In this document: piece after piece, positions 1 to 64,000 of the stretch
Layout: each line of letters opens with the position of its first letter
How positions within the stretch are numbered: the stretch's first letter is position 1
Assembly (NCBI GenBank): GCA_018969615.1
Contig: JAGWYA010000003.1
Coordinates: forward strand, 15,038 to 79,037
Length of the DNA stretch: 64,000 nt
Direction of reading: 5' to 3'
Source of the DNA: Patescibacteria group bacterium
GTDB lineage: Bacteria > Patescibacteriota > Minisyncoccia > UBA6257 > 02-FULL-45-10c
Program-made: the position numbers and the translations under genes
Notes under the pieces: model-generated
Seen by the model: only the letters and a program-made list of their open reading frames with translations
Databases searched by the model: none
What the model was told of the DNA's origin: nothing

Positions 1-56
1 AGAGTCCTAGCCGTTGGACGACACCCCCTTTAAGCTTTCCTTATTGTACCCTAAAA

Positions 57-86
57 TGAAAAACCCGCAAGACGCGGGTTTTTCGG
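57..86. terminator. Hairpin aaacccgc-aagac-gcgggttt flanked by A/T runs, immediately 3' of rpmG; likely bidirectional intrinsic terminator
   Basis: 8-bp GC-rich stem followed by ttttt on plus strand and T-run on minus strand. Confidence 0.6.
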
Positions 87-257
87 CTACTTCTTTGCTT
101 CCTTATGCTTCGTGTGCTTGCGGCAATGCTTGCACCACTTTGACATTTCGATCTTGCGCTCCACCTTCTTCTTGTTCTTCCGCGTATGATAATTCACCTG
201 CTTGCACGTTTCGCAGCGGAGGCGGATCAGGTTCTTGGAAAATTTTGATTCTGCCAT
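87..257 (-). CDS. rpmG: 50S ribosomal protein L33 (55 aa; not in ORF track because <60 aa)
   Basis: Manual translation of minus strand: MAESKFSKNLIRLRCETCKQVNYHTRKNKKKVERKIEMSKWCKHCRKHTKHKEAKK; two CxxC zinc-ribbon pairs and KHT.HKE tail typical of L33. Confidence 0.85.
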   Translation of the reverse strand: MAESKFSKNLIRLRCETCKQVNYHTRKNKKKVERKIEMSKWCKHCRKHTKHKEAKK

Positions 258-300
258 ATGCGAATGTAGTATACACTTTTGCCTTAAAAAAGCAATACTG

Positions 301-372
301 AGCCGATGGTCGGGATTGAACCGACGACCTACTCCTTACCATGGAGTTGCTCTACCACTGAGCTACATCGGC
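301..372 (-). tRNA. tRNA-Thr (anticodon GGT)
   Basis: Reverse complement GCCGATGTAGCTCAGTGGTAGAGCAACTCCATGGTAAGGAGTAGGTCGTCGGTTCAATCCCGACCATCGGCT folds as cloverleaf; anticodon loop aTGGTaa. Confidence 0.8.
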
Positions 373-417
373 GTTCTGTTTTTCTATTGTACATTGTTCG
401 TATAAAAAAACAATGTG

Positions 418-489
418 AGCCACCTCCCGGATTTGAACCGGGGACCTTCTCTTTACAAAAGAGTTGCTCTACCGCTGAGCTAAGGTGGC
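418..489 (-). tRNA. tRNA-Thr (anticodon TGT)
   Basis: Reverse complement GCCACCTTAGCTCAGCGGTAGAGCAACTCTTTTGTAAAGAGAAGGTCCCCGGTTCAAATCCGGGAGGTGGCT; acceptor GCCACCT/AGGTGGC, anticodon loop tTTGTaa. Confidence 0.75.
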
Positions 490-712
490 TTTGAGGCTCT
501 GTCTTTACCGCACACCAGCCGATGCGCGGTAAAGAACAAAGAAGCCTGCTCCCAGGATATAAGAAAAAAAGATGCGGGGCAAGGAGATTCGGGTGGCGCG
601 TTGGCTCTGCGCACTGAACCCTTATATTTTTCCGCCCCGAATTTCAATACGGAAAAATATAAAAGTTTAGCGCAAGAAATAACTTACAGAGATTCTCTTT
701 ATTTTCAAACCT

Positions 713-767
713 AAAAAACAGTGCTCTCGCGGCAGTATAAGAACCCGGTACTGCTGCGAGAGCACTG
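713..767 (-). terminator. Very strong 19-bp stem hairpin (cagtgctctcgcggcagta / tactgctgcgagagcactg) with aaaaaa upstream on plus strand (a T6 run on the minus strand): minus-strand intrinsic terminator or sRNA 3' end
   Basis: Near-perfect inverted repeat 719-767 with 10-nt loop; T-run only convincing on minus strand. Confidence 0.6.
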
Positions 768-779
768 TTTTACCTCGTC

Positions 780-905
780 TCTACCCAAGTCAAGCAGTTG
801 ACTCGCTCGCTCACTCGAACCACGCTCGCTAGACACCCCTGCCTGCCAGCAGGCAGGTTCGGTTTCCAACGTCGCTTCGCTCCTGCCTTCCTAATACGGG
901 GTGCG
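780..905 (-). repeat. Copy R1 of a tRNA-associated ~150-nt repeat element (contains the cctgcctgccagcaggcagg palindrome and ctcgctcgc motifs); homologous to 32307-32506
   Basis: Shared blocks with R2: GGG(C/A)TCGAAC..., CGTTGGAA(A)CCG..CCTGCCTGC(T/C)GGCAGGCAGG, GAGCG(C)GAGCG...GTGAG on minus strand. Confidence 0.55.
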
Positions 906-972
906 GCTGGTTCGAGCCCCTCAAGCCCTTCCAAGAAATTCTAAACCCGCCAAATGGCGGGTTTAGAATTTG

Positions 973-1055
973 TGGGCGCTGAGGGACTCGAACCCCCGTA
1001 GTCATAAAGACGTCTGGTCTACAGCCAGATGCAATTGCCGCTATGCGAAGCGCCC
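973..1055 (-). tRNA. tRNA-Tyr (anticodon GTA) with long variable arm
   Basis: Reverse complement GGGCGCTTCGCATAGCGGCAATTGCATCTGGCTGTAGACCAGACGTCTTTATGACTACGGGGGTTCGAGTCCCTCAGCGCCCA; anticodon loop cTGTAga; 83 nt. Confidence 0.85.
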
Positions 1056-1128
1056 ATGTATTTTTAAACTACTGCTCCCGCAAAGCCTCGCCGCAGGCGG
1101 GCAATGCTCATCTCAGAGTACCATCAAT

Positions 1129-1467
1129 CTATTTTTTTTCAACTTTTTCAGATGAAGAAGAAACTGGCTGGAAAAGCTTTTCCGCCGCCGCGTTCTTCCC
1201 GGCCAGCATGCCGGGCTTCAAGCCGCGCAATCGCTGGGAAAGGATCGCATCAAGCCGCGCAACGACCACCTTTAATTTCCGCAGCGTCTTTTCAAAAACC
1301 ATGCTTACAAAAGCGTCCGCCTTTTCAAACGGGATCTTTTCCAGAAGCTTTTCCAGCGAACCCTCTTCAGGCGAAGTCTCCTGAACGCGCGGAACCGCGC
1401 GGGCGAATAAATAAATGATCGTCGCCAGGCTCACCATGACGACCGTCTGCAAGATGAAGTTATACAT
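1129..1467 (-). CDS. Hypothetical small membrane protein (N-terminal TM helix), downstream of tsf
   Basis: 112-aa ORF; hydrophobic N-terminus TVVMVSLATIIYLFA; no recognisable family. Confidence 0.45.
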   Translation of the reverse strand: MYNFILQTVVMVSLATIIYLFARAVPRVQETSPEEGSLEKLLEKIPFEKADAFVSMVFEKTLRKLKVVVARLDAILSQRLRGLKPGMLAGKNAAAEKLFQPVSSSSEKVEKK

Positions 1468-1475
1468 CCCTTTTA

Positions 1476-1916
1476 TTATACCTGATAGCGCACAAACCGT
1501 GCGATCTTCATGTTCTCGCCTACTTTTGCGATCACGCCTTTCAAAACAGCCTCAACGGTCAGGGTCGGGTCTTTCACGAACGGCTGCTGAAGCAGGTCCT
1601 CAACCGTAGCGGGATCCATGGAAACGATCTGCAGAGAAAGGTCTTTGGCAAGCTGCTGGACCGGCTCTGAGTGCGCAACGAAATCGGTCTCCATGCGCAA
1701 TTCCAACAAGACGCCCACGCGGCCATTGTGGATATAGGCCTCCAAAAGCCCCGCGCCGGTAGCCCGGTCGGCCTTCTTTGCGGCTTTTGCGATACCCTTT
1801 TCGTTCAAAATTTCCTTTGCCTTCGCAAGATCGCCGCCCGCCTCCTCAAGCGCGCGCTTGCAGTCCATGATGCCGGCGCCCGTCTCTTCGCGAAGTTGTA
1901 CGACTGGATTGCTCAT
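1476..1916 (-). CDS. tsf: Elongation factor Ts, short form (~146 aa)
   Basis: MSNPVVQLREETGAGIMDCKRALEEAGGDLAKAKEIL N-terminal UBA-like EF-Ts signature; start moved to ATG at 1916 (upstream part of the track ORF would overlap rpsB). Confidence 0.85.
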   Translation of the reverse strand: MSNPVVQLREETGAGIMDCKRALEEAGGDLAKAKEILNEKGIAKAAKKADRATGAGLLEAYIHNGRVGVLLELRMETDFVAHSEPVQQLAKDLSLQIVSMDPATVEDLLQQPFVKDPTLTVEAVLKGVIAKVGENMKIARFVRYQV

Positions 1917-1927
1917 AGAAATAAACC

Positions 1928-2710
1928 TTATACCTTTGCCGGTGCAGCCTTCTCGGCCGCAAGCTTCCGTCCATCGGCAACCGCCTTTTCCAGGCGCTGT
2001 AAGATCCACAATACGCTTGCTTCGCTGCGGTCGTTCGCCGGGATCGGGAACTGCACCGTTTCCGGATCAGTGTCGGAGTTCATCACGCCGACAACCGGGA
2101 TCTTCAAAAGCTTCGCTTCATGCACCGGGATCCCCTGCTTGCTGATATCGACAACAAGAACGATCTCAGGAAGCCGGTCCATCAGTTCAATGCCGCCGAA
2201 CATCTTGGTCATTTTTTCGATCTGACGGTCAAAGTTCAGGCGTTCTTTCTTCGTGTATTTTTCCAAACGTCCCGCCTCCTTATCGGTCTTCAATTTCCGG
2301 AAATAGGAGATGCGCTTCGATAAGGTCTTGAAGTTGGTCAGCGTTCCGCCGAGCCAGCGCTCCGTCACCGACGGAAGGCCAAGTTTCTTTGCGAGTTCCG
2401 CAACGGCATCCTTTGCGACCGGGGTCGTTGCTACCAGTAATACGGTGCCTTTCGCGGCAACTTTGTTCTTCACAAACTCCATCGCTTCATCCAACAGACG
2501 CGCGGTCTCTTCGAGATCGATCACTTCCATGCCGTTCCGAACGCCAAAAAGATACGGTCTCATGCGCGGATGCGTCTTTGCGTGACGCTTCCCCATGAAC
2601 AAACCCGCTTTCATCATTTCTTCGAGCAACGCCAACTTCGCCGGATCGTGCTGAACCGGAGCCGCCTGCTCTTCTTTCAATTCCACGTCTTTTTCCATCG
2701 CCGTACTCAT
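1928..2710 (-). CDS. rpsB: 30S ribosomal protein S2
   Basis: 260 aa; LLEAMEFV..., VVDISKQGIPVHEAKLLKIPVVGVMNSDTDP motifs of uS2; rpsB-tsf gene order. Confidence 0.9.
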   Translation of the reverse strand: MSTAMEKDVELKEEQAAPVQHDPAKLALLEEMMKAGLFMGKRHAKTHPRMRPYLFGVRNGMEVIDLEETARLLDEAMEFVKNKVAAKGTVLLVATTPVAKDAVAELAKKLGLPSVTERWLGGTLTNFKTLSKRISYFRKLKTDKEAGRLEKYTKKERLNFDRQIEKMTKMFGGIELMDRLPEIVLVVDISKQGIPVHEAKLLKIPVVGVMNSDTDPETVQFPIPANDRSEASVLWILQRLEKAVADGRKLAAEKAAPAKV

Positions 2711-2743
2711 AGGATTAGAGTATATATGATGTCGAAAATTTAA

Positions 2744-3445
2744 TCAAGAGTTCTCCTCCCGCCATGCCTCGATCTGCTTATGGTCGCCCGACAAAAGCGC
2801 TTTCGGTACCCCGGCGACTTTCGACTTTCGACTTTTCACTTTTAACTTCACGCTTTCCGGCTTCGTATAGACCGGATAACTCCCCTTCTTCTCTTCCAGG
2901 GATGCCATCTTTCCCAGTACGCCGGGAACCAGGCGCGAAACCGCTTCGATCACGATCGCGGCCGGCAATTCGCCGCCGGAAAGGACGAAATCGCCGAGCG
3001 AGATCTCCTCATCGGCGACCTGCTGCGCCACGCGCTCATCCACTCCCTCATACCGGCCGCAGATAAAAATAAGCTGATCATATTTTGCGAGGCGATGCGC
3101 TTCTTTCTGGTCGAACTTCTTTCCCCGCAGCGAAAAGAGAATGACCCGTGATCGAGTTGATCTACCGCTTCGCTTGTTCGATCGCTTCACTTGTTTCATT
3201 CGAACAGCTCCATCAGCTCGAACCTTTTGGACCGCTTCCGCGATCGGTTCGGCCTTCAGCACCATCCCCGGACCGCCGCCATACGGCGTATCATCCACTT
3301 TGCGATGCTTGTCGTGCGTAAAATCACGCAAGTTATGTGTCGTGATCGTCAGCAATCCTTTTTCCTGGGCTTTCTTCAGCAGCGATTCCCCGAAATACGA
3401 ATCTAATATATTGGGAAATATGGTAATGATGTCGAATCTTTTCAT
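2744..3445 (-). CDS. trmD: tRNA (guanine37-N1)-methyltransferase TrmD, with a basic insertion (RMKQVKRSNKRSGRSTRSR)
   Basis: MKRFDIITIFP..., PYGGGPGMV, ICGRYEGVDERV trefoil-knot SPOUT motifs. Confidence 0.85.
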   Translation of the reverse strand: MKRFDIITIFPNILDSYFGESLLKKAQEKGLLTITTHNLRDFTHDKHRKVDDTPYGGGPGMVLKAEPIAEAVQKVRADGAVRMKQVKRSNKRSGRSTRSRVILFSLRGKKFDQKEAHRLAKYDQLIFICGRYEGVDERVAQQVADEEISLGDFVLSGGELPAAIVIEAVSRLVPGVLGKMASLEEKKGSYPVYTKPESVKLKVKSRKSKVAGVPKALLSGDHKQIEAWREENS

Positions 3446-3530
3446 ATTGATACTATAGTATGCTTATTCCTTAAAAAAGAAAAACTGCTTGGGGGAACCA
3501 AGCAGTTTGATCAAATGCATCTCTCGCCTC

Positions 3531-3902
3531 TTAATGCTTTTCCGATCTTTGTGCTGCAACGAGAAATTTCTCAGTAAGAGAGTATTTCTTTCGAAAAACC
3601 TCATTGGAAACCCATCTCGCATTCTTCATATTCTTTTCCGAAAATTTCACATGGGGATTATCGGGACCCGGAGCCTCTTCAAGCCCGCAAACAAGACATG
3701 CAGCAGCCGTTGCGTTAACGACCTCTCCCAGATAAAGCGTGATCACTACCTCTTCATGCTTGCACTCGCCTCTCAATTTTTCCAGAAGCTTAACTCCCTT
3801 CTTCTGGCTCGACAATACCCGCAAGACTTTTGACCGGATCGCTTGACGCTTCCGAGTAGCCTGATTCATTGCAACTCCTTTTTTGGAATGAACGATCTTC
3901 AC
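3531..3902 (-). CDS. Divergent Fur-family-like transcriptional regulator (occupies the position normally held by rimM)
   Basis: N-terminal TRKRQAIRSKVLRVL winged-helix-like segment and C-terminal ACLVCG resembling Fur HLICLDCG; weak, family assignment tentative. Confidence 0.35.
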   Translation of the reverse strand: MKIVHSKKGVAMNQATRKRQAIRSKVLRVLSSQKKGVKLLEKLRGECKHEEVVITLYLGEVVNATAAACLVCGLEEAPGPDNPHVKFSEKNMKNARWVSNEVFRKKYSLTEKFLVAAQRSEKH

Positions 3903-3984
3903 TAAAGATAATTCAATGGATTTTTTCTGTCAATAAAAACTAAAAGATCCCCTTTCGGAGATCTTTTATTCGTGAAGCGGTCCG

Positions 3985-4293
3985 TTAGGAAGCCGCTTCT
4001 GCGCTTTCTTCACGCGGAGCGCCGTGGCCCCGGGTGGAACCTTCCGGTTCTTCGATCTTGAGGTTCACGCGGGCATTATTGCGAATGCCGACGATCCTCA
4101 AAAGAGAGCGGATGGCCTTTGCGGTCGCGCCCTGCCGTCCTACGACCAGACCCATATCTTTCGGATCGACCGCGAGGGACAAGAGCACGCCCATTTCATC
4201 CACCTTCCGAGTTACCTTCACTTTATCAGGATTCTCGACAATGGATTTGACCAGATATTCAAGAAATTCTTCGTCGTGTGGTTTTTGTGCCAT
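3985..4293 (-). CDS. KH-domain RNA-binding protein (YlqC/UPF0109 family)
   Basis: GLVVGRQGATAKAIRSLL = KH GxxG motif; conserved position between rpsP and trmD. Confidence 0.8.
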   Translation of the reverse strand: MAQKPHDEEFLEYLVKSIVENPDKVKVTRKVDEMGVLLSLAVDPKDMGLVVGRQGATAKAIRSLLRIVGIRNNARVNLKIEEPEGSTRGHGAPREESAEAAS

Positions 4294-4399
4294 AGATGAG
4301 TTTCAGAATTACGTTCGTTACTGCCGACCTTTCATGAATGATAAAAGCATCATACCATAAAAAGGCAAAAAGTCAATTCCCCTCTGCGTGAGGGGAATG

Positions 4400-4708
4400 T
4401 TATGCCTTCGCTTCGGCCGGCGCTGCGGCTTCGGCTGCTTTCTTCGGCACGTTGTGGACCGCGATCTTCTTGCCGGTGACCACTCCTGCGCTGATGAGAA
4501 GGTTGTTGACCGTCGGGCTCATCTTCGCGCCCATGCTCAGCCAATGCTTCACGCGCTCTGCGTCAACATGGTTCTTGCTCTGCAGCGGATCGAACCATCC
4601 AAGCTCTTCCACCTGCTGGCCGTTGAGCTTTGAACGCTTCTCGCCGACCACGAGCCGGTAGAACGGCTGGTGCTTCTTTCCTTTGCGTTGTAATCGGATC
4701 ATTAACAT
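4400..4708 (-). CDS. rpsP: 30S ribosomal protein S16
   Basis: MLMIRLQRKGKKHQPFYRLVV... canonical bS16 N-terminus. Confidence 0.9.
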   Translation of the reverse strand: MLMIRLQRKGKKHQPFYRLVVGEKRSKLNGQQVEELGWFDPLQSKNHVDAERVKHWLSMGAKMSPTVNNLLISAGVVTGKKIAVHNVPKKAAEAAAPAEAKA

Positions 4709-4720
4709 AAGATAGTGTCT

Positions 4721-4749
4721 AGTTTAACTGAACTTCTTTCCTTGGTCAA
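4721..4749 (-). promoter_or_regulatory. Sigma70-like promoter for rpsP: TTGACC-17-TAAACT
   Basis: Minus strand reads TTGACCaaggaaagaagttcagtTAAACT ~13 nt upstream of rpsP ATG. Confidence 0.5.
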
Positions 4750-4909
4750 GGGGTGCTCGGAAGTATGGAGAAGGATTCGGGAACCGAGCTCATTCTCCTG
4801 CTGGAGACTGGCTCTGCGCCTCGCGCCGTCGCGCTCCGGAACTTCCCTCACCTCTCCATACTTCCTCGCTTCGATAAGGAAAAAAATAAAAAATACTGAA
4901 TTCTTAAAC

Positions 4910-7084
4910 TTATTCCAACTTCAAACTCAATACCTTTGAAACGCCGTCCTCTTCCATCGTCACGCCGTACAGCACATTCGCCGCTTCCATCGTCGCGCGG
5001 TTATGCGTGATCATCAGGAACTGCGTTTTTTCGGAAAAATCCCGGACAATATCCGCGAAGCGTTTCGTGTTCTTTTCATCAAGCGCCGCATCCACCTCAT
5101 CGAGTACCAGGAACGGCGGCGGGCTTACGGAAATAAGCGCGAACAGCGCCGCGATGGACACCAAGCTTTTTTCGCCGCCGGACAGCATATCAAGCCCGTG
5201 GATCCGCTTGCGAGGCAAGCTGAGCTCGATCTCAATACCGAGCTGTCTCAACTCATCGGTCTCAAGATCATCCGCTTCCTGCTGATGGATCCGAAGCTCT
5301 TTTTCTTCCTCGGTCAGATCGGCCGCCTTCGGCTCCTCAGGTTTTTCCAGCACCAGCTTCGCCTTGCCGCCGCCGAACATCAGATTAAAGAACTTATCGA
5401 ACTCTTTATTGATCTTATCCAGAGATTCATGGAACTCATGGTCGATCTTCTGCTCGAGGTCCTTGATAAGCACCTCGAGGTCCTTTGCCGCCTTCTCAAG
5501 ATCGGTCAGTTGGCCGGTCAGGAACGTATGCCTCGTCTCAATATCCTCCGCTTCCTTAATGAGCGCGTGATCGACATCGCCGATCCCCGCGATCTCGCCG
5601 CGAAGCCGGAGCATTTTCCGTTCCGTTCCCGCAAGGTCCTCTACTGCCGGCGGGTTCAACGCAAGCTTTTCGATCTCTTCCATGGTCCGGCCGATCTGCC
5701 CCACCTGGACCTCGACATCCTGGCGGCGCAAATTGATCCGTTCCACTTCGAACAATAAACGATTCTTATCGTTCTCAAGCTTCATGATCTCCTCTTTCTT
5801 CTTTTCCACCTTCTCGAACGCCGCACGGAACTCCGCGTTGAACTGTTCGTACCCTTTTGCAGATTCCTCTTCTTTTTTCGAAAGCGCCGTCAGCTCTTCG
5901 CGGATCGGACCGAGCTTCTGCATCAGCGCATCCTTGGTTCCTTTCAGGTCCTGGATCTCGCTCTTCTGTTTTGAGTTCCGGTCGGTGAACTTGGCAACCT
6001 TCTCCTGCAACGCACGCAGCTCGGCATGAACCGCCTCAAGCGTCTGTTCTTTCAAAAGCTTCACAATGCTATCCTTCACTTCCTCCAGCGCGGTCAAAAG
6101 CTCGCCGGCGCGGAGGTCAACGCGTTCGCTCGCTACCACTGAGTTCAAGAATTCCATCTTCGCCTCCAATTTCCCGACCTCGTGCTCGATCTCTGAGCGC
6201 TGCGCCAAAAGCTGGTCGCGCTGTTTGCGGATATCGCCCATGCCCGCATGCTGCGGTTTCGCCGATTCGGTCTTTTCAAGATCTTTTTTCAGCGCCTCAA
6301 GTTCTTTCCGCTTTGCCGCCATCGCCGCATCAAGCGCCGCGATCTCCGGGTCGAACTTTTTCTTTCCTTCGGCAAGCTCCTTCAGACGGTTCGCATAATA
6401 CGCATTCTCAAGATCATGCAGTTCCTTTTCAAGATCGCCAAGCTTCCCCCACTTCGCGGTCTGGCGCTTCAGGAAACGCAAATGCGGCGCGATCTCTTCG
6501 ATCGTCGCTTTCACTTTTTCAATATTGATGGAGGTGTTCTTCAACTTCCGGTCCGCCTCATGCTTCTTCAACTGATACTGGCGTAAACCGAGAATTTCCT
6601 CGATCATGGCGCGGCGCTCCTCCGGAGTCACCCGCACGAACAGATCGCTCGAACCCTGGCTGATAATGGAAAGACCGCGCGTACCGAGGCGAACCTTCGC
6701 AAAAAAATCGATGATATCCTTCAGGCGAACCTCGTCCTTATTCAAATAATAGTGCGAATTCCCGTCCCGCTCGATACGGCGCATGATCGTCACTTCTTTA
6801 TAATCCACCGGAAAGAATCCCGAGCTGTTGTCGAAGGTCATGCTCACCTGCGCCATGCCCATGCGCGGACGCTTCGGCGTACCGGCGAAGATCAGGTCTT
6901 CCGCCTTGCCGCCGCGGAGGTTCTTCGCCTCCCGTTCGCCGAGGATCCAGCGAACCGCGTCAATGACATTACTTTTGCCGCTGCCGTTCGGTCCCACAAT
7001 ACCGGCAATACCGCCGGGAAAATCCAAAACGGTCTTTTGGGCAAAAGACTTGAATCCGAGAAGCTCAAGACGCTTCAAATACAT
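4910..7084 (-). CDS. smc: SMC-family chromosome segregation ATPase, unusually short (724 aa) with no evident hinge domain
   Basis: N-terminal MYLKRLELLGFKSF...GPNGSGKSN Walker A; C-terminal LSGGEKSLVSIAALFAL signature and LVLDEVDAALD Walker B; long coiled coil between; start set at M17 of track ORF. Confidence 0.8.
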   Translation of the reverse strand: MYLKRLELLGFKSFAQKTVLDFPGGIAGIVGPNGSGKSNVIDAVRWILGEREAKNLRGGKAEDLIFAGTPKRPRMGMAQVSMTFDNSSGFFPVDYKEVTIMRRIERDGNSHYYLNKDEVRLKDIIDFFAKVRLGTRGLSIISQGSSDLFVRVTPEERRAMIEEILGLRQYQLKKHEADRKLKNTSINIEKVKATIEEIAPHLRFLKRQTAKWGKLGDLEKELHDLENAYYANRLKELAEGKKKFDPEIAALDAAMAAKRKELEALKKDLEKTESAKPQHAGMGDIRKQRDQLLAQRSEIEHEVGKLEAKMEFLNSVVASERVDLRAGELLTALEEVKDSIVKLLKEQTLEAVHAELRALQEKVAKFTDRNSKQKSEIQDLKGTKDALMQKLGPIREELTALSKKEEESAKGYEQFNAEFRAAFEKVEKKKEEIMKLENDKNRLLFEVERINLRRQDVEVQVGQIGRTMEEIEKLALNPPAVEDLAGTERKMLRLRGEIAGIGDVDHALIKEAEDIETRHTFLTGQLTDLEKAAKDLEVLIKDLEQKIDHEFHESLDKINKEFDKFFNLMFGGGKAKLVLEKPEEPKAADLTEEEKELRIHQQEADDLETDELRQLGIEIELSLPRKRIHGLDMLSGGEKSLVSIAALFALISVSPPPFLVLDEVDAALDEKNTKRFADIVRDFSEKTQFLMITHNRATMEAANVLYGVTMEEDGVSKVLSLKLE

Positions 7085-7137
7085 AGGAATAGTATACCGC
7101 ATCAGCCGTTTTGAGGAAAATAAAAACTCCATCTGTA

Positions 7138-8937
7138 CTAGATGGAGTTGATGGCCGCATCGATCTCGGCGGCATGCAAGGTCTCCTTCTCCAGGAGCGC
7201 CTTGGCAAGCGCATCGAGCTTCGCACGGTTTTCCTGAAGCATGTTTCGGACATCCGCAATAGCGTCATCCAGAAGCTTCTTCACTTCGTTCTCGAGCTTC
7301 TCTTTGTTCGCCGGAGAAATATCCGTACCAGTCGAGCGACCCCAGAAGTCGCTGTTGTCCTTATAGACCACAGAACCCGCGGAGGTCATACCGAACTCAT
7401 AGACCATCCTCCGGGCGATCTGCGTCGCGCGATCAAAATCGCTGGACGCACCGGTTGTCACCTCTTCCGGGCTGAACACCAGTTCCTCGGCGATCTTGCC
7501 ACCGGCAAGGATCCGCAACCGGCCCAAAAGATATTTCTTGCTGTAGCTGTGCTTGTCTTCCTCGGGAAGCTGCTTCGTGAATCCCAACGCGGGACCCCGC
7601 GGAATGATCGTCACCTTGTGCACCGGATCAGAGCCCGGTATCAACTTGGCGACGAGCGTATGCCCGCCCTCATGGTATGCGGTCAATTTCTTTTCTTTAT
7701 CGGAAAGTTTCATCGACCTCCGCGCCTTCCCCATTGAGACCTTATCAACGGCCTCATGAAGGTCGGCTTGGTCGATCTCGACTTTCCTCTGTTTTGAAGC
7801 GCTCAGCGCGGCCTCGTTCAAGACGTTCTCAAGATCAGCGCCAACCATACCGGCAGTATCACGCGCGATCTCCACAAAATTCACGGATGCGGCAAACTTC
7901 TTGCCGATCGCATGCACTTTCAAGATCGCTTCGCGCCCCATCACATCAGGACGAGGGACTTCCACTTCCCGGTCAAAACGACCGGGGCGGACCAAGGCCT
8001 CATCAAGAACATCAAGGCGATTCGTTGCCGCAATGACAACGATCGGGATCCGCGTCTTCTCAAATCCGTCGAGTTCGACGAGAAGTTGATTCAACGTTTG
8101 TTCCCGCTCATCATGGCCGCCGCCAATAGCGACGCCGCGCTTCTTGCCGATCGCATCGATCTCATCGATGAACACGATGCACGGCGCGCTTGCGCGAGCC
8201 TCATCGAACAGCGCACGCATGCGCGACGCACCGACGCCAACGAACATCTCGATGAACTCGGACCCCTTCGCTGAAAGGAACGGCACACCGGCTTCGCCGG
8301 CGACCGCCTTTGCAAGGAGCGTTTTCCCCGTTCCGGGAACGCCGTTGAGGAGCACACCCCGCGGCACTTTGCCGCCGAGCGATGAGAACACCTTCGGGTT
8401 CCTGAGGAACTCAACGATGTCCGCAACCTCTTCTTTTGCTTCCTCGCATCCCGCCACATCGGCGAACGTTTTTCGGTCCATGTTATCTTTTGCGACCGTA
8501 AACCGCTTTCCGCCACGCGAAACGAATTTATTCACATCCTTGACCTGACCCTTCATCATCCAGATCCAAAGAAAGATCAAGACAGCGAAAGGGGCCATCT
8601 CGATGATCATTGTCAAAAAAGCGCTCGGAACCTTTTGAGCAACGCACGAAACGTCATGCGTCTCGGCATCTTTTCGGATCTCGTCCATTTGCGTTGATCC
8701 GATCGCACGCGTCGAAAGCTCCCGGGAAAGAGCGCCTTTTTCTGCAGGCGCGAGCGTCCCCGTGATCTCGAACGTGTTCGGGTCGAAGGACAGATCCTTC
8801 ACCTGCCCCGATTCGATGGCAGACTCCAATTGCTTCGGAGTCATCTCCATCGTTTGCGGATTGAGCCGGGCAAACAGAACGAACAGAAGACAGCCGGCAC
8901 AAAACCACATCAAAAGGCTCTTCACTTGCTTGGACAT
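7138..8937 (-). CDS. ftsH: ATP-dependent zinc metalloprotease FtsH
   Basis: [23 protein letters not shown] Walker [12 protein letters not shown] Walker B, second region of homology, HEGGHTLVA zinc site; start at ATG 8937. Confidence 0.9.
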
Positions 8938-9011
8938 GGTGCACCTAGTTTTCAAAGTTCAAGTCTACCTTTAATCAAACTATAAAACCGTTGCAAACGC
9001 AATGATAAATA

Positions 9012-9143
9012 GGCAGTAGCACGTGGGCAGTAATAAAAAGTTCCGATACACAATCGGAACTTTTTATTTTTCTTTTCTATTTTCTACTGCCCACTGCCTA
9101 CTTTCTATAGGACTATTCCTTCTGTCTACGGGCCACTCCCTAC
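9012..9143. repeat. Imperfect inverted repeats (GGCAGTAGCACGTGGGCAGTAA / TACTGCCCACTGCCTAC plus extra CCACTNCCTACT copy) flanking a hairpin-terminator between ftsH and rnc
   Basis: Direct reading of both strands; central hairpin agttccgatacacaatcggaact followed by T-runs. Confidence 0.5.
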
Positions 9144-9823
9144 TACCTATTCTCCAGCGCTTTCTTCGCCGCTTCGATCTCCGCGTCCTGTTTTGACATT
9201 CCTTCACCGCGTGCAAGCTCTTCCTCGCCGAGGTACACGCCAACCACGAAAACCTTTTTATGGTCCGGGCCTTTTTCCATGATCAGTTTGTATACCGGGG
9301 TCATCTTCTTTGTTGCCTGAAGCTTTTCCTGCAGCAAGCTCTTCGGGTCCTTGTACGACCCCTTTGCCAGGATCCCGGGGATCTCCGGAAGAATAAAGCG
9401 GTCGATGAACGGTTTTGCGGCGGCCATACCGCCGTCGAGATACAGCGCGCCGATCAATGCTTCCATGGCGTTCGCCAGGATCACTTCGCGCGCGCGGCCG
9501 CGGTCCTTGGCCTCGCCCTTCGACATGAGGATGTTCCCTTCAAGATCGAGCTGCGCCGAGATCGCCGCCAGGATCTGATAGTTCACCAACGCCGCCCGGA
9601 GCGTGGTCAGCTTCCCTTCCGGCTCGTGCGGAAAACGGGCATAGAGGTCTTCGGTCACCACCAGTTCAAGGACCGCATCGCCCAGGAATTCCAGGCGTTC
9701 ATTATGCGGCGTTTTCCAGGACGGATTCTCATTCAGATAGGAACGGTGCGTCAAAGCCTCCTGAAGGAGGCTCGGCTGAGAAAAGGTATATTTGATCTTT
9801 TTTTCCAATGAGACGGCTGACAT
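9143..9823 (-). CDS. rnc: Ribonuclease III
   Basis: ERLEFLGDAVLELVV RNase III signature, C-terminal dsRBD; start at ATG 9823. Confidence 0.9.
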   Translation of the reverse strand: MSAVSLEKKIKYTFSQPSLLQEALTHRSYLNENPSWKTPHNERLEFLGDAVLELVVTEDLYARFPHEPEGKLTTLRAALVNYQILAAISAQLDLEGNILMSKGEAKDRGRAREVILANAMEALIGALYLDGGMAAAKPFIDRFILPEIPGILAKGSYKDPKSLLQEKLQATKKMTPVYKLIMEKGPDHKKVFVVGVYLGEEELARGEGMSKQDAEIEAAKKALENR

Positions 9824-9916
9824 GCAATGCGATTGGACAGGTGCGTAATCGGGCAATGGACCATCCCCCGCTTACGCATCTGCGCAATAGATTAATGATA
9901 AAAATATGCTGTTCGG

Positions 9917-10432
9917 TTATTTTTTCGGCGATGCCGGCTTTTTTTCTTTCGGCGCTTCTTCTTTTTTTTCTTCTTCTTTCTTTTCCTTCGGCTTCGGCTT
10001 GTCGTCCTTCCCCGGCTCGCCGATCTCGCGATAGATCGTCCCTAAGACGCCGTTAATGAACTTCCCGGAATTCGGGCCGCCGTAATTCTTCGCGATCTCG
10101 ATCGCTTCATTGATGGCAACCTTCGGCGGCACCTCGTTCCGGTCCGCGAACAATAATTCATACAGGCCGATCCGCAACGCATTGCGGTCGATCACGGCGA
10201 TCTGCGGCAATGGCCAGTCCGGCGCCGCTTTTTCGATGATCGTATCGATCTCTTTTTTATGATCGATCACGCCCTTCAATAATTTCCAGGCGAACTCAGG
10301 CTCGTCGATCCCGGGACCGAACTCCTGCATGTTGCGTTCCATCACCTTGATAAGATCTTCTTTTTGATTATGAAAATCCCACTCGTAGAGCGACTGGAGC
10401 ACTATTGATCTGCATAATTGTCGAGTTGCCAT
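9917..10432 (-). CDS. nusB: Transcription antitermination factor NusB with Lys/Glu-rich C-terminal tail
   Basis: [17 protein letters not shown]..., [34 protein letters not shown]; C-terminal [15 protein letters not shown] low-complexity extension. Confidence 0.85.
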
Positions 10433-10471
10433 TTGAAGTTCGAAGAGCTGATGCGAGAAACCGATCCTATA

Positions 10472-10636
10472 CTACGCCTGGGCGCCGCGGGTTCCGCAGT
10501 TCACGCAGAGCCGATGCGGAAGCATCGGGGACTTGCAGTTCGCACACACCACGAGATTGATCTTCTTCAATGCCTGGTGCGAGCGGTGCTTGCCTACTTT
10601 GGATTTCGAATGATGTTTTACTGGTACGCCTCCCAT
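10472..10636 (-). CDS. rpmF: 50S ribosomal protein L32 (54 aa; below ORF-track cutoff)
   Basis: Manual translation MGGVPVKHHSKSKVGKHRSHQALKKINLVVCANCKSPMLPHRLCVNCGTRGAQA; the 72-aa track ORF at 10467-10685 is a different frame. Confidence 0.85.
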   Translation of the reverse strand: MGGVPVKHHSKSKVGKHRSHQALKKINLVVCANCKSPMLPHRLCVNCGTRGAQA

Positions 10637-10667
10637 AAGAGTTAAAATTTACTTTTATATAGTTCCT

Positions 10668-10696
10668 ATCATATCCGCTCCGCACCCCCGTGTCAA
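10668..10696 (-). promoter_or_regulatory. Sigma70-like promoter for rpmF: TTGACA-17-TATGAT
   Basis: Minus strand TTGACAcgggggtgcggagcggaTATGAT. Confidence 0.5.
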
Positions 10697-10885
10697 CTTA
10701 TCCACACCTCCTCTTTTTTATACAAGTATGGTACAGTAAATGTAATCCTAGAAAGGAAAGGGCAAGGACTCCTGGTCTTCCGACTCTATCCCTGGGGATG
10801 AAAAGCTTCACGGCTTGGATTCCTTATGGCTCGAGCCGTGTAGAAAAGGAGTCTTTTTCCTTTCGTACCTTGAAACGAGGATCAT

Positions 10886-11731
10886 ATGAAACGATCCCTG
10901 GCCGTACTCGCCGTACTGCTCGTCATGCTTTTTTCTTATGCGAAAGCATCGCGGCAAGTCACTGCCCCTCAGGTCCCTCAGCATCCGATGTCGGCGATGA
11001 CGGACAATCACAACGCTGTTGTGAAAGCCCGCCCTCATCATCGCAAGTCTACCGCGACAAAGCACTCTCGGCTGAGAGTGCTTGATCCCGAGACGATCTA
11101 TAAACGGGACGTGCGTTTCGTCGTAAAGGTCCGGATATTCCGAAAGATCACCATCCCGGTAACGCATCAGGTGAAATATAGCGACATGCACAGCTGGGGC
11201 TCCGGCTCCATCGTGCGCTGCAAGAAATACGGCTACTGCGTGCTCACGGCGTTTCATGTCGTCAGCGACAGTTCGATGACCTTCTTCGCTGAAACGAACG
11301 ATGGTGCGCCTGATCAGCTGCTCGAAGTGGTCTACGGTACCACGACCTACGACAATGCGGTTCTCCGATTCGCGGATCCGCACTACGTTCCGAAGCACGT
11401 CGCCGTCCTCGGAAGTTCTGCAGCGCTTGTTCCCGGCGATCCCATCTATGCGATCGGGTCTCCGGTATACAGCGATTTCCACTTTAGCGTCGGCCGACTC
11501 TACACAAAGGTCGGCGATCCGGGCCCGTTCGCGCCCTGGCTCTACAATGGAAAGGTCATGTTCATCAATACGGTCATCTTCCACGGCTATTCCGGCGGTC
11601 CGCTGCTGAACAAGTACGGACAAGTCGTCGGTATCGCTGATGGATACTACAAAGATCCGGAAGAGCCTTCGGCAATGTACGTCGGCGTCCCGATCGATGA
11701 GATCAAAAAGATCCAAAAGATCCTCAAATAG
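10886..11731 (+). CDS. Secreted trypsin-like (S1/HtrA-like) serine protease with signal peptide
   Basis: N-terminal signal MKRSLAVLAVLLVMLFSYAKA; TAFHVV (His), GYSGGPL (Ser) catalytic motifs; antisense ORF 10808-11716 judged spurious. Confidence 0.75.
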   Translation: MKRSLAVLAVLLVMLFSYAKASRQVTAPQVPQHPMSAMTDNHNAVVKARPHHRKSTATKHSRLRVLDPETIYKRDVRFVVKVRIFRKITIPVTHQVKYSDMHSWGSGSIVRCKKYGYCVLTAFHVVSDSSMTFFAETNDGAPDQLLEVVYGTTTYDNAVLRFADPHYVPKHVAVLGSSAALVPGDPIYAIGSPVYSDFHFSVGRLYTKVGDPGPFAPWLYNGKVMFINTVIFHGYSGGPLLNKYGQVVGIADGYYKDPEEPSAMYVGVPIDEIKKIQKILK

Positions 11732-11734
11732 TAC

Positions 11735-11767
11735 CGATCCCTTGCTTCATGCAGGGGATCTTTTTTA
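11735..11767 (+). terminator. Intrinsic terminator after protease gene
   Basis: gatcccttgc-ttcat-gcaggggatc hairpin followed by tttttt. Confidence 0.65.
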
Positions 11768-12000
11768 CTTCAGCCAGGTCGACAAAGTTTTTTTAAAAAA
11801 CAACTGCACGATCAAAGCATAAGACCTCTTTTCTGAGTGTAAGAATTCAATGCTCAGAAAAGAGGTCTTATGCTTTTATACCTATGCACAAATTTTCTTG
11901 AACTACCTGCCCGTCTGCGATATTATTTTGATATGAGATCCCTTATGAACATCACACAACATCTTCCGGGGATTTCTTTTTTTAATATCCGCTAGCGCTC

Positions 12001-15000
12001 ATGGCAAAATTCGTCCATCTCCATAACCACTCTCACTACTCCCTTCTCGACGGACTCGGGAAAATCGATGATATCATTGCGCGCACCAAAGAGCTCGGCA
12101 TGGATGCGATCGCGATCACCGATCACGGCGCGCTGTACGGTTCCGTTGAGTTCTATAAAAAAGCAAAGAAGGCCGGCATCAAACCGATCCTCGGCGTGGA
12201 GACCTACGTCGCTCCGACCGACCATACGGTCAAACAATCGAACGGCGGCGAGCGCTATTACCACCTCATCCTCCTCGCCAAGAACGAAACCGGATGGAAA
12301 AACCTCATCAAGCTCGTCACGGTCGCCCACCTGGAAGGATTCTATTACAAGCCGCGCATCGACAAAGACCTCCTCCGCAAACATCACGAAGGCTTGATCG
12401 CGCTTTCAGCATGCATCACCGGCGAAGTTTCCAAAGCGATCCTCAATCATCAGATGATAGAAGCGGAAAGTCTCGCCCGCGAATACGAATCCATCTTCGG
12501 CAAAGGGAATTATTATCTCGAGATCGGGCATCATCCGGGCATTCCTGAAACGATCACCGCGAACGAAGGCCTCATCGAGCTCTCCAAAAAAACCGGCATC
12601 CCGCTGGTCGCTACGCATGATACGCACTACGTGAAGCCTGAGGACGCGCAGTACCACGACATTCTCCTTGCCGTGCAAACCGGCAACACGATCTACGACA
12701 AGAACCGCCTTACGCTCAAAGAGGACGATTTTTCGATCCGCTCCCCCGAGGAAATGGAGGCTTTCTTCAAGGACGTTCCGGAAGCGCTCGAAAATACCGT
12801 AAAAATAGCCGAACAATGCAACGTTGAGATCGAGCTCGGGAAGACCCAATTGCCGAAGTTCGACGTTCCGGAAGGCAAGACCGCCGCGGACATGCTGCAC
12901 GACATGGTCATAGAAAAAGCGCCGCGGCGCTACGCCGAAGTAACGCCCGCGATCCGCGAACGCATCGAGTATGAGCTCGGCGTCATCAATAAGACCGGTT
13001 TCGCCGATTACTTCCTGATCGTTCAGGACTTCGTGAACTGGGCGAAGGACCACGGCATCGCCGTCGGCCCGGGCCGCGGATCTGCCGCCGGCAGTATTAT
13101 TTCCTACATCCTTAACATCACCGATCTTGATCCGATCCACTACGACCTGCTCTTCGAGCGCTTCTTGAACCCGGACCGTATCCAAATGCCTGATATCGAT
13201 ATCGACTTTGCCGATAAGCGGCGCGACGAGGTATTCGGTTATCTAGAAGAAAAATACGGCAAAGACCGCGTCGCTCATATTATTACGTTCGGAACCATGG
13301 CCGCCCGCGCCGCCATCCGCGATGCCGGTCGCGCGCTGGGACTCACCTACGGATTCTGCGACCAGGTCGCAAAGATGATCCCCTTCAACGCCGATCTCGA
13401 GACCGCACTGGGAACGGTCGCGGAATTAAAGACGCTCTATGACACGAACCCGGATGCGCGCCGCGTCATTGACGCCGCAAAGAACCTTGAGGGAGTCGCC
13501 CGGCATGCCTCGGTGCACGCGTGCGGTACCGTGATCGCGCCGAAGCCGCTGACCGAATACATGCCGATCCAATACGCGCCGCAGGATGAGGACACGATCA
13601 TCACTCAATTCGAAGGACACAGCGTTGAAGACCTCGGTCTTTTAAAAATGGACTTGCTCGGCCTGAAGAACTTGACGATCATCGAAGACACCCTGCGCCT
13701 GCTTGATGAACTGCACGGCACGAAAGTCGATATCGGTACGATCCCGCTTGATGACGCAAAGACCTTTGAACTTCTCAAAGCCGCCGACACCACCGGCGTA
13801 TTCCAGCTGGAATCCAGCGGCATGCGGCGCTATCTCAAAGAACTGAAACCGCATGAAATGGAGGACATCATCGCTATGGTCGCGCTCTACCGCCCGGGCC
13901 CGATGGAACTGATCCCGCAATACATCAACCGCAAGTTCGGACGCGAACGGATCACTTACCTCCATCCGAAACTGGAGCCGATCCTGAAAAAAACGTACGG
14001 CGTCGCCATCTACCAGGAACAGCTGATGCAGATCGCGCGCACGCTTGCCGGCTTTACACTCGGTGAAGCGGATACGCTCCGCAAAGCCGTGGGTAAGAAG
14101 ATCAAGGCGCTCATGGACGAGCAGTCTCAGAAAATGATCGACGGTATGGTGAAGAACGGCATTACGCAGCGGACCGCTGAGCAGATCTGGCACTGGTTCG
14201 AACCGTTCGCCCGCTATGGTTTCAACCGATCACATGCAGCCTGCTACGCCATGATCGCCTACCGCACCGCCTATCTCCGCGCACATTATCCGGTGGAGCT
14301 CTACTCAAGCCTCTTCAACGCCGATGCGCACGACACCGACCGCATCGCGATCCTGATCGGCGAAGCGAAAAAAGCCGGCATCGCCGTGCTCGCGCCGGAC
14401 ATCAATAAGAGCATGTCCTCGTTCGTGCCGGAAGGTCCCGCGGTCCGCTTCGGACTTCTCGCGATCAAGAACGTCGGTCAGAACATCGTGAATGCGATCG
14501 TCGATGAGCGGCGCAAAGGCGGTCCCTTTAAGTCTCTTGTCGATCTCCTGCAGCGCGTTGATCATAAAGACCTCAATAAGAAAACTCTGGAGAACCTGCT
14601 GAAATCGGGCGCGCTTGATTCGCTCGATATTGAGCGCAATATGGGCCTGAGCAACCTTGAGGACATCGTGAAGTTCGCAAGCACGGTTCGCAAGAGCAAG
14701 CTTTCCGCGCAGGCTTCCCTCTTCGGTCTCGGCACGCCGTCGACCGCAACGCTCAAACTGAAACAGGCACCGGCCGCAACCCCGACGGAAAGGCTTGCCT
14801 GGGAAAAAGAACTGCTCGGCTTGTATGTTTCCGACCATCCGCTTAATCAATACAAAGACATGATCGCGAAGACCGGCGCCCAGCAGATCAAAAACCTTCT
14901 CGTCAAAACCGATGCCGACTTCTACCCGAAGACCAAGATCGTCGGGCTCGTTTCACAGCTCAAACGCATCACGACCAAGCTCGGCCAGCCGATGATGTTC

Positions 15001-15168
15001 GCCCGTGTTGAGGACCTCAGCGATGCGATCGAGGTGATCGTCTTCTCGGATACCCTCGAAAAGACCAACCTCGTCTGGGGCGAGAACAAGATCCTTCAGG
15101 TCAACGGCAAGATGTCCTGGCGGGGCGGCGAACCGAAATTCATCTGCGATAACGTCCGCGAAATATAA
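12001..15168 (+). CDS. dnaE: DNA polymerase III alpha subunit
   Basis: PHP domain start MAKFVHLHNHSHYSLLDG; 1055 aa; polymerase core motifs (GPGRGSAAGS, DIDIDF). Confidence 0.9.
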   Translation: MAKFVHLHNHSHYSLLDGLGKIDDIIARTKELGMDAIAITDHGALYGSVEFYKKAKKAGIKPILGVETYVAPTDHTVKQSNGGERYYHLILLAKNETGWKNLIKLVTVAHLEGFYYKPRIDKDLLRKHHEGLIALSACITGEVSKAILNHQMIEAESLAREYESIFGKGNYYLEIGHHPGIPETITANEGLIELSKKTGIPLVATHDTHYVKPEDAQYHDILLAVQTGNTIYDKNRLTLKEDDFSIRSPEEMEAFFKDVPEALENTVKIAEQCNVEIELGKTQLPKFDVPEGKTAADMLHDMVIEKAPRRYAEVTPAIRERIEYELGVINKTGFADYFLIVQDFVNWAKDHGIAVGPGRGSAAGSIISYILNITDLDPIHYDLLFERFLNPDRIQMPDIDIDFADKRRDEVFGYLEEKYGKDRVAHIITFGTMAARAAIRDAGRALGLTYGFCDQVAKMIPFNADLETALGTVAELKTLYDTNPDARRVIDAAKNLEGVARHASVHACGTVIAPKPLTEYMPIQYAPQDEDTIITQFEGHSVEDLGLLKMDLLGLKNLTIIEDTLRLLDELHGTKVDIGTIPLDDAKTFELLKAADTTGVFQLESSGMRRYLKELKPHEMEDIIAMVALYRPGPMELIPQYINRKFGRERITYLHPKLEPILKKTYGVAIYQEQLMQIARTLAGFTLGEADTLRKAVGKKIKALMDEQSQKMIDGMVKNGITQRTAEQIWHWFEPFARYGFNRSHAACYAMIAYRTAYLRAHYPVELYSSLFNADAHDTDRIAILIGEAKKAGIAVLAPDINKSMSSFVPEGPAVRFGLLAIKNVGQNIVNAIVDERRKGGPFKSLVDLLQRVDHKDLNKKTLENLLKSGALDSLDIERNMGLSNLEDIVKFASTVRKSKLSAQASLFGLGTPSTATLKLKQAPAATPTERLAWEKELLGLYVSDHPLNQYKDMIAKTGAQQIKNLLVKTDADFYPKTKIVGLVSQLKRITTKLGQPMMFARVEDLSDAIEVIVFSDTLEKTNLVWGENKILQVNGKMSWRGGEPKFICDNVREI

Positions 15169-15204
15169 ATAAAAATCCCCCGCTCTTGCGGGGGATGTCT
15201 TTTA
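15168..15204. terminator. Bidirectional intrinsic terminator (atcccccgc-tctt-gcgggggat) between dnaE and convergent minus-strand gene
   Basis: GC-rich hairpin with T-runs on both strands. Confidence 0.65.
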
Positions 15205-15642
15205 TTCCAGGACCTCAAAAAAGAAGGTCTTTGCGGCGCCGATCGCCGAAAGATGGTTATAGGTCCGGCCATCCCTGATCACACAGATCGGAGCATGGTC
15301 TTCAAGATGGGAGCAACCGAGCATCAGCCAATTCTTGGCGATATTCCGATCGATCGCCTGCCCTTTCTTCGCCCAGAAGCGGGATTCATTGACGATGAGC
15401 GCCGCGAGGTAGCATTCCTCCACATGCATCATATCCAAATTATCCAACGTCGCCTTCTTATACAGATAGGCGTCAGCCTTGGCAATATTCTTCCCCTGCT
15501 CATCGCCGAGAAGCGTCGCGATCAGCCAGCGACCGACCTTTCTCCGAAGAAAAACGCGGACGGTCTCCGGATCGGCCTTTCGGGCATCGTTCTCGATGTC
15601 TTTAAGGCGATCCTCCAGCCTTTTCCTGTCAGCTTTCTTCAT
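15202..15642 (-). CDS. Hypothetical protein (146 aa)
   Basis: ORF only; no recognisable motifs. Confidence 0.4.
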   Translation of the reverse strand: MKKADRKRLEDRLKDIENDARKADPETVRVFLRRKVGRWLIATLLGDEQGKNIAKADAYLYKKATLDNLDMMHVEECYLAALIVNESRFWAKKGQAIDRNIAKNWLMLGCSHLEDHAPICVIRDGRTYNHLSAIGAAKTFFFEVLE

Positions 15643-15710
15643 GGTCCCTCCCTTGGGAAGTACTTCTTAGAATATCGCAGATTCCTGCCGGGAAATCAAT
15701 AAAAAAGAGC

Positions 15711-16100
15711 CTATGAGGCTCTTTTGCATTTTATAAGCTCCGCCCGGAGCGGATTCTCATCTTTCCGGCGAATGAACAGGCGAGCCCACAGATCAGGCTC
15801 CCATCCGCGCTGCGTCCAGTGGATCCAAAACCCCAAAGCGCACGGCTGGCCGTGGCCTGGATTTTTCGGATATTCTTTCCACCCTGCTCTCCAGTCAGGA
15901 TCGATCACGCCGTCAAAAAGAATGTTTCCTTTCTCTCCGTACACCTTCAAATGATCACCGGAGTCGATGATCTTTAGGGCATCGTAGCCCTCTTTTCCAT
16001 CCTCTTCCAGCGACCACACGATCCCTTCGGTGCCGGTTTCAAAAAACGGATCGAGAACGCCCTTGATCACCTGGGGTTCGTCTTTTTTTGGTGAAGACAT
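15711..16100 (-). CDS. Hypothetical protein (129 aa)
   Basis: ORF only; Trp-rich C-terminal half; no family recognised. Confidence 0.4.
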   Translation of the reverse strand: MSSPKKDEPQVIKGVLDPFFETGTEGIVWSLEEDGKEGYDALKIIDSGDHLKVYGEKGNILFDGVIDPDWRAGWKEYPKNPGHGQPCALGFWIHWTQRGWEPDLWARLFIRRKDENPLRAELIKCKRAS

Positions 16101-16215
16101 TTGTGGACTCCTTTCCTAAACAGCTAAAAATAGCTTACTGCAGATCTTATAAAGAAGCAAAGGCTGCTGCCTTTTTAATTCGTTGAATATAAAAAACTGC
16201 ACACGATGTGCAGTT

Positions 16216-16824
16216 TTATGAAAAAAGGAACGTATGCAAACCATTCCGATTCCCTAAATATAATTTAGGAGAAGCATCTCCGAAATCGCTTATCTTTATT
16301 TTTGCCTCTACACATTTCCATTTCTTCCGATACATCGCCGCCAAACGCTCCATCTGCAGCGGAGTAATAAGATCGTATTCTCTGCGATAAAGGCCGACGA
16401 TATGCGAAGAATTGCCGGCCCGCAGGAAGCGGCTATCCTTTAAACAGGAATCGACTTCTTTCTTAAGCCTGGTCAGAAATCGGTCTGTGTAGCGCTGACC
16501 CAAAAGCATCACAGTGAACTCAACTCCGGAATTATCCTTTTTTAGGAACCAAAGGGAATGAGGCCAACGCATCGTCTTTTCATCGGATACAGTAAAGCGG
16601 ATATTCTGACCCTTTAATGCATAGAGTCGCTCTATCTCCGCGGCAACTTCCTTCGAGATCTTGGACAACTTTCTATCGGGAATAAGAACCGTTATATGCA
16701 CTAAACCGGAAACCGGCGCGTACATATCTCTGCATATCCGAGCTTGCCGCTCAAAGTCCTTCGTAAGGACCGCATCGATCTCATCCTTCAAATAAAGCGC
16801 TAAGGCCTGATCGCTTTTATTCAT
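16216..16824 (-). CDS. Hypothetical protein, possible 2H phosphoesterase (LigT/ThpR-like) fold
   Basis: Two spaced H-x-T/V-x motifs (GLVHITVL and SSHIVGLY) ~100 aa apart as in 2H phosphoesterases; tentative. Confidence 0.3.
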   Translation of the reverse strand: MNKSDQALALYLKDEIDAVLTKDFERQARICRDMYAPVSGLVHITVLIPDRKLSKISKEVAAEIERLYALKGQNIRFTVSDEKTMRWPHSLWFLKKDNSGVEFTVMLLGQRYTDRFLTRLKKEVDSCLKDSRFLRAGNSSHIVGLYRREYDLITPLQMERLAAMYRKKWKCVEAKIKISDFGDASPKLYLGNRNGLHTFLFS

Positions 16825-16920
16825 TGAATGCCTCTCTAATTCAAGTTGCTATATGAAAGAATACCAAGGAAAAAATATAAATTCAATAAAAAATATCCGA
16901 CGTTTGTCGGATATTAATGA

Positions 16921-17268
16921 TCAGGGACGGACGAATGCCTGCGCGGCGGCGAGGATCTCTTCCAGGTCGGCAATGGATGCCGCATGACGGATCGCCGTAC
17001 GCGGAACTTTATCTCGGAGGACGCGGTTCCGCTCGAGGACATGACTTCGCTCTTCGAGCCACTCCTTTGCCTTTTCGACGCCATATCCCTCAACCAAGAT
17101 CCTAGTGATCTGATGAAGATAGCGGATGCGCATCTCAACCGCAAGACGCACGGACGGCCATTTCGGCCAGTCATTTCGGGCGCAGCCGGCGCAATAAAGC
17201 ATCATCTTCCGTCCGAGCCGTCTTTCCACGTACGTAGCGATGCTCGAGAGCGATTCGCGAGTGTCCAT
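16921..17268 (-). CDS. Hypothetical protein (115 aa)
   Basis: ORF followed by hairpin terminator at 16889-16916. Confidence 0.4.
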   Translation of the reverse strand: MDTRESLSSIATYVERRLGRKMMLYCAGCARNDWPKWPSVRLAVEMRIRYLHQITRILVEGYGVEKAKEWLEERSHVLERNRVLRDKVPRTAIRHAASIADLEEILAAAQAFVRP

Positions 17269-17339
17269 GCTATGTCCTTTTGTCAGAACGTGCTGTTTTC
17301 AGCATAGCATCATAGTTCCGTCCGCTTCAAGATATTTCC

Positions 17340-17368
17340 TTGAGCTCGGTGCCGGAATCCGATATAAT
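17340..17368 (+). promoter_or_regulatory. Promoter for thrS: TTGAGC-17-TATAAT with -10 box 7 nt upstream of ATG (leaderless transcript likely)
   Basis: ttgagc at 17340-17345, tataat at 17363-17368, ATG at 17376. Confidence 0.55.
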
Positions 17369-17375
17369 CAAACGC

Positions 17376-19127
17376 ATGAGCGATAAACTCCCGCAAGCAT
17401 CCCTGGATGAGATCCGTCATTCGCTGGCCCATCTTTTAGCGGCGGCGGTCCTCCAAAAATACCCCGACACCAAGCTCGGCATCGGTCCGGTCATCGACAA
17501 CGGCTTTTATTATGATTTCCTGTTCTCCCAGCCGGTCACGGAAGACGACCTGAAGGATCTCCAGAAGGACATGCGCAAGCTTGCCCACCGGCATTTGGAC
17601 TTCACCGGCGAGAAACTGACCGCTGAGGGCGCAAAGAAAATGTTCAAGGATCAGCCGTTCAAGGTGGAGCTGATCGAAGAGTTCTCCAAGGACGGCAAAG
17701 AGCTCACCGCCTACCATACCGGCGATGTCTTCACCGATCTCTGCCGCGGCGGACACGTAACAAACACGAAACAGATCGATCCGGAGAGCTTCAAGCTTTC
17801 CCGCCTTGCCGGAGCCTACTGGCGCGGCAGCGAAAAGAACCCGATGCTCACCCGTATCTACGGACTCGCCTTCGCTTCCAAAAAAGAATTGGAGGCTTAT
17901 GAGAAGATGATGGAAGAAGCAAAAAAACGCGATCATCGCAAGCTCGGCAAAGACCTCGGTCTCTTTACGATCATCGATGAGATCGGCCCGGGACTCCCCT
18001 TGTTCTATCCGAAGGGTACGATCCTCCGCCGGCTTGTTGAGAATTATATTACCGACCTCCAGGAGAAGCGCGGTTATGTGCCGATCTGGATCCCGCACAT
18101 CACCAAGGGCAAGCTCTATGAGATCTCAGGCCATCTCCAAAAATACGACGCCATGTACCCGCCGATGCAGCTTCCGGATGAGGACGCCTACTACCTCAAG
18201 CCGATGAACTGCCCGCATTTCATGATGCTCTATAACACGCTCCCTCATTCCTACCGCGAACTGCCGATCCGCTACACCTCGACGACCACAAACTACCGCT
18301 ATGAAAAATCCGGCGAACTGACCGGACTGACCCGCGTCCGCGCGCTGACCCAGGATGACTGCCATGTCTTCACCCGTCCGGACCAGATCGAAGCGGAGAT
18401 CAACCTGATGCTTGATATGATCAATGAAGCGTACACGACCTTCGGCTTTTCCGATTTCTGGGTCCGCATCTCCACGCATGATCCGGAGAATAAAGAGAAA
18501 TACATCGGCGACAAAACGATCTGGGCGGAATCCGAAGCGGCGCTTGAAAAGCTTATTAAGAACCGCGGATGGAAGCATGAGATCGGCGTCGGCGAAGCGG
18601 CGTTTTACGGCCCGAAACTGGATTTCATCCTCAAAGACGTCCTTGGCCGCGAATGGCAGCTTTCGACCATTCAGCTCGATATGAACCTCCCTAAGCGTTT
18701 TAACCTTGAATATACGGATGCCGACGGCACCAAGAAGCAGCCGGTCGTCATCCATCGGGCGATCCTCGGCTCAACCGAGCGATTCCTGGCGATCCTGATC
18801 GAACATTTCGGCGGCGCATTCCCGCTCTGGCTCGCGCCGGTCCAGGTCGCGGTCATCCCGGTATCGGAAAAGCATATCGACTACGCCCGCGAGATCGCCA
18901 AAAAGCTTCCCGGATTCCGCGTTCAGATCGCCGAAGAGAACGAAACGCTTGGCAAGAAGATCCGCGGAGCCGAGATGCAGAAGATCCCCTACGTCCTGGT
19001 TGTCGGAGACAAAGAGATCGAACAGAATGCGGTCAATGTCCGGCACTATAAAGAAGGAGTTCTCGGGACGCTCTCGCTCGATCAACTTTCCGCGAAACTT
19101 AGGGAAGAGATCGAAAAGAAGGGATAA
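17376..19127 (+). CDS. thrS: Threonyl-tRNA synthetase (lacks N-terminal TGS domain)
   Basis: HSLAHLLAAAV editing-domain HxxxH, class II motifs (MNCPHFMMLY, TTTNYRYEKSGELTGLTRVRALTQDDCHVF); start moved to ATG 17376 downstream of promoter. Confidence 0.85.
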   Translation: MSDKLPQASLDEIRHSLAHLLAAAVLQKYPDTKLGIGPVIDNGFYYDFLFSQPVTEDDLKDLQKDMRKLAHRHLDFTGEKLTAEGAKKMFKDQPFKVELIEEFSKDGKELTAYHTGDVFTDLCRGGHVTNTKQIDPESFKLSRLAGAYWRGSEKNPMLTRIYGLAFASKKELEAYEKMMEEAKKRDHRKLGKDLGLFTIIDEIGPGLPLFYPKGTILRRLVENYITDLQEKRGYVPIWIPHITKGKLYEISGHLQKYDAMYPPMQLPDEDAYYLKPMNCPHFMMLYNTLPHSYRELPIRYTSTTTNYRYEKSGELTGLTRVRALTQDDCHVFTRPDQIEAEINLMLDMINEAYTTFGFSDFWVRISTHDPENKEKYIGDKTIWAESEAALEKLIKNRGWKHEIGVGEAAFYGPKLDFILKDVLGREWQLSTIQLDMNLPKRFNLEYTDADGTKKQPVVIHRAILGSTERFLAILIEHFGGAFPLWLAPVQVAVIPVSEKHIDYAREIAKKLPGFRVQIAEENETLGKKIRGAEMQKIPYVLVVGDKEIEQNAVNVRHYKEGVLGTLSLDQLSAKLREEIEKKG

Positions 19128-19128
19128 A

Positions 19129-19160
19129 GAAACCCCCGCGGCATGCGGGGGTTTTAGTTT
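19129..19160 (+). terminator. Intrinsic terminator after thrS (aaacccccgc-ggcat-gcgggggttt + T-run)
   Basis: Seen in sequence. Confidence 0.7.
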
Positions 19161-19576
19161 GAAGAAGGCGGAAGCTCGATCTTTTTAAAGTAAAAATAAG
19201 CCGAAACAACGTGGCAGAGTTTACGATCGTAGTTGACCACGCACCTAAACTCTTCGTCCGTACCCCTGATCTGCCATGCGCCGTCCTGAAACAGCGCAAC
19301 GCCATAGCGCTTAGAATCCTGTTCATCCCACCACCGCAATGCAAAGGGGCCTTTACCGTCCGGGAGACGGTATTCCATAAGGCGTAATGACGGGTTCTGG
19401 ATGCTTTTTTTGATGATCGCCATGCCGATAAGAAGCGACTCTTCCGCACATCCATAGGCGCGATCCTCAAGCACGCTCTTCTTCTTAGGGTCGAAATAAA
19501 GATCCATGATCTTCACTTCCGCCCATGCATTTAAATTTTTAAAGTCCGGAAGTTCGAAGTACCATTCAAAGTCCAT
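19154..19576 (-). CDS. Hypothetical protein (140 aa)
   Basis: ORF only. Confidence 0.4.
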   Translation of the reverse strand: MDFEWYFELPDFKNLNAWAEVKIMDLYFDPKKKSVLEDRAYGCAEESLLIGMAIIKKSIQNPSLRLMEYRLPDGKGPFALRWWDEQDSKRYGVALFQDGAWQIRGTDEEFRCVVNYDRKLCHVVSAYFYFKKIELPPSSN

Positions 19577-19583
19577 AAGGACC

Positions 19584-19620
19584 TCAAAAATACACTACTC
19601 CTTTCAGAGTAGTGTATTTT
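19584..19620 (-). terminator. Perfect inverted repeat aatacactact-cctttcag-agtagtgtatt; terminator for 19640-19903 gene
   Basis: 11-bp perfect stem, T-run on minus strand. Confidence 0.6.
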
Positions 19621-19639
19621 ACGATGCGAGGCAACGGGA

Positions 19640-19903
19640 TTAGCCGAGCTTTTCGAACTTCTTTCCGACCTGCTTCTCAGCTTCTTTTACGTCATTTTCC
19701 GTGATCTCAATCCGAGGCTGCTTCTCCGCGTCTTCCTCCAGCATTCTTTGTTCAATTTCACGAGCTTTTGCGCGTTCAGCTTCAAGTTTCTGGCGCTCTA
19801 ACTCCTTCTCGCGAGCCGCAACATCCGCAGCACGCTGTGCCGCAAGGATCTCTTCAGGAGTTGCGATCGGTTTTTTTGGTTGTTCAAAGTTTCCAAATTT
19901 CAT
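19640..19903 (-). CDS. Hypothetical charged coiled-coil protein (87 aa)
   Basis: ORF; Glu/Lys/Arg/Ala-rich repeats. Confidence 0.4.
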   Translation of the reverse strand: MKFGNFEQPKKPIATPEEILAAQRAADVAAREKELERQKLEAERAKAREIEQRMLEEDAEKQPRIEITENDVKEAEKQVGKKFEKLG

Positions 19904-19920
19904 AAGGATATTATACCATC

Positions 19921-21375
19921 TTATAGCTCTTTTTGCAAGAGGTCCTTCAGGACCGCTGGGTTCCCCCTTCCTTTCAGGGCCGCCATAGATTTCCCAACCA
20001 TAAACTGGAGCGCATTCATCTTCCCCTTCTTATAATCCTCCACCGCCTTCGGGTTTTCCTTGATAACCGCCTTGATCACATCCAAAAGCTCGCCTTCGCC
20101 TGAGACCTGCCCCAAGCCTTCTTCCTTCACCAGATTCCGCGGATCAGCTCCTGACTCGAACATGCGCGCCAAAAGGTCCTTTGCGGTGCGGCTGTTGATC
20201 TCTTTCTTTGAAAGAAGGTCCATCAGGTCGGCAAAGTTCTCCTGCGTCACCTTCAGGTCCGCGAACGAAATACCGGCATTCGCCATCAATCCCTTCAGGT
20301 CCGTATTCAAATAGTTGAACAAAAGCGCCACCTGCGCCGCATCAAGCTGATGTTGGAGATCCTCTTCCCATTCCGAGATCGCTTCCTCAAAATACTCGGA
20401 CTCGGCGCGATCCTCCACGAGGATGTTCGCCTGCTCAGCGGAAAGGCCGAGCTGCTCTTTAAAGCGCGTGCGTTTCGCGTCCGGCGATTCCGGTACGGCG
20501 CGCTCAAGCGCCGCAAGATCGAATGCCGACGGGTCCTGCGGAGGGATATCAGGCTCCGGAAAATAGCGGTAGTCCTGCGCCTCTTCTTTCGAGCGCTGAG
20601 ACACGGTCCTCTGCTTGACGTCGTCCCAGCCGCGGGTTTCCTGTTTGATGCGCTCGCCCGCCTCTAAAAGATCGGTTTGGCGCTTGATCTCGTAATTGAT
20701 CGCATCCTCGATCGCCCGGAACGAGTTCAGGTTCTTGATCTCCACCTTCGTTCCCAGCGCATCGGTCGCGCTGATCGAAATATTCGCGTCCGCACGCATC
20801 TGTCCGCGGTCGAGATCAGCCTCGGAAACACCTGCATAGCGAAGGATCAGCTGCAGCTCCTTTGCAAAGGCCACCGCTTCTTTTGCGCTATGCATATCCG
20901 GATCGGTCACCAACTCCATCAGCGGTACGCCGCCGCGGTTAAAATCAACAAGTGACGACTTTCCATCATCGGCGTGAACGAGCTTGCCCGCGTCTTCCTC
21001 AAGATGGACATGATGGATCTGAACCGTTTTCGGCGATCCAAGACGCGCTTCCACGTTAATGGTTCCGCCGAGGACCGTAGGATGCTCAAGTTGCGTGATC
21101 TGGTATCCCTTCGGAAGGTCTGGATAAAAATAGTTCTTCCGGTCAAAAGCAAAGACCTCATTGATCTTCCCTCCGAGCGCGAACCCAATGGTGATCATAT
21201 GCTCAAGCGCTTTCTTGTTCGGGGTCGGCAAAGCGCCGGGATGGCCCAAGCACACCGGACAGACATTCGTGTTCGGATGCTTTTCATCCGGATCGTTCGG
21301 ACAACCGCAAAACATCTTAGTTGCGGTCTTCAGCTCCGCATGGACCTCAAGACCGATGGTCGGCGCGTATTTCAT
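19921..21375 (-). CDS. gatB: Asp-tRNA(Asn)/Glu-tRNA(Gln) amidotransferase subunit B
   Basis: MKYAPTIGLEVHAELKTATKMFCGCPND N-terminus, GatB/YqeY C-terminal domain. Confidence 0.9.
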   Translation of the reverse strand: MKYAPTIGLEVHAELKTATKMFCGCPNDPDEKHPNTNVCPVCLGHPGALPTPNKKALEHMITIGFALGGKINEVFAFDRKNYFYPDLPKGYQITQLEHPTVLGGTINVEARLGSPKTVQIHHVHLEEDAGKLVHADDGKSSLVDFNRGGVPLMELVTDPDMHSAKEAVAFAKELQLILRYAGVSEADLDRGQMRADANISISATDALGTKVEIKNLNSFRAIEDAINYEIKRQTDLLEAGERIKQETRGWDDVKQRTVSQRSKEEAQDYRYFPEPDIPPQDPSAFDLAALERAVPESPDAKRTRFKEQLGLSAEQANILVEDRAESEYFEEAISEWEEDLQHQLDAAQVALLFNYLNTDLKGLMANAGISFADLKVTQENFADLMDLLSKKEINSRTAKDLLARMFESGADPRNLVKEEGLGQVSGEGELLDVIKAVIKENPKAVEDYKKGKMNALQFMVGKSMAALKGRGNPAVLKDLLQKEL

Positions 21376-21377
21376 GG

Positions 21378-22682
21378 TTATTGGGCGAACGTTAACAGAT
21401 ATTCTTTGATCTTTTCGGCATTGGTGTTCAGTTTATCACGATATTCAGGGAACGTGCAGATGCGCAGCACCTGATGCGAGCGGCCGTATTCCACCAGCGA
21501 AGCAAAGTGGTGCGGATAGAACTCGCTGAGCTTCACGATCTTCCCGTCTTTGCCGTAGACGTTCACATCCTCCGGCACGAACCGGTGATGCGACATCGCC
21601 GGGACGACCACGACGCTTTCGCGCGGGATCCCCGCAAGCTTCGCGATCCCGTCCTCAAAATCGGCAAGCAACTTGATGCTCGATACCTCTTCCTGCTCCA
21701 GGATCTTGTTCAGGGTCTCTTCCGGAAAACCGAAGGTGTGCAGCGCTTTTTCTTCAGAGCTCCGGTCTCCCTGCACGAATTGCGCATACTTGATCTCGAT
21801 CGCCGTCTTCGGGAACTGTCCAGTCATCAGCCGGGCGTAATAGTTCTTGATCAGCGGATTCTCCGAGATCTCAAAACGGCCGAGCAAACCGAAATCGGTC
21901 AGTTTCCAGATATCCTGCACGCTCATGCCCTCTTCCACCAGCGCGAACGCCATCTTCTGGATCAGCCGCTGCAGGATCGCGGACTTCTTCCGAAGATACA
22001 CATGCTTCGACATCTTGATATAAAATTCCTGGATCGCTTTCGCCTGGTCGATCACGCGCTCATCGACGACAACCTTGCCGTCCACGTAATAAATAAAACG
22101 CGAAAGATATTCTACGCCCGGCAGCTCGTTGATCGTGTAATACGCGTCGCGCGTCAGATAATCGAACTTCTCCATGCCGAGGTTCTTGTCATGGACCGCG
22201 CGGTACAGCGGATTCTTATGCTCAAAGATCTCCATGAACAGGTCGAAGTTCACGCCGCATTTCTCCACGTTCTCGCGAAGGCTCCGTGCGATCTCGATGC
22301 CCATCGCGTCATCGGCGCGCAATTTTGTTTTCTTGGATCCCGGCAACAGATCGAACAGGGGCTCCACGGTATGCGAGAACGGTCCGTGGCCGATGTCGTG
22401 ATACAGCGCGAACGCATTCGCGGCGGTTGCCTCTTCCTGCGTCACCATGCCGGCATCCACCCAGCGGCGCATCAAGTTCTTCGTCCGCTGATGGGCGCCC
22501 AGGCAATGCTGCTTGCGGGTATGGGTCGCCGACGGGAACAATAAGAACGCCAGGCCGAGCTGGTATTTATAGGCAAGCGATTGAAACTGGCGGACGTCGA
22601 TCATCGGCAAATATTTGCCGATATCGATCAGTCCGAGGATCGGGTCGGAAACGATCTTTTGCGAAGGGATCTTCATGTGCAT
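21378..22682 (-). CDS. HD-domain phosphohydrolase (dGTPase-like/dNTP triphosphohydrolase-like)
   Basis: QLGLAFLLFPSATHTRKQHCLG...YHDIGHGPFSH HD motif. Confidence 0.7.
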   Translation of the reverse strand: MHMKIPSQKIVSDPILGLIDIGKYLPMIDVRQFQSLAYKYQLGLAFLLFPSATHTRKQHCLGAHQRTKNLMRRWVDAGMVTQEEATAANAFALYHDIGHGPFSHTVEPLFDLLPGSKKTKLRADDAMGIEIARSLRENVEKCGVNFDLFMEIFEHKNPLYRAVHDKNLGMEKFDYLTRDAYYTINELPGVEYLSRFIYYVDGKVVVDERVIDQAKAIQEFYIKMSKHVYLRKKSAILQRLIQKMAFALVEEGMSVQDIWKLTDFGLLGRFEISENPLIKNYYARLMTGQFPKTAIEIKYAQFVQGDRSSEEKALHTFGFPEETLNKILEQEEVSSIKLLADFEDGIAKLAGIPRESVVVVPAMSHHRFVPEDVNVYGKDGKIVKLSEFYPHHFASLVEYGRSHQVLRICTFPEYRDKLNTNAEKIKEYLLTFAQ

Positions 22683-22724
22683 AGTTCCAGTATAGAGGAT
22701 TTTAGAGCGTCTTTGTAGGCTTTA

Positions 22725-22761
22725 AATAAAAATAAAACTGCCCCGATCTAGATCGGGGCAG
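22725..22761 (-). terminator. Intrinsic terminator after tmk (ctgccccgatc-ta-gatcggggcag, T-run on minus strand)
   Basis: Seen in sequence. Confidence 0.65.
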
Positions 22762-23506
22762 TGGTCGGACTGATCAGGCTCACGGCCTGTTCCAGTACTT
22801 TTTCAATGGGAGCATTGGCATCCAACAGCACCGTTTTCGGAAAAAGATTCTTTCGGAAGATAAGCGCACGATAGTTCTTATGGATCTGGATAAGACGCTC
22901 GAGCTTCTCCTCAAAAACATCGATGACCTTCCCGGACGACTTGAGACGCGCCATAGCGATCTTTGCGTCGAGATCGAGCATGATCATCAGATCGGGCTGC
23001 CAATCCGCCGGTGTAAGACCGAACGAATTAAACGCTTTCATCTGCCATTCGACCATCTTCTCCCTGTCCACGCCGCCGGAACCTCCATAGGCAAGCGTGC
23101 TGGCAAAGTAGCGGTCCTGCAGGACCATCTTCCCCGACGCACGGGCGGGGCCGATCCGTTCGACGAGGTCGTAGACGCGGTCGGCCATGAACAGCAACTG
23201 CATATCGAGCTCGCTGATCTTTTGGCCCAGCTTCACTTGATCAAGGACATGCGCGATATACAGCCAGAAATCCTCGCCCTCGCGGCCGTAGCCCTTCTTC
23301 GTGTATTCGAGGGCCTGCTCCAGGTCATGAGCCGGGAACGGCCGGCGCTCGTACACCGAGCGGATCACCGCGCCGAACAAAAGATGGGTCGGCTCGACAT
23401 TGCAGAACGCATCCGGAAATCGCTTCTCCAGAAGCTTATGGATCGTGCTCTTGCCCGATCCGGAAATACCCTCCAGAACGACGAACTTCCCCGTGGATGT
23501 GGTCAT
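22748..23506 (-). CDS. tmk: Thymidylate kinase-like nucleotide kinase
   Basis: KFVVLEGISGSGKST P-loop; start at ATG 23506; TATACT -10 box 7 nt upstream of ATG. Confidence 0.7.
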   Translation of the reverse strand: MTTSTGKFVVLEGISGSGKSTIHKLLEKRFPDAFCNVEPTHLLFGAVIRSVYERRPFPAHDLEQALEYTKKGYGREGEDFWLYIAHVLDQVKLGQKISELDMQLLFMADRVYDLVERIGPARASGKMVLQDRYFASTLAYGGSGGVDREKMVEWQMKAFNSFGLTPADWQPDLMIMLDLDAKIAMARLKSSGKVIDVFEEKLERLIQIHKNYRALIFRKNLFPKTVLLDANAPIEKVLEQAVSLISPTTAPI

Positions 23507-23572
23507 GGTCTTAGTATACTCCTCTATGCAAAGTTGCTTCCTCAAAAATACCATGCCGGAGCGGGTGCTGTC

Positions 23573-23604
23573 CAGAAAAAAATTCCCCCGTTTGGGGGAA
23601 TTTT
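23573..23604 (-). terminator. Terminator after rplK (aattcccccg-ttt-gggggaatt with flanking T/A runs)
   Basis: Seen in sequence. Confidence 0.65.
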
Positions 23605-24030
23605 TTAATCAACGATCTCGATACCCATGTTCCGCGCGGTACCGGCGATGACTTTCATTGCCGCGTCCACGTCATAGGCGTTCAGGTCAACCATCTTGCG
23701 TTCAGCGATCTTGCGGAGGTCTTCTTTCGTGACCTTACCCACCTTCGTCTTCAGCGGATCACCGGATCCTTTCTCGATACCGGCCGCTTTCTTCAGCAAT
23801 GCCGATGCCGGCGGGGTCTTGAGGCGGAAATCGAAGCTGCGGTCCTCATAGATCGTGATCTCTGCCGGAACCACGTCACCCATCATATCCTTGGTCGCGT
23901 CGTTGAACTTCTTGCAGAAATCCTGAATGTTCACGCCGTGCTGACCGAGGGCCGGACCGATCGGCGGAGCCGGATTCGCCTTCCCTGCTTCGATCTGCAA
24001 TTTCAATATTGTTTTGATTGGTTTTGCCAT
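23605..24030 (-). CDS. rplK: 50S ribosomal protein L11
   Basis: [35 protein letters not shown] canonical uL11. Confidence 0.92.
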
Positions 24031-24082
24031 ATGTTTGATGAGATCGGACAGGAGAGGCGCCCGTCGTACCCGTACTTTAAAT

Positions 24083-24670
24083 TTATAACTTCTGGATCTG
24101 TAACGAATCCAATTCTACCACCGTATCACGTCCGAAGATCGGCACCAAGACCTTCACCTTCGCGCGCTCGTTATCAACTTCGGAAACCTTCGCTTCATAA
24201 TCCTTGAACGGCCCGTCGATGACCTTCACGACATCGCCCACCGTCACATCGATCTTGAACTTCTTTTCCTCGCCGGTTCCCATTCTCGCCATCAGCATAT
24301 CGATCTCATCCTTGGACAGCGGGGTCGGGGTCACCGAGTCAGGACCGACGAAGCCGGTCACTCGCGGCGTATTACGCACCACGTACCAGGAATCTTCCGT
24401 CAGGACCATATCCACCAGCACATAGCCCGGATAGATCTTTTCCGCGACCGTACGGCGCTTGCCGTTCTTGATCTTGATCTTGGTCTCCTTCGGAACGAGG
24501 ACATTGAAGATCTTATCGTTCATGGACAGCGAGTCCACGCGCTGCTTCAGATACCGGGTCACGGCATCTTCATAGCCGGAATACGTATGCACGGCATACC
24601 AGTGCCGCGCCTTATCCTTGATCTCAACCGCCTGCTTTTTTTCCTCTTTATGAGTAGATCCTTCTGCCAT
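24083..24670 (-). CDS. nusG: Transcription termination/antitermination factor NusG
   Basis: [17 protein letters not shown] domain, C-terminal KOW ([18 protein letters not shown]). Confidence 0.9.
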
Positions 24671-24671
24671 A

Positions 24672-24860
24672 TTAGCGAAGCACGATTAATTGGAGGAGAT
24701 ACGTAAAGAACGCATCGAACGAGCCCAAAAGAGCCGCAACCAATAATGAAATACCGATCACGACGATCGTTAAACGGATCGTCTCTTCGCGCGTCGGCCA
24801 ATTCACCCGCGTCAGCTCCTGGCGGGATTCCCCTAAAAAGGATGATAATTTCGTAAACAT
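24672..24860 (-). CDS. secE: Preprotein translocase subunit SecE
   Basis: 62 aa, single C-terminal TM helix, KVNWPTREE motif; secE-nusG-rplK order. Confidence 0.85.
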   Translation of the reverse strand: MFTKLSSFLGESRQELTRVNWPTREETIRLTIVVIGISLLVAALLGSFDAFFTYLLQLIVLR

Positions 24861-24868
24861 TGTTATAT

Positions 24869-24897
24869 AGTATATCCACTCATCGCCCGAGTGTCAA
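24869..24897 (-). promoter_or_regulatory. Consensus sigma70 promoter for secE-nusG-rplK: TTGACA-17-TATACT, -10 box 8 nt upstream of secE ATG
   Basis: Minus strand TTGACActcgggcgatgagtggaTATACTatataacaATG. Confidence 0.65.
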
Positions 24898-24913
24898 TGC
24901 GAAGCGCCGCGGC

Positions 24914-26854
24914 CTAAATATCGAGGTTCTTCACCGAAAGGGCGCGGGCCTGGATGAAGTTCTTGCGCGGGCCTACTTCCTGTCCCATTAAGATGTCGAA
25001 CAGTTTATCCGCAGCAACGGCATCGTCAATGGTCACCTGCCGCAAGACGCGAAATTCAGGGTTCATGGTCGTTTCCCACAGCTGCTCCGGGTTCATCTCA
25101 CCGAGACCTTTGTAGCGCTGGATACTGATGCCGGATTCTTTTTCCTTTGCACCCTTAGAGAGCTCACTGACCGCCCGTTCTTTTTCCGAATCGCTGAATA
25201 CGTAGCGGAAATCCTTTCCTTTCTGCACTTTGAACAGCGGCGGCTGGGCGATGTAGATATTGCCGTTCGTGATCAGCTGCTGGAAGTACCGGTAAAAAAG
25301 CGTAAGCAGAAGCGTACGGATATGCGCGCCGTCCACATCGGCATCGGTCATGAGGACGATCTTGTGATACCGGAGGTTCGTGATATCGAAGGACTCCGCG
25401 ATCGCGGTTCCGAGTGCAACGACAAGCGCTTTGATCTCCTTGTTCACCAGCATCTTATCAATGCGGGATTTTTCCACATTCAAGATCTTCCCTTTAAGCG
25501 GAAGGATCGCCTGCGTTCTGCGGTCACGCCCCTGTTTTGCGCTGCCGCCTGCGCTGTCACCCTCAACGATGAACAGTTCCGATTCTCCCGGGTCGCGGGA
25601 ACTGCAATCGGCAAGCTTTCCCGGAAGCGTCAGCCCCTCAAGCACGCCCTTTCGGAGGATGGTCTCCTTTGCCGCCTTGGCGGCCTTACGGGCCTTCACC
25701 GCGAGCAAGCATTTCTCGATAACGCGGCGGGCATCTGCCGGATGGCGTTCCAGCCAGTCCTTCATCGCCTCATTCACGACCGACTCTACCGCGGTACGCG
25801 CCGGCGGATTCCCTAAACGAGCCTTGGTCTGTCCTTCGAACTGCGGTTCGCTCAGGCGCACCGATATGATCACCGATAATCCCTCACGCACGTCATCGCC
25901 GGTCAGGTTGTCATCCTTGCCTTTGATATACCCCTCAGCGCTCGCATAATCGTTCAGCGTACGGGTCAGCGCCGACCGGAAACCGGTCAGATGCATACCG
26001 CCGTCCGGCGTGTAAATATTGTTCGCAAAGCTCAGCTCCTGGGTCTCAATATCCTCGTTGTACACGAATGACGCCTCAACTTCGATCTCATCAAGCGATT
26101 TATGGACGTAGAACGGATCGTTCTGGATCAGTTTGTTCCCTTCCGTAATGTATTTGATGAACGAAAGCAGTCCGCCGTCAAAATAGAATCCCTGATAGAG
26201 CGCGGGAAGTTTACGATGGTCGATGATCTCGATCTTCACGCCCTTGGTCAGGAATGCCTGCTGGCGAAGATGGTCGACAATGCGCTTCAGGTCCCATTCG
26301 ATCTTCGCAAAGATCTCGGCATCGGGAAGGAACGTCACGCGGGTTCCGGTCCGCGACGTCTTCACCGTCTTCTTCACTTTATATTGCGGCTTGCCGCGCT
26401 TGTATTCCTGCACCCAGACATACCCTTCGCGGGATACTTCCACCATCACCCATTCGGAAAGCGCGTTCACGACGGAAACACCGACGCCGTGAAGACCTCC
26501 GGAAACCTTGTACGAACCACCGCCGAACTTGCCGCCGGCGTGCAGCGTCGTAAGAACCGTTTCCAGCGCCGATTTCTTGGTCTGCTTATGCGTCTCAACC
26601 GGAATACCGCGGCCGTCGTCATCAACGCTGATCTTATTCCCCGGAAGCAGCTCCACGCGGATATTATGCGCATACCCGCCCATCGCTTCGTCGATGGAGT
26701 TATCCACGACCTCCCAGATCAAGTGATGCAAACCGGCCGAATCGGTCGTACCGATGTACATGCCCGGACGCTTCCGCACCGGATCAAGCCCCTCCAAAAC
26801 ATAAATATCCTTTGCTGAATATGAACTTCCTTTTCCCTCCGGTTCTTTTGCCAT
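24914..26854 (-). CDS. gyrB: DNA gyrase subunit B
   Basis: GLHHLIWEVVDNSIDEAMGGY GHKL ATPase motif, TOPRIM EGDSAGGSAKQGRDR; 646 aa. Confidence 0.92.
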   Translation of the reverse strand: MAKEPEGKGSSYSAKDIYVLEGLDPVRKRPGMYIGTTDSAGLHHLIWEVVDNSIDEAMGGYAHNIRVELLPGNKISVDDDGRGIPVETHKQTKKSALETVLTTLHAGGKFGGGSYKVSGGLHGVGVSVVNALSEWVMVEVSREGYVWVQEYKRGKPQYKVKKTVKTSRTGTRVTFLPDAEIFAKIEWDLKRIVDHLRQQAFLTKGVKIEIIDHRKLPALYQGFYFDGGLLSFIKYITEGNKLIQNDPFYVHKSLDEIEVEASFVYNEDIETQELSFANNIYTPDGGMHLTGFRSALTRTLNDYASAEGYIKGKDDNLTGDDVREGLSVIISVRLSEPQFEGQTKARLGNPPARTAVESVVNEAMKDWLERHPADARRVIEKCLLAVKARKAAKAAKETILRKGVLEGLTLPGKLADCSSRDPGESELFIVEGDSAGGSAKQGRDRRTQAILPLKGKILNVEKSRIDKMLVNKEIKALVVALGTAIAESFDITNLRYHKIVLMTDADVDGAHIRTLLLTLFYRYFQQLITNGNIYIAQPPLFKVQKGKDFRYVFSDSEKERAVSELSKGAKEKESGISIQRYKGLGEMNPEQLWETTMNPEFRVLRQVTIDDAVAADKLFDILMGQEVGPRKNFIQARALSVKNLDI

Positions 26855-26944
26855 AATTTAAAAAAAGGCCGCGCCCTTACTGATTATTTTTCCTTATCAG
26901 TATACCAAAAATACCCCCTTCACGCAAACAAAAAACGCACGGGT

Positions 26945-27304
26945 TTATTCGTGCGTTTCTCCCTCATTTTTATCCGTATTTTGTTCCACTTTTTTGATCG
27001 CTTCATTCAGCATAACGCGGGCCTTAGCGTCACGATCGAGCTCCTGTCCGATGCCTCGCGCGACACGAAGTCCTTCAGCGATCTCTTCTTCAGCGGCGGC
27101 AAGCTTCCCCTCCAATCTCTTTTGCATTTCGGTGTTCCCCGCCTGGATCGCTTGCTGTAACGACGCCTGCAGACTCTTCTTGCGCTGAAGCCAGGCGTCG
27201 ATCAGCTTAAGCGCCCGGGCGCTCAAATTCGATAGCTCCTGTCCACGATGAGGCATCTTCTCGCTTTCCGGCTCAGGATGCTTTTCGAACGGATTTTCGC
27301 TCAT
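26945..27304 (-). CDS. Hypothetical coiled-coil protein (119 aa) co-transcribed downstream of pheT
   Basis: ORF 5 nt after pheT stop; followed by hairpin terminator 26934-26957. Confidence 0.45.
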   Translation of the reverse strand: MSENPFEKHPEPESEKMPHRGQELSNLSARALKLIDAWLQRKKSLQASLQQAIQAGNTEMQKRLEGKLAAAEEEIAEGLRVARGIGQELDRDAKARVMLNEAIKKVEQNTDKNEGETHE

Positions 27305-27309
27305 AGTCT

Positions 27310-29283
27310 CTAGCGGATCTCCGCGTCAAATTTATCCTCGATGGCAGACCGCAATTTCGCCATCTCCCGGTCGGCATCGGCGTCCGTCAACGTCCGATCA
27401 TCGGCGCGGAATACGATCCGCAGCGTAATGCTCTTTTTCCCGTCGCCGAGCTTCTCGTCTTCATACCAATCAACCAGGTCCACATCTTCAACAAGAGCCG
27501 TATCCGCCGCCTGCATAAATGCGATGATCTCGCCGACGCGGGCGCTCTGATCGATCAGCAAAGAAAGATCGCGGACGATGGCGGGATATTTCGCCAGCGG
27601 CTCGTATTCACGTTCACCGTCCACTTCTTCAAGAAGCGCTTCAACATCAACCTCAAGGATCGCTCCGGCAATATCGCGCAATGAACCCAGATATCCGATC
27701 GCACGGCCGTCGATCTCGATCTGCAGCGCCTCATCAGCGCGCATAAGATCGCATCGGTGCGCAAGCGGCACTAGCGATACATCGGTCATGCCCAAGCGCC
27801 GGAAAAGCATATCGGCGACTCCCTTTAATTCCAAAACGCTGTTCGGGGCCGCGATCGCGATCCCAAGAACGGTCTCTTCCGAGACTGACGCTTCACGCTG
27901 CTGGAAAACATGGCCGATCTCAAAGACCCGCACGTCGGGAAAAAACCGCTTGTTCTCTTTCAAATTCTTGAAAAGTCCCTGCCAGAGACTGTCGCGCAGA
28001 ACCGCCGTCTCCGCACTCATCGGATTCGCAAGCCGGACCGGTTTGCCGGCGGCCGCGCGGATCATCTCCGGAGCCAAGCCGCAGTCCCGTTCGGAAACCA
28101 GAGAATAGTTATAGGTTTCCGTATACCCGACGCCGGTCAAAAGATCGCGAAGCTGGTCTTTGACCGTCACTAATTCCTGTGCGGTCGCGGCTCCCAGCGC
28201 AATATGCGGAGGCTGCGCCCGCAACTGCTCATATCCGGTAAAACGGATGATCTCTTCGGCCACATCCTCGATATCCTCAAGGTCCGTCCGCAGCAGTGGC
28301 ACTTCAAGTTTTTTCCCGCGGACCGTAAAACCAAGCGCGGTCAAAAGACGCACTGCAGCGGTCTTCCGGACCGGCACGCCGATGATCGCTTCGATCTTTT
28401 TGAGATCAAAAAGAATGCTTTCTTTCGTCTGTTTCTTCGGATAGACATCGATCGGCGGATGAACCTGCGCCTGGGCGACTTCCTGGAGCAGCATAAGCGC
28501 CCGCTTCATCCCCCGCGCCGCAAGCTCAGCGCTTAGCGCGTGGGAAAAGCGGATCGAAGCATCGGTGCGAAGTCCTAATTTGCGGGACGTTGCATAGATC
28601 TCCGCGCTGCGGAACGATGCGGACTCGATCAGTAAACGCGTGGTCGCGGCGGTCACTTCGCTCGCTTTGCCGCCTTTAATACCTGCGATCGCAAGCGGCG
28701 CATCGGCATCGGCGATGACCAGAACGCTTGGATCAAGCGCGAATCTCTGTCCGTCGATCGTCTCGATCGATTCTCCCTGCTTCGCATTCCGGACGACCAA
28801 GCCTCCCCGCACTTTATCCGCATCGAACGCATGGAGCGGCTGCCCCACTTCGAGCATCACGTAGTTCATCACATCCACGACGTTATTAATGGAGCGCAAA
28901 CCGCATGCCTCCAGTGCGTCACGCAACCATCGCGGCGACGGACCGATATGGATCCCATCAACGTAGGCAGCCTGGTATCGGGCGCAGGAACGGGCGTTCT
29001 TCACATTCACCCGGAACACACCGCGGTCTTTATGGGCGAACCGAAGCGCGCCTGCGACCGGATCCTTATAAACACCCCCCATAATGATCGCCGCCTCCCG
29101 AGCGATCCCGGCATGCGAGCTCGCATCGGAGAACCGGTTCGGCGTGACCGAAATATCCAGCACATCGCCGCCGATATCAACGGCCTCGAACGCATGAAAA
29201 TTCAAACCCTTTACGAGGTCCTGCTTCGTGTAATTTCCCGGTGCGAATTTTTTGATCAATGCAAAGCTGAATTTCATAGACAT
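27310..29283 (-). CDS. pheT: Phenylalanyl-tRNA synthetase beta subunit (short form, no N-terminal OB/tRNA-binding domain)
   Basis: MSMKFSFALIKKFAPG... B3/4 and B5 domain motifs; 657 aa. Confidence 0.85.
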   Translation of the reverse strand: MSMKFSFALIKKFAPGNYTKQDLVKGLNFHAFEAVDIGGDVLDISVTPNRFSDASSHAGIAREAAIIMGGVYKDPVAGALRFAHKDRGVFRVNVKNARSCARYQAAYVDGIHIGPSPRWLRDALEACGLRSINNVVDVMNYVMLEVGQPLHAFDADKVRGGLVVRNAKQGESIETIDGQRFALDPSVLVIADADAPLAIAGIKGGKASEVTAATTRLLIESASFRSAEIYATSRKLGLRTDASIRFSHALSAELAARGMKRALMLLQEVAQAQVHPPIDVYPKKQTKESILFDLKKIEAIIGVPVRKTAAVRLLTALGFTVRGKKLEVPLLRTDLEDIEDVAEEIIRFTGYEQLRAQPPHIALGAATAQELVTVKDQLRDLLTGVGYTETYNYSLVSERDCGLAPEMIRAAAGKPVRLANPMSAETAVLRDSLWQGLFKNLKENKRFFPDVRVFEIGHVFQQREASVSEETVLGIAIAAPNSVLELKGVADMLFRRLGMTDVSLVPLAHRCDLMRADEALQIEIDGRAIGYLGSLRDIAGAILEVDVEALLEEVDGEREYEPLAKYPAIVRDLSLLIDQSARVGEIIAFMQAADTALVEDVDLVDWYEDEKLGDGKKSITLRIVFRADDRTLTDADADREMAKLRSAIEDKFDAEIR

Positions 29284-29702
29284 TATTTTTCTCCTTTTCT
29301 CGAGGCTCTACCAAAAATAGCGGTTACTCGATTTGAAGCAAAATCTAAAAAGTCATTTCGCGCTTTTTGCTCTTCTCGTTCGCCCTCAGAAGTCATGGCA
29401 TCAACTTTTCTTCGACACGCCCTAATGGCAGCAGTGCATTCTTGAAATGCCTCCATCGTATCGGCATGCATGATCGCATTTAAAATCCGAGCCTCTTCGA
29501 TATTAATAAGATCAGGCTGCATTCTTTTCAGTGCATAGGCATAGTGCATTTCGGGAGTCTCTGGATAAGGAGCTCCTTCTGCGTCTGCTTTTTTGATGAT
29601 TTCTTGAAGTCTTATGATCTCCGCGCGCGCAGCCTCAATAAGCTTCGCCTCCTGTTCGGCTGCGGACGCTTTTTCCGGATGATTTTTTTCAGGATGTTCC
29701 AT
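29283..29702 (-). CDS. Hypothetical protein (139 aa) inserted between pheS and pheT, translationally coupled to both
   Basis: 2-nt gap to pheS stop, 1-nt overlap with pheT start. Confidence 0.5.
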   Translation of the reverse strand: MEHPEKNHPEKASAAEQEAKLIEAARAEIIRLQEIIKKADAEGAPYPETPEMHYAYALKRMQPDLINIEEARILNAIMHADTMEAFQECTAAIRACRRKVDAMTSEGEREEQKARNDFLDFASNRVTAIFGRASRKGEK

Positions 29703-29704
29703 AA

Positions 29705-30769
29705 TTAGAATTGCTTAATGAACCGGAGATCGCCGGAATAGAACAGGCGGATATCGGGAATATTGTATTTGATCATCGCGATGCGCTCCAAACCGAGCCC
29801 GAACGCAAAGCCCTGCAGCTCGCGCGGATTATAGCCCGCCGCCTCGAACACATGAGGATGCACCATGCCCGCGCCCATCACCTCCAGCCATCCCGATTCC
29901 TTGCACAGCGTGCAGGCTCCGCCGTCGCGCAAACGCCCCTTCCCGCCGCACTTCACGCAGGCGACGTCAACCTCAAGCCCCGGTTCTACGAACGGAAAAT
30001 AGCTCGGCCGCAAACGGATCGCGATATCCTTTTTGAACAGCCGCTTAAAGAACTCGGTGATCACAAATTTGAAATTCGCGAGGCTCACATCCTTCCCTAC
30101 CATCAGGCCCTCCACCTGATAGAAGTTAACCTCATGAGAGGCATCGGTCGCCTCATACCGAAACACCCGGCCGGGAACGATGATCTGGAAGGGCGGCTTA
30201 TGCTGTTCCATATAGCGGATCTGGACCGGCGATGTATGCGTGCGCAGCAACAGTCGTTCCGCGCGCTTTGTTTGATGTTCTTTGCTGTTTGTTTTGAGCC
30301 AGAACGTATCCCACATGTCGCGCGCCGGATGGTCTTTCGGAATGTTCAGTGCATCGAAATTATAGTGCTCGGATTCCACTTCCGGACCTTCAACGACCGA
30401 AAAGTTCATTGCTAAAAAGATCTCGCGGATCTCGCGTTCCACCCGTGTGAGCGGATGCAAATGTCCGACCGGAATTTTTTTCCCCGGCATCGTCACGTCG
30501 ATCGCTCGTTTTTTCTTTGCACCGGAAAGACGCTCGAGCGTTTCCGAGAACAACGCCTCGGCGTCACGCTTCAGCGTATTCAACGCAGGACCCATCGTCC
30601 GGCGCTCCTCTACGGACATCTGAGGAAGCTGCTTCACAAGCTTCGTAACCTCGCCGTCCTTACGCCCCAAATACCTGACCCTGAGCGCCTCCAGCGCCTG
30701 CGCATCCTTTGCGGCCGAAAGCTGCTCGGAGATCTCTTGATATAATTGCGTGATATCGGTTTTTTTCAT
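29705..30769 (-). CDS. pheS: Phenylalanyl-tRNA synthetase alpha subunit
   Basis: Class II motifs (FRYEATDASHEVNFYQVEGL, YFPFVEPGLEVDV). Confidence 0.9.
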   Translation of the reverse strand: MKKTDITQLYQEISEQLSAAKDAQALEALRVRYLGRKDGEVTKLVKQLPQMSVEERRTMGPALNTLKRDAEALFSETLERLSGAKKKRAIDVTMPGKKIPVGHLHPLTRVEREIREIFLAMNFSVVEGPEVESEHYNFDALNIPKDHPARDMWDTFWLKTNSKEHQTKRAERLLLRTHTSPVQIRYMEQHKPPFQIIVPGRVFRYEATDASHEVNFYQVEGLMVGKDVSLANFKFVITEFFKRLFKKDIAIRLRPSYFPFVEPGLEVDVACVKCGGKGRLRDGGACTLCKESGWLEVMGAGMVHPHVFEAAGYNPRELQGFAFGLGLERIAMIKYNIPDIRLFYSGDLRFIKQF

Positions 30770-30775
30770 GATACT

Positions 30776-31393
30776 TTATAAAATAGAAATGGCCACTTGA
30801 TATGATCGGGCGGCGCCCGAATCCGGAGTGAGTATAAAATTCAGGACATACGCCCCCTGCTGCGCCCAGGCATGCGAGACGATCTTCGTCTCCCCTTTTG
30901 CGACCTCGCCGGTTCCGGTAGTTCCATCTTTCCAATCAACGGTATAGGTCATCGGTCCGCCGTTCGTGTTATCGATCGTAAAATACACTTGCACCCCCGG
31001 CTGCTGAGCGACGACGATCGGCGTTGCTCCCGACTGATCCGATCCGCCGCTTGCCGACAATGAAGTTGCGCCGATGTCGGAGGCAAGCGCATTAAGCTTA
31101 GCATCAACGGTCGTCTTTACGGCAGTGACCGCCTGGGTCTTTGCCGCCGAAACCGTGCTTTGCACGAACGCATTGACCTGGTCAGTGACGGCATTGGTAA
31201 TAGCGCTCAATTGAGTACCGACCGTACTCCGCACCGAATCGTTCACTTGGGAAACCCCCTGCTGAAGGGTTATTTGCTGGGACGGTGAAAGGAACGGGGC
31301 CGTATAGGCCCAGACGCTCTTTTGGCTCAGTAAAAACCATCCTACGCCAAGTAACAATCCGACTACCGCGATCTTTCCAAGGTGCTTCGTCAT
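30776..31393 (-). CDS. Hypothetical secreted/membrane-anchored protein with Ala/Thr/Val-rich repeats and C-terminal beta domain
   Basis: N-terminal TM/signal KIAVVGLLLGVGWFLL; low-complexity middle. Confidence 0.45.
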   Translation of the reverse strand: MTKHLGKIAVVGLLLGVGWFLLSQKSVWAYTAPFLSPSQQITLQQGVSQVNDSVRSTVGTQLSAITNAVTDQVNAFVQSTVSAAKTQAVTAVKTTVDAKLNALASDIGATSLSASGGSDQSGATPIVVAQQPGVQVYFTIDNTNGGPMTYTVDWKDGTTGTGEVAKGETKIVSHAWAQQGAYVLNFILTPDSGAARSYQVAISIL

Positions 31394-31438
31394 AGCTGTA
31401 TCCCCTTTAGTATACGAAATAAACAGCTCTGCTTCAAT

Positions 31439-32242
31439 TTAAAGCTTAAGCGTTACGCTTACCGGACAATGATCGGACCCCGTGATATTCGCATGGATAT
31501 CCGCCGCGATGATCTTCTTTTTTAACTTTTCCGAAGCGAGAAAATAATCAATGCGCCATCCGACATTCCTCGCGCGGGCGTTCGCCCAATGCGACCACCA
31601 GGTATAATGGCCGTTCCCCTTATGGAACAGGCGGAAGGTATCCAAAAAACCGGCATCCAAGAACCGCTGGAACCCTTGCCGCTCTTCGGCAGTGTATCCG
31701 TGCTCCCCTTCGTTCTCTTTCGGGTTCGCAAGATCATCCGGCCCATACGCCACATTCAGATCACCGCAAAAAAGCACCGGCTTCTTCTTTTCCAATTGCT
31801 TGCAGTACATAAGGAACGCCGGATCCCACCGTTTCTCCCGGAGCGGCAACCGGCTCAAGTCGCCCTTCGCATTCGGCGTATAGACCGTCACCAGGAAAAG
31901 ATCCTTGAATTCAGCCGTCAGCACTCTTCCTTCTTTCGTCGAATCGCCGTACTGATCATTGGCAAGCTTATATTTTTTTATGATCGCGGCAGGCAGACCG
32001 TTCATAATGCTCAGTGGTTTGATCTTCGTAAAGATCGCAACGCCTGAATACCCCTTCCGGTCGGCCGAGTTCCAATACTCCTCATACTCCGGCAGATCGA
32101 CCTCGGACTGGTGCTGCATCGCCTTCGTTTCCTGGAGGCACACGATATCCGGCTTTTCCTTTTTGATAAAAGAATCGAAAAGCCCCTTGTTATGCACGGC
32201 ACGGAGCCCGTTCACATTCCACGAATATATTTTGAGATTCAT
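31439..32242 (-). CDS. xth: Exodeoxyribonuclease III / AP endonuclease
   Basis: MNLKIYSWNVNGLRA, CLQETK, GDLNVAY, SDHCPV EEP-family motifs. Confidence 0.88.
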   Translation of the reverse strand: MNLKIYSWNVNGLRAVHNKGLFDSFIKKEKPDIVCLQETKAMQHQSEVDLPEYEEYWNSADRKGYSGVAIFTKIKPLSIMNGLPAAIIKKYKLANDQYGDSTKEGRVLTAEFKDLFLVTVYTPNAKGDLSRLPLREKRWDPAFLMYCKQLEKKKPVLFCGDLNVAYGPDDLANPKENEGEHGYTAEERQGFQRFLDAGFLDTFRLFHKGNGHYTWWSHWANARARNVGWRIDYFLASEKLKKKIIAADIHANITGSDHCPVSVTLKL

Positions 32243-32286
32243 AGATACATCGTATCACAAAAACACCCGCTATCCGGATGTTTTTG

Positions 32287-32506
32287 TTTTGTGCCTGTGG
32301 CAGGGAATCTCACTCGCGCTCGCTGGATCTCACTGACAAGACGCTCGCGCTCTTTGGAACCTGCCTGCCGGCAGGCAGGCCCGGCGGTTCCAACGCCCCG
32401 CAAAATGCGGGGCTGCCTCCGCTCCGGAGAAACTTCCGTTTCCCCGACCCCCTTCCCGTTCGATCCCAAACACAAAAATAAATACCCCGCTCTGCGGGAT
32501 ATTTAT
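32287..32506 (-). repeat. Copy R2 of tRNA-associated repeat element, bounded by a 20-bp duplication of the tRNA-Met 3' end (ttttgtgcctgtggcaggga at 32287-32306 and 32507-32526)
   Basis: Exact 20-mer direct repeat; internal sequence homologous to 780-905 (R1). Confidence 0.6.
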
Positions 32507-32511
32507 TTTTG

Positions 32512-32583
32512 TGCCTGTGGCAGGGATCGAACCTGCGACCTCGGCCTTATGAAGACCTCGCTCTACCACTGAGCTACACAGGC
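32512..32583 (-). tRNA. tRNA-Met (anticodon CAT; elongator or Ile2-lysidine type)
   Basis: Reverse complement GCCTGTGTAGCTCAGTGGTAGAGCGAGGTCTTCATAAGGCCGAGGTCGCAGGTTCGATCCCTGCCACAGGCA. Confidence 0.75.
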
Positions 32584-32597
32584 GTATTCATTTTTGT

Positions 32598-32668
32598 TGC
32601 GGGGGTGGGAGTCGAACCCACTACCTCAAGGTTATGAGCCTTGCGAGCAACCGGTACTCTTCCCCGCG
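32598..32668 (-). tRNA. tRNA-Met (CAT), probably initiator tRNA-fMet (5' CGCGGGG with C1:A72 mismatch)
   Basis: Reverse complement CGCGGGGAAGAGTACCGGTTGCTCGCAAGGCTCATAACCTTGAGGTAGTGGGTTCGACTCCCACCCCCGCA. Confidence 0.7.
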
Positions 32669-32708
32669 TGTCCATAATAGTATAAAAACATTGCCGGCGC
32701 AAGGAATA

Positions 32709-32738
32709 TTGACGCGAAGGTAAAAGATAACCTATGCT
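32709..32738 (+). promoter_or_regulatory. Promoter TTGACG-18-TATGCT with GGAG ribosome-binding site before the 32769 gene
   Basis: Seen in sequence. Confidence 0.45.
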
Positions 32739-32768
32739 CAGATCAGCATCTTTTCAAGCGGAGAGCTC

Positions 32769-33035
32769 ATGGGGCACCTTTACATTGCCGTATACGATAC
32801 GCTCGATCCGGTAACTGGAGAAAAAAAGTACTATCAGAATGCAGAGATCCTCGCGATGGACGATGACGAGGCCGAAAGGCTCGCCCTCGAGAAGATCGAT
32901 ATTTTTCTCAAGATCGAATCGGTCCTCCCCGGAAATCGGCTCATGTCGCCTCTACCGATCTTTCTCAGAAGCATGAAAGACCAAGAAACTCGGCGCTTCA
33001 TCTATCATCAATATGAACGGATATACGATCGATAA
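32769..33035 (+). CDS. Hypothetical protein (88 aa), own promoter, ribosome-binding site and terminator, between tRNA loci
   Basis: GGAGAGCTC-ATG; terminator hairpin 33042-33070. Confidence 0.5.
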   Translation: MGHLYIAVYDTLDPVTGEKKYYQNAEILAMDDDEAERLALEKIDIFLKIESVLPGNRLMSPLPIFLRSMKDQETRRFIYHQYERIYDR

Positions 33036-33072
33036 ATAAACAATGCCCCGCATAGGGCATTTTTCTTTTCTC

Positions 33073-33249
33073 ATTGCGCGGTGAATGGGATTTCTCCTCG
33101 CCCGTCGCTCGCAGCGCACCACGTGCAGGCTCGCTCCTCCTTCAGAGCCGGGGTTTCCAAAAACATAAAGCAGTTTATGTTTTTGGAATACCCTTCAAAT
33201 CCCTCACATTCATGAATTATAAAAGCAGAGCTTTAGCTCTGCTTTTATA
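33073..33249 (-). repeat. Copy R3 of tRNA-associated element bounded by 21-bp duplication of tRNA-Asp 3' end (attgcgcggtgaatgggattt at 33073-33093 and 33250-33270)
   Basis: Exact 21-mer direct repeat; interior shares GAGCGAGC/GCGAG..GAGAAATCCC tail motif with R2. Confidence 0.55.
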
Positions 33250-33253
33250 ATTG

Positions 33254-33327
33254 CGCGGTGAATGGGATTTGAACCCACGATCTCCTCCGTGACAGGGAGG
33301 CGCTTTAGGCCGCTAAGCTACCACCGC
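33254..33327 (-). tRNA. tRNA-Asp (anticodon GTC)
   Basis: Reverse complement GCGGTGGTAGCTTAGCGGCCTAAAGCGCCTCCCTGTCACGGAGGAGATCGTGGGTTCAAATCCCATTCACCGCG. Confidence 0.8.
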
Positions 33328-33397
33328 TTCTATTTCCGTTTTACTATATCAGACTCTTTGGAAAAAACAAATCCCTCGCAGTGCGAGGGATATCGGG

Positions 33398-33736
33398 TCA
33401 ATTCGGGTCGTAGAGACGCTTATTGGTACGCTCTCTTTCCAATGCCCAGTCTTCTCCGCAATAATGTTTGTTCCATGCAAACCGGAGAACATCTCCGCGC
33501 TCGTGGAAAAGCGATATCACTAGAACTACCTGCGTCACATCATACAACGACATCTCTTTTACAAAGTCCAGAGCTTCATCAAGCGCATCCTGTCCAGGTG
33601 ATACCTTTATTCGTTCATTCTCAAGATGAGCAGCGATCTTCTCGCACGCATCGATCATTTCTTCCTCACCGCGCGTCATCCGGCGGCGCGCTTGCCATGC
33701 CCGGTATTCATTCTCTGAACCCCTTTTTACGCGCAT
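33398..33736 (-). CDS. Hypothetical protein (112 aa)
   Basis: ORF only. Confidence 0.4.
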   Translation of the reverse strand: MRVKRGSENEYRAWQARRRMTRGEEEMIDACEKIAAHLENERIKVSPGQDALDEALDFVKEMSLYDVTQVVLVISLFHERGDVLRFAWNKHYCGEDWALERERTNKRLYDPN

Positions 33737-33798
33737 GAAACCTCCTTACAAAAACTATGTTCAGTCTATAAAAAAACCCGCGCCATCTCAAGCGCGGG

Positions 33799-34455
33799 TT
33801 ATTCCTCGTCGGGAGAAAGCAGGTTCAATTCCTTGAACGACTGCTCGTACACCCCGATCGCTTCCCGCGCTTCCGCCTCAGAAAGCTCGTAAGAAAGATC
33901 GCTCTGGACCTTCACGGCGATCGCATGAGCTCTCCGGACATCTTCGATATTCTTCAGTTGAGCATCGGTGAGATCGGCGAGGACGTCCTTCATCGAACCG
34001 ATATAGCCCGACATCTTCAAGATCTCATGCAGAATGCGGTCGGCGACCAGGATCGCCTTCTTCCATTCGTTCTGGTCCTGCGCTCGCATGCGCTTCTGGA
34101 TCTCCTTCCATGCGATCAGCGACCGGCGGCGCGAAACATGGTCCTTACCCAGCGTATCAAGGAATTGCTCGGTTTTCAGGTTCATATACTGCGTGTCATG
34201 CGAGATAGAAATGATCCCCCAAAGGAACAGCGCGGAAAGCAGGACGGCGACGACCTCGAGCCACCACAGATTCTCCGAGAACCACGGCGCAAAATAAGCC
34301 CTGATCCCCTCCAGGAACACGACCGGCTGGACGAACGGTTCAAGGATACCGCTGAAATAGGTCAGAATGACCAGCGCAAGACCGCCGAACACGATCAGCT
34401 CCAATGCCGAGTTATTACTTCCTCCTCCGCCGGGTTTTGGTTTTCTGTCAGCCAT
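33799..34455 (-). CDS. Hypothetical integral membrane protein (218 aa)
   Basis: Gly-rich N-terminus, 2-3 TM helices, charged C-terminal domain; terminator 33769-33798. Confidence 0.5.
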   Translation of the reverse strand: MADRKPKPGGGGSNNSALELIVFGGLALVILTYFSGILEPFVQPVVFLEGIRAYFAPWFSENLWWLEVVAVLLSALFLWGIISISHDTQYMNLKTEQFLDTLGKDHVSRRRSLIAWKEIQKRMRAQDQNEWKKAILVADRILHEILKMSGYIGSMKDVLADLTDAQLKNIEDVRRAHAIAVKVQSDLSYELSEAEAREAIGVYEQSFKELNLLSPDEE

Positions 34456-34464
34456 GTCTTTAGT

Positions 34465-35919
34465 TTACAACTTTTCGTAGTACTGTCCGAGCCCAAGGAT
34501 ATCCGCTTCGCCCCAATGCTTTCCGATGAGCTGGAATCCGACCGGAAGCGTCTTGCCGTCCACCGACAGTCCCCCTTTGACCGGAATGGAGATCGCCGGA
34601 AGTCCGGCAAGGTTCACCGGGATCGTGAAGATATCGGAAAGATACATGGACAGCGGATCGCTCATTTTTTCACCGATCTTGAACGCGGGAGTCGGCGTGA
34701 CCGGTGTCAGGATCACATCCACCTCTTTATACGCATTCGCAAAATCCTGTGCGATCAGCCGACGCACCTTCTGGGCTTTCGCATAATACGCGTCGTAATA
34801 TCCCGAAGAAAGCACGAACGTCCCGAGCAGAATACGGCGTTTCGATTCCGTACCAAACCCCGCTTCGCGGTCTTTCCGATACAGATCACTCAGTGATGCG
34901 GCGTGCTCGCGGGAGCCGTAACGGATCCCTTCGAAGCGTTCCAGGTTCGAACTGACCTCCGCCGGCATGACGATGTAATAACAGGACAATGCATATTTCG
35001 TATGCGGAAGACTGATGCGCTTTATCTCGACGCCGAGGCTTTTTATCGAAGCGATCGCTTCTTCCACTTTCTGCGCGATCTCCGGTGCAAGACCTTCGAT
35101 GAAATATTCATCGGGAATGCCGACGCGAAGCGACCGGACCCGCTCAAGGGTTGGATGTAAAAGCGCGTCCGCGATATCGTCGTTCGCCCGCGGCGACGAG
35201 GTCGCATCCATCGGATCATGACCCCGCAGCGCCTGATACATGATCGCCGCATCCTCAACGGTCTTCGTGAACGGACCGATCTGGTCCAGGCTGGATGCCA
35301 TCGCCATCAATCCGAAGCGCGATACGGATCCGTACGTCGGCTTCAATCCCACCGCACCGCAAAATGCCGCCGGTTGGCGGATCGATCCGCCGGTGTCGGA
35401 GCCAAGCGCAGCGACCGCCATATGTGCCGCGACCGCGGCTGCAGACCCTCCTGAAGAACCGCCGGGGACCCGGGTGGGGTCATGGGGATTCCTGGTCAGC
35501 TGGAACGCCGAGCTTTCAGTGGACGATCCCATCGCAAACTCATCCATATTCGTCCTGCCAAGAAATACCGATCCGGCTTTTTTAAGCTTTGCGATCACCG
35601 TCGCATCATACGCGGCGGTATAGTTCTCCAGGATCTTCGACGCCGCCGAAGCGCGCTCGCCTTCGATCAAGATATTATCCTTGATCGCAAGCGGAATTCC
35701 CGCCAGCATCCCCGCCGGCGTATCCTGCGCGATCGCAATGTCAGCGGCTTCCGCCTGGCGGACCGCCAGATCCTTATGCAAAGAAAGATACGCCCCCACT
35801 TCCGGATCGCGCTTTTCGATCCATGCAAAGAATGCCTGGGTCATTTCCAGCGATGAATACTCCTTGGCAAGGAGCCCGTCATGCATTTTTTTGATCGTCA
35901 GATCGTGGAGCGGATGCAT
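34465..35919 (-). CDS. gatA: Glutamyl-tRNA(Gln) amidotransferase subunit A
   Basis: Amidase signature GGSSGGSAAAVAA. Confidence 0.9.
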   Translation of the reverse strand: MHPLHDLTIKKMHDGLLAKEYSSLEMTQAFFAWIEKRDPEVGAYLSLHKDLAVRQAEAADIAIAQDTPAGMLAGIPLAIKDNILIEGERASAASKILENYTAAYDATVIAKLKKAGSVFLGRTNMDEFAMGSSTESSAFQLTRNPHDPTRVPGGSSGGSAAAVAAHMAVAALGSDTGGSIRQPAAFCGAVGLKPTYGSVSRFGLMAMASSLDQIGPFTKTVEDAAIMYQALRGHDPMDATSSPRANDDIADALLHPTLERVRSLRVGIPDEYFIEGLAPEIAQKVEEAIASIKSLGVEIKRISLPHTKYALSCYYIVMPAEVSSNLERFEGIRYGSREHAASLSDLYRKDREAGFGTESKRRILLGTFVLSSGYYDAYYAKAQKVRRLIAQDFANAYKEVDVILTPVTPTPAFKIGEKMSDPLSMYLSDIFTIPVNLAGLPAISIPVKGGLSVDGKTLPVGFQLIGKHWGEADILGLGQYYEKL

Positions 35920-35920
35920 A

Positions 35921-36202
35921 TTAGAGGATCGGAGGAACCTTTAAATACCCGTCGTGCTTTTCGGGAAAAGCAGCCGGACCTTTTCCGACCTGCTCAGGAA
36001 GGACCGACGCATCATCGCGAAGAGCGTTCCGGACATCGGTTCCGCCGGTCATCGGCGCCACCGTTTCAGTATCAAGAACCTGAAGCTCTTTGAAATATTC
36101 GAGGACCTCATCCAGGTCATGCTGGAGCTTCGCCTCTTCGCCCTCCTTCAGCTCGATCCGCGCAAGATCGGCGAGATGCTCCAGTTCTTTTTTCGTAAGC
36201 AT
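35921..36202 (-). CDS. gatC: Glutamyl-tRNA(Gln) amidotransferase subunit C
   Basis: 93 aa, LTKKELEHLADLARIEL..; directly upstream of gatA. Confidence 0.8.
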   Translation of the reverse strand: MLTKKELEHLADLARIELKEGEEAKLQHDLDEVLEYFKELQVLDTETVAPMTGGTDVRNALRDDASVLPEQVGKGPAAFPEKHDGYLKVPPIL

Positions 36203-36219
36203 ATGTATAGGATACAGGG

Positions 36220-38295
<2,076 letters not shown>

Positions 38296-38465
38296 TCAAA
38301 AGGGGGAAAAGACGCCGCTTCCCTTTATTATTGTTCCCGAGGGAGGAGTAACGCACGATTGTGGGCATGCCGTATCGCCGGCCGCGCAAATTAAAGGATG
38401 ACTTTGACCAGGAGGGCACGATCCAGGAGCTAGCCCGCTTGAGCCGCTACCCGTATTCGTTGAAC

Positions 38466-38948
38466 CTAGGGGGGGGTAGTTGTTGCCGGAACCTGGCGGC
38501 TGAAGGTCAGATCGAACGCACGGGCTGAATTATTGGAAAGTCCCTTCGATTGAATATCAACGGTCTGTGTCGTGCTCGCGGTCGACGACGTGCACGTCGT
38601 CGTAAACGTCGCATTGTTCGTCAATGCCGGCGCAGGACACGCACCGCCGGCTGGACAATCCTGGCATACCTCACCGTCTACTTTAAAGAACTTATACAGC
38701 CGCCACTCGATCCCCGCATCCGCCGCAAAAACAGCCTTGGTCGAATTAACCGTATCCGTCGTCTGCCGCACCTGGTTCAGCATCAAATAGCCGGCGATCG
38801 CGGTTGCGCCAAGAAGCGTTCCTGAGAGCGCCAAAACCGTGATCAGCATCACTTGTCCTGAGCGCTTCGGTTGTTCCTCAACATAAACCCGCCGAAGGAC
38901 TTGTCCTGATCGAGGACGAAAAATGTTCATAGTCTTATTATACGGCAA
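38466..38948 (-). CDS. PilX-like minor pilin / pilus-associated protein; gene ends in a C8 homopolymer (plus-strand G8 at 38469-38476)
   Basis: N-terminal RSGQVMLITVLALSGTLLGATAIAGYLML...AVFAADAGIE resembles PilX_N domain; Thr/Ser-rich C-terminus ending PATTTPP. Confidence 0.5.
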   Translation of the reverse strand: MPYNKTMNIFRPRSGQVLRRVYVEEQPKRSGQVMLITVLALSGTLLGATAIAGYLMLNQVRQTTDTVNSTKAVFAADAGIEWRLYKFFKVDGEVCQDCPAGGACPAPALTNNATFTTTCTSSTASTTQTVDIQSKGLSNNSARAFDLTFSRQVPATTTPP

Positions 38949-38959
38949 TTTTGACCAAT

Positions 38960-38993
38960 AAAAAACCGCCCCGATCAGACCTTGGGGCGGTTT
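38960..38993 (-). terminator. Intrinsic terminator (accgcccc..ggggcggt hairpin + T-run on minus strand) after 39008-39202 gene
   Basis: Seen in sequence. Confidence 0.6.
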
Positions 38994-39007
38994 CTAAAAT
39001 CTTTCTC

Positions 39008-39202
39008 CTATGCGCCCCTAACTATCCACACAGAAAGAGCGCCCATTACAATAAGTGACCAAATAGTGAGGATCCATCCTTCCTTCCTATGCTCAGGCTC
39101 GGCAAGAAGCGCAAGGCCAAAAATGATCCCACTAAAACCGCCGATGGTCGCAACTAAAAGACCAACCCAGAACCATTTATGAAACAGCGTGAACTTATCC
39201 AT
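39008..39202 (-). CDS. Hypothetical 2-TM small membrane protein (64 aa)
   Basis: ORF; two hydrophobic helices. Confidence 0.45.
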   Translation of the reverse strand: MDKFTLFHKWFWVGLLVATIGGFSGIIFGLALLAEPEHRKEGWILTIWSLIVMGALSVWIVRGA

Positions 39203-39235
39203 AATTTTTTATTTTTTAACTAAGACAATAATATT

Positions 39236-40147
39236 TTACTGCGGCTTCACTTCCTGAATACTCGGCGTGAATAAACTCACGGTCTGCGGGATAGATATCG
39301 TACCATCTACGTTCGTACACGAAAGTGTATAAGTCGTCGTTGCCGTCGGCGTGATCGTGACCGAGCCGTTCGTCGCATTCACCGTCTGTGTATTCCCCTG
39401 AGAATCCGTAAGTTTGCAGCTCCCCGTATCCACGACCGGATCATTATACAAGCATGTCCATTGAAGGGTTGTTGATCCGTGAGTGACCACGCTTGAACTT
39501 GCAGAACCGAATCCGCATTGCGGAAGACATTTCGTATACTCGCTCACCGGCGCGGTATCAGAGGTTGCATATCCAGACTCCGAAGGATATGGAATGCGGA
39601 TCTTATACGAGTACGTGGTGTGCGGCGTAAGCCCGGTATCAGTAAAACTTGTATCAGCTGAAGTTAGCTTGAGAACAATGACATTATCCCGCAATACCGC
39701 ATAATTATGCCCATTTGGATTAATGCCGCTAAAACTTAATGAGGTACACGTTGGAGATGCCGACGAAGAAGAAAACGTTGAAGTTGAGCTTGGCGAAGAC
39801 GAACTCGGAGCGCCGCCAGAAGGAGAGTTGCAACTACTACCGGAGAAACCCGTATTGCTACCCGTCGGATTGTTAAGATAACAATTATAACTTGTTTTAA
39901 ATGGATTTAAGCCACCGCCGCAGGGGCCAATCTTAGGATTACAGATTCCCGAAGTCATAATAGTAACCGTGGTCTGAATCGTGTAAGTAACTGCAACAGC
40001 AATAGTATTTTTAACAAAATTAACAAGCGCATTAAGATTGCCTGAACCTATTGCTTTGAGTACCTGCGCTGCATGCGCCGGAGGAACCTGCACCGAAAGA
40101 AGGAGCAGGGTGACCATTAAAAAAACTGAGAGAGATTTTGTGAACAT
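39236..40147 (-). CDS. Secreted protein with signal peptide, Ser-rich linker and Ig/FN3-like beta domains (possible adhesin)
   Basis: MFTKSLSVFLMVTLLLLSVQVPPAHA signal; SSSSPSSTSTFSSSSASP low complexity; multiple Cys pairs. Confidence 0.55.
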   Translation of the reverse strand: MFTKSLSVFLMVTLLLLSVQVPPAHAAQVLKAIGSGNLNALVNFVKNTIAVAVTYTIQTTVTIMTSGICNPKIGPCGGGLNPFKTSYNCYLNNPTGSNTGFSGSSCNSPSGGAPSSSSPSSTSTFSSSSASPTCTSLSFSGINPNGHNYAVLRDNVIVLKLTSADTSFTDTGLTPHTTYSYKIRIPYPSESGYATSDTAPVSEYTKCLPQCGFGSASSSVVTHGSTTLQWTCLYNDPVVDTGSCKLTDSQGNTQTVNATNGSVTITPTATTTYTLSCTNVDGTISIPQTVSLFTPSIQEVKPQ

Positions 40148-40175
40148 AAAAATACAAAATCCTTAAGGGGTACTA

Positions 40176-40385
40176 TTACAAAATGCTGCTGCACCCCGTG
40201 AAATGCGGCTCATCATTCGCCGTCGCTGCACAACGATCAGCCGTCTGGCGTAAGTTGCTGCTATCGGTCAGCGCAGCCTTTACCGCAACCACTGTCCGCT
40301 GCACCAACATCGCTGCCGTCATAATCAAAAAACCGATCAATACCGCTAGACCTGTATTTTTAATTGCTTGTTCGTTCGTTTTCAT
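40176..40385 (-). CDS. Hypothetical small membrane protein (69 aa) with promoter motif shared with pilA
   Basis: ORF; upstream agtataccatatcc (minus strand GGATATGGTATACT) identical to pilA upstream. Confidence 0.45.
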   Translation of the reverse strand: MKTNEQAIKNTGLAVLIGFLIMTAAMLVQRTVVAVKAALTDSSNLRQTADRCAATANDEPHFTGCSSIL

Positions 40386-40441
40386 AATGTATTTATATAA
40401 AAATGACCTTTCCTCCAGTATACCATATCCTCTTTTATATG

Positions 40442-41962
40442 CTATAAGGAACGCCTCTTAATAAGTTCAGCAATGTGCGCAAGATCCAAATCAATACCAA
40501 CTGAATCTTCCCGGCGCGGATGTGCAATTGACCGGATCTTCTTATAAAACTTCTTACCCTCAGGAGATAGTTTCTGCCACCCTCGAAGATCGGCGGCGGC
40601 ACAAACCACCATGACAAGACGCGCGAGGAGTGCCCGATTAAGATCTACGAGGTCGTACGCTGCTTCAGCCGCCAGCGTCCCAAAGCTCACGATATCCTGA
40701 TTCCCCGACTCGAATGGGCGGGACAAAACCGAATGCGGGAATGATCGTTGGACCGATTCGGCAAAATACGATCCTGCGGAAATTCCCACTCCTTTCAATC
40801 CACTGTTCAACCCGGGGTCAATACCCGCAAGACTTGGCGGAAGAATGTGATTCTTATCGCTGTCCAACAACCGGTCGATCATGGTCTGTTCCATATTGGC
40901 AAGATGCGCCAGGAGGATCTTCGCAAAATCCATCCCGAGACCGATATAAAATCCGGAAAAGTTCCCGCCATGCAGTATTTTTTTTCCATCACCATCGATC
41001 AATGGGTTATCATTCGCCGAATTCAACTCCCGCGTCACCCACAGACGCAAAAGCGAAAGGAGCTCACGATGCGGACCCAGGAATTGCGGGAGGCAGCGGA
41101 TCGAATACGGATCCTGTACTTCGCCATGGATATTCTCCGTGGATTGTGCGAGCTTGCTTCCTTTTACCTGCTTTCGTAATTCCCGCGCAGCCTCCGTAGC
41201 CCCGGGATGATTTTTAAGCTCGTGAAGAAGTTCATCGAACGGATCGGTGATCCCGCCAAGCACTTCGGTGTACATCGCCGCAGCCTTTGTAAAAACCGTA
41301 AGGAGGTATTCCATATCAGAGACCACAAAAGCCGCGACTGTCGTCATAACCGAGGTATTATTCACAACTGCCAAGGCTTCTTTCGGCATAAATTCGAGCG
41401 AGGAAGCGCCGATCATTCGAAGCGCCGATTTTGCAGAAATGGCTTTTCCGTTATGGCGAACTTTCCCCTCGCCCATCAACGCTAACGCAAGACCAGAAGA
41501 AAGAACCAGGTCGCCGCTCGCGCCCAGCGAACCATAACGTGGAACGAACGGAAGCATATCTTTTGCGAGCAACCTCTCGATCACATGAATGATCTCGGGG
41601 CGAACACCCGAATACCCCTTCGCGAAACAATTTAGGCGCGCCACCATAAATCCGCGACTGATCTCATCATTGAGAAACGGCGCACTGCCTGCCGCAAGCG
41701 AATAAACAAGCTTTTTCTGATGCCGAGCAAGATCTTTCAAAGGGATCGTAAAACGAACATTGCTACCGAAGCCCGTATTCGTACCATAGATCGTCTTACC
41801 TGTTCTCAAAGAATGATCCAAAAAATGCCTGCCGCGCTTGCTCTTTTTTATCCCCCTTAAAGAAACGATAGCCGGGCCGCTATTTCTCGCGGCATGAACA
41901 AACGCCTTGATCGAAAGAGATCGTCCGTCCAATACTATTTTCTTGCCCTTCTTTTCTTTCAT
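40442..41962 (-). CDS. MIO-dependent aromatic amino acid/histidine ammonia-lyase family enzyme (HAL/PAL/TAL)
   Basis: GSLGASGDL Ala-Ser-Gly MIO-forming triad; ~506 aa typical of the family. Confidence 0.75.
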   Translation of the reverse strand: MKEKKGKKIVLDGRSLSIKAFVHAARNSGPAIVSLRGIKKSKRGRHFLDHSLRTGKTIYGTNTGFGSNVRFTIPLKDLARHQKKLVYSLAAGSAPFLNDEISRGFMVARLNCFAKGYSGVRPEIIHVIERLLAKDMLPFVPRYGSLGASGDLVLSSGLALALMGEGKVRHNGKAISAKSALRMIGASSLEFMPKEALAVVNNTSVMTTVAAFVVSDMEYLLTVFTKAAAMYTEVLGGITDPFDELLHELKNHPGATEAARELRKQVKGSKLAQSTENIHGEVQDPYSIRCLPQFLGPHRELLSLLRLWVTRELNSANDNPLIDGDGKKILHGGNFSGFYIGLGMDFAKILLAHLANMEQTMIDRLLDSDKNHILPPSLAGIDPGLNSGLKGVGISAGSYFAESVQRSFPHSVLSRPFESGNQDIVSFGTLAAEAAYDLVDLNRALLARLVMVVCAAADLRGWQKLSPEGKKFYKKIRSIAHPRREDSVGIDLDLAHIAELIKRRSL

Positions 41963-42012
41963 AAAAAATAAATATCACCCCTAACAATGATCAAATATAG
42001 TATACTATAAAT

Positions 42013-42591
42013 ATGTTTACCTTTGCGAAAATAGCCACTATCGGAGCGTGGATTGCGATCTGGGCTAGCTCATGGACGAGCAAAAAGACCCATGCAGCAA
42101 TGCCGGAACCCATGTATGCCGAAAATCCAACCCGCATCTCTCCGTGGGGAGTTATGATCTTTTTTATATTTCTCTATGCAGTCCTTTGGATCCCTTTTCC
42201 AATCGAGGCTATTTTCCCCGTTCAATGGATCCTCGTCTCTATTTTCTTTGGCTACATCCTCTTAGCCATTGGAACACTTCTAGGCGCGTGGGCGACGTGG
42301 ACTCTGGGAAAACTTGTAACATTCTCAGGCGCGATCCCGACGAACTATTCGCTCATTGAGTCGGGGCCTTATGCCTATGTTCGTCACCCTATTCAGCTTG
42401 CTGAAATTTTGATCTGGCTCGGATCATCACTGATCTTCGTCAGCGTCCTTGGCATCCTCATGGGCGCCATCCTTCTGCCCTTGATCAAGAAACAGATCCG
42501 ACTTGAGGAAAAGAAATTACTCGAGATCAATGGCGAGCTCTATCAAGTTTATACCCGCCGGGTCGGAAGCCTTTTTCTAAAACTGTGGTAA
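42013..42591 (+). CDS. Isoprenylcysteine carboxyl methyltransferase (ICMT)/phospholipid methyltransferase family membrane protein
   Basis: Multi-TM; LIESGPYAYVRHPIQLAE motif characteristic of ICMT/PEMT family; 3' end overlaps lnt convergently. Confidence 0.65.
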   Translation: MFTFAKIATIGAWIAIWASSWTSKKTHAAMPEPMYAENPTRISPWGVMIFFIFLYAVLWIPFPIEAIFPVQWILVSIFFGYILLAIGTLLGAWATWTLGKLVTFSGAIPTNYSLIESGPYAYVRHPIQLAEILIWLGSSLIFVSVLGILMGAILLPLIKKQIRLEEKKLLEINGELYQVYTRRVGSLFLKLW

Positions 42592-44096
42592 AGGAATATC
42601 ACAAGAAGCAAGAACCCGATCAGCCACTCGCCGACATAATCGTAAATGGCAACCGCACGCTGAGTAGGAACCGACAATTGATCGGATAAGATCCCATTTT
42701 TCTCGAACTCCATCCCCGCAAGAATAGATCCGTCGGGGGCGATGATGGCAGAGGGCCCCTTACGATCTGATCGCACAACGAACACATTGTTTTCAGCTGC
42801 GCGAAACTGCGCAAGAACCACATTGCGCTCACCCATCGTTGCATCACGGAACTCGGCATCCGAACCGATCGCAAAGATCACATCGGCCCGAGAACCGTCC
42901 TGGCGCGCCAAAGGAGCATTATTCAACTCAGAACAGATCAGATCTCCGATCGTTATTCCATGAGACGTAACCAGCTGATCCTGAGGGCCCGGCACATAAT
43001 CAAAGAAGGTCGTATAATATCCCCGCCGGGCAATGAACTCCGGCGTGAAATCAAGGAACGGGAAAAGGTCTCTTTTTGCATAGGCGGACGAAAGGCCTGA
43101 GTGGTCCCAGAATTCTATCTCAGCCATGATCCCCTTCCCGGAACGAAGCGTGCTGGTCCACGTAACAAAGGTGGTTCCCGCAGGAACAAATGAGTGGATC
43201 CATGATCCAAACTGATCAAGAGTACCGCTCAAAAAATCTTTTCCCTGCTGTGAGCTCGACCCATCGGTTAAAACACCTCCGACCGGATTAAAAGGATAGA
43301 TCAGAAAATCAGGCCCCTGGAACACAGCCGCGCGCAAAAGCGACTCAGTCCGCGCCGGGAAAGAAAAGGTTCCGTCAGGAGCGATCGAGCCAAAAGGATC
43401 GCTCTCACCATTAAGCTGGGCGGTTGAAATAGTGATCTGCTTTGTCGGAGCATGAACACTCTGAAGATACACCATATTTCCTGCGAATACCGCGCAAATA
43501 ATCACCGTAATGCCAATGAGTATGAAAGCGTCTTTTTTAACCCAAGAGCGGTACACAATCGCATAGGCAAAAACCGCATTGATCAGAACAAGGATAAACG
43601 AAACTAAAAGAACGCCGCCGATACCGGCAAAGGCCATAAAGAACGGAAGTGCATGCATCGTATACCCAAGCATTCCGTAGTCAAAATAAACAAGAAGCCA
43701 TTGGCGGACCATCTCGGTCGCGGTCCACATCGCGGCGAAAAGAAAGATATCGCCCAAAGGCGTTCGTGATAGCCTCCGGAAGATCCAGGAACCTAACGCG
43801 CCGAGGCATAATGAAAAAAGAGCGATTGGGATCCAAAGAAGCTGCATTGCGATCGTTACGATCTCCGCAAAGGCATACCAATGGAATTGCATAACCACGG
43901 CGAAGGCGATCCCTAACGAAAAACAAAGTCCGAGGAGAGCCCCTGCAAAAACAGCCTGCCGAAGAGAAAATCGTCTCTTGTCATACAGGATCACTGCATA
44001 GGGAACAAGCGCAATAAACGAAAGCCACCACCAATCAAGCGGATAAAATGATGCATACAGAAGCCCTGCCGACAATAAAGACAAAAGATACACCAT
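42549..44096 (-). CDS. lnt: Apolipoprotein N-acyltransferase-like protein (N-terminal polytopic domain + C-terminal CN-hydrolase domain)
   Basis: 8 predicted TM helices then nitrilase-type domain with GDLICSELNN catalytic Cys region and terminal TM. Confidence 0.7.
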   Translation of the reverse strand: MVYLLSLLSAGLLYASFYPLDWWWLSFIALVPYAVILYDKRRFSLRQAVFAGALLGLCFSLGIAFAVVMQFHWYAFAEIVTIAMQLLWIPIALFSLCLGALGSWIFRRLSRTPLGDIFLFAAMWTATEMVRQWLLVYFDYGMLGYTMHALPFFMAFAGIGGVLLVSFILVLINAVFAYAIVYRSWVKKDAFILIGITVIICAVFAGNMVYLQSVHAPTKQITISTAQLNGESDPFGSIAPDGTFSFPARTESLLRAAVFQGPDFLIYPFNPVGGVLTDGSSSQQGKDFLSGTLDQFGSWIHSFVPAGTTFVTWTSTLRSGKGIMAEIEFWDHSGLSSAYAKRDLFPFLDFTPEFIARRGYYTTFFDYVPGPQDQLVTSHGITIGDLICSELNNAPLARQDGSRADVIFAIGSDAEFRDATMGERNVVLAQFRAAENNVFVVRSDRKGPSAIIAPDGSILAGMEFEKNGILSDQLSVPTQRAVAIYDYVGEWLIGFLLLVIFLYHSFRKRLPTRRV

Positions 44097-44114
44097 TATT
44101 CGCTAAAATAAGAA

Positions 44115-44642
44115 TTATCGATCACTCAGCTTATTTTCTAAATATGCCCTGATCTCCTTTTCAATGGACTGCGAGTCGCTATAAAAAATAAGGTCTGTTT
44201 TCTGAAATCGTTTGAGTCCCTTCAAACGATCAACGACTTCCTGCGAAGAAGTTAGGAACGCACTGAGGGTATATGTAAGCATCCATTGTTTTTCAAAATA
44301 AGCCAGATGTTCAAGGTCTTCGACGATCGCGATCGTCGGCCTTCCCAAGCCGAATGCATAACCACATTCCCATGAACTGTCAGTCCCCGCCGGACCTCCG
44401 TTCTTATCCGGAACATACTCCTTCATAAAGGCAAGGACGGCATCGCAATTTTTTATTCTATCGACATCATAAAACGCGACCCCGGGCGCGATCTTCGTAT
44501 GATCATCGGGGACGCCAAGCGTTCCGGGCTCAAAAAGATCAAGCGTTCGATTAAAAAAGGCTGAATAGCGCTCGGTAAATTCTTTACGCCACAACTTAAT
44601 AGATCCTGCAAGATATAAGCTTATTTTTTTATTTTCCTCCAT
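44115..44642 (-). CDS. Nucleoside 2-deoxyribosyltransferase-like (NDT/Rcl/YtoQ fold) protein
   Basis: ISLYLAGSI N-terminal motif and GTDSSWECGYAFG (catalytic Glu context) typical of NDT superfamily. Confidence 0.55.
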   Translation of the reverse strand: MEENKKISLYLAGSIKLWRKEFTERYSAFFNRTLDLFEPGTLGVPDDHTKIAPGVAFYDVDRIKNCDAVLAFMKEYVPDKNGGPAGTDSSWECGYAFGLGRPTIAIVEDLEHLAYFEKQWMLTYTLSAFLTSSQEVVDRLKGLKRFQKTDLIFYSDSQSIEKEIRAYLENKLSDR

Positions 44643-44654
44643 AATAATTTATAG

Positions 44655-45527
44655 TTAGATTCCCAAACTTAAGATCAATCCTACAATAAATCCAAATATA
44701 TAAGTGATATAGATCATCCATTGGAATATTTCAACGCCCCTTTCCTCTAAGTGCCCCTCATGCATGTTCCACAGTATAAAGACCGGGAATATGGATCCCA
44801 ATAAAGCTATAAAATAGAATCCGCCGAAAACTAAGAGAAGCAGGAAAAATATATAAAAGGTCAAACTCAAAGCCAGCCCTTTTTGCTCCGATCCTAATCG
44901 GACTATCGAGTTTTGAATCCCGGCAGCCGCATCGTAAGACATATCAAGGGCAGCCCCTAAACAGTGTCCTCCTGCCATAAAAAGAATTCCAAGAAAAATA
45001 AGATAGGCGCCGGGCATCTTATTGATAGCTGCCGCATATCCGATCATGCTAATAAGCATGTAATGACCGACGCCTCCGAAAAGGATATCGGTAACTGGAT
45101 ACTGCTTAAACCTAAAAGGAGGGATATTATAGGCGCCAACAACTAAGATCCATACCACAACTAATAAAGCAGTAAGATTTGAAATAAACGGGAAAAGAAG
45201 AAACGCTGGAAGCAAGCTGACCGCAGCTACCGCTGAAACGCTTCGCCTTTCTTCCAGAGCGATAGTCGGCTCAAGAGCTTGCTTTCGCGGATTCCGGCGA
45301 TCAGTTTCATAATCAAAAATATCATTAAGTCCATTTAAAAAAATATTCGCCGGGACCGTAAACCATAAAAATAGAAGGAGGTACGGCAGTTCTCCAAATG
45401 ATGCGCCCTTATTTGCTAAAATGCCTCCCAATAAAAAAAATCCCGAGCTCCAAACCCAAAAATGAGGGAATCGCGAGATGCGTATGATCCGAGAAAGATC
45501 AAGGGATTGCTTTGCGGAAGATCGCAT
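44655..45527 (-). CDS. UbiA-family membrane prenyltransferase (paralog 1)
   Basis: NDIFDYETD (NDxxDxxxD) and DMSYD second Asp-rich motif; 8-9 TM helices. Confidence 0.7.
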   Translation of the reverse strand: MRSSAKQSLDLSRIIRISRFPHFWVWSSGFFLLGGILANKGASFGELPYLLLFLWFTVPANIFLNGLNDIFDYETDRRNPRKQALEPTIALEERRSVSAVAAVSLLPAFLLFPFISNLTALLVVVWILVVGAYNIPPFRFKQYPVTDILFGGVGHYMLISMIGYAAAINKMPGAYLIFLGILFMAGGHCLGAALDMSYDAAAGIQNSIVRLGSEQKGLALSLTFYIFFLLLLVFGGFYFIALLGSIFPVFILWNMHEGHLEERGVEIFQWMIYITYIFGFIVGLILSLGI

Positions 45528-45536
45528 ATGCTTATA

Positions 45537-46391
45537 TTACTGCACAAGCAGCAGTGACGCAATGAAGCCGATAACGTAATGTAGATAAATGAAATAACGG
45601 TACCACCTAACCTGATCCGTATATTTTTTTCGGAGCATAAAATGAATAAGGAAAAAAAGCGCATATGCCATACCCAAAACCATTAAAAGGGGCTGATTCG
45701 CTAGAATAAGGACCCCGGAGAAAATAAAGGAAAGAATGATGCATACGAGCAAATTACGCCCCTCAGAGCCTATAAAAACAGCTGAGGTTATAAGTCCTGC
45801 GTCTTTATCGGATCGTATATCGGCGATGGATGTATACATATGCATGGCGATCGCAAAAACAAATAAAGCGAGGAGTATCAAAAAGGGCGGGGCCTTATCC
45901 ATAGTCGCCATATAACCCATCACGCCCCATAGTGGAAAGTTAACAGCGAAGAAGAGATCCCAGAATGGCCGGCCCTTAAAACGCAAAGGGGGCATATTAT
46001 ACATGACCACAATAAGCAGCCATAGCAAAAACAATGCTTTTATTGCATTTGAAAACTGAGAAATGATCCAAAACGCCGGAACCAATGCGAAAGCCGCAAG
46101 GGTCAATAAGCTTTTCCGTTCTCCGAACGATGCGCGATGTTCGAATTCATCCTTTTTAGGATTATGAAGATCCGTTTCAAGATCATAAGCATCATTGAAT
46201 GCATAGAGAAACAAATTCGCTGGGAGGGTCAGCCAAAGCGTAAGCCAAATAAGATCAGGTGAAAATACATGTATTATATTACCGGTACCCACCTGTACAC
46301 CTAAAGCAAAAGAGCCGACCGTATAGATCCAGATCCTCGGCCTGGAAATAAACAGGATCTTTTTAAGAAATTCCATACCCGGACTAATCAA
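45537..46391 (-). CDS. UbiA-family membrane prenyltransferase (paralog 2)
   Basis: NDAYDLETD motif, PPLRFK loop shared with paralog 1 (PPFRFK). Confidence 0.7.
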   Translation of the reverse strand: MISPGMEFLKKILFISRPRIWIYTVGSFALGVQVGTGNIIHVFSPDLIWLTLWLTLPANLFLYAFNDAYDLETDLHNPKKDEFEHRASFGERKSLLTLAAFALVPAFWIISQFSNAIKALFLLWLLIVVMYNMPPLRFKGRPFWDLFFAVNFPLWGVMGYMATMDKAPPFLILLALFVFAIAMHMYTSIADIRSDKDAGLITSAVFIGSEGRNLLVCIILSFIFSGVLILANQPLLMVLGMAYALFFLIHFMLRKKYTDQVRWYRYFIYLHYVIGFIASLLLVQ

Positions 46392-47652
46392 TATGATTGA
46401 TCAAATGCCTTGTTTTCTCGGTTTTTGTTGAAAGTGCATCAACAAACTTCACCTGCGGCTTCAAGATCATCCCTTTCATCACCGCATCTCCAAGCGTTAC
46501 ATAAGACGTCAAATGCCATGTATGCATTAACGTATCGATCACCGATGCGCCAAGCTCATTATTACTAGGGACAGCGAGCTCAACAATCATTTCAGTCTCC
46601 ACACCGCCGCTCTGTAATTTCTGATAAAAATGAACCTGGTAGCGATCACCTATCGTATCAGCAAACGAAACCATGATCCGCTCGAGGTCGGTTAGTTTAA
46701 ATTCCATACCCGCGATCCTGACCACGTCCGCATTGACCCTTCCCTTCCACTGTAGAGTAGGCTTTCCGCAAGAGCACTGCGCATCGGCATACGCGAACAT
46801 ATCTCCGGTCCGATAGCGGATCAACGGCATCGCCGCATTTCCAGCATAGGTAATAACCAGCTCGCCGGTATCCAAAAGCTCAGTCGCTAAAAGCGCCGGA
46901 TGCGGATGGAACAATTCAAGATCCTTCTCAATGAGCTCTTTGCACGGAAACAAGATATACTGTCCGATCTCGGAAGAAGCGTACAAATTAACAATCTTCG
47001 CGGCAGGATAGAGCTTCTGAAGCTGTTCCCTTCGTGCGGCGGATAGCGTTTCACCGCAAAGACCGACTAAATGAAGCTTTCCGGGATCATAGTACTTCTG
47101 CACATACGGATGAAGCATAAATGCCAGTGTCGGGGTTGCAAAAAGCGCATCAGCCTCACACCGCTGGGCGATCACCGCACTGTTCGGCAAATTATAGATA
47201 TCCCCGAAAATAGGGTAAGACCCCGTCCCCGCCTCGTCGCACTGCTGAGCAAGTGTATGGCTAAAATGCTTATTGATCGGGGGGAATAAAAAGAATAATC
47301 GCTGGACCCCAAGCCCAAGCGTCGGATCAAACTGATAATTCGGGATTTTCGCATAATACGTGATCAGCGGCATCTGACTCGTCGTCCCCGAGGAATACGC
47401 CGCAAAATAGATCTCTTCACGGGGAATGTAAAGCCGCTGCAGCGGATCAGTTGCCTGAAGCTCAGAACGCTCAAGAAAAGGAAGTTTTAAAAAAATTGAG
47501 GGATCAACAAGGAGGTCAGGAGTTAGTCCTGCTTGTTCGTATTTTTTACGATAAAAAATTGCATGCGGGCTATCCCACACCATTTTCAAAACTTCCTTTA
47601 TTTTCGGAAAAGAGATCTTATCCATAAACCCTGTATCCATAGCATAACGCAA
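46384..47652 (-). CDS. PaaK-like adenylate-forming enzyme (phenylacetate-CoA ligase / F390 synthetase / CapK family)
   Basis: YSSGTTSQMP AMP-binding motif, YRTGD motif; 8-bp overlap with downstream UbiA gene. Confidence 0.7.
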   Translation of the reverse strand: MRYAMDTGFMDKISFPKIKEVLKMVWDSPHAIFYRKKYEQAGLTPDLLVDPSIFLKLPFLERSELQATDPLQRLYIPREEIYFAAYSSGTTSQMPLITYYAKIPNYQFDPTLGLGVQRLFFLFPPINKHFSHTLAQQCDEAGTGSYPIFGDIYNLPNSAVIAQRCEADALFATPTLAFMLHPYVQKYYDPGKLHLVGLCGETLSAARREQLQKLYPAAKIVNLYASSEIGQYILFPCKELIEKDLELFHPHPALLATELLDTGELVITYAGNAAMPLIRYRTGDMFAYADAQCSCGKPTLQWKGRVNADVVRIAGMEFKLTDLERIMVSFADTIGDRYQVHFYQKLQSGGVETEMIVELAVPSNNELGASVIDTLMHTWHLTSYVTLGDAVMKGMILKPQVKFVDALSTKTEKTRHLINHID

Positions 47653-47720
47653 AACGGAAGCGGAGAAAATAAAAAAGGCCCCTATGACTGTGTGTACACA
47701 ATCATAGGGGCTGTAATGCC

Positions 47721-48380
47721 TTACCAGTACCAGGACAGACTAGCCTTCGTCACGCCGCCGTCCGAATTCAGCTGACCGGCCGCGGAATTCACGCCTTTCG
47801 TTGAAAGATTGGCGAGAACTCCTTCGGTCGCGACGTCGAACGAAGCGACGACCGCCGAACGATACTTCGTCCCGTCCGCCGACTTCCAGCCGTGAAGCAG
47901 GACATCCACGCCGGCATCGAAACCGGCGTACGAAGACAGGATCCCCTGATTGTACTTTCCGGAATCCAGCTTCGACATCGGTCCGACCGCCACGGTCATG
48001 AACGTATGGAGACCGACCGGCCACCGATGCGGATCATCGAACGGATTCGTCACGAATCCGACGCGGCCGCCGACGCCCGTGAAGTTCAGCTGCTTCTGCG
48101 AAGTGGTCACCGTGCGCTGACGCACCGCGAGACCCCACGACAGACACAGCCAGCGACGGTGGAAGTCCCAGTTCAGGTCGGCGCCGCGCACCGGATCCTT
48201 TTCCTGGAGCACGGGCACGGTCTGACCGCCCATCAGGAGAGTGCTGCTGTAGCTTCCCCCCATCACGTCCGAGACCTCGAGTGACTCCTGCTTGGAGTGC
48301 TTCACCCACGACGCGAAAGCCTGGCCCGTCAGGCCGAGGCAGAGCGCAAACGCCAGCACGACCTTGGTCATGTTTTTCAT
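47721..48380 (-). CDS. Secreted beta-barrel-like protein with OMP-type C-terminal aromatic residue (…SLSWYW); gene noticeably GC-rich
   Basis: Signal peptide MKNMTKVVLAFALCLGLTGQAFA; alternating hydrophobic pattern; terminal W. Confidence 0.5.
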   Translation of the reverse strand: MKNMTKVVLAFALCLGLTGQAFASWVKHSKQESLEVSDVMGGSYSSTLLMGGQTVPVLQEKDPVRGADLNWDFHRRWLCLSWGLAVRQRTVTTSQKQLNFTGVGGRVGFVTNPFDDPHRWPVGLHTFMTVAVGPMSKLDSGKYNQGILSSYAGFDAGVDVLLHGWKSADGTKYRSAVVASFDVATEGVLANLSTKGVNSAAGQLNSDGGVTKASLSWYW

Positions 48381-48482
48381 ACTTCCTCCTGCCTTTCGGC
48401 ATTACTTGCCCTTATGGGCACGAAATTGTGAACGAACTTATTATAAGGATAGCACAAAACAGGCTATTTGTCAACTTCCCTC

Positions 48483-49718
48483 TTATTTGTGCTCGGGACC
48501 TAGTAAAACCCGCGTAAATCTCTCCGGAGCGAGGTAAACACCCACAGCCTTCTCAATATCTTGGATGGTAATATCTTGAATTGCCGCCTGAACCTCCTCA
48601 TAGCCATAAGGCTTTCCCAGCGTTACCGTAGAAGAACTGGCTCCCATTATAATATTCCATGGGTTCTCAAAACGAAGCGCCAATGAGCCCAATTCCATTC
48701 TTTTTGCTTTTTCTAAAAGAGCCTCATTGCGCTTATTAGCATCTATAAGTGGCAAAGCAGTATCGATCGCTTCTTTATATTTCTCTTTTGACGTCGCCAT
48801 ATAAATAACGAATAATCCAAGGTCTGTTAACCAATGATAAGAGGCAGATGCTGAATAACACAAACCCCGCCTATCTCTAATTTCTTGAAATAAAGGAGAC
48901 GCCATCCCTCGTCCAAGCATAGTCGCGAACAGATCAAGGCACCACTTTTCTTTTATGCTTGCATTCAGGATCGGGACGGCAACATACATATGCATTTGAT
49001 TAAGCGGTCGATGGAAAATATATTCTTTTTCTAAAGGGAAATAAAGAGTCTCGTCTTTTCCCCGTTTATTCCGTTCACCGGATATCGGTGCTGTAAAATA
49101 CGAATCGAACATCCTCACTGCCGCATCAGGATCAATACGACCTGCGGTAAAAAAAGTGAAATTCGCAGAGTTATAATACTGCTTCATAAAATCAATAAAA
49201 TCCTCTCGTTGCAGGGCCAAAAGAGAGCGCTCATTTCCAAGGGTTGGATGGGCTAGAGGATGCCCCTTAAAGATAGCCTCGTAGGCAAGGTCATATAATG
49301 CACCGGAAGGATTATCCTGCTTCCTCTTTATTTCTTGCAAGATAACATTGACCTCTTTCTTGATCTTGTCCTCGGGAATCAAGGGATGCTGGATCTGCTC
49401 ACTTAAAAAATCGACTCCTCGCTCAAATTCTCTGAAAGGAACCTGGTTCAAAAAGAACGTTCGTTCCTTTGAAGTAAAACCGTTCTTAAATCCACCGACA
49501 TCCTCGATATATTCAGCAAGCGACCGCTGATCAGGAAATTTTTTTGTTCCTTGAAAAAAAAGATGTTCGAAACTATGGGCCAGCCCCGCCTCATGCGGGA
49601 GACGCTCGTCTCGCGAGCCAACATTTACCATAACACCCGAAGCGACCGAGTTTGCTTCCGCCATAGGGAATATATAAAGGGGAACGCCACTTTTGGTATC
49701 TTTTCGTATAAAACGCAT
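48483..49718 (-). CDS. M16-family (pitrilysin/insulinase-like) zinc peptidase
   Basis: HSFEHLFFQGT inverted HxxEH zinc-binding motif; 411 aa. Confidence 0.75.
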   Translation of the reverse strand: MRFIRKDTKSGVPLYIFPMAEANSVASGVMVNVGSRDERLPHEAGLAHSFEHLFFQGTKKFPDQRSLAEYIEDVGGFKNGFTSKERTFFLNQVPFREFERGVDFLSEQIQHPLIPEDKIKKEVNVILQEIKRKQDNPSGALYDLAYEAIFKGHPLAHPTLGNERSLLALQREDFIDFMKQYYNSANFTFFTAGRIDPDAAVRMFDSYFTAPISGERNKRGKDETLYFPLEKEYIFHRPLNQMHMYVAVPILNASIKEKWCLDLFATMLGRGMASPLFQEIRDRRGLCYSASASYHWLTDLGLFVIYMATSKEKYKEAIDTALPLIDANKRNEALLEKAKRMELGSLALRFENPWNIIMGASSSTVTLGKPYGYEEVQAAIQDITIQDIEKAVGVYLAPERFTRVLLGPEHK

Positions 49719-49750
49719 ATTAAAAATCTACCATTTCTTATGCAATAAAA

Positions 49751-49780
49751 AAAGGACATTCGTCAGAAATGTCCTTTAAG
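49751..49780 (-). terminator. Intrinsic terminator (aaaggacatt-cgtcag-aaatgtccttt, T7 run on minus strand) after small peptide gene
   Basis: Seen in sequence. Confidence 0.65.
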
Positions 49781-49786
49781 CACCTA

Positions 49787-49897
49787 TCAGTACGGGCCCG
49801 ACTCGTTCGCCGTGTCCGCGCTGTCGTTGCCGTCGTTCCCCTGCTCGGCCGCTGGAGTGTCGTCCGTTCCGTCGTCGGTGCCAGGTCCTCTGGTCAT
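49787..49897 (-). CDS. Small acidic Gly/Asp/Thr-rich peptide (36 aa) with consensus ribosome-binding site; not in ORF track
   Basis: Manual translation MTRGPGTDDGTDDTPAAEQGNDGNDSADTANESGPY; AAGGAG 6 nt upstream of ATG; own terminator. Confidence 0.5.
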   Translation of the reverse strand: MTRGPGTDDGTDDTPAAEQGNDGNDSADTANESGPY

Positions 49898-50028
49898 AAG
49901 ATCTCCTTTGAGGCTTTAAAGTACTGCAGCTGCGAGTAATAATGCCAAAGCATCACCCCGCAACACTTACTTTATACACCTTGATCTTTATTTTTTCAAG
50001 AGAAAAAACTCGTAAAATAGTATTGGAC

Positions 50029-50547
50029 CTACGGCAACGTGCGGGCACTCACCGTGGTCTGCAAATTCACTACTGGATCAGTGAACGGCGAGCCGGCAGC
50101 CCCTGCCTGAAGCACAATAGTAATGCGCGGAGGATACGGATTCCCTGCGGTTCCGGTAAAAAGAACGAACTGCAGGTTCTTCACCAGCACATTATCAGCC
50201 GTGATCGGCTCAAACGTGGTCCCGCCATCCGCACTGCGTTCGATCGCGGATGTCGCGCTATTCACGCGATAGACCACAGAATCGTTTTGCGCATTCATAA
50301 ACTGAAGCTCGCCGTTCACGACGGAAAAGCCCTGTCCGGTCCGAACCTCACGCGCGATCTGCTCGATCGCCGAGCTGCTATTTCCTTCTGCGGCCAGGAT
50401 CGCAACGGTCTCATGCTGGGTCCGCAGAATATGAATGAACGCCCCCGTCGTGATCGCGATCACGACAAGAAAAAGCCCCATGGCAACGATCATTTCCACA
50501 AGCGTAAATCCTGACTCCCGACGAATTTTTGAGAAAAAAGAAAGCAT
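50029..50547 (-). CDS. Type IV pilin-like/pseudopilin protein
   Basis: Prepilin leader ...KIRRESG|FTLVEM; start set at ATG 50547. Confidence 0.7.
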   Translation of the reverse strand: MLSFFSKIRRESGFTLVEMIVAMGLFLVVIAITTGAFIHILRTQHETVAILAAEGNSSSAIEQIAREVRTGQGFSVVNGELQFMNAQNDSVVYRVNSATSAIERSADGGTTFEPITADNVLVKNLQFVLFTGTAGNPYPPRITIVLQAGAAGSPFTDPVVNLQTTVSARTLP

Positions 50548-50551
50548 GATG

Positions 50552-51046
50552 TTATCGCCAGTTATAGAAATAATCTTCGGCATCGACATTGAACGCCCCG
50601 CCGCCGCGCGTCGTCCAGGAAACATAAGAGGTCACTTTGATCTCATCCGCGGAGATCGTATCGATCGTGATCTTTCGGATATAGGAGGTCGTATTCCCCG
50701 TAGTGTACTGATAGAAACCGGTCACCGGATCGAAAAGCAACGGACTTCCGGTGAACGGGCTCAGTGCGGTCGCGCTGTAATCCCCCTCATAATCCCCCGC
50801 CGTGATCCCGATGTTCCACGGCTGGTTCTGTAAAACGTTCTTGTCGATCATATTCTTCACGATCTCGATCCCTTCTGAAGCAAGGTTGGAACCGACGTAC
50901 TGGCTGGTAACGATCTGCGTTTCACCCAGCGAGCTCGAGGTCAGTGAAAAAATACCGAGAAGCCCTATGATCGCGATCGTGATCGCGATCGTGGCCTCGA
51001 CCATCATCTGACCCTTTCGATCACGGAGATAGGAAAAGAAGTTCAT
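50552..51046 (-). CDS. Pseudopilin/minor pilin (atypical +1 Gln: RKG|QMMVEA)
   Basis: Leader + hydrophobic helix with Glu at +5. Confidence 0.6.
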   Translation of the reverse strand: MNFFSYLRDRKGQMMVEATIAITIAIIGLLGIFSLTSSSLGETQIVTSQYVGSNLASEGIEIVKNMIDKNVLQNQPWNIGITAGDYEGDYSATALSPFTGSPLLFDPVTGFYQYTTGNTTSYIRKITIDTISADEIKVTSYVSWTTRGGGAFNVDAEDYFYNWR

Positions 51047-51051
51047 AAAAA

Positions 51052-51567
51052 CTAGTTCGTTGAGATCTGCCCGGCGTTATTGACCTTGATCTTCACCTGG
51101 GAGGTACTCCCGGTCGCCTGCAGCGTAATGGTCCCCGACGTGATCGGCGGCGTCATAATAACGGTCGGATTTGGCGGAACAAAAAGGATATCGGTCATGT
51201 CGCTTGAGGCGAACGTAATGTTTTGATCAAGGATAATATGGGAAAAGTCTTCGGACGGTCCCGAGTAGACGTTGTCTGAGTTCGCACAATTCGCCGCCTG
51301 ATCTTTGAACAGGATCACGGTATTCGGCAGCGTGAAATGAACGCCGTAGCCGCAGGCTGCCCCGCCGCTGACATAGGTTTGCAGCGCCAGCGATTTCGCC
51401 TTTTCAATGATGCCGATCACCTGCGATTGGTCGCGGAACAGCGTGATCTGATTCTCGCCGATATGGCTATACAAGATCAGGACTGTGGAAAGAAGTGCGG
51501 TAATGCTGAGCACGACCAGTGTCTCGATCAGGGTGAATCCGCGTGTGGATGATGTGCGCCCGCTCAT
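51052..51567 (-). CDS. Pseudopilin/minor pilin
   Basis: MSGRTSSTRG|FTLIETLVVLSI prepilin motif. Confidence 0.7.
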   Translation of the reverse strand: MSGRTSSTRGFTLIETLVVLSITALLSTVLILYSHIGENQITLFRDQSQVIGIIEKAKSLALQTYVSGGAACGYGVHFTLPNTVILFKDQAANCANSDNVYSGPSEDFSHIILDQNITFASSDMTDILFVPPNPTVIMTPPITSGTITLQATGSTSQVKIKVNNAGQISTN

Positions 51568-51608
51568 TAATTCAATTTTACCACAGAAGCGGCCCGGAAC
51601 GGAGCCGT

Positions 51609-52472
51609 CTAGGAGAAGATCCGGAAATAAAGATCAAGCAGCGATTTCCCATAGAACATCAGGGTTAGCGCGCCTAAAATAATGAACGGGCCGAACGGGA
51701 TCGCATCTTTCATCTTCTTCGCACGCATAAGAATGACATACACCCCGTACACTGACCCGAGGATGAATGCGAACATCAACAAAAGCCCGATATCCGGCCA
51801 TCCGAACAGAAAACCAAGAGCGCCGGCAAGCTTGAGGTCCCCTACGCCCATCCCGCGCCCGCGCGTCACGAGGATGATCGCACCCACGAACAAGATCCCA
51901 AGGATCGCGCCGATAAAGTGATTGACCACCACGTCGCTGCGGAATCCGAACAATGCCGCAAAGCTTCCCGCGAACGATCCGGTAAACACCCCGAAGGTAC
52001 CGTTCATTTGCTGGAGTGCGATACGGCCGAAACCAAGCGCGACCAAAAAAAGGTTCAACTCGTCCGGAATGATCATCCAATAGTAATCGATCGCGGCGAT
52101 GACCAGGAATGCGAGGAATGCGAGCACCCAGAGCCATCCGACTTCGATCGAATAGATCCGCATGAACGGATCATAAAAATAAAGCGGCGTAAGGAAGATC
52201 AATCCCGTCAGGAGCTCAACAATGGGATACTGCAGCGAAAGACGCGTCTTGCAGGATCGACAGCGGCCGCGCTGGACCAAAAAGCTGACGACCGGGAGCA
52301 GCTCATACCAGGCAAGCGTCTTCCCGCAGGACATGCAGTGTGAACGCCCGGTCAGCGGCGTGAGCGCGAAAGCGGACCGCTCAGGCCGGTACCGCAAGAT
52401 CACCACGTTCAAAAAACTGCCGATACAGAGACCGAACGCAAAAAGATACGCAGGAATGAGCCACGGGATCAT
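51609..52472 (-). CDS. pilD: Prepilin peptidase (A24 family)
   Basis: N-terminal CxxC...CxxC (CMSCGKTL, CRSCKTRL) zinc motif, polytopic, catalytic Asp pair region. Confidence 0.85.
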   Translation of the reverse strand: MIPWLIPAYLFAFGLCIGSFLNVVILRYRPERSAFALTPLTGRSHCMSCGKTLAWYELLPVVSFLVQRGRCRSCKTRLSLQYPIVELLTGLIFLTPLYFYDPFMRIYSIEVGWLWVLAFLAFLVIAAIDYYWMIIPDELNLFLVALGFGRIALQQMNGTFGVFTGSFAGSFAALFGFRSDVVVNHFIGAILGILFVGAIILVTRGRGMGVGDLKLAGALGFLFGWPDIGLLLMFAFILGSVYGVYVILMRAKKMKDAIPFGPFIILGALTLMFYGKSLLDLYFRIFS

Positions 52473-52496
52473 ACGAAAGAGGCTAACGCTAATGCA

Positions 52497-52943
52497 CTAA
52501 AATGAAACGCAATAATATGACGGCGTGCAGCTGGTAACCGTGCCGGTATAATCGCCGACAACCGTTTCCTGATTGCTGTCCGCAAAGATCGAATCGCCTG
52601 CGCTGGCATCCAGCTTTGCCGCAAGAACATACCCCTGCTTATCCGCGGTACGGTAACTGTAAAGATAATCACCCCCGGTCCCCGGATCGGTCGGAAGCTT
52701 CGTGATGCCGATGCCTGCCGTCAAAAGATCGGTTAATGTGTTCGGATAGGAATTATTACGCGCATAATAAAGCTCAAGACCGTTCTGGAGCGATTTCAGA
52801 TCGGATACGCGGCGCGTGTCACGACCCCGGGAACGGAACCCGCCAAGGCCGACAAGGACCATGGACGCCAAAAGACCGATGATCGAGACAACAATCAGGA
52901 CTTCGATAAGAGTAAAGGCTTTCCGCGAGGTGCGTGATCTCAT
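52497..52943 (-). CDS. pilA: Major type IV pilin candidate (PilA-like), unusual Ala at -1 (SRKA|FTLIEVL)
   Basis: Class III signal, 148 aa, C-terminal Cys pair (SCTPSYYC). Confidence 0.7.
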   Translation of the reverse strand: MRSRTSRKAFTLIEVLIVVSIIGLLASMVLVGLGGFRSRGRDTRRVSDLKSLQNGLELYYARNNSYPNTLTDLLTAGIGITKLPTDPGTGGDYLYSYRTADKQGYVLAAKLDASAGDSIFADSNQETVVGDYTGTVTSCTPSYYCVSF

Positions 52944-52979
52944 AATGCGTAGAATAATTATTATCTGATCTTCTCTCCT

Positions 52980-53008
52980 AGTATACCATATCCCCCTTCA
53001 TTTCCCAT
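52980..53008 (-). promoter_or_regulatory. Extended -10 promoter (TGgTATACT) upstream of pilA; motif GGATATGGTATACT shared with 40176 gene
   Basis: agtataccatatcc 14-mer identical at 52980-52993 and 40417-40430. Confidence 0.5.
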
Positions 53009-53018
53009 CCACAGGAGC

Positions 53019-54227
53019 CTAGAACGTCTGGGCAAGGTTGTAGATCGGCAAAAGAACGGCAGCGAACAGTAAGCCGACCATCACGCCCATGATCACCATC
53101 AGGATCGGCTGGATCAGTTCCACCAAGTTCGAGACCGTATTATCAACCTCGCGGGAATAAAAGCCGGAAACGCGCGTCAGCAACTGTTCAAGCTTACCGG
53201 TCGATTCGCCAACCGCCACCATTTGATGGACCAGCGGCGGGAAGAAGTCCTCATGAGCGGCAAGCGCCTGAGACATCAGCTGTCCGCTCCGGACCGCTTC
53301 AGCGACCTCGTGCAACGCATCGCGATAGATCAAGCTGCCGATCGTGTGGCCGGAGATCTCCAGCGCCTGAGCGATCGGAATGCCGCCGCGAATAAGCACC
53401 GCGGACGATTCCGCAAAACGGGAAACATACAGCTTCCGGTACATATCGCCGATGATCGGCAGACGGACCCGGAACTCATCAAGGACCACCTTTCCTTCCG
53501 GGGTGTCGAAGTAGTCATAAAGAACAACACCGACGATCGCAAGGACGATCAGGATCGCAAGCCACCAATTCGCTATGAACTGTCCGAGTCCCAGTAAAAC
53601 CTGCGTCACCAGCGGGATCTTCGCGTTCGACTCGGTAAAGACCGGCTCAAGCTGCGGGAAGACCACGCCCACCATAATGCCGACGACCACCGCGAACAAT
53701 ACCATGAGAACCACCGGATAGATCATGGCGCCGCGCACGCGCGACATCAATCCCGACTCTTTTTCCAGATAATCCGCCATAAAACCCATCACCTCTTCCA
53801 AGCGGCCGGTGACCTCAGCGGAACGGACCATGCTCACATAAAAATTAGAAAAGACCTGGGGATGGCGCTCCATCGCCTGAGAAAGCAGCAGTCCGGAATC
53901 GATATCCGATGAAAGGTCAGAGATCACCTCCTTTAAGATCGCATTGGCGGTCTGCCGGCGAAGATTCTTCAACGCATCGCCAAGCGAGATCTTCGCATCA
54001 AGAAGCGTTGCGAATTGCCGCGTAAACACCATGAGATCGGTCGTCTTTACGCGGTTCACCAACCGAAGGAACGGATCATACCAATGCGGCTTATCAGCTT
54101 CCTGGACCGATAAAATAAAAAGCTCGTGTCCAACGAGGATGTTGATCGCTGCTTCCCGGTTCACCGCCTCGATGAAACCCGTCTGCAGCTCTCCCTCTTT
54201 TGTTCGTGCGGTATATTGAAATTTCAT
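53019..54227 (-). CDS. pilC: Type IV pilus inner-membrane platform protein PilC (GspF family)
   Basis: Two GspF repeats, 402 aa, 3 TM segments. Confidence 0.85.
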   Translation of the reverse strand: MKFQYTARTKEGELQTGFIEAVNREAAINILVGHELFILSVQEADKPHWYDPFLRLVNRVKTTDLMVFTRQFATLLDAKISLGDALKNLRRQTANAILKEVISDLSSDIDSGLLLSQAMERHPQVFSNFYVSMVRSAEVTGRLEEVMGFMADYLEKESGLMSRVRGAMIYPVVLMVLFAVVVGIMVGVVFPQLEPVFTESNAKIPLVTQVLLGLGQFIANWWLAILIVLAIVGVVLYDYFDTPEGKVVLDEFRVRLPIIGDMYRKLYVSRFAESSAVLIRGGIPIAQALEISGHTIGSLIYRDALHEVAEAVRSGQLMSQALAAHEDFFPPLVHQMVAVGESTGKLEQLLTRVSGFYSREVDNTVSNLVELIQPILMVIMGVMVGLLFAAVLLPIYNLAQTF

Positions 54228-54242
54228 ACGGATGCCCGAACG

Positions 54243-55322
54243 CTAGCTTCGCTCCAACAGGATGCGAAGTTCCGACGGGTTCAATGAGTACAACTCCGCA
54301 TTTTCCAAAGAGATCTCCTTTTTCCGGATCAGGCCCGCGAGCGACCGGTTCAAAGTGATCATGCCTTCCTGCATGCTGGTTTCAATGACCAGATCGATCT
54401 GATAGGTCTTCCGTTCGCGGATCAGGTTGCGGATCGCCGAGTTCACCAGCATGATCTCGTTCGCCGGCACGCGGCCGCCGTCGATCCTCGGGATCAAACG
54501 CTGGGAAACGATCGCGACCAGGGTCGCGGCAAGCTGGGAAACTACCTGCCCCTGCTGATCAGCCGGGAAACTGTCAATGATACGGTCGATCGTCTGGGAA
54601 GCGGAGTTGGTGTGAAGCGTGGAAAATACCAAGTGACCGGTCTCCGCCGAGGTCATAGCGGTACTGATGGATTCGCTGTCGCGCATTTCACCGATCATCA
54701 CCACGTCAGGGTCTTGGCGCAGCAGCGTACGCAAGGCATCATGGAAGTTCGGCGTATCGTTCCCCACTTCACGCTGAGAGATAATGGAACGGTCCTGAAC
54801 GAACAGATATTCGATCGGATCTTCGATCGTGATCACGTGATCGGTCCGCTGATGGTTGATCTCATCAAGGATCGAGGCGAGGGTCGTTGATTTCCCGTGA
54901 CCAGCCGGTCCCACCACCAAAATAAATCCCTGTGATAACCGGGCAAAATCATGCAGGATCGACGGAAGCTGCAGATCCTCTATGGTCTTGATCTGACCCG
55001 GGATCAAACGCATCGCCGCCGCCATAAAACCGCGCTGGAAGAAAACATTCACGCGGAAACGCGCCTTATCTTCATAGGCATACGCAAAATCAAGCTGACG
55101 CTCTCTTAAAAAACGCTCTTTCTGTTCCGGGGTCAGCAAAGCAGTGACGAGCCCCTCCATCATCTCAGGGGTAACGATCAGCTCTTTCTGGATCGGGACC
55201 AAAACACCGTCCAACCGAAGCGTCGGCCGCCGGCCGACCGCCAAATGAAGATCGGAAGCGCCCTGCTTTGCCGCGGTCAGCAATAATTCATCTAATTTCG
55301 TTTTATAGGAAAGTTCAGCCAT
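54243..55322 (-). CDS. pilT: Type IV pilus retraction ATPase PilT
   Basis: GPAGHGKSTTLASILDEIN Walker A, Asp box, His box; ~360 aa; start at ATG 55322. Confidence 0.85.
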   Translation of the reverse strand: MAELSYKTKLDELLLTAAKQGASDLHLAVGRRPTLRLDGVLVPIQKELIVTPEMMEGLVTALLTPEQKERFLRERQLDFAYAYEDKARFRVNVFFQRGFMAAAMRLIPGQIKTIEDLQLPSILHDFARLSQGFILVVGPAGHGKSTTLASILDEINHQRTDHVITIEDPIEYLFVQDRSIISQREVGNDTPNFHDALRTLLRQDPDVVMIGEMRDSESISTAMTSAETGHLVFSTLHTNSASQTIDRIIDSFPADQQGQVVSQLAATLVAIVSQRLIPRIDGGRVPANEIMLVNSAIRNLIRERKTYQIDLVIETSMQEGMITLNRSLAGLIRKKEISLENAELYSLNPSELRILLERS

Positions 55323-55356
55323 ACCTCTATTGTACACTATGCCGAAAGAAAACGCT

Positions 55357-57087
55357 CTACACCTCCGCGGTCTCGCGGAGCACCTCTTCCATGCTTATCA
55401 TTCCCCGCAGTGCTTTCAGGATGCCGTCCTGACGGAGCGTGATCATGCCCTGACGCTTCGCTTCATCAAGGATCTTTTGCTCGTTCATACCTTCTGTAAT
55501 GATGTTTTGAAGCTCGGCGGTCATCTTAAGGACCTCAAAAATACCCACGCGGCCGCTGACGCCCTTGCCTTTGCAGACCGCACAGCCAGGCGCATGCCAG
55601 ATCTGCAGGCTTTTATCCGCCGGACGGCTGTCCGCAGGTAATTTCTCAAACTCTTTCTTCACCACCGCAGCCATGTCTGCCGGCAATTCCTCCGCCGCTT
55701 TACAGCTCTGGCATAATCGGGAGATCAAACGCTGCGCGATCATAATATTAAGCGCCGGCGGGATCAGGAAGCTGTCCACTTTCATATCGATCAAGCGCGG
55801 AATGACGCCCACGGCGTTGTTCGTGTGGAGGGTTGAGAGCACAATATGGCCGGTCAATGCCGCATGGATCGTCAGCTGGGCGGTCTCGGTATCGCGTACC
55901 TCACCGACCATGATCACGTCAGGGTCCTGACGCAAGATCTGGCGCAATCCGGAGGCAAAATCATATCCGATGTCCGGCTGGACCTGGGACTGGTTGACGC
56001 CGTCGATAAAATATTCCACCGGATCTTCAAGGCTCACGATGTTCGACGCCTCATTATTGAGCAGCTGCAGCAACGCATACTGCGTGGTTGTTTTACCGGA
56101 CCCGGTCGGACCGCTGATCACCACCAAACCGAACGGACGATGGATCGCCTCCTGCACGATCTTCAGGTTCTTGCCGATAAGGCCGAGATCGTCAAGCGAT
56201 TTCAATCCGGTTGTCGGATCGAGAACGCGGATCGCCACCTTCTCTCCGGACGGCGTCGGGAACGTTGCCACGCGAAAATCGATATCGCGGCCGAAGATCA
56301 CCGTGCGAAAACGGCCATCCTGAGGAATGCGCGTTTCATCAAGCTTCAGGTTCGATAAAACCTTGATGCGGGAAATGACCGGCTGATGGAGCTCGATCGG
56401 CATCTTGCTGACCTCTTTCAGATCGCCGTCGATGCGAAACCGGATCCGAAGCGATGACCGCTGCGGTTCGATGTGGATATCGGACGCATGCTGATTCACG
56501 GCTTCTTTCAACGTAGAGGCGACCAATTTGATGATTGGCGCTTCTTCGGCAACCGTCGCACCCGCATCAAGCTTAACCATGCGCGCGCCGGCGGAAGATC
56601 CTTTGCCCGATTTCAAGTTCAATCCTCTGACCGCGGCATCAACCGCATCTTTGTACGGCGAATATTTCTGCATCGCAAGATCATAATCGCCCGGCGTAAT
56701 GAGATACACGCCCAGATTGGTCTTCTGTTGTTTCGCCACGAACCGGAGCGCTTCCTGCGATTGAGGATCGTTCGGATAGACCATGCCGACGACGAGCATA
56801 TCGGACGTCGCCGAGAGCGGGATCACATGATAGGTGCTTGCCGTCTCCTCAGGGATCATCGCGAGCAGCTCTTTCGTGATCGTCTCCGGCTGCACGCGCT
56901 TGAACGGGATCTTCAGGAGAGCGCTTTTCACTTTGGCGACCTCTTCTTCAGGAACGACGTGGCGGTCATAAATAACGTCCTCGGCGCTTTTACCGAGCAA
57001 CGCGGCATCCGCGGCCACTTTTTGCGCCGCTTCCGCGCTCAATAAACCTCCGGAAACCAAATTATCCAATAACGTCTTATCGTCCAT
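55357..57087 (-). CDS. pilB: Type IV pilus assembly ATPase PilB (GspE family)
   Basis: N1/N2 domains, GPTGSGKTTT Walker A, tetracysteine motif (CQSC...CAVCKGKG). Confidence 0.88.
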   Translation of the reverse strand: MDDKTLLDNLVSGGLLSAEAAQKVAADAALLGKSAEDVIYDRHVVPEEEVAKVKSALLKIPFKRVQPETITKELLAMIPEETASTYHVIPLSATSDMLVVGMVYPNDPQSQEALRFVAKQQKTNLGVYLITPGDYDLAMQKYSPYKDAVDAAVRGLNLKSGKGSSAGARMVKLDAGATVAEEAPIIKLVASTLKEAVNQHASDIHIEPQRSSLRIRFRIDGDLKEVSKMPIELHQPVISRIKVLSNLKLDETRIPQDGRFRTVIFGRDIDFRVATFPTPSGEKVAIRVLDPTTGLKSLDDLGLIGKNLKIVQEAIHRPFGLVVISGPTGSGKTTTQYALLQLLNNEASNIVSLEDPVEYFIDGVNQSQVQPDIGYDFASGLRQILRQDPDVIMVGEVRDTETAQLTIHAALTGHIVLSTLHTNNAVGVIPRLIDMKVDSFLIPPALNIMIAQRLISRLCQSCKAAEELPADMAAVVKKEFEKLPADSRPADKSLQIWHAPGCAVCKGKGVSGRVGIFEVLKMTAELQNIITEGMNEQKILDEAKRQGMITLRQDGILKALRGMISMEEVLRETAEV

Positions 57088-57090
57088 CGA

Positions 57091-57378
57091 TCAATAATGG
57101 ATGAATGGGTTCGTGCGTCCCATCTGCGGCAACGGCGCGGGACCGCCATACTGTTTCAACGACTGATAGGTCTTATTCTGCAAAAGATCCGATGCGTTCA
57201 GATCAACACCCGAAAGCTCGGTGGTCGACTGTACGCTCGGCGGGATGATCAGCTGAACCGCAGGTGACGGCGCAAAGAACAGGAAATAGGCAAGCCCGAA
57301 GACGCCGATAACGACGGCGAGAAAAATGATCAAAGCCTTCCAATTGAATCGCTGCTGTTCTTCAAGGACGATCGCCAT
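57091..57378 (-). CDS. Small single-TM pilus-cluster protein (95 aa; PilP-position)
   Basis: ORF between pilO and pilB; one TM helix. Confidence 0.45.
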   Translation of the reverse strand: MAIVLEEQQRFNWKALIIFLAVVIGVFGLAYFLFFAPSPAVQLIIPPSVQSTTELSGVDLNASDLLQNKTYQSLKQYGGPAPLPQMGRTNPFIHY

Positions 57379-57387
57379 AGATATGAA

Positions 57388-57993
57388 TTAATTTGCTTGA
57401 TAATAAGTATCAACCGTCAATCCGAAATTGAGCAGATCCTGGGTTCCCTGGGTCGCCGTTTGGTTCCCCTGCCCGCTTTGGTTTTGGACCGCGGAGCTCA
57501 TTTGGAGCGTACGTACATCCATAATGCGGAGGTTGCGCTCGAGGTCGATCAGAAAATCTCTGCCGGCCGCATACGGACCCACGAACTTGATATCAAGCCG
57601 CATTGACCCGATCCCTTTCGCGAACGTCAGCTTCACCGGCGGCGGAATGATCGGAAGGTAATTGACGCCGACGCCCTGCAGAACCACGCCATGAGCCTGC
57701 GCAAGCGCGTTCAACTGCGCCATCACGGCCGACAATGAACTGTCGGAAGGCAATGCCGCCGAAAGCGCATTACTGATATTCCCGATGCTCTGAAGGCTGA
57801 CGACCAGGTTCTTCACCTGCTCGACCGCTTTCGTTTCCACGTTCAGGATCTGCGTCTTCGCCGCAAGCGTTCCCCGCAGCTGCTGAACCGCAGCGTATTC
57901 TCCCTGGATCAGCAATCCATAGACCATCAAAGCGCCGACCAGCAGCGCGGCGGAGAGAAGAAGACTTAAGGCTCGTTTGACGGAGGGTTTCAT
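57388..57993 (-). CDS. pilO: PilO-like pilus assembly protein
   Basis: N-terminal TM, coiled coil, ferredoxin-like C-terminus; position after pilN. Confidence 0.65.
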   Translation of the reverse strand: MKPSVKRALSLLLSAALLVGALMVYGLLIQGEYAAVQQLRGTLAAKTQILNVETKAVEQVKNLVVSLQSIGNISNALSAALPSDSSLSAVMAQLNALAQAHGVVLQGVGVNYLPIIPPPVKLTFAKGIGSMRLDIKFVGPYAAGRDFLIDLERNLRIMDVRTLQMSSAVQNQSGQGNQTATQGTQDLLNFGLTVDTYYQAN

Positions 57994-58547
57994 TATTGTG
58001 GAGTTGTTAAGAGACCGGTATTCAGCGTAAGCGACACCTTGAACTGAACCGCTCCGCTGTTCAACTGAGACTGCACCAACGTATACTGGTCGATCTGCTT
58101 CGATTCGGCGAAGGCTTCAAGCTGCTCCGCGAGCACCGGGAACGAAGCGGCAACGCCATCAAGATCAAGCGTCCGCTGATCGGTCTTCACAGTCGCGCCG
58201 GTAAAGTACACCTGCGGATCGGTCAGGGTTTCCAAAAGCGCCAATGCGTTCGATGCGAACACATGATTCGCGGTCAGGTTCTTCAAATTAATGATCTGCG
58301 AATACACTTGGATGAACTTGTTCTGGTCCGCCTGAGGCACAACGGACGAGGTCTGCGAGATCTGCTGGTCCACCGCATTGATCTGATTGTTCAGGAACGG
58401 TTCGTAGCCGAATACCAGTCCGAGATACACCAAAATGGAAGCAAGGAAAACGACGAATGCGAACATGAAAAAACGCCACGGCCAGCCGACCGGGAGTCGC
58501 TCAGACTCGAACTGATTCATTGGATTTTGGACGAATTGCTGAGCCAT
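57993..58547 (-). CDS. pilN: PilN-like pilus assembly protein
   Basis: Short cytoplasmic N-terminus (PilM-binding), single TM, periplasmic/external domain. Confidence 0.65.
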   Translation of the reverse strand: MAQQFVQNPMNQFESERLPVGWPWRFFMFAFVVFLASILVYLGLVFGYEPFLNNQINAVDQQISQTSSVVPQADQNKFIQVYSQIINLKNLTANHVFASNALALLETLTDPQVYFTGATVKTDQRTLDLDGVAASFPVLAEQLEAFAESKQIDQYTLVQSQLNSGAVQFKVSLTLNTGLLTTPQ

Positions 58548-58570
58548 AGGGCCTACAAACTTATCTTACC

Positions 58571-59647
58571 TTATTTTAAAGGTTTTATCCCGAGACCGAT
58601 CGCGACCGCGAGCTCCGGACCGAGCTCTCCCACCAGCGGTTCCATCGATGAGGGGTAATGGATCTGTGAAAAAGGATTCGCTTTTGTCGTCGGAAGTCCC
58701 ATCTGGTCCTGGACGTACGAAATGATGCCCAGAAGATTAGCGGTCCCTCCCGTCACAATGACCTGCTCTACCTTATCAGTATACCCTTTTTCATAATTAT
58801 TCCTAACTCGTTGCGCCTCGCTGATGATCACATCAAGGATCGGAAGCATAAGCGTCGACAGTTCGAACTCGCCGCCGGAACCTTTGAGGCCCCGCAGCTT
58901 CTTCAGGTCCTCGGCGCGGCGGACGCGGATGTTCAAGCCTGATGCGATGGTTTGCGTCAGCGATCCGCCGGCAAAATCGGTCTGTCCGATGGACAAGAGA
59001 TTGCCGTTTTTGGCGATCGCGATGCTGGTCGAGCGCGATCCGATATCCAGGATAAGCGTCGTCTGCTTGCTCGCCGATGAAAGGATGCGCGCATTGCTCA
59101 AGCCCTCCACTTCAAGCGAGGCGAGCGTCAGTCCGGCTCCTTTGAAGATCGCCTGATATTTTTTGATCTGTTCGTTCGGCACCGAAACCAGCAGTACCTG
59201 CTGGATCGTGTTCCCCTGCTCATCCTTCCGCTCGCCAACCTTGATCCAGTCGATCGTCACCGCCGAGATCGGCAGCGGGATATACTGCTTTGCCTGGAAC
59301 TGCATCGCTTTCGTCGTATCCTCGCTGGACATCTGCGGGATCTCAAGCAGGGTCGTGAAGGATGAGAAGGTCGGAAGCGACGCGACAACGCGCGTGCTTT
59401 TCACGTTGCTGTTCTTGATCAGGATCTTCAGCAGCTGGATCATATCCCGGTCCAGCATTTTCAGCGTGCTCGTCTGCAGCGCATTATTAAGGCGCTCCAA
59501 ATGTCCGTAGCTCTCCAAAAATCCGTAGTTCATCAATTCGAACGAGCTGTTCGCGCGGCGAAGTTCGACGACCTTAATGGACGTGGTGCCGATATCAACG
59601 CCGAGATAACTTTTTTCTGAAAAAAGAGAGCTGAAAAGATTAGGCAT
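58571..59647 (-). CDS. pilM: PilM actin-like pilus assembly ATPase
   Basis: YLGVDIGTTSIKVVEL actin-fold phosphate-1 motif; start set at ATG 59647 (longer track ORF would run into comF promoter region). Confidence 0.8.
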   Translation of the reverse strand: MPNLFSSLFSEKSYLGVDIGTTSIKVVELRRANSSFELMNYGFLESYGHLERLNNALQTSTLKMLDRDMIQLLKILIKNSNVKSTRVVASLPTFSSFTTLLEIPQMSSEDTTKAMQFQAKQYIPLPISAVTIDWIKVGERKDEQGNTIQQVLLVSVPNEQIKKYQAIFKGAGLTLASLEVEGLSNARILSSASKQTTLILDIGSRSTSIAIAKNGNLLSIGQTDFAGGSLTQTIASGLNIRVRRAEDLKKLRGLKGSGGEFELSTLMLPILDVIISEAQRVRNNYEKGYTDKVEQVIVTGGTANLLGIISYVQDQMGLPTTKANPFSQIHYPSSMEPLVGELGPELAVAIGLGIKPLK

Positions 59648-59686
59648 AGCTTGCGCGGCGAAAGCGCTTAGTTCTATTATATCAGA

Positions 59687-60418
59687 ATGCGCGACCGCAT
59701 AAAAACGCTTGTACGCAATGCGTTGCGGGGAAAGGAGCTTCTGCTCGACATCCTCTTTCCCCCGGCGTGTCTTCATTGCGCGAGATCGACCCCCTCAGGC
59801 ACGGCACTGCTCTGCGATGCCTGCATGCGGACGATCACTGTGCACACCACTTTTTTCTGCGCTGAATGCAAAGCGCGGCTTCCCGAGAATATAAAGACGT
59901 GTCATAAGGCGGCGCCCTTCATTCTTGCCGCCGTTACCAATTACGACGAGGCCGTCAAAAGTTCCGTCCATCAATTCAAATACCGCCGCTGGACCTCGGT
60001 CATGTCGGTCTTCGCTCCGCTGATCGAAACCTATCTTGACCGCTGCGGTCTGCACGAAAGCGACGCTCTGATCGTTCCGATCCCGCTGCATCCGTCCCGG
60101 CTTCGTGACCGCGGATTCAATCAGGCCGCTCTTATCGCACGCGTTGTAGCGCACAAGCTCGGCGCCCCGCTCCGGCCGGAGCTTTTAAAGCGCGTGCGGC
60201 AAACGCACGCGCAAGCGGAACTGACTGATTGGCAAGCCCGGGCCGAAAATCTTGCGAACGCATTTTCCGTTCCGGACGGTGTATCATTTGAAAACAAGAG
60301 CATCATCCTCGTGGATGATGTCTATACCTCCGGCGCAACGATGCGTGACGCCGCCCGCGCGCTCCGCGCCGCCGGCGCGCGCAAGATCATCGCATTCGTG
60401 GTCGCAAAGACCGGATAG
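59687..60418 (+). CDS. comF: ComF-family competence protein (double zinc ribbon + phosphoribosyltransferase domain)
   Basis: CLHCA...CDAC / CAEC...C zinc ribbons; PRTase motif ILVDDVYTSGATM. Confidence 0.8.
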   Translation: MRDRIKTLVRNALRGKELLLDILFPPACLHCARSTPSGTALLCDACMRTITVHTTFFCAECKARLPENIKTCHKAAPFILAAVTNYDEAVKSSVHQFKYRRWTSVMSVFAPLIETYLDRCGLHESDALIVPIPLHPSRLRDRGFNQAALIARVVAHKLGAPLRPELLKRVRQTHAQAELTDWQARAENLANAFSVPDGVSFENKSIILVDDVYTSGATMRDAARALRAAGARKIIAFVVAKTG

Positions 60419-61402
60419 CTATTTTTTCCTGCTCTCAAACCAGGCGACGGTTCGTTTCAATCCTTCATCGAAAGAAACGGTCGGTTTGTACCCGAACCAT
60501 TTCCGCGCTTTGGAGATATCCGCATGCGTATGGCGCACATCCCCTTTCCGCGGCGGTCGGCGGTCCAGTACCAGCTTCCGTCCGGTGTATTTTTCGATCA
60601 GGCGCTTCACTTCATTGACCGTGGTCCGTTCGCCGTGCGCGATATTGAACACTTCGCCGTGGAACGGCTTTTTCGATCGCATCGCCAGAATGTTCGCCTG
60701 CACGATATTGTCGACATAGCAGAAGTCGCGCGATTGGTTTCCATCGCCCTCAATAAACGCTTTTTTATGCTTTGGAAAATAGAGCGCCTCCAGCCATGCC
60801 GAGACGACCGTTGAATAGGCTGAATCACCGTACTGCCACGGACCGAATGCATTGAAGTATCGGAGCGATACTGTATCCAATCCGTACAAACGCGAGAAAA
60901 CCCGGCAGATCGGTTCGATCGCATATTTTTGCGCACCGTACGGCGATTGCGGGTTCGGGAGATTCTCCGATTCTTTAGTCGGCAGCAGTTTGGCGCCGCC
61001 GTACACCGATGACGACGAAGAGAAAATGAACCGCTTGGTGGCGTGGTTCTTTGCGGCTTCCAATAACGCGATCGTCCCGACAATATTCACCTCGCTGGTC
61101 TCGCGGGGATGCTCCACCGAATAGGAGACGCGCGGGATCGCCGCAAAATGGAACACATACTCCGGCTTATATTTTTTAAACGTTGCTTCAAGCCGGCGGA
61201 CGTTCAAAATAGAATATTCAAAAAAAACGAACTTACCGCCGATCTCTTTCGAAAGCCGTTGAACGATATCCCGCCGTCCGGAGGAAAAGTCGTCGATCCC
61301 GATGATCCTGGTCTGCGGAAATTCCTTATGGAACTGCCGCACGAGATTACTGCCAATGAATCCTGCGCACCCGGTCACGAGAATTGATTTTGGATGAGTC
61401 AT
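60419..61402 (-). CDS. NAD-dependent epimerase/dehydratase (UDP-glucose 4-epimerase-like, extended SDR)
   Basis: ILVTGCAGFIGSNL Rossmann motif, YGAQKYAIE YxxxK catalytic motif. Confidence 0.8.
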   Translation of the reverse strand: MTHPKSILVTGCAGFIGSNLVRQFHKEFPQTRIIGIDDFSSGRRDIVQRLSKEIGGKFVFFEYSILNVRRLEATFKKYKPEYVFHFAAIPRVSYSVEHPRETSEVNIVGTIALLEAAKNHATKRFIFSSSSSVYGGAKLLPTKESENLPNPQSPYGAQKYAIEPICRVFSRLYGLDTVSLRYFNAFGPWQYGDSAYSTVVSAWLEALYFPKHKKAFIEGDGNQSRDFCYVDNIVQANILAMRSKKPFHGEVFNIAHGERTTVNEVKRLIEKYTGRKLVLDRRPPRKGDVRHTHADISKARKWFGYKPTVSFDEGLKRTVAWFESRKK

Positions 61403-61507
61403 ATTATGTGTAACTCACGCGCCGAATAAAAAGTTTTGCGCCTAGAAGCGAAATCTGAATTCACGCATACTCCAAAAAATATAAGAAGGTGATTTTATAA
61501 TGCCAAC

Positions 61508-61849
61508 TCAAAATTGACCAGTGTATTTTATTCCTTGGTCATTTAAGCAAATTACCTGGATATTAGAAGTTGATTCATTATAAAGAAAATCATGTTGCCC
61601 CGTCTTAGGATCGGGCTGTGTTGTAAATGACTGCTGAGTACCATTTTGAACATAAGTCCACGTACACGTAGAGTGAGCGCCTGGAACATAAAGATAATAT
61701 TCGCCTAATCCAGTATACGGTGAAGTTTCCGACAGAACAGAAATCGTCCGCTGCTGATTTGCCGGGAATCCCTGAAGAGCACTGCTAAATAAAACGAAAA
61801 TCCCCAGCGTAATGAAAACAGTAATAATGGTTGGGATAAGTCTTTTCAT
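61508..61849 (-). CDS. Hypothetical small secreted protein (113 aa) in AT-rich islet
   Basis: Signal/TM IITVFITLGIFVLFSSA. Confidence 0.4.
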   Translation of the reverse strand: MKRLIPTIITVFITLGIFVLFSSALQGFPANQQRTISVLSETSPYTGLGEYYLYVPGAHSTCTWTYVQNGTQQSFTTQPDPKTGQHDFLYNESTSNIQVICLNDQGIKYTGQF

Positions 61850-61852
61850 TTT

Positions 61853-62146
61853 TTATTGCTTAACTTTTCCAATAAGAATATTGACTCTATTCCTTCCAAA
61901 TCCGTTTGCTTGGTAAGTTTCCTCAAAAGTATTTATAATCGTATATTTCCCAGTATTTAATTTTTGTCTTACGGCATCAAGTTGATTCACTACATTCCCT
62001 GCGCTTCCCGCAATAGTGTACATTTCCAAATCATAGTAAACCCTCGTTTTATACCAGCTTTTTATAGAGATCACCAGCGCCATAACACTAATAACCAATG
62101 CTGGCGCATTATTTAAAAGCCAATTCGATATATTTATCCAAGTCAT
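61853..62146 (-). CDS. Hypothetical membrane-anchored protein (97 aa) in AT-rich islet
   Basis: N-terminal TM APALVISVMALVISI. Confidence 0.4.
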   Translation of the reverse strand: MTWINISNWLLNNAPALVISVMALVISIKSWYKTRVYYDLEMYTIAGSAGNVVNQLDAVRQKLNTGKYTIINTFEETYQANGFGRNRVNILIGKVKQ

Positions 62147-62169
62147 GAATAAAAAAATCTTTCTATTTA

Positions 62170-62254
62170 TGGTGCCCAGGAGAGGATTCGAACCTCCACG
62201 CCTTGCGGCGCTACCACCTCAAGGTAGTGCGTCTGCCAGTTTCGCCACCTGGGC
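62170..62254 (-). tRNA. tRNA-Leu (anticodon GAG), long variable arm, CCA encoded
   Basis: Reverse complement GCCCAGGTGGCGAAACTGGCAGACGCACTACCTTGAGGTGGTAGCGCCGCAAGGCGTGGAGGTTCGAATCCTCTCCTGGGCACCA. Confidence 0.8.
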
Positions 62255-62295
62255 ATCGGTATTTGAAGCTATCCGTATTGTAAAGCAAAATCCTA

Positions 62296-62324
62296 AAAAC
62301 GCAAACGGCCCCGAAAGGGCCGTT
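62296..62324 (-). terminator. Intrinsic terminator after rplS (aacggcccc-gaaa-gggccgtt + T-run on minus strand)
   Basis: Seen in sequence. Confidence 0.65.
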
Positions 62325-62345
62325 GTGCATAGATCCAGGAAAGGG

Positions 62346-62672
62346 TTATTTCGCCGTTCCCATTTTCTGGCGCGTTTCCTTGCGGGAAAGCTCGCGAACA
62401 TAGTAAAGCTTTGAGCGACGAACCTTTTTCGGCGCATCGATCACCTCCACTTTTTCGATCAGCGGCGAGTTGATAGGAAACACCTTTTCCACGCCAACGC
62501 CGGCAATGGTCGAACGAACCATGAACGAAGCGCCCTGTTCAGAGCCATGCTTGCGGGAAAGGACCAGGCCGGAGAACTGAGCCACGCGCTCTTTGTCCCC
62601 TTCTTTCACTTTCTCGAACACCTTAACGGTGGCACCCGGCTTTATTTTCGGAAGTATTGCTTGAGCGATCAT
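62346..62672 (-). CDS. rplS: 50S ribosomal protein L19
   Basis: KIKPGATVKVFEKVKEGDKERVAQFSGLVLSRKHGSEQGASFMVR canonical bL19. Confidence 0.9.
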   Translation of the reverse strand: MIAQAILPKIKPGATVKVFEKVKEGDKERVAQFSGLVLSRKHGSEQGASFMVRSTIAGVGVEKVFPINSPLIEKVEVIDAPKKVRRSKLYYVRELSRKETRQKMGTAK

Positions 62673-62799
62673 AATGTCATTTATAGTACCCTTTTCCCGC
62701 CGGGATTGTCAATGATCAAAAATCAATGGGAAAAATCCCCTTACAATGGTATTTTGATAAGGTATGGCCGACCCACGCCCCTCCCGTCCGCGGAGAACA

Positions 62800-64000
62800 A
62801 TGCACGATATCCGCAAACCTGTAAAGCCGGGCGCGAACTTTCCGTATCCGCTCCCGGAAACCTACTCCGCGCGGCGCATGGTTCATGCTATCCGAAAGCG
62901 CCTGACACGCAAGGCGCTTCTCACCGCATTGGGGATCCTGGCCGGCGGCTATCTGATCATGCTTGCGGTCTTCGCGCATTCGGCATGGAATGCCGTCGAA
63001 ACAGCAAAGAACGCCCTTCCCGAACTGAGGGCCGCGGCGGAGCATTTTGATACCGGCGCTGCGGTCGCCAAACTCGATACTATTTCACAAACGATCGATA
63101 CCGCCACCCAGCAGGCGGAGCTTTCCGGGATCTCCGTGATCGCATCGGTCCTGGGGATCGTCATTCCCCCGCTCCGGGAGGTCCCTCCGCTGCTTTCCAA
63201 TATCGCGACGCTCAATACAAAAACCCTTGCGCTTGCGAACGATATCAATGAGCTCAAAACCGGCGGCATTGCCATGGTTATGGGCCGGCACGGCTCCGAT
63301 CTGATCGATCTTCTGACGCGGACCGATGCGGATATGAAAACGATCAGCGCGACCGACAGCGCGCTCTCAGCCCAATCGGACCAGCTCGGACGGGATTCCG
63401 CAACGCTCGCCTCGCTCATCCGTCCGCTGACCGATAAATATATGACGATCAACTCCCATCTTGCCGAAGCCGAGAACTTCCTCGATTCACTGATCGCGCT
63501 CCTGCGCCAGCCGGGCGAGGTCCATCTCGCGCTGTTGCTCCAAAATCCGACCGAGATCCGTCCCGGCGGCGGCTTTCTCGGAAGCTTCGGCGACATCGTT
63601 CTGCAAAACGGAAGCCTGGAAGCGGTCCATATCGATGACATCTATAATGCCGACCGCCAGCTCACGGTCAAAGTACTTCCCCCGCCTGAGCTCGCCGGTA
63701 TCACGCCGACCTGGGGTGCGCGGGATGCAAATTGGTTCTTTGATTTCCCGACCTCGGCGCAGAAGGTCATGGACCTTCTCCAGGCCTCGCAATTATTCCA
63801 ACAGCCGCAGCAGGTCACGTTCCAGGGCGCGATCGCGGTGAACACGAATGTCCTGCAGTCCATTCTCGCCGCAACCGGACCGGTCACGCTCGACCACTAC
63901 GGCCTGACGGTCACCGCGGATAACTTCCTCCCCGAGCTCCAGCGGGAAGTTGAAACGGGTCCCGATAAGAAACCGGGACAGAACCCGAAGCGGATCCTCT
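62800..64000 (+). CDS. DUF4012-family membrane protein, 5' part (runs off the window end; no stop within window so absent from ORF track)
   Basis: Manual translation: MHDIRKP...LTALGILAGGYLIMLAVFA TM helix; NPTEIRPGGGFLGSFGDIVLQNGSL matches the DUF4012 NPAE(L/I)RxTGGFxGS motif; alternative start ATG 62764. Confidence 0.6.
   Translation, partial: MHDIRKPVKPGANFPYPLPETYSARRMVHAIRKRLTRKALLTALGILAGGYLIMLAVFAHSAWNAVETAKNALPELRAAAEHFDTGAAVAKLDTISQTIDTATQQAELSGISVIASVLGIVIPPLREVPPLLSNIATLNTKTLALANDINELKTGGIAMVMGRHGSDLIDLLTRTDADMKTISATDSALSAQSDQLGRDSATLASLIRPLTDKYMTINSHLAEAENFLDSLIALLRQPGEVHLALLLQNPTEIRPGGGFLGSFGDIVLQNGSLEAVHIDDIYNADRQLTVKVLPPPELAGITPTWGARDANWFFDFPTSAQKVMDLLQASQLFQQPQQVTFQGAIAVNTNVLQSILAATGPVTLDHYGLTVTADNFLPELQREVETGPDKKPGQNPKRIL

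Follow-up and report, generated by a model that had tools for sequence, protein, structure and literature searches.

Three intergenic segments in the analyzed window, which is the whole stretch of 64,000 nucleotides, lie directly beside tRNA genes, and two of them end in exact copies of the neighboring tRNA 3′ end. This raises the question whether the segments, named R1, R2, and R3, are remnants of integrated elements, copies of a small element which inserts at tRNA 3′ ends, or RNAs derived from tRNA trailers. On balance, R1, R2, and more distantly R3 are probably copies of a non-coding insertion module, here called X, which occupies the position directly 3′ of tRNA genes in a clade of Patescibacteria close to Harrisonbacteria. 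The Xth protein of the window is 100% identical to an NCBI protein from a "Patescibacteria group bacterium", and homologues of a neighboring protein indicate the proximity to Harrisonbacteria.

All seven tRNA genes of the window are encoded on the minus strand according to ARAGORN and Rfam, and the loci are therefore described in the tRNA sense, i.e., on the minus strand. The three loci have the same order: the intact tRNA is followed by a terminator-type hairpin (H1), an inverted, somewhat degenerate copy of the segment from the T-loop to the 3′ end of this tRNA, a body, and a further terminator-type hairpin (H2), with a direct copy of the tRNA 3′ end (B′) between body and H2 only at R2 and R3. 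The G-rich body (31–40% G on the sense strand in every copy) comprises two conserved hairpins, hairpin 1 with a GNRA loop and hairpin 2 with a variable apex. In R1, R2, L003, and L178 (loci in other genomes carry L numbers) this apex holds a palindrome, P. The inverted copy is able to pair either with the tRNA 3′ end across H1 or, as a closing element, with B′; one strand of the closing stem is identical to the 3′ strand of the tRNA acceptor/T-arm helix. Insert sizes range from 95 to 220 nt across the copies, three of which, all diverged, are found within the 64-kb window. The features of the R1 locus are:

972–1055, minus strand: tRNA-Tyr(GTA), host of R1 (ARAGORN and Rfam)
936–971, minus strand: H1 of R1, a terminator-type hairpin AAATTCTAAACCCGCC-ATTT-GGCGGGTTTAGAATTT directly 3′ of tRNA-Tyr (from sequence)
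780–935, minus strand: R1 body, an X element of the R1-type variant (~93% identity over ~80 nt to the tRNA-Met element of L164, manual count; core common with L166)
909–928, plus strand: inverted copy of tRNA-Tyr from the T-loop to the acceptor 3′ strand, 19 of 21 positions (local alignment)
870–893, minus strand: conserved core segment TAGGAAGGCAGGAGCGAAGCGACG, 22–23 of 24 positions matched in L164 and L166
838–857, no strand assigned: palindrome P, minus-strand CCTGCCTGCTGGCAGGCAGG, which differs from the perfect form by one change and is nested within the hairpin 2 apical loop
813–821, minus strand: direct copy of the tRNA-Tyr T-loop, GGTTCGAGT, which pairs with the inverted copy and closes R1 (sequence; minimum-free-energy fold)
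712–779, minus strand: H2 of R1, the second terminator-type hairpin (from sequence)

Here, H1 is the center of a long palindrome formed with the tRNA-Tyr 3′ end and its inverted copy. The start of R1 at position 780 agrees with the initial annotation, whereas its end moves from position 905 to about 935. The features of the R2 locus are:

32512–32583, minus strand: tRNA with anticodon CAT (elongator-Met type), host of R2 (ARAGORN and Rfam)
32507–32526, no strand assigned: first copy of the direct repeat, the functional tRNA-Met 3′ end plus trailer (read directly; repeat searches)
32471–32506, minus strand: H1 of R2, a terminator hairpin, 80% similar to H2 of R2 and largely unrelated to the corresponding hairpin of the sister species (~51%)
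32307–32470, minus strand: R2 body, an X element of the canonical type (covariance model 82.7 bits; 92.3% identity to L003)
32458–32474, plus strand: inverted copy of the tRNA-Met T-loop region, GTTCGATCCC, exact (local alignment)
32426–32445, minus strand: hairpin 1, GGGGAAAC-GGAA-GUUUCUCC, with GNRA loop; two pairs changed on both sides
32354–32393, minus strand: hairpin 2, UUGGAACC...GGUUCCAA, with P at the apex; two pairs changed on both sides; the L176 version is without P
32360–32379, no strand assigned: palindrome P, perfect copy; 0.03 chance matches expected in the window
32287–32306, no strand assigned: second copy of the direct repeat (B′), the displaced tRNA-Met 3′ end (direct reading; repeat searches), found also in L003 and, with G replacing the first base, in L176
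32249–32286, minus strand: H2 of R2, the second terminator hairpin, just upstream of xth

The features of the R3 locus are:

33254–33327, minus strand: tRNA-Asp(GTC), host of R3 (ARAGORN and Rfam)
33250–33270, no strand assigned: first copy of the direct repeat, the functional tRNA-Asp 3′ end plus trailer
33216–33249, minus strand: H1 of R3, a terminator hairpin with two compensatory pair changes compared to L003 (alignment)
33094–33215, minus strand: R3 body, a divergent family member whose long hairpin is AT-rich and whose right end is of the GCGAGCGACG type (91.7% identity to L003; no score with the R2-type covariance model)
33194–33207, plus strand: inverted copy of the tRNA-Asp T-loop, TTCAAATCCC..TCAC (local alignment)
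33073–33093, no strand assigned: second copy of the direct repeat, B′ (direct reading; repeat searches)

The exact 20-mer ttttgtgcctgtggcaggga occurs at 32287–32306 and 32507–32526 and the exact 21-mer attgcgcggtgaatgggattt at 33073–33093 and 33250–33270. Both tRNA 3′-end duplications, already reported in the initial annotation, were recovered by direct reading and by repeat searches. Displaced 3′-end copies of tRNA-Met and tRNA-Asp are located about 200 nt downstream of these genes. The repeats comprise the last 2–4 nt of the T-loop, the 3′ strands of T-stem and acceptor stem, the discriminator base, and 3–5 nt of the trailer. No CCA is encoded, and therefore the direct copies derive from the tRNA gene and not from the mature tRNA. 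By calculation, only ~0.002 exact 20-mer pairs are expected by chance in 64 kb. At R2, the similarity runs on into both terminator hairpins with 80% over 41 nt (repeat family D17). The inverted tRNA copies at 909–928, 32458–32474, and 33194–33207 had been missed before.

Sequence blocks common to all three segments had been proposed, and this holds for R1 and R2, whose homology is significant (local score 28.5 vs. a shuffle maximum of 17.5). In contrast, R3 is marginal against R1 (14.0 vs. a shuffle mean of 9.6 and maximum of 14.5) and gave no sequence match to R2 in local alignments against shuffles; its likeness to the others consists of the common architecture and the GCGAGCGACG-type right-end motif. 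The R2-type covariance model gives no score for either R1 or R3, which identifies these two as divergent subtypes. The X family is heterogeneous, and R3 belongs to it mainly by its architecture. Furthermore, much of the block common to R1 and R2, which had been taken for homology of the element, is the 20-nt palindrome P (CCTGCCTGCCGGCAGGCAGG). In L164, the junction of hairpin 2 is uninterrupted (GGAAACCGAA/GGTGTC), and the R2 orthologue in L175/L176 is without P as well. As P is missing from the same hairpin in L164 and L176, it is nested, and it represents a micro-insertion of its own, independent of X, within the hairpin 2 apical loop. R1 shares with the R2-type elements the linker GTAT(T/C)(A/G)GGAAGG and hairpin 2.

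A metagenome scan using the 3′ 35 nt of tRNA-Met as query returned nine loci. L163, L171, and L169 are empty sites, in which an identical tRNA is followed by a terminator only, while L166, L164, and L168 contain X and L165 and L170 a decayed form of it. The sequences 3′ of the tRNA are homologous in L163 and L166, which makes these two loci a true pair of empty and filled site: compared to L163, L166 has gained H1 and X, and its old 3′ end, now GCCCTCCTACAGGCAC, is still joined to the original terminator. An empty tRNA-Asp site was identified in L172, where the tRNA is identical, no element is present, and a neighboring protein is 66% identical to that of the window. For tRNA-Tyr, the empty site is L177 (EF-Ts 91% identical), which lacks X and has a Tyr-Thr tRNA spacer of 161 nt vs. 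482 nt in the window; L179 contains only a remnant of an R1-type element. Empty sites in related genomes, which the initial annotation had named as a check, thus exist for the tRNA-Met, tRNA-Asp, and tRNA-Tyr loci, and as they adjoin identical tRNAs, the direct repeats do mark insertions at tRNA 3′ ends as suggested there. Both the anatomy of X and its insertion polymorphism are direct observations.

The same body is found behind several different tRNAs. The R1 core GGG(A/G)CTCGAACC...CCCCGTAT(C/T)AGGAAGGCAGGAGCGAAGCGACG recurs behind tRNA-Met in L164 (~93%, manual count) and in L166. In L178, whose EF-Ts is 80% identical, an R2-type body is located behind tRNA-Tyr and is accompanied by a Tyr-matching inverted copy (GGCGCTGGACTCGAACCC) and a direct copy (GAGTCCCTCActGCCCACAAA). 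R1 itself has no direct duplication, as described before, but this is lineage-specific, since the tRNA-Tyr copy of L178 has one. In addition, a covariance model trained on four R2-type sequences detected compact X copies of ~95 nt behind tRNA-Trp in L178 (E = 1e-11) and behind an initiator-type tRNA-Met in L168 (E = 1e-9), both with matching inverted and direct copies. The repeats match the local tRNA at each copy, and therefore the flanks follow the local tRNA while the body is common. The earlier idea of a miniature non-autonomous element which targets tRNA 3′ ends gains support from this shared body. Unrelated islands cannot have left behind one common core whose repeats match the local tRNA at each site.

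The bodies are strongly constrained. Compared to the sister species (L003/L004, Xth 92% identical), the R2 body is 92.3% and the R3 body 91.7% identical to L003, and the right half of R2 including B′ shows 2 mismatches in 114 alignment columns (98%). For ten flanking genes, in contrast, third codon positions are only 41–74% identical between the two species, most of them 52–63% (~57%). A poorly conserved small ORF between the loci gave no blastn alignment to the sister species, and H1 and H2 of R2 are unrelated and unalignable between window and sister species. R2-type blocks are still recognizable in L175/L176, where the neighboring protein is only 56% identical, and the block GGGATCGAAC within the R2 inverted copy is unchanged in four lineages. 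As the conservation of the X bodies is far above that of the flanking third codon positions, neutral decay is ruled out. The description of the segments as decayed integrative-element scars is not supported in view of this conservation and of the lack of an integrase gene nearby.

Covariance analysis, a further check named in the initial annotation, points to a folded molecule. In hairpins 1 and 2, 98.7% of the cells are standard pairs and four pairs are changed on both sides (four sequences), a pairing level which is reached in only 5 of 500 shuffles and collapses in versions with slid partners; the covariation is based on four to six sequences, the training set includes two close relatives, and P had been cut out manually prior to alignment. 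The hairpin 1 loops of the different copies (GGAA, GGGA, GAGA) are all of the GNRA type. Two G·U pairs would be A·C mismatches on the opposite strand, so that the constrained strand is the tRNA-sense strand. Generic hallmarks of a structured RNA, i.e., compensatory changes and conservation above the neutral level, are thus present in this small sample. The closing stem is built of tRNA-derived sequence, and its conservation could therefore also reflect gene conversion from the tRNA instead of function.

Promoter prediction gave no promoter-like site for X on either of the two strands, and tRNA and X are separated by a terminator. Expression of X, if any, would occur by read-through. For the structured trailer RNA that the initial annotation had offered as an alternative, the covarying hairpins and GNRA loops on the tRNA-sense strand speak in favor, whereas the missing promoter prediction and the preceding terminator speak against it. 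With Rfam 15, only tRNAs exceeded the gathering threshold in the whole window, and at E ≤ 10 the three loci yielded tRNAs and noise. No ORF is conserved across the X copies; coding potential was rejected, as the ORFs of R1 and R2 are in different frames relative to P and absent from L164. Neither the neighboring ORFs of the window nor the annotated syntenic loci contain a Pfam domain of a tyrosine or serine recombinase, no autonomous partner of X was found, X was not observed in an excised or circular form, and a viral scan for the X core motif gave 0 matches. In the literature, no description of X or P was found, nor any report on GIY-YIG proteins together with tRNA duplications in bacteria.

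X was also compared with several known types of element, of which a pseudo-tRNA, a group I intron, an integron attC site, and a CsrA-type sponge were rejected. Relaxed ARAGORN searches for a pseudo-tRNA, with P and one hairpin removed, gave only inconsistent calls, and the right part of R2 aligns weakly to tRNA-Met positions 19–73 with a score driven by the exact 20-mer. A group I intron in the T-loop is not supported, as no Intron_gpI match or core is present, the tRNA is intact, and X is located 3′ of it. A 5′ exon- or guide-like pairing is present at X; the rule that an intron has U at its 5′ splice site and G at its 3′ end is followed only in L166 and L176 and neither in the window nor in L178. 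An intron-like interruption of tRNA-Thr was seen in L178. With respect to integron attC sites, the ends ATCGAAC and GTGAGAT match RYYYAAC and GTTRRRY only partly. GGA is about twice as frequent in X as in the window background, but a CsrA-type sponge was rejected, since the G-rich composition accounts for this excess. With regard to miniature elements of the IS200/IS605 type (PATE) and omega-RNAs, which have a TnpA or TnpB partner, insert without target duplication, and carry subterminal hairpins, X has hairpins, its active strand is the tRNA-sense strand, and B′ is located where a flank-derived guide would be; on the other hand, X has direct repeats, and neither tnpA nor tnpB was detected among the scanned ORFs. 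A Y1 transposase gene is located 5 kb away in the relative L175.

The palindrome P is widespread on its own. Exact copies are present in at least 120 genome stretches (one genome per species), whereas ~4 were expected by calculation. The matches listed come from Patescibacteria, Omnitrophota, Planctomycetota, Verrucomicrobia, Thermodesulfovibrionales, and cultured Bacteroidota, with unrelated flanks. In IMG/VR, 35 viral contig stretches contain P, vs. 0 stretches for each of two control palindromes with an identical composition. Among the matches listed, 16 P sites lie less than 400 nt from a tRNA, and at ~15 loci P precisely interrupts one copy of a local duplication, namely of tRNA 5′ fragments, the 5S rRNA 3′ end, or the 5′ end of a gene. 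A small GIY-YIG ORF is located between the P-interrupted tRNA 5′ fragment and the intact tRNA in L046, L086, L115, L127, and L159, and L176 has a GIY-YIG ORF between tRNA genes. A motif scan revealed none in the window, and none lies inside any 3′-side X element; the GIY-YIG link to X is by association only. That P always sits on a hairpin apex was rejected: flanking complementarity of at least 6 bp was found at 10% of 162 listed sites vs. 3% of random junctions, so that the apex position is a tendency and not a rule. One P-derived insertion is located inside a coding gene of the window:

36988–37008, minus strand: P-derived 21-nt in-frame insertion (AMPTGRQ) in the NAD-dependent DNA ligase gene ligA (boundaries good to 1–2 nt)

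It matches P at 18 of 20 positions and is absent from the orthologues in L004 and L175. Judged like a mitochondrial GC cluster, P is more frequent than expected from composition and has P-free orthologous sites in L164, L176, L004, and L175.

Like tRNA-targeting integrative elements and their CIME-type derivatives, X is inserted toward the 3′ end within a tRNA gene and regenerates the tRNA, its direct repeat starts in the T-loop, and empty sites exist. Of the features of an att pair, the direct repeat (R2 and R3; for R1, its counterpart in L178) and the empty site are present, but a recombinase gene is not. X differs further by its size of 95–220 nt instead of kilobases, the absence of an integrase in or near it, one conserved hairpin core for several tRNAs, an additional inverted target copy, and a constrained sequence. 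With MITEs, Correia elements, RUP, REPINs, and Rickettsia palindromic elements, X has in common that it is small, non-coding, hairpin-forming, and bounded by inverted repeats; as in other non-autonomous repeats of bacteria, its presence varies among relatives and other small elements nest inside. Unlike MITEs, its terminal inverted repeats are copies of the local tRNA which differ from tRNA to tRNA and are not element-specific, the duplicated target comprises 17–24 nt or more instead of 2–9 nt, and the copies found are strictly tRNA-adjacent and without a known autonomous partner. X behaves like a miniature tRNA-targeting integrative element or a MITE, yet departs from the definition of both by the missing recombinase and the target-derived ends.

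Functional RNAs derived from tRNA trailers or resembling tRNAs include the 3′ETS-leuZ sponge, YrlA, and viral tRNA-like structures. X resembles them in its trailer position, its structure, and its mimicry of a part of the tRNA, but has no Rfam match, is preceded by a terminator, and copies the tRNA on its 3′ strand only. Near tRNA genes, free-standing genes for GIY-YIG homing endonucleases are known, e.g., SegB of phage T4. The P loci are similar to such homing cassettes in that small GIY-YIG ORFs lie within a duplicated tRNA interval in related and unrelated genomes, whereas no such ORF is present in the window or in X. Like GC clusters, P is a short GC-rich palindrome which is polymorphic among relatives, intergenic, sometimes genic, and often tRNA-adjacent. 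Unlike these lineage-specific organelle repeats, it has 20 nt and the same sequence in different bacterial phyla and in viral contigs; a duplicated AG target was not observed, and where a local sequence is duplicated, P often interrupts one of the copies. Mitochondrial GC clusters, with GC42 of yeast as an example, are short GC-rich palindromes (PMC4478555), and PstI palindromes of Neurospora flank tRNA genes according to Yin et al., 1981, as cited in PMC4478555. Group I introns have been described in tRNA genes of Patescibacteria (PMC13011429), without mention of duplications or palindromes in that study.

As the empty and filled sites show, X is inserted together with a fresh tRNA 3′ end and a terminator within the segment from the T-loop to the trailer. 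An insertion inside this segment leaves the tRNA intact and pushes the old 3′ end downstream. Since X does not carry a gene, its movement must depend on an enzyme from another locus. The most likely routes of mobilization would be recombination within the 17–24 nt of tRNA identity, i.e., a Campbell-type integration of a tiny circle, or a widely staggered break followed by fill-in. By either route, the local tRNA would be the source of the flanking repeats or would keep them in agreement with itself. We infer these routes of insertion, as well as how the inverted copy arose, a role at the RNA level, and the mobilizing enzyme. After insertion, X does not decay, and its hairpins are maintained by selection on the tRNA-sense strand, which suggests that X acts as a single-stranded nucleic acid. 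In the simplest case, read-through would extend the tRNA transcript at its 3′ end into X.

That orthologous sites are strongly conserved agrees with an RNA of benefit to the host no less than with a selfish element. A structured non-coding RNA of the host, which derives from the tRNA trailer and is not currently mobile, is a less probable explanation than the insertion module. After read-through, the inverted copy and B′ would fold into a mimic of the acceptor/T-arm helix, which RNase P, RNase Z, or the CCA-adding enzyme could process, or which could serve as a decoy or sponge; the patchy distribution would then result from a dispensable gene being gained and lost. A conservation that greatly exceeds the neutral level, hairpins with covariation, GNRA loops, and G·U pairs valid only on the tRNA-sense strand, the high G content of this strand in every copy, and the retention of the same locus as far as L176 agree with such an RNA. 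Functional tRNA trailers are known, e.g., 3′ETS-leuZ in Escherichia coli. It is less compatible with the terminator before X, the lack of a predicted promoter and of an Rfam family match, and the absence of X from the same tRNA in the close relatives L177 and L172. The same core behind four or five different tRNAs with freshly matching flanks requires duplication and insertion, i.e., mobility. That R2 and R3 are ordinary attL/attR remnants of tyrosine-integrase islands at the T-loop sublocation, with nearly all DNA lost, is unlikely. Direct repeats of the tRNA 3′ end starting in the T-loop are the classical footprint of an integrase, and Williams is said to have described anticodon-loop and T-loop integration sublocations in tRNA genes in 2002. 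The empty sites in relatives and a 1.27-kb cargo between such repeats in L040 also agree with this origin. Nevertheless, no integrase gene was found in or near any copy (syntenic loci and window ORFs), the inserts of only 95–220 nt have one conserved structured core behind different tRNAs, their bodies are constrained and not decaying, the inverted target copy has no counterpart in att sites, and mirror-image 5′ duplications and a 5S rRNA example exist.

The order of direct, inverted, and direct copy could also be a by-product of replication or repair without a dedicated element or function, caused by fold-back or template switching at the terminator palindrome and P beside heavily transcribed tRNAs. 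This possibility is very unlikely and already disfavored. The inverted copy of L166 includes the locus-specific trailer and was hence made in place, P often interrupts one copy of a local duplication, and the pattern of direct copy, hairpin, inverted copy, and direct copy resembles duplication-inverted triplication-duplication rearrangements. However, a conserved non-tRNA core with 85–93% identity across loci and organisms, the covariation, and the conservation between species are left unexplained by it. Finally, P, and with it the similarity of R1 and R2, might be an artefact of sequencing adapters or assembly, which was rejected as having next to no probability. The flanks of P are unrelated in many metagenome-assembled genomes, short-read contigs of the same species end inside or beside P, and the stem around P presumably resembles the 454 FLX paired-end linker. 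In contrast, P is found at the same orthologous site in the window and in three independent sister-species assemblies, is present in cultured Bacteroidota isolates, has accumulated substitutions, and is in frame inside ligA; the control palindromes gave 0 matches. To our knowledge, P matches no known adapter.

For X as an insertion module, a broader reading together with P can be given, which is speculative and as a whole rather doubtful. X would be a mobile element acting as a folded single-stranded RNA or DNA, which mimics the acceptor/T-arm helix of the host tRNA by means of the inverted copy and B′, borrows the machinery for tRNA processing or recognition to home into T-loop-to-trailer segments, and provides the tRNA with another 3′ end and a terminator. 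P, as a separate matter, would be the smallest mobile DNA known to spread horizontally, placed precisely into hairpin loops, tRNA fragments, and coding genes across phyla and phages by an enzyme encoded elsewhere, with the accompanying GIY-YIG nucleases as one candidate.

Genes for tRNAs are the classical landing sites of kilobase-sized islands with an integrase, and X follows the same logic in ~100–200 nt and without a gene, conserved like a functional RNA and with flanks tailored to each tRNA. P is an exact 20-mer common to distant phyla and phages, with demonstrable insertions, one of them in frame in an essential gene, and offers a tractable handle on the spread of very short palindromes, a question still unresolved for mitochondrial GC clusters. 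In practice, displaced 3′ ends and P-interrupted fragments can mislead tRNA annotation and the prediction of integration sites. The reduced genomes of Patescibacteria are known for introns in their tRNA and rRNA genes. As a host RNA, X would constitute a family without annotation that is linked to several tRNAs; as a mobile element, it would represent a new minimal way to parasitize or service tRNA genes in these reduced genomes.

The 20-nt palindrome P, a nested insertion in hairpin 2 of the module copies R1 and R2 beside tRNA-Tyr and tRNA-Met, was found as an exact 20-mer (CCTGCCTGCCGGCAGGCAGG) in at least 120 species genomes from many phyla, where its flanks are unrelated (L008-L127). The exact sequence was also identified in 35 stretches of viral contigs (L128-L162), and up to six copies are located on one 29.5-kb contig. 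Two control palindromes with the same composition as P gave no matches in the viral contigs. Logan short-read contigs of the window species (L001:1-122, L002:1-100) end within or beside P, upstream of xth, and assemblies may be broken by P or by the repeats of the module.

A P-derived sequence is also present inside a protein-coding gene of the window:

36988-37008, minus strand, P-derived in-frame insertion of 21 nt in ligA (NAD-dependent DNA ligase)

The ligase thereby gains the residues AMPTGRQ between its zinc-finger cysteines. The orthologous ligA genes of the sister species (L004) and of a more distant relative (L175) lack this 21-nt insertion.

On the 5′ side of tRNA genes, a mirror image of the modules known from the 3′ side was observed, in which a duplicated tRNA 5′ fragment is split precisely by P:

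L012:4424-4481, tRNA 5′ fragment split by P
L039:3618-3790, the same
L046:2100-2480, the same
L086:2686-3050, the same
L115:3680-4061, the same
L127:5791-6160, the same
L159:490-600, the same, on a viral contig

The entry point of P in these fragments is usually the D-loop/D-stem junction, e.g., GGTAGA|GC. Either a short spacer or a small ORF for a GIY-YIG nuclease separates the split fragment from the intact tRNA that comes next. A GIY-YIG ORF is also located between both tRNA-Met genes of the more distant relative (L176:4456-4713), directly upstream of the one bearing the module. At a distance of about 5 kb, this relative encodes a transposase of the Y1 (IS200/IS605) type (L175:668-1351).

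In the sister species, the tRNA-Asp gene is preceded by a 77-nt insertion (L003:3786-3862), which is missing at the corresponding position of the window (about 33328). The initial 14 nt of tRNA-Asp (GCGGTGGTAGCTTA) recur in this insertion, which also places a TATAAT box 7-8 nt ahead of the start of the tRNA. It looks like a counterpart of the 3′ modules that bears a promoter where these bear a terminator.

The two terminator hairpins on either side of R2 (window 32471-32506 and 32249-32286) are 80% alike, but largely unrelated to those of the sister species (L003:4760-4805 and 4984-5030), whereas the enclosed element is 92-98% identical in both species. Hairpins appear to undergo rapid turnover or exchange. 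An intergenic segment of about 220 nt (window 490-711), with the second R1 terminator on one side and the tRNA-Thr(TGT) promoter region on the other, contains further hairpins; its counterpart is absent in the close relative L177.

Further altered tRNA genes were observed. In a phage-borne tRNA-Met (viral contigs L152:2239-2330, L129:8570-8660), P lies exactly within the variable region, and ARAGORN therefore calls a tRNA of 92 nt that has a long extra arm. This tRNA may still be functional. In the relative L178 (6373-6670), about 240 nt of inserted sequence, which is probably a group I intron, interrupts the anticodon loop of tRNA-Thr(GGT). A 159-aa ORF lies before it and a GIY-YIG ORF after it; a second GIY-YIG ORF is located at 945-1220 of this locus. 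Partial tRNA copies also form arrays: four 3′ halves of tRNA-Thr in a row, with P in the T-loop of the fourth (L038:4737-5160), and three tandem tRNA-Gly 5′ pseudo-copies with a GATCCGCC-TGA-GGCGGATC hairpin in place of the anticodon arm (L127:2450-2860).

Finally, in a Saccharibacteria metagenome-assembled genome (L102:807-1130), the 3′ end of a 5S rRNA gene is duplicated beyond its terminator, and the displaced copy is split by P and an 85-nt GCGAG-rich block. The phenomenon therefore extends beyond tRNAs.

Follow-up and report, generated by a model that had tools for sequence, protein, structure and literature searches.

Does a -10 box that lies only 6 to 8 nt upstream of a start codon signify a leaderless mRNA, whose 5' UTR spans 0 to 5 nt, and how common is this arrangement in the genome that carries it? 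The question is raised by thrS in a 64-kb window (the whole stretch of DNA analyzed here, 52% GC), for which an earlier note had listed several promoters of this kind and had called translation in the organism predominantly leaderless. The thrS locus comprises the following features.

17340..17345 (+): thrS -35 candidate TTGAGC, 17 nt from the -10 hexamer; promoter match 10 of 12
17363..17368 (+): thrS -10 candidate TATAAT, 7 nt before ATG 17376
17376..19127 (+): thrS coding sequence from the trimmed ATG, 583 aa; TIGR00418 at 692 bits, profile from residue 14

The window comes from an uncultivated, ultrasmall bacterium of the Parcubacteria/CPR and contains a type IV pilus cluster in addition to housekeeping genes. 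When ThrS was compared with 185,579 species genomes, the top matches were all to Patescibacteria/CPR bins of the Parcubacteria type, with identities of up to 85%; these bins bear labels such as Harrisonbacteria, Paceibacterota and Sungbacteria. Exact-protein look-ups with ThrS and DnaE returned no record. An Rfam scan of the window identified seven tRNAs and no rRNA, T-box or other leader RNA. All gene counts given below refer to a curated set of 68 genes in about 51 transcription units, drawn from one 64-kb window rather than a whole genome; tsf (1476 to ~1925) and a minus-strand open reading frame (ORF) at 50029-50625 lie outside the 68-gene table.

-10 boxes adjoin start codons far more often than expected by chance

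We defined a box as a TANNNT hexamer that matches TATAAT in at least 4 of 6 positions at a spacing of 6 to 8 nt from the start codon. Such a box preceded 23 of the 68 curated genes (34%), corresponding to about 45% of the transcription units, and the start codon was ATG in all 23 candidates. Dinucleotide shuffles (n = 2000) yielded 3.2±1.8 genes with a box and never more than 9, and positional controls on the same genes gave 1 to 10. With stricter boxes (at least 5 of 6), 15 curated genes were recovered, compared with 1.1±1.0 in shuffles. The spacing was 6 nt in 15 genes, 7 nt in 4 and 8 nt in 4. Within the window, then, -10 matches beside the start codon are commoner than in shuffled sequence. 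The sites include the following.

1475..1480 (-): -10 candidate TATAAT of a 112-aa protein, 7 nt before ATG 1467; overlaps the end of tsf
2719..2747 (-): rpsB candidate promoter TTGATT (2747-2742)-17-TATACT (2724-2719), 8 nt before ATG 2710
3452..3457 (-): trmD -10 candidate TATAGT, 6 nt before ATG 3445; just past a terminator at 3508-3482
7091..7096 (-): smc -10 candidate TATACT, 6 nt before trimmed ATG 7084 (MYLKRL); past the ftsH terminator at 7149-7125
19910..19938 (-): candidate promoter TTGCAA-17-TG-n-TATAAT of an 87-aa protein, 6 nt before ATG 19903
22689..22694 (-): -10 candidate TATACT of an HD-domain protein gene (followed by gatB), 6 nt before ATG 22682; past a terminator at 22762-22737
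23513..23518 (-): tmk -10 candidate TATACT, 6 nt before trimmed ATG 23506; past the rplK terminator at 23600-23584
24869..24897 (-): secE candidate promoter TTGACA (24897-24892)-17-TATACT (24874-24869), 8 nt before ATG 24860; 11 of 12 match
32249..32254 (-): xth extended -10 candidate TG-a-TACGAT, 6 nt before ATG 32242
36209..36237 (-): gatC candidate promoter TTGAAA-17-TATCCT (gatC-gatA unit), 6 nt before ATG 36202
38937..38942 (-): -10 candidate TATAAT of a 154-aa protein, 6 nt before ATG 38930; past a GC-rich hairpin and T-tract
42001..42006 (+): -10 candidate TATACT of a PEMT-like methyltransferase, 6 nt before ATG 42013
49725..49730 (-): extended -10 candidate TG-g-TAGATT of an M16 peptidase, 6 nt before ATG 49718; past a terminator at 49777-49751
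55329..55334 (-): pilT -10 candidate TACAAT, 6 nt before trimmed ATG 55322
59675..59680 (+): comFC -10 candidate TATTAT, 6 nt before ATG 59687

The secE promoter heads a secE-nusG-rplK unit, and the -35 hexamer of rpsB overlaps the trmD stop codon. The thrS, secE, rpsB and trmD examples had been described earlier exactly as they read here; for tmk the TATACT box is present as described, at a spacing of 6 nt and not the 7 nt given before.

The starts of smc, tmk, thrS, pilT and the gene at 38930 were picked with knowledge of the box, and two scans that make no use of these choices reproduced the spacing peak of the curated starts. A gene-model-free scan, which took any match to TATAAT of at least 5 of 6 upstream of an ATG that began a reading frame of 60 codons or more, found 11, 5 and 2 boxes at spacings of 6, 7 and 8 nt, whereas the other spacings (0 to 40) averaged about 1.5. 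At mechanically called first-start ORFs, TANNNT occurred 12, 4 and 3 times at these spacings, compared with about 1.9 elsewhere. A box was found before 1.6% of internal in-frame ATGs, and strict boxes before GTG or TTG occurred in the window only inside genes or on antisense strands. In an identical analysis of a 50-kb Escherichia coli control, none of the 70 annotated genes had a box, and the spacings showed no peak. Together, these counts confirm that the leaderless-type -10/ATG arrangement is real and well above chance.

The boxes have the context of promoters

The canonical gap between the -10 hexamer and the transcription start (+1) is 6 nt, and thus at the modal spacing the predicted start falls on the A of the ATG. 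Of the 23 boxes, 6 had a -35 hexamer 16 to 18 nt away that agreed with the consensus in 4 or more of 6 positions, whereas 9.9% of such boxes across the whole window did (p=0.02), and an extended -10 motif (TGn) accompanied 5 of 23, compared with a background of 5.3% (p=0.0065). In all, 10 boxes had a recognizable -35 or TGn partner and 13 had neither. Terminator-like hairpins end 25 to 45 nt before the ATG of trmD, smc, the HD-domain gene, tmk and the M16 peptidase gene, so a fresh transcript has to begin inside that gap, and in each of these five cases the gap holds a -10 candidate adjoining the ATG. In two of these cases, the HD-domain gene and tmk, a second candidate box farther upstream emerged from the promoter scan and would give a short leader.

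We regard leaderless transcription and translation as the best explanation for the -10 boxes beside ATG, with a probability of roughly 0.8. The hexamers would be sigma-70-type -10 promoter elements, from which RNA polymerase would initiate on the A of the start codon or no more than 1 to 2 nt away. The resulting mRNA would carry neither a 5' leader nor a Shine-Dalgarno (SD) site, and, as is the case in Actinobacteria and Deinococcus, the ribosome with initiator tRNA would bind directly to its 5'-terminal AUG. This route would serve about one-third of the genes and nearly half of the transcription units, mostly housekeeping ones, alongside translational coupling and leadered initiation with or without an SD site. 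We infer the transcription start from the 6-nt distance between box and ATG and from the terminators just upstream; the mode of ribosome initiation is likewise predicted from the DNA sequence.

The hexamer might instead be an AT-rich, non-SD ribosome-binding or enhancer element on leadered or polycistronic mRNAs, comparable to that of group B in the GeneMarkS-2 classification (Bacteroidetes/FCB group; PMC6028130), which the window resembles in its many SD-less genes and the AT-rich context near their starts. Six of the 23 boxes (those of orf112, hyp218, ubiA290, hyp87, gatC and lnt) lie only 8 to 18 nt past the preceding gene and could act inside a polycistronic RNA; every gene class shows an excess of T at -1 and of A at -3, indicating that some SD-independent context exists; and about 14 leadered units lack an SD site. 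However, the group B motif, which does not belong to a promoter, precedes first and internal genes alike (PMC6028130), whereas we found a box in 0 of 12 tightly coupled genes (gap of at most 7 nt to the upstream gene). The signal also has the form of positions T1, A2 and T6 of a -10 box rather than general A-richness: in a motif-free analysis of base composition, T, A and T were enriched at -12, -11 and -7. It has a single spacing peak, at 6 nt, it is enriched for -35 and TGn partners upstream, and several boxes are directly preceded by terminators. In light of these differences, we consider a non-SD element unlikely.

If the boxes are promoters of leaderless mRNAs, those that overlap the final codons of the gene before them imply that a highly compact genome is divided into numerous small units, each transcribed on its own. 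Weak folding over the first 36 nt of the ORF was not specific to the leaderless class because all genes are less structured at their 5' ends.

Two divergent gene pairs have overlapping, partly palindromic -10 boxes: pilM/comFC (59648-59686, 39 nt), which share TATTAT/TATAAT, and HAL/PEMT (41963-42012, 50 nt), which share TATAGTATACTATA. In both pairs, one partner is predicted to be leaderless and the other leadered.

Start codons are corroborated by protein profiles and orthologues

The boxes could also belong to ordinary promoters of leadered mRNAs whose real start codons lie farther downstream, the adjacent ATG being incidental. Start calling is error-prone in this window, as the mechanical ORF starts are wrong for thrS, smc, tmk, ftsH, rnc and pilM. 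Nevertheless, the protein profiles of TrmD, Xth and SMC begin within 1 to 3 residues of the proposed ATG. Those of TrmD and Xth each begin at residue 2 to 3; in the long ORF the SMC_N profile does not start until residue 18, pointing to ATG 7084 and the canonical MYLKRL, and the ATG of the long ORF (7132) sits within the stem of the ftsH terminator hairpin. Orthologues of secE, smc, tmk, the HD-domain gene (HD434) and rpsB align from residue 1, the orthologue starts of thrS align with ATG 17376, and the trimmed tmk start is backed by an orthologue in a related locus (L003) and by the rplK terminator. RpsB has an N-terminal extension of about 25 residues before the start of its S2 profile (2635-2710, -), and this extension is conserved in the sole close relative from a metagenome scan, which is 80% identical (L081, 783-860). 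Together with the low frequency of boxes before internal ATGs, these alignments make downstream starts very improbable.

The earlier note had proposed that the starts of seven genes needed trimming on account of adjoining boxes. This is borne out for thrS, smc and tmk, and it is plausible for pilT; the mechanical starts of these four genes are too long. No -10 box adjoins the trimmed start of ftsH, rnc or pilM, and these genes are therefore not leaderless candidates.

Shine-Dalgarno sites and leadered genes coexist with the leaderless class

By start type, the 68 genes comprise 23 leaderless candidates, 14 SD-led first genes, about 14 SD-less leadered units and 17 internal genes. SD words of at least 5 nt at 3 to 12 nt from the start occurred in 12 genes, compared with 2.9±1.7 in shuffles, and those of at least 6 nt in 6 genes, compared with 0.7; the enriched words include AAGGAG, AGGAGG and GGAGG. 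SD words are thus enriched, yet the SD-less leadered units and most internal genes do without them. With 34% of genes and about 45% of units in the leaderless class and SD words well above chance, "predominantly leaderless" is too strong a description. SD-led genes had further been described as accessory. Most do encode hypothetical proteins, but the core genes ftsH (AGGTG-4-ATG) and pheT also have SD sites; the ATG of pheT overlaps the upstream stop codon.

29284..29300 (-): pheT Shine-Dalgarno AAGGAG, 7 nt before ATG 29283; a counter-example

The enrichment of SD words argues indirectly for an intact anti-SD. The organism thus probably keeps a working anti-SD, and we predict that the 3' end of its 16S rRNA retains ...CACCUCCUU. 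No 16S gene was found in the window (Rfam) or in 80 related loci.

The SD-less leadered units include rpmF, khpA, gyrB, rplK, ligA and dnaE. In rpmF (10636-10696, -), a near-perfect promoter, TTGACA-17-TATGAT, lies 31 nt before the ATG, and the leader has no SD site. A similar leader without SD was observed in khpA (4293-4376, -), where TTGACT-16-TG-n-TATGAT lies about 55 nt before the ATG. These two leaders suggest a third, SD-independent mode of leadered initiation. Two genes that we counted as leadered, rpmG and rplS, have strong promoters at a spacing of 10 nt, which would give a leader of 3 to 4 nt. Upstream of gyrB (26854-26910, -), an extended -10 sequence, TG-g-TATACT, lies about 45 nt from the gene without an SD site, and a hairpin and T-tract at 26878-26864 reach to within 10 nt of the ATG; this hairpin could be an attenuator or a regulatory leader.

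A T immediately before the start ATG was seen in 42 of 68 genes (62%), compared with 20% of all ATGs in the window and 17% in the E. coli control. It occurred in every gene class and reached 73% among genes with neither an SD site nor a -10 box; in relatives the frequency was 46%, compared with 20% (578 starts, L001-L080). This T may reflect an SD-independent start context or the tendency of transcription to start on a purine (+1) preceded by a pyrimidine (-1).

The arrangement is conserved in relatives

Among the thrS orthologues, 73 had a usable 5' end, and in 46 of these TANNNT lay 5 to 9 nt before the aligned ATG; control offsets gave 7 to 18. In the closest relatives (loci L001, L003, L005, L008 and L009), secE, smc, tmk and the HD-domain gene share the start ATG and a box 6 to 8 nt upstream. 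The rpsB orthologue in L081 reads TTGATT-17-TATAAT-8-ATG, with an 8-nt spacer that differs in sequence and is equal in length. Among 908 long ORFs from 80 loci, a strict box was located at 6 to 8 nt in 12.7%, and control spacings gave 3.5%. Among the 20 closest loci the frequency reached 18%, as it does in the window, and control spacings gave 3%. A leaderless promoter architecture had been put forward as a genome-level trait; it is common in the window, close relatives carry the same signal, and the data support its being a trait of the lineage.

A chance origin of the boxes, for which upstream regions of 62% A+T and the loose TANNNT pattern would give some room, is rejected by the dinucleotide shuffles and positional controls, by the empty E. 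coli control and by this conservation in orthologues.

The architecture matches GeneMarkS-2 group C

In group C of the GeneMarkS-2 classification, a Pribnow box lies 6 to 8 nt from the start in 25 to 50% of operons and SD sites are used elsewhere; this type accounts for 90% of Actinobacteria and 97% of Deinococcus-Thermus, with Mycobacterium tuberculosis, Streptomyces and Deinococcus deserti as examples (PMC6028130). The window resembles group C in its TANNNT box at 6 to 8 nt, a peak recovered in three independent scans, and in the proportion of units concerned (23 of about 51); SD words mark some of its genes, though not the SD-less leadered units or most internal genes. It differs in lineage, being from Patescibacteria/Parcubacteria and not from Actinobacteria or Deinococcus-Thermus, and in its large additional class of SD-less leadered genes. 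Its mid-range GC content also sets it apart from the code-11 group C genomes, which are mostly high-GC (10.1101/2022.07.25.500264), and its leaderless state is a prediction from sequence. Some code-4 Mycoplasma also belong to group C, with 30 to 60% of transcripts predicted to be leaderless (10.1101/2022.07.25.500264); they resemble the present case in their small, reduced genomes and sizeable predicted leaderless share, but they are low-GC and of unrelated lineage, and TGA closes genes here (e.g., trmD). The window is distinguished from group B by its -10 signatures, -35 and TGn partners and upstream terminators, and by the absence of boxes from tightly coupled genes.

Thus, the architecture matches the GeneMarkS-2 group C type in an apparently uL1-lacking lineage of Parcubacteria. 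A full-text literature search found no description of leaderless mRNAs in CPR/Patescibacteria; leaderless organization as such is already known, and the new part is its occurrence in this lineage, for which we found no documentation.

The lineage probably lacks uL1

Downstream of rplK in the window (22748-24860) come a terminator and tmk instead of rplA, which is likewise absent after rplK in 19 relatives; it is present in 5 more distant loci. The lack of rplA behind rplK places the window and these 19 relatives with the uL1-lacking Parcubacteria (PMC9297842), to which the organism appears to belong. The anti-SD motif was detected in only 48% of Parcubacteria and is mostly missing in the uL1-lacking group, where CCTCCT often went undetected (Tsurumaki et al. 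2022, PMC9297842). That study covers rRNA and ribosomal proteins, whereas our data concern mRNA architecture, and SD-like words are enriched in the window. The leaderless signal was 14.9% in loci without rplA and 5.6% in loci with rplA, of which there are only 5 (Fisher p=0.048); a link between the signal and uL1 loss is suggestive only.

We propose tentatively, and with more doubt than confidence, that leaderless initiation could be the default for housekeeping operons across uL1-lacking Parcubacteria, perhaps in much of the CPR, and could be tied to reduced ribosomes and an eroding SD/anti-SD interaction. Were this so, the lineage would be the third large leaderless-rich lineage of bacteria after Actinobacteria and Deinococcus-Thermus, with a bearing on whether leaderless initiation is ancestral. 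The leaderless signal itself offers a functional context for the reported but unexplained absence of uL1 and of a detectable anti-SD motif in many Parcubacteria (PMC9297842). SD-based gene finders would systematically miscall starts in CPR metagenome bins, and for expression tools in Patescibacteria a -10 box 6 nt before the ATG may be the native expression signal.

Other features of the window

In the first 20 kb, we counted 54 terminator-like hairpins, compared with 24 in shuffles (about twofold). Four hypothetical genes lie in a row at 15200-17270 (-), each apparently monocistronic with its own terminator and an SD-type site. Between 40000 and 50000, the GC content is 45 to 49%, compared with about 53%, and codon bias is weak; the genes there encode HAL, an Lnt-like protein, two UbiA-family proteins, an AMP-binding protein and an M16 peptidase, and this stretch may have been acquired horizontally. 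The plus-strand ORF at 49942-50514 is probably spurious. The minus-strand ORF at 50029-50625 contains an N-terminal methylation (pilin) motif at residues 35 to 59, which places its true start downstream of 50625.

Follow-up and report, generated by a model that had tools for sequence, protein, structure and literature searches.

A gene-less, hairpin-rich cassette bracketed by copies of the tRNA-Met 3′ end in a Patescibacteria genome

The tRNA-Met locus and its direct repeat

The 64-kb stretch of Patescibacteria DNA analysed here (the window) carries an elongator tRNA-Met(CAT) gene on the minus strand, which ARAGORN and Rfam (tRNA model, 66.4 bits) place at 32511/32512–32583. CCA is not encoded in the gene, and the discriminator is the A at position 32512. 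Attached to this gene at the T-loop is R2, a gene-less and hairpin-rich cassette of ~220 bp, and beyond the cassette lies xth, whose start codon is found at 32242. The window contains exactly two copies of the 20-mer TTTTGTGCCTGTGGCAGGGA, at 32287–32306 and 32507–32526 on the minus strand, and no third match is found there even when three mismatches are allowed. The repeat was seen in none of 100 shuffles, and none is expected by chance. A preliminary description had taken the copy at 32507–32526 to be the true 3′ end of the tRNA; the positions given by ARAGORN and Rfam confirm this, and the copy (termed proximal here) comprises tRNA-Met positions 59–73 followed by the trailer CAAAA (4–5 trailer bases). 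Exactly 200 bp (32307–32506) separate the two copies, and this stretch, which the same description had singled out as an element, is indeed a non-tRNA insert bracketed by the repeat and holds no credible ORF. When weaker similarity is included, the repeat spans 41 nt (80% identity) and reaches into the hairpin that lies 3′ of each copy.

The arrangement was found to be real and not an artefact of assembly. For the window's own strain, two independent Logan assemblies (SRR32006840 and SRR32006849) match the distal junction, from element body through distal copy and hairpin to xth, base for base; two Logan contigs stop within R2. A relative that is 92% identical has been assembled independently three times (L098, L099 and L100), and each assembly spans tRNA-Met, element, second copy and xth in full, and the whole arrangement of tRNA-Met, element and second copy is seen again in a further relative, L127.

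Organization of the R2 element

Read in the direction of the tRNA (the minus strand, as for all of the element features given below), R2 runs from the tRNA through the hairpin hp0, a decayed inverted copy of the tRNA end with its box, a purine-rich linker and the hairpin Pa to the hairpin Pb with a nested palindrome, a GAGCG-rich segment, the copy of tRNA positions 59–73 plus trailer, a terminator and xth. The first of these parts, hp0 (32474–32510), is a near-perfect hairpin of 17 bp that has A- and T-tracts, directly follows the tRNA and looks like a bidirectional terminator. Relatives have a replaced sequence in this region (only 43.5% column identity with L098), with the pairing retained. 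It is followed by T′ (32458–32473), a degenerate inverted copy of the tRNA 3′ end, the conserved core of which is the box GGGATCGAAC (32458–32467). The box is the reverse complement of T-loop/T-stem positions 53–62 and forms the 5′ strand of a closing helix, P1; it is 100% conserved in L098 and is longer in L127 (TGGCAGGGATCGAAC).

A G/A-rich linker (32447–32457) leads into Pa (32425–32446), a hairpin of the form CGGGGAAAC-GGAA-GUUUCUCCG capped by a GNRA tetraloop. Then comes an extra, lineage-specific hairpin (CAGCCCCGC-AUUUU-GCGGGGCG; 32394–32415), found in the window and L098 only, and next Pb (32354–32393), with the strands UUGGAACC and GGUUCCAA. The loop of Pb holds a nested 20-nt palindrome (32360–32379) that is missing from L127 and L131. 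When the palindrome plus its TTCCAAC core was scanned in the genome collection, the palindrome was found in unrelated phyla with unrelated flanks, and it is therefore a separate nested unit and not a marker of the tRNA-tail family. The GAGCG-rich segment (32307–32353) is an internal duplication of a GAGCGAAGCGA..GAGTGAGAT motif, of which L127 has a single copy; the segment as a whole is 100% identical in L098. At the far end, the distal 20-nt copy (32287–32306) supplies with its first bases the 3′ strand of P1 and with the rest an acceptor-strand tail, and it is unchanged in L098 and L127 although its flanks turn over. Directly downstream is hp2 (32259–32285), a terminator-like hairpin that is probably the original tRNA-Met terminator.

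Conservation and predicted fold

R2 occurs in relatives as distant as 78% GatA identity (L127), and at that distance neither the distal copy nor the box shows any change. Between the window and L098, the 3′ half of R2 is 96% identical and the 5′ half 83%, and the sister element R3 (described below) reaches 91.5%; for the surroundings the corresponding values are 37–44% (flanking hairpins), 56% (a neighbouring ORF) and 70% (promoter region). Covariation was assessed in five homologues, two of them close relatives, which were aligned by hand. The Pa loop reads GGAA in three of these, GGGA in one and GAGA in one, conforming to GNRA in all five, and an explicit stem table revealed two fully compensatory pair changes in the Pa stem. 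The table was used in place of pair counting on a MAFFT alignment, in which a gap misplaces one Pa strand in L130. The Pb stem has four different sequences among the five homologues, with pairing in all of them. The closing helix P1 appears in the minimum free energy (MFE) fold of six of the eight independent elements, as well as in that of R2 from the window. R2 shows two features of a conserved structured non-coding RNA, namely conservation above that of the flanking non-coding DNA and base-pair covariation (in the five hand-aligned homologues). The GNRA loops in five of five homologues and a lower raw MFE in seven of nine elements favour the tRNA-sense strand; z-scores against shuffles differ little between the strands, and G·U pairs are few. 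This weak strand assignment leaves room for a role at the DNA level, in single-stranded or cruciform form.

Sister elements in the window

A tRNA-Asp gene (33253–33327, minus strand) located 750 bp from tRNA-Met shares this architecture, here with a repeat of 21 nt, and was missed in the preliminary description. Its element, R3 (33073–33270), is that which is 91.5% identical to L098, and it is conserved in L131. The 21-nt repeat AAATCCCATTCACCGCGCAAT is found at 33250–33270 and again at 33073–33093; the element includes hp0 (33215–33252), a box GGGATTTGAA (33194–33203) and a 15-bp hairpin (33155–33188), and the terminator hp2 follows at 33042–33061. In both the window and L098, this hp0 is paired at 17 of 17 positions, with two compensated changes. 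A further sister element, R1 (773–971, minus strand), lies behind tRNA-Tyr (972–1055) and contains hp0 (936–971), the box GAGGGGCTCGAACC (909–922) and the palindrome (838–857); its 3′ copy has been lost in the window and is retained in the relative L132. R1 and R2 have only ~45 nt in common, and the three elements together only short modules. A mimic of the complete acceptor/T-arm minihelix, acceptor stem included, was considered and rejected: the inverted copy is conserved only over its T-loop/T-stem part, and substitutions in L098 disrupt the one acceptor-like pairing that R3 might have formed.

Elements behind other tRNA genes

tRNA-tail elements, 70–220 nt in length, were found behind 15 of 95 tRNAs in Patescibacteria contigs (~1 in 6), a tRNA being counted when at least 15 of 17 positions matched its own T-loop-to-discriminator probe 100–260 nt downstream. 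The set was gathered via xth and gatA relatives and not randomly, and 80 xth-relative metagenome loci served as background. All 15 positives have the inverted box, with 8–10 of 10 positions matched, 19–59 nt downstream. The non-cognate null expectation was about 1.7 and 1.4, and the upstream control reached at most 9 nt. The left boundary of the repeat always falls within T-loop positions 56–60; the target duplication measures 13–22 nt and includes 1–5 non-tRNA trailer bases, and the inverted repeat formed by box and copy likewise derives from the target. The element is always linked to the upstream tRNA and to no particular downstream gene. In some elements (those of tRNA-Arg in L019 and L020, and R1 of the window), the acceptor part of the copy is absent, so that the ‘tail’ may be dispensable. 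As a family, these tRNA-end cassettes appear not to have been described previously.

The same body can be found behind different tRNAs. The R2-type body follows tRNA-Met in the window, L098 and L127, tRNA-Asp in L130 and tRNA-fMet in L131, and in every case the box and the copy are cognate to the local tRNA. The bodies of L130 and L131 are 91% identical, in genomes with GatA proteins that are 75% identical. Similarly, a type-A body is found behind tRNA-Arg in L059 and tRNA-Gly in L092. The motif GAAC, the reverse complement of positions 53–56, precedes the body in seven of seven R2/R1-type copies.

Evidence of displacement comes from L132. There, a newly arrived tRNA allele plus insert has replaced the original, and downstream of it is the ancestral 3′ end of tRNA-Thr, starting in mid-T-loop and joined to the ancestral flank; an att site follows the same logic. 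In L130, the elongator tRNA-Met carries no element and a terminator directly follows it. A clean filled/empty pair was not found for R2, as every relative that keeps a tRNA-Met of the same sequence has the element. Among the xth relatives at 62–70% identity (80 metagenome loci) the tRNA-Met–xth linkage is gone, and there is thus no empty site for comparison there.

A host RNA, an integration scar or a guide?

The alternative that survives best, and which we nevertheless consider unlikely, is that R2 is purely a host-encoded functional RNA, an immobile 3′ external transcribed spacer (3′ETS) or tRNA-trailer RNA. In that case, the copy and the box would stem from local duplication and fold-back, kept to mimic the T-arm/acceptor 3′ half of the element's own tRNA, and the product could serve as a processing or decay signal or as a decoy for an enzyme or toxin recognizing tRNA 3′ halves; the occurrence at several tRNAs would reflect ancient paralogues and differential loss. 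Known 3′ETS RNAs, such as E. coli 3′ETS-leuZ, are encoded directly 3′ of a tRNA and presumably freed by tRNA 3′ processing; they are short, act as sponges of small RNAs and can have a function of their own. They are like R2 in being non-coding segments directly 3′ of a tRNA, but contain no copy or inverted copy of the T-arm/acceptor strand of their own tRNA. The strong conservation, the covariation and the GNRA loops are all consistent with a host RNA, as are the presence of P1 in most folds, the invariance of the repeat across long divergence, the stability of the element at strain level (3+2 independent assemblies) and its tie to the upstream tRNA and not to the downstream gene. Less easily reconciled with it is the patchy distribution within a conserved tRNA cluster, where elements are found at 3–4 of 26 tRNA-Arg(TCG), ~2 of 19 tRNA-Gly(GCC) and 1 of 10 tRNA-Pro(TGG) genes. 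The near-identical bodies behind different tRNAs in L130 and L131 count against it too, as do the tandem or partial copies in L065 and L019 and the loss of the copy from R1 in the window. Moreover, the trailer bases in the repeats indicate duplication at the DNA level, and hp0 would stop most transcripts ahead of the element.

Less probable again is that R2 is the scar of a tyrosine-integrase-driven insertion, in which a prophage, integrative and conjugative element (ICE) or genomic island entered the T-loop of tRNA-Met and later had its interior deleted together with the integrase, leaving a functionless remnant like a CIME. The layout would be attL within the tRNA, ~200 bp of element ends and attR at the second 20-mer, a reading that is disfavoured here. 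Williams's ‘sublocation’ classes reportedly include T-loop-type tRNA attachment sites of tyrosine-integrase elements. The attB of mycobacteriophage Ms6, for example, is located in the T-loop of tRNA-Ala (PMC1762012). At such sites, as here, foreign DNA is flanked by a direct repeat of the tRNA that starts in mid-T-loop and reaches the 3′ end, with the proximal copy restoring the tRNA, and the distal copy in L132 is likewise a displaced ancestral end; in addition, small insertions around tRNA genes differ between the window and its 92% relative. To this extent, the att-like architecture put forward in the preliminary description stands: the 3′-tRNA direct repeat, the T-loop boundary and the displaced tRNA-Thr end are all present. 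The remainder of an integrated element is missing, however. No integrase, transposase or reverse transcriptase is encoded in R2 or was found among 50 ORFs of the 64-kb window, and no integrase adjoins any of the 95 tRNAs examined for repeats. The insert is gene-less and spans 70–220 bp across the family instead of kilobases, R2 has neither kilobase-scale cargo nor empty sites, and all repeat copies in 0.95 Mb of related sequence lie 100–260 nt from their own tRNA, with none kilobases away. No matching attP was found in 2.9 million viral contigs, in which probes for the tRNA-Met end and the copy junction had zero matches; a generic P3 motif gave 21 matches there, all by chance in coding DNA. 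A scar would also require independent shrinkage to 70–220 bp with the same layout at at least eight loci and seven tRNA identities. The inverted T-loop box is foreign to att scars, and T-loop att sites also differ from these loci in that the body and repeat are conserved across species far above neutral flanks, with compensatory changes in the hairpins and GNRA loops, and in that the same body occurs with different cognate tRNA ends.

Several other classes of element share parts of this picture. CIMEs are att-flanked integrated elements without recombination and transfer genes (reviewed in PMC5704250); like R2, they are gene-poor or gene-less and non-autonomous, with attL/attR-like repeats at a tRNA 3′ end. 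They differ in that they derive from and coexist with ICEs or IMEs on the same att site, are kilobases long and have no conserved RNA-like fold, and for R2 no autonomous parent was found in the viral contigs or the sampled tRNA surroundings. The archaeal tRNA gene fragments and split or disrupted tRNA genes that have been tied to integrated elements (model in PMC3293823) are similar in that partial 3′ (and 5′) tRNA duplicates adjoin intact genes and are ascribed to element integration, but they involve integrase-bearing elements or BHB introns, and no conserved small structured body with a cognate inverted box is described for them. MITEs, REP/REPIN, Correia and RPE repeats are also small, hairpin-rich, non-coding and multi-copy, and the nested 20-nt palindrome of R2 is itself like a REP-type unit. 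In contrast to such repeats, the bodies described here are not near-identical and lack element-borne terminal inverted repeats and short target duplications; the cassettes are strictly linked to tRNA 3′ ends and their flanking repeats are derived from the target. Structured RNA insertions at tRNA genes are already known in this phylum as group I introns, tRNA-Asp being among the genes concerned, which lie at position 35/36 in the anticodon loop, exceed 200 nt and self-splice (PMC13011429). These interrupt the gene and have a group I core, unlike the cassettes, and a group I or T-loop intron was rejected as an explanation on the basis that the upstream tRNA is intact, elements are as small as ~70–100 nt and no intron model matches. 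Group II introns were not detected in Patescibacteria in the published survey (PMC13011429). Reverse transcription of a mature tRNA, stopping at m1A58, was likewise rejected: the copies carry genomic trailer (CAAAA, CAAT) and not CCA, and their boundaries are spread over positions 56–60.

It is very doubtful that R2 serves as the non-coding guide for a mobile system that homes to tRNA genes, with a nuclease or recombinase encoded elsewhere that would use this RNA in trans to target, or re-insert at, tRNA T-loops. By analogy with TnpB/IscB and IS110 systems, the box, Pa and Pb would form a scaffold followed by a 3′ segment of 15–20 nt identical to the tRNA gene downstream of TTCRA, with this universal T-loop motif serving as TAM or core. 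T-loop targeting by such a guide would account for the constant match between the adaptor and the local tRNA. The element does combine a scaffold with a 3′-terminal, target-identical segment of guide-like length, the T-loop consensus always lies ahead of the genuine target, GAAC stands ahead of the body in all seven R2/R1-type copies, and the related contig L127 carries a Y1-transposase gene (PF01797). The difficulties are that no TnpB, IscB, Cas or IS110-like gene was found in the 64 kb or adjoining the elements at related loci, that P1 takes up the first third of the ‘guide’ in pairing, an unusual arrangement for a guide, and that directing a guide at a tRNA gene that is essential would amount to self-targeting. 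Searches of Rfam 15 with the R1, R2, R3 and L131 elements, at gathering and permissive thresholds, returned tRNAs only, with the best of the other hits far below their cut-offs and none that was ωRNA, HEARO or bridge-RNA-like.

Finally, repeats can give rise to chimeric metagenome contigs, and two of the Logan contigs do end inside R2, but a chance or artefactual origin of the repeat is refuted for practical purposes by the zero chance matches expected for TTTTGTGCCTGTGGCAGGGA, the distal junction re-found in two other read sets and the full arrangement recovered in three assemblies of the related species and again in L127.

A proposed non-autonomous tRNA-tail cassette

We favour, with moderate confidence, an explanation in which R2 is a non-autonomous tRNA-tail cassette that colonizes tRNA genes by recombination centred on the T-loop and thereafter persists as a structured element that is probably transcribed. 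At the DNA level, the cassette would colonize, or be rebuilt at, a tRNA gene through recombination or template switching, and the breakpoints would fall in the T-loop, which is universally conserved. After insertion, the proximal copy would provide the functional 3′ end of the tRNA and the displaced or duplicated 3′ end would come to lie distally, making this step att-like in logic but non-autonomous. We know of no mechanism that gives a direct target duplication of 16–21 nt plus an inverted one of 10–25 nt, and for this reason the colonization step is drawn as a schematic and not as a demonstrated pathway.

Once resident, the element would be retained by selection. Its predicted transcript would run in the orientation of the tRNA, by read-through or co-transcription; as hp0 resembles an efficient terminator in the window, read-through would be limited. 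In this transcript, the box is predicted to pair with the T-loop/T-stem part of the distal copy, forming the closing helix P1 around the hairpins, and the acceptor-strand copy would be left as a 3′ tail, such that the whole may mimic a tRNA 3′ half. Candidate readers of such a mimic are a tRNA-end processing enzyme, RNase III and a trans-acting recombinase.

More tentatively, the cassettes may constitute an undescribed class of tRNA-anchored, gene-less elements, in which a conserved structured RNA body would pass from one tRNA gene to another and be reconstructed at each with an inverted and a direct copy of the T-arm and acceptor 3′ strand of the new tRNA, giving a helix-plus-tail mimic of the 3′ half of that tRNA. 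Such a class could have a new tRNA-linked function (in processing, in quality control or as a decoy RNA), or could act as the guide or recognition module of a T-loop-targeting recombination system.

Implications for tRNA genes in Patescibacteria

Direct repeats of tRNA 3′ ends are routinely read as the footprints of phages and islands, and here they mark a tiny, gene-less, conserved and structured cassette. In practical terms, island- and prophage-finders that are keyed on tRNA-end repeats will mis-call cassette loci. The cassette recurs behind many tRNA genes of a poorly understood phylum with minimal genomes, each time with adaptors matched to its own tRNA. If the cassettes are mobile, they would represent T-loop-directed recombination without a cis-encoded recombinase, able to replace tRNA alleles, as at the tRNA-Thr locus of a relative. 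If they are functional RNAs, they would add a new layer to how tRNA genes are expressed or protected in organisms that have lost most of their regulatory proteins.

A duplicated tRNA-Met 3′ end encloses R2

The 20-mer TTTTGTGCCTGTGGCAGGGA is found at positions 32287–32306 and 32507–32526 of the window, with a spacing of exactly 200 bp, and at no other site in the window when three mismatches are allowed, nor in the shuffled window. Elongator tRNA-Met(CAT) was placed on the minus strand at 32511/32512–32583 by ARAGORN and Rfam, and the copy at 32507–32526 is therefore the true tRNA 3′ end (the proximal copy): it comprises tRNA positions 59–73 and the trailer CAAAA. Beyond the 20-mers, weaker similarity (D17) continues for 21 further bases, reaching the hairpin that follows each copy. 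The preliminary description had reported these two copies, assigned the second to the tRNA-Met end and placed R2 in the 200 bp between them, and it holds on each point. It had also named mis-assembly as a risk. The arrangement is not an artefact: body, distal copy, hairpin and xth junction are identical base for base in two independent Logan assemblies, and for a species whose Xth and GatA are 92% identical (the 92% relative) three independent assemblies span the whole.

The window belongs to a Patescibacteria (CPR) genome: its Xth and GatA are 100% identical to proteins listed at NCBI under 'Patescibacteria group bacterium'. On the minus strand the order is gatC–gatA, two small ORFs, tRNA-Asp, a convergent 88-aa ORF, tRNA-fMet, tRNA-Met, R2, xth, a PKD-domain protein, pheS and pheT. 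The 50 largest ORFs in the 64 kb are housekeeping or of no known function; a cut-off as loose as E = 0.05 gave no match to an integrase, transposase or reverse transcriptase among them. Related contigs carry small GIY-YIG ORFs beside xth or pheS, a faint LAGLIDADG-like ORF abutting tRNA-Asp and a Y1-transposase (PF01797) gene near ligA, all absent from the window (L102:6880–7143, L103:6805–7062, L130:10973–11230, L127:6627–7235 and 668–1351).

Anatomy, folding and conservation

Read in the tRNA direction (minus strand) from its anchor, tRNA-Met (32511–32583), the first part is hp0 (32510–32474), a 17-bp hairpin with A/T tracts. Next comes T′ (32473–32458), in which the tRNA 3′ end is repeated in inverted and decayed form; its core, the box GGGATCGAAC, matches the reverse complement of T-loop/T-stem positions 53–62 exactly. 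A purine-rich linker (32457–32447), the GGAA-loop hairpin Pa (32446–32425), a lineage-specific extra hairpin (32415–32394), the hairpin Pb (32393–32354; palindrome CCTGCCTGCCGGCAGGCAGG in its loop) and a segment rich in GAGCG (32353–32307) lead to the distal copy (32306–32287), the terminator-like hairpin hp2 (32285–32259) and the xth start codon (32242). The proximal tRNA end, hp0 and inverted copy form a single long imperfect palindrome, which suggests that the origin of R2 may have included a fold-back step. Since then the inverted copy has decayed in its acceptor part, in the window and in the relative's contig L098 independently, whilst the box and distal copy have not. An RNase III gene lies in the window (9143–9856, minus strand); the 17–20 bp perfect hp0 stems would be plausible substrates, as would the ancestral full-length pairing of inverted copy with tRNA-end copy.

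Folded as RNA, 32243–32510 gives −129.9 kcal/mol (z = −8.0) for the minus strand and −101.9 kcal/mol (z = −5.6) for the plus strand. In the minimum free energy (MFE) fold of R2 itself and of six of the eight independent elements, the T-loop/T-stem part of the distal copy is base-paired to the box in a closing helix, P1, from which the acceptor-strand copy extends as a 3′ tail. Across elements the z-scores are similar for both strands; an RNA of the tRNA-sense strand is moderately favoured by the GNRA loops and by its lower MFE in 7/9 cases. No Rfam family other than tRNA matched R1, R2, R3 (the elements behind tRNA-Tyr, tRNA-Met and tRNA-Asp) or the L131 elements. Column identity between window and 92% relative is 100% in the tRNAs, 96% in the R2 3′ half and copy, 91.5% in R3, 83% in the R2 5′ half, 70% in the promoter region, 56% in the neighbouring ORF and 37–44% in hp0 and hp2. 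A more distant contig, L127 (78% GatA identity), keeps R2 behind tRNA-Met with box and copy unchanged, a longer inverted copy (TGGCAGGGATCGAAC), a single GAGCG unit and no palindrome. Among five R2-type homologues the Pa loop is always GNRA (GGAA in three, GGGA, GAGA), two Pa pair changes are fully compensatory, and the Pb stem has four sequence versions, all perfectly paired. The hp0 of tRNA-Asp is 17/17 paired in both window and L098, with two changes compensated.

Sister elements and a nested palindrome

The same layout recurs 750 bp from R2 behind tRNA-Asp (21-nt repeat at 33250–33270 and 33073–33093, box GGGATTTGAA, hairpins of its own), and R1, behind tRNA-Tyr at the window start, has hp0, box GAGGGGCTCGAACC, the palindrome as in R2 and a core of about 45 nt in common with it. 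A census covered 95 tRNAs in 0.95 Mb of fetched sequence, mostly Patescibacteria. A copy with at least 15/17 matches to the tRNA's own T-loop-to-discriminator probe, 100–260 nt downstream, was found for 15/95; all 15 have an inverted box 19–59 nt downstream (8–10/10 positions matching). The non-cognate null expectation was about 1.7 for the copy and 1.4 for the box, and upstream controls never gave an exact match above 9 nt. Independent cases include tRNA-Arg (L019, L057, L059), tRNA-Pro (L019) and tRNA-Gly (L092, L039); the repeat's left end lies at T-loop positions 56–60 in every case, and none of the census tRNAs has a copy kilobases away. Within the conserved Arg/Gly/Pro cluster, elements occupy only 3–4/26 Arg, about 2/19 Gly and 1/10 Pro loci.

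The R2-type body reads GGAAGGGG.CGGGAAAC-GNRA-GUUUCCCG..CGGAAGG-Pb. It stands behind tRNA-Met in the window, L098 and L127, behind tRNA-Asp in L130 and behind initiator tRNA-fMet in L131, and box and copy match the local tRNA every time. Over 54 nt the bodies of L130 and L131 share 91% identity, against only 75% for their GatA proteins, and a terminator directly follows the elongator tRNA-Met of L130, an element-free configuration. A second body type (P2 hairpin and ACCTGGCT..GTAGCC) is found behind tRNA-Arg in L059 and tRNA-Gly in the syntenic L092.

Motifs of the GAGCGAAGCGA type, containing the unusually stable mini-hairpin sequence GCGAAGC, are shared by elements of distant lineages (window 800–816 and 32307–32353; L019, L092, L127, L021, L065), in which Shine-Dalgarno-like purine runs (AAGGAGG, GGAGCGGAGG, TAGGAGCGAG) likewise recur. 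Conserved DnaA-box-like clusters (CTGTGGATAA ... TATAAAGGACA) lie ~150–250 nt downstream of the tRNA-Gly/Arg cluster (L020, L023, L039, L041, L059, L065, L092), and a replication origin may lie next to it in these genomes.

Nested within these elements is a separate unit, the 20-nt palindrome CCTGCCTGCC(R)GCAGGCAGG, placed in hairpin loops in R1 (838–857) and R2 (32360–32379). It also occurs in L132:960–985, L130:~8420–8442, L059:~8560 and L003–L017; R1 in the 92% relative lacks it, as do the R2-type copies of L127 and L131. Fifteen genome contigs, from Patescibacteria, Bacteroidota and Bdellovibrionota, have it with unrelated flanks, and it resembles a miniature palindromic insertion that was active recently and has a very wide host range; it did not occur in the full-text literature searched, the coverage of which was incomplete.

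Turnover at tRNA ends

In the 92% relative, R1 carries the box in exact form and 14 nt copied from the tRNA-Tyr 3′ end, without the palindrome; window R1 has therefore lost the copy and gained the palindrome. On the 5′ side of tRNA-Asp the relative has a 77-nt insert (L098:3784–3860 = L099:5181–5257), absent from the window (~33328), which is a 5′-side counterpart of the tRNA 3′ duplications. It begins with a 14-nt duplicate of the tRNA-Asp 5′ end, GCGGTGGTAGCTTA, then TCACCGC, together forming an acceptor-like hairpin; it also has TATAAT, and its module ATGGCGGGACCCCGC..GCGGTGG recurs after tRNA-Thr (L132:925–960). L098 has further insertions of 84 nt after the R3 distal copy (~4110–4195; window ~33070) and ~41 nt after R2 hp2 (~5000–5040; window ~32255), the latter containing GAGGTCGAACCGGC, which resembles another inverted T-loop box. 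Between the R1 terminator hairpin (715–771) and tRNA-Thr(TGT), the window (490–771) has ~225 nt of non-coding sequence with two more long hairpins (611–673 and 503–534), mostly missing in L132. Two contigs with identical GatA diverge completely right after the tRNA-Asp 3′ end (L127:7229–7459, L128:4058–4367), through strain-level rearrangement, insertion or assembly chimera.

The tRNA-Thr(TGT) of the 92% relative (L132:821–1000) is a different allele from that of the window (417–489), with acceptor GCCGACG/CGTCGGC versus GCCACCT/AGGTGGC. The old window-type 3′ end (AAATCC..CGGGAGGTGGCTC), from mid-T-loop on, lies ~65 nt downstream, where it adjoins the ancestral flank and is interrupted by an inserted palindrome. 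The tRNA gene has here been replaced, with the breakpoint in the T-loop, and the case shows that a distal copy can be a displaced ancestral end.

Origin and classification

The tRNA-Thr locus follows the logic of classical att sites, with the breakpoint in the T-loop, and fits a decayed prophage or island. The att-like architecture claimed in the preliminary description is partly supported, by the T-loop repeat boundary and this displaced end. Decay of a prophage or island does not account for elements so uniformly small, for one layout at many loci and behind several tRNA identities, for the inverted box, or for the conservation and covariation, and no parent element was found among viral contigs and 0.95 Mb of related sequence. 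A purely static host RNA leaves the patchy distribution, the near-identical bodies after different tRNAs, the repeats containing trailer bases and the tRNA allele replacement unexplained.

T-loop att sites (PMC1762012), CIMEs (PMC5704250) and archaeal tRNA-fragment models (PMC3293823) have been described, as have group I introns of Patescibacteria tRNAs, inserted at position 35/36 (PMC13011429). Small cognate tRNA-tail elements were not described in the full-text literature searched, whose incomplete coverage leaves novelty unproven. R2 is best classed with tRNA-end-duplicating elements; that it stands for a new class, whether of structured RNA or of mobile element, linked to tRNAs is possible but rather doubtful. 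There is about an even chance that R2 is a non-autonomous tRNA-anchored cassette, a reading that fits the facts against a prophage scar and those against a static RNA alike. Such a cassette would be installed or rebuilt through recombination or template switching, with the universal T-loop sequence at the centre, and once resident would be maintained by selection, most simply if a putative tRNA-mimic transcript folds as a P1-closed multi-hairpin RNA presenting a copy of the tRNA 3′ half.
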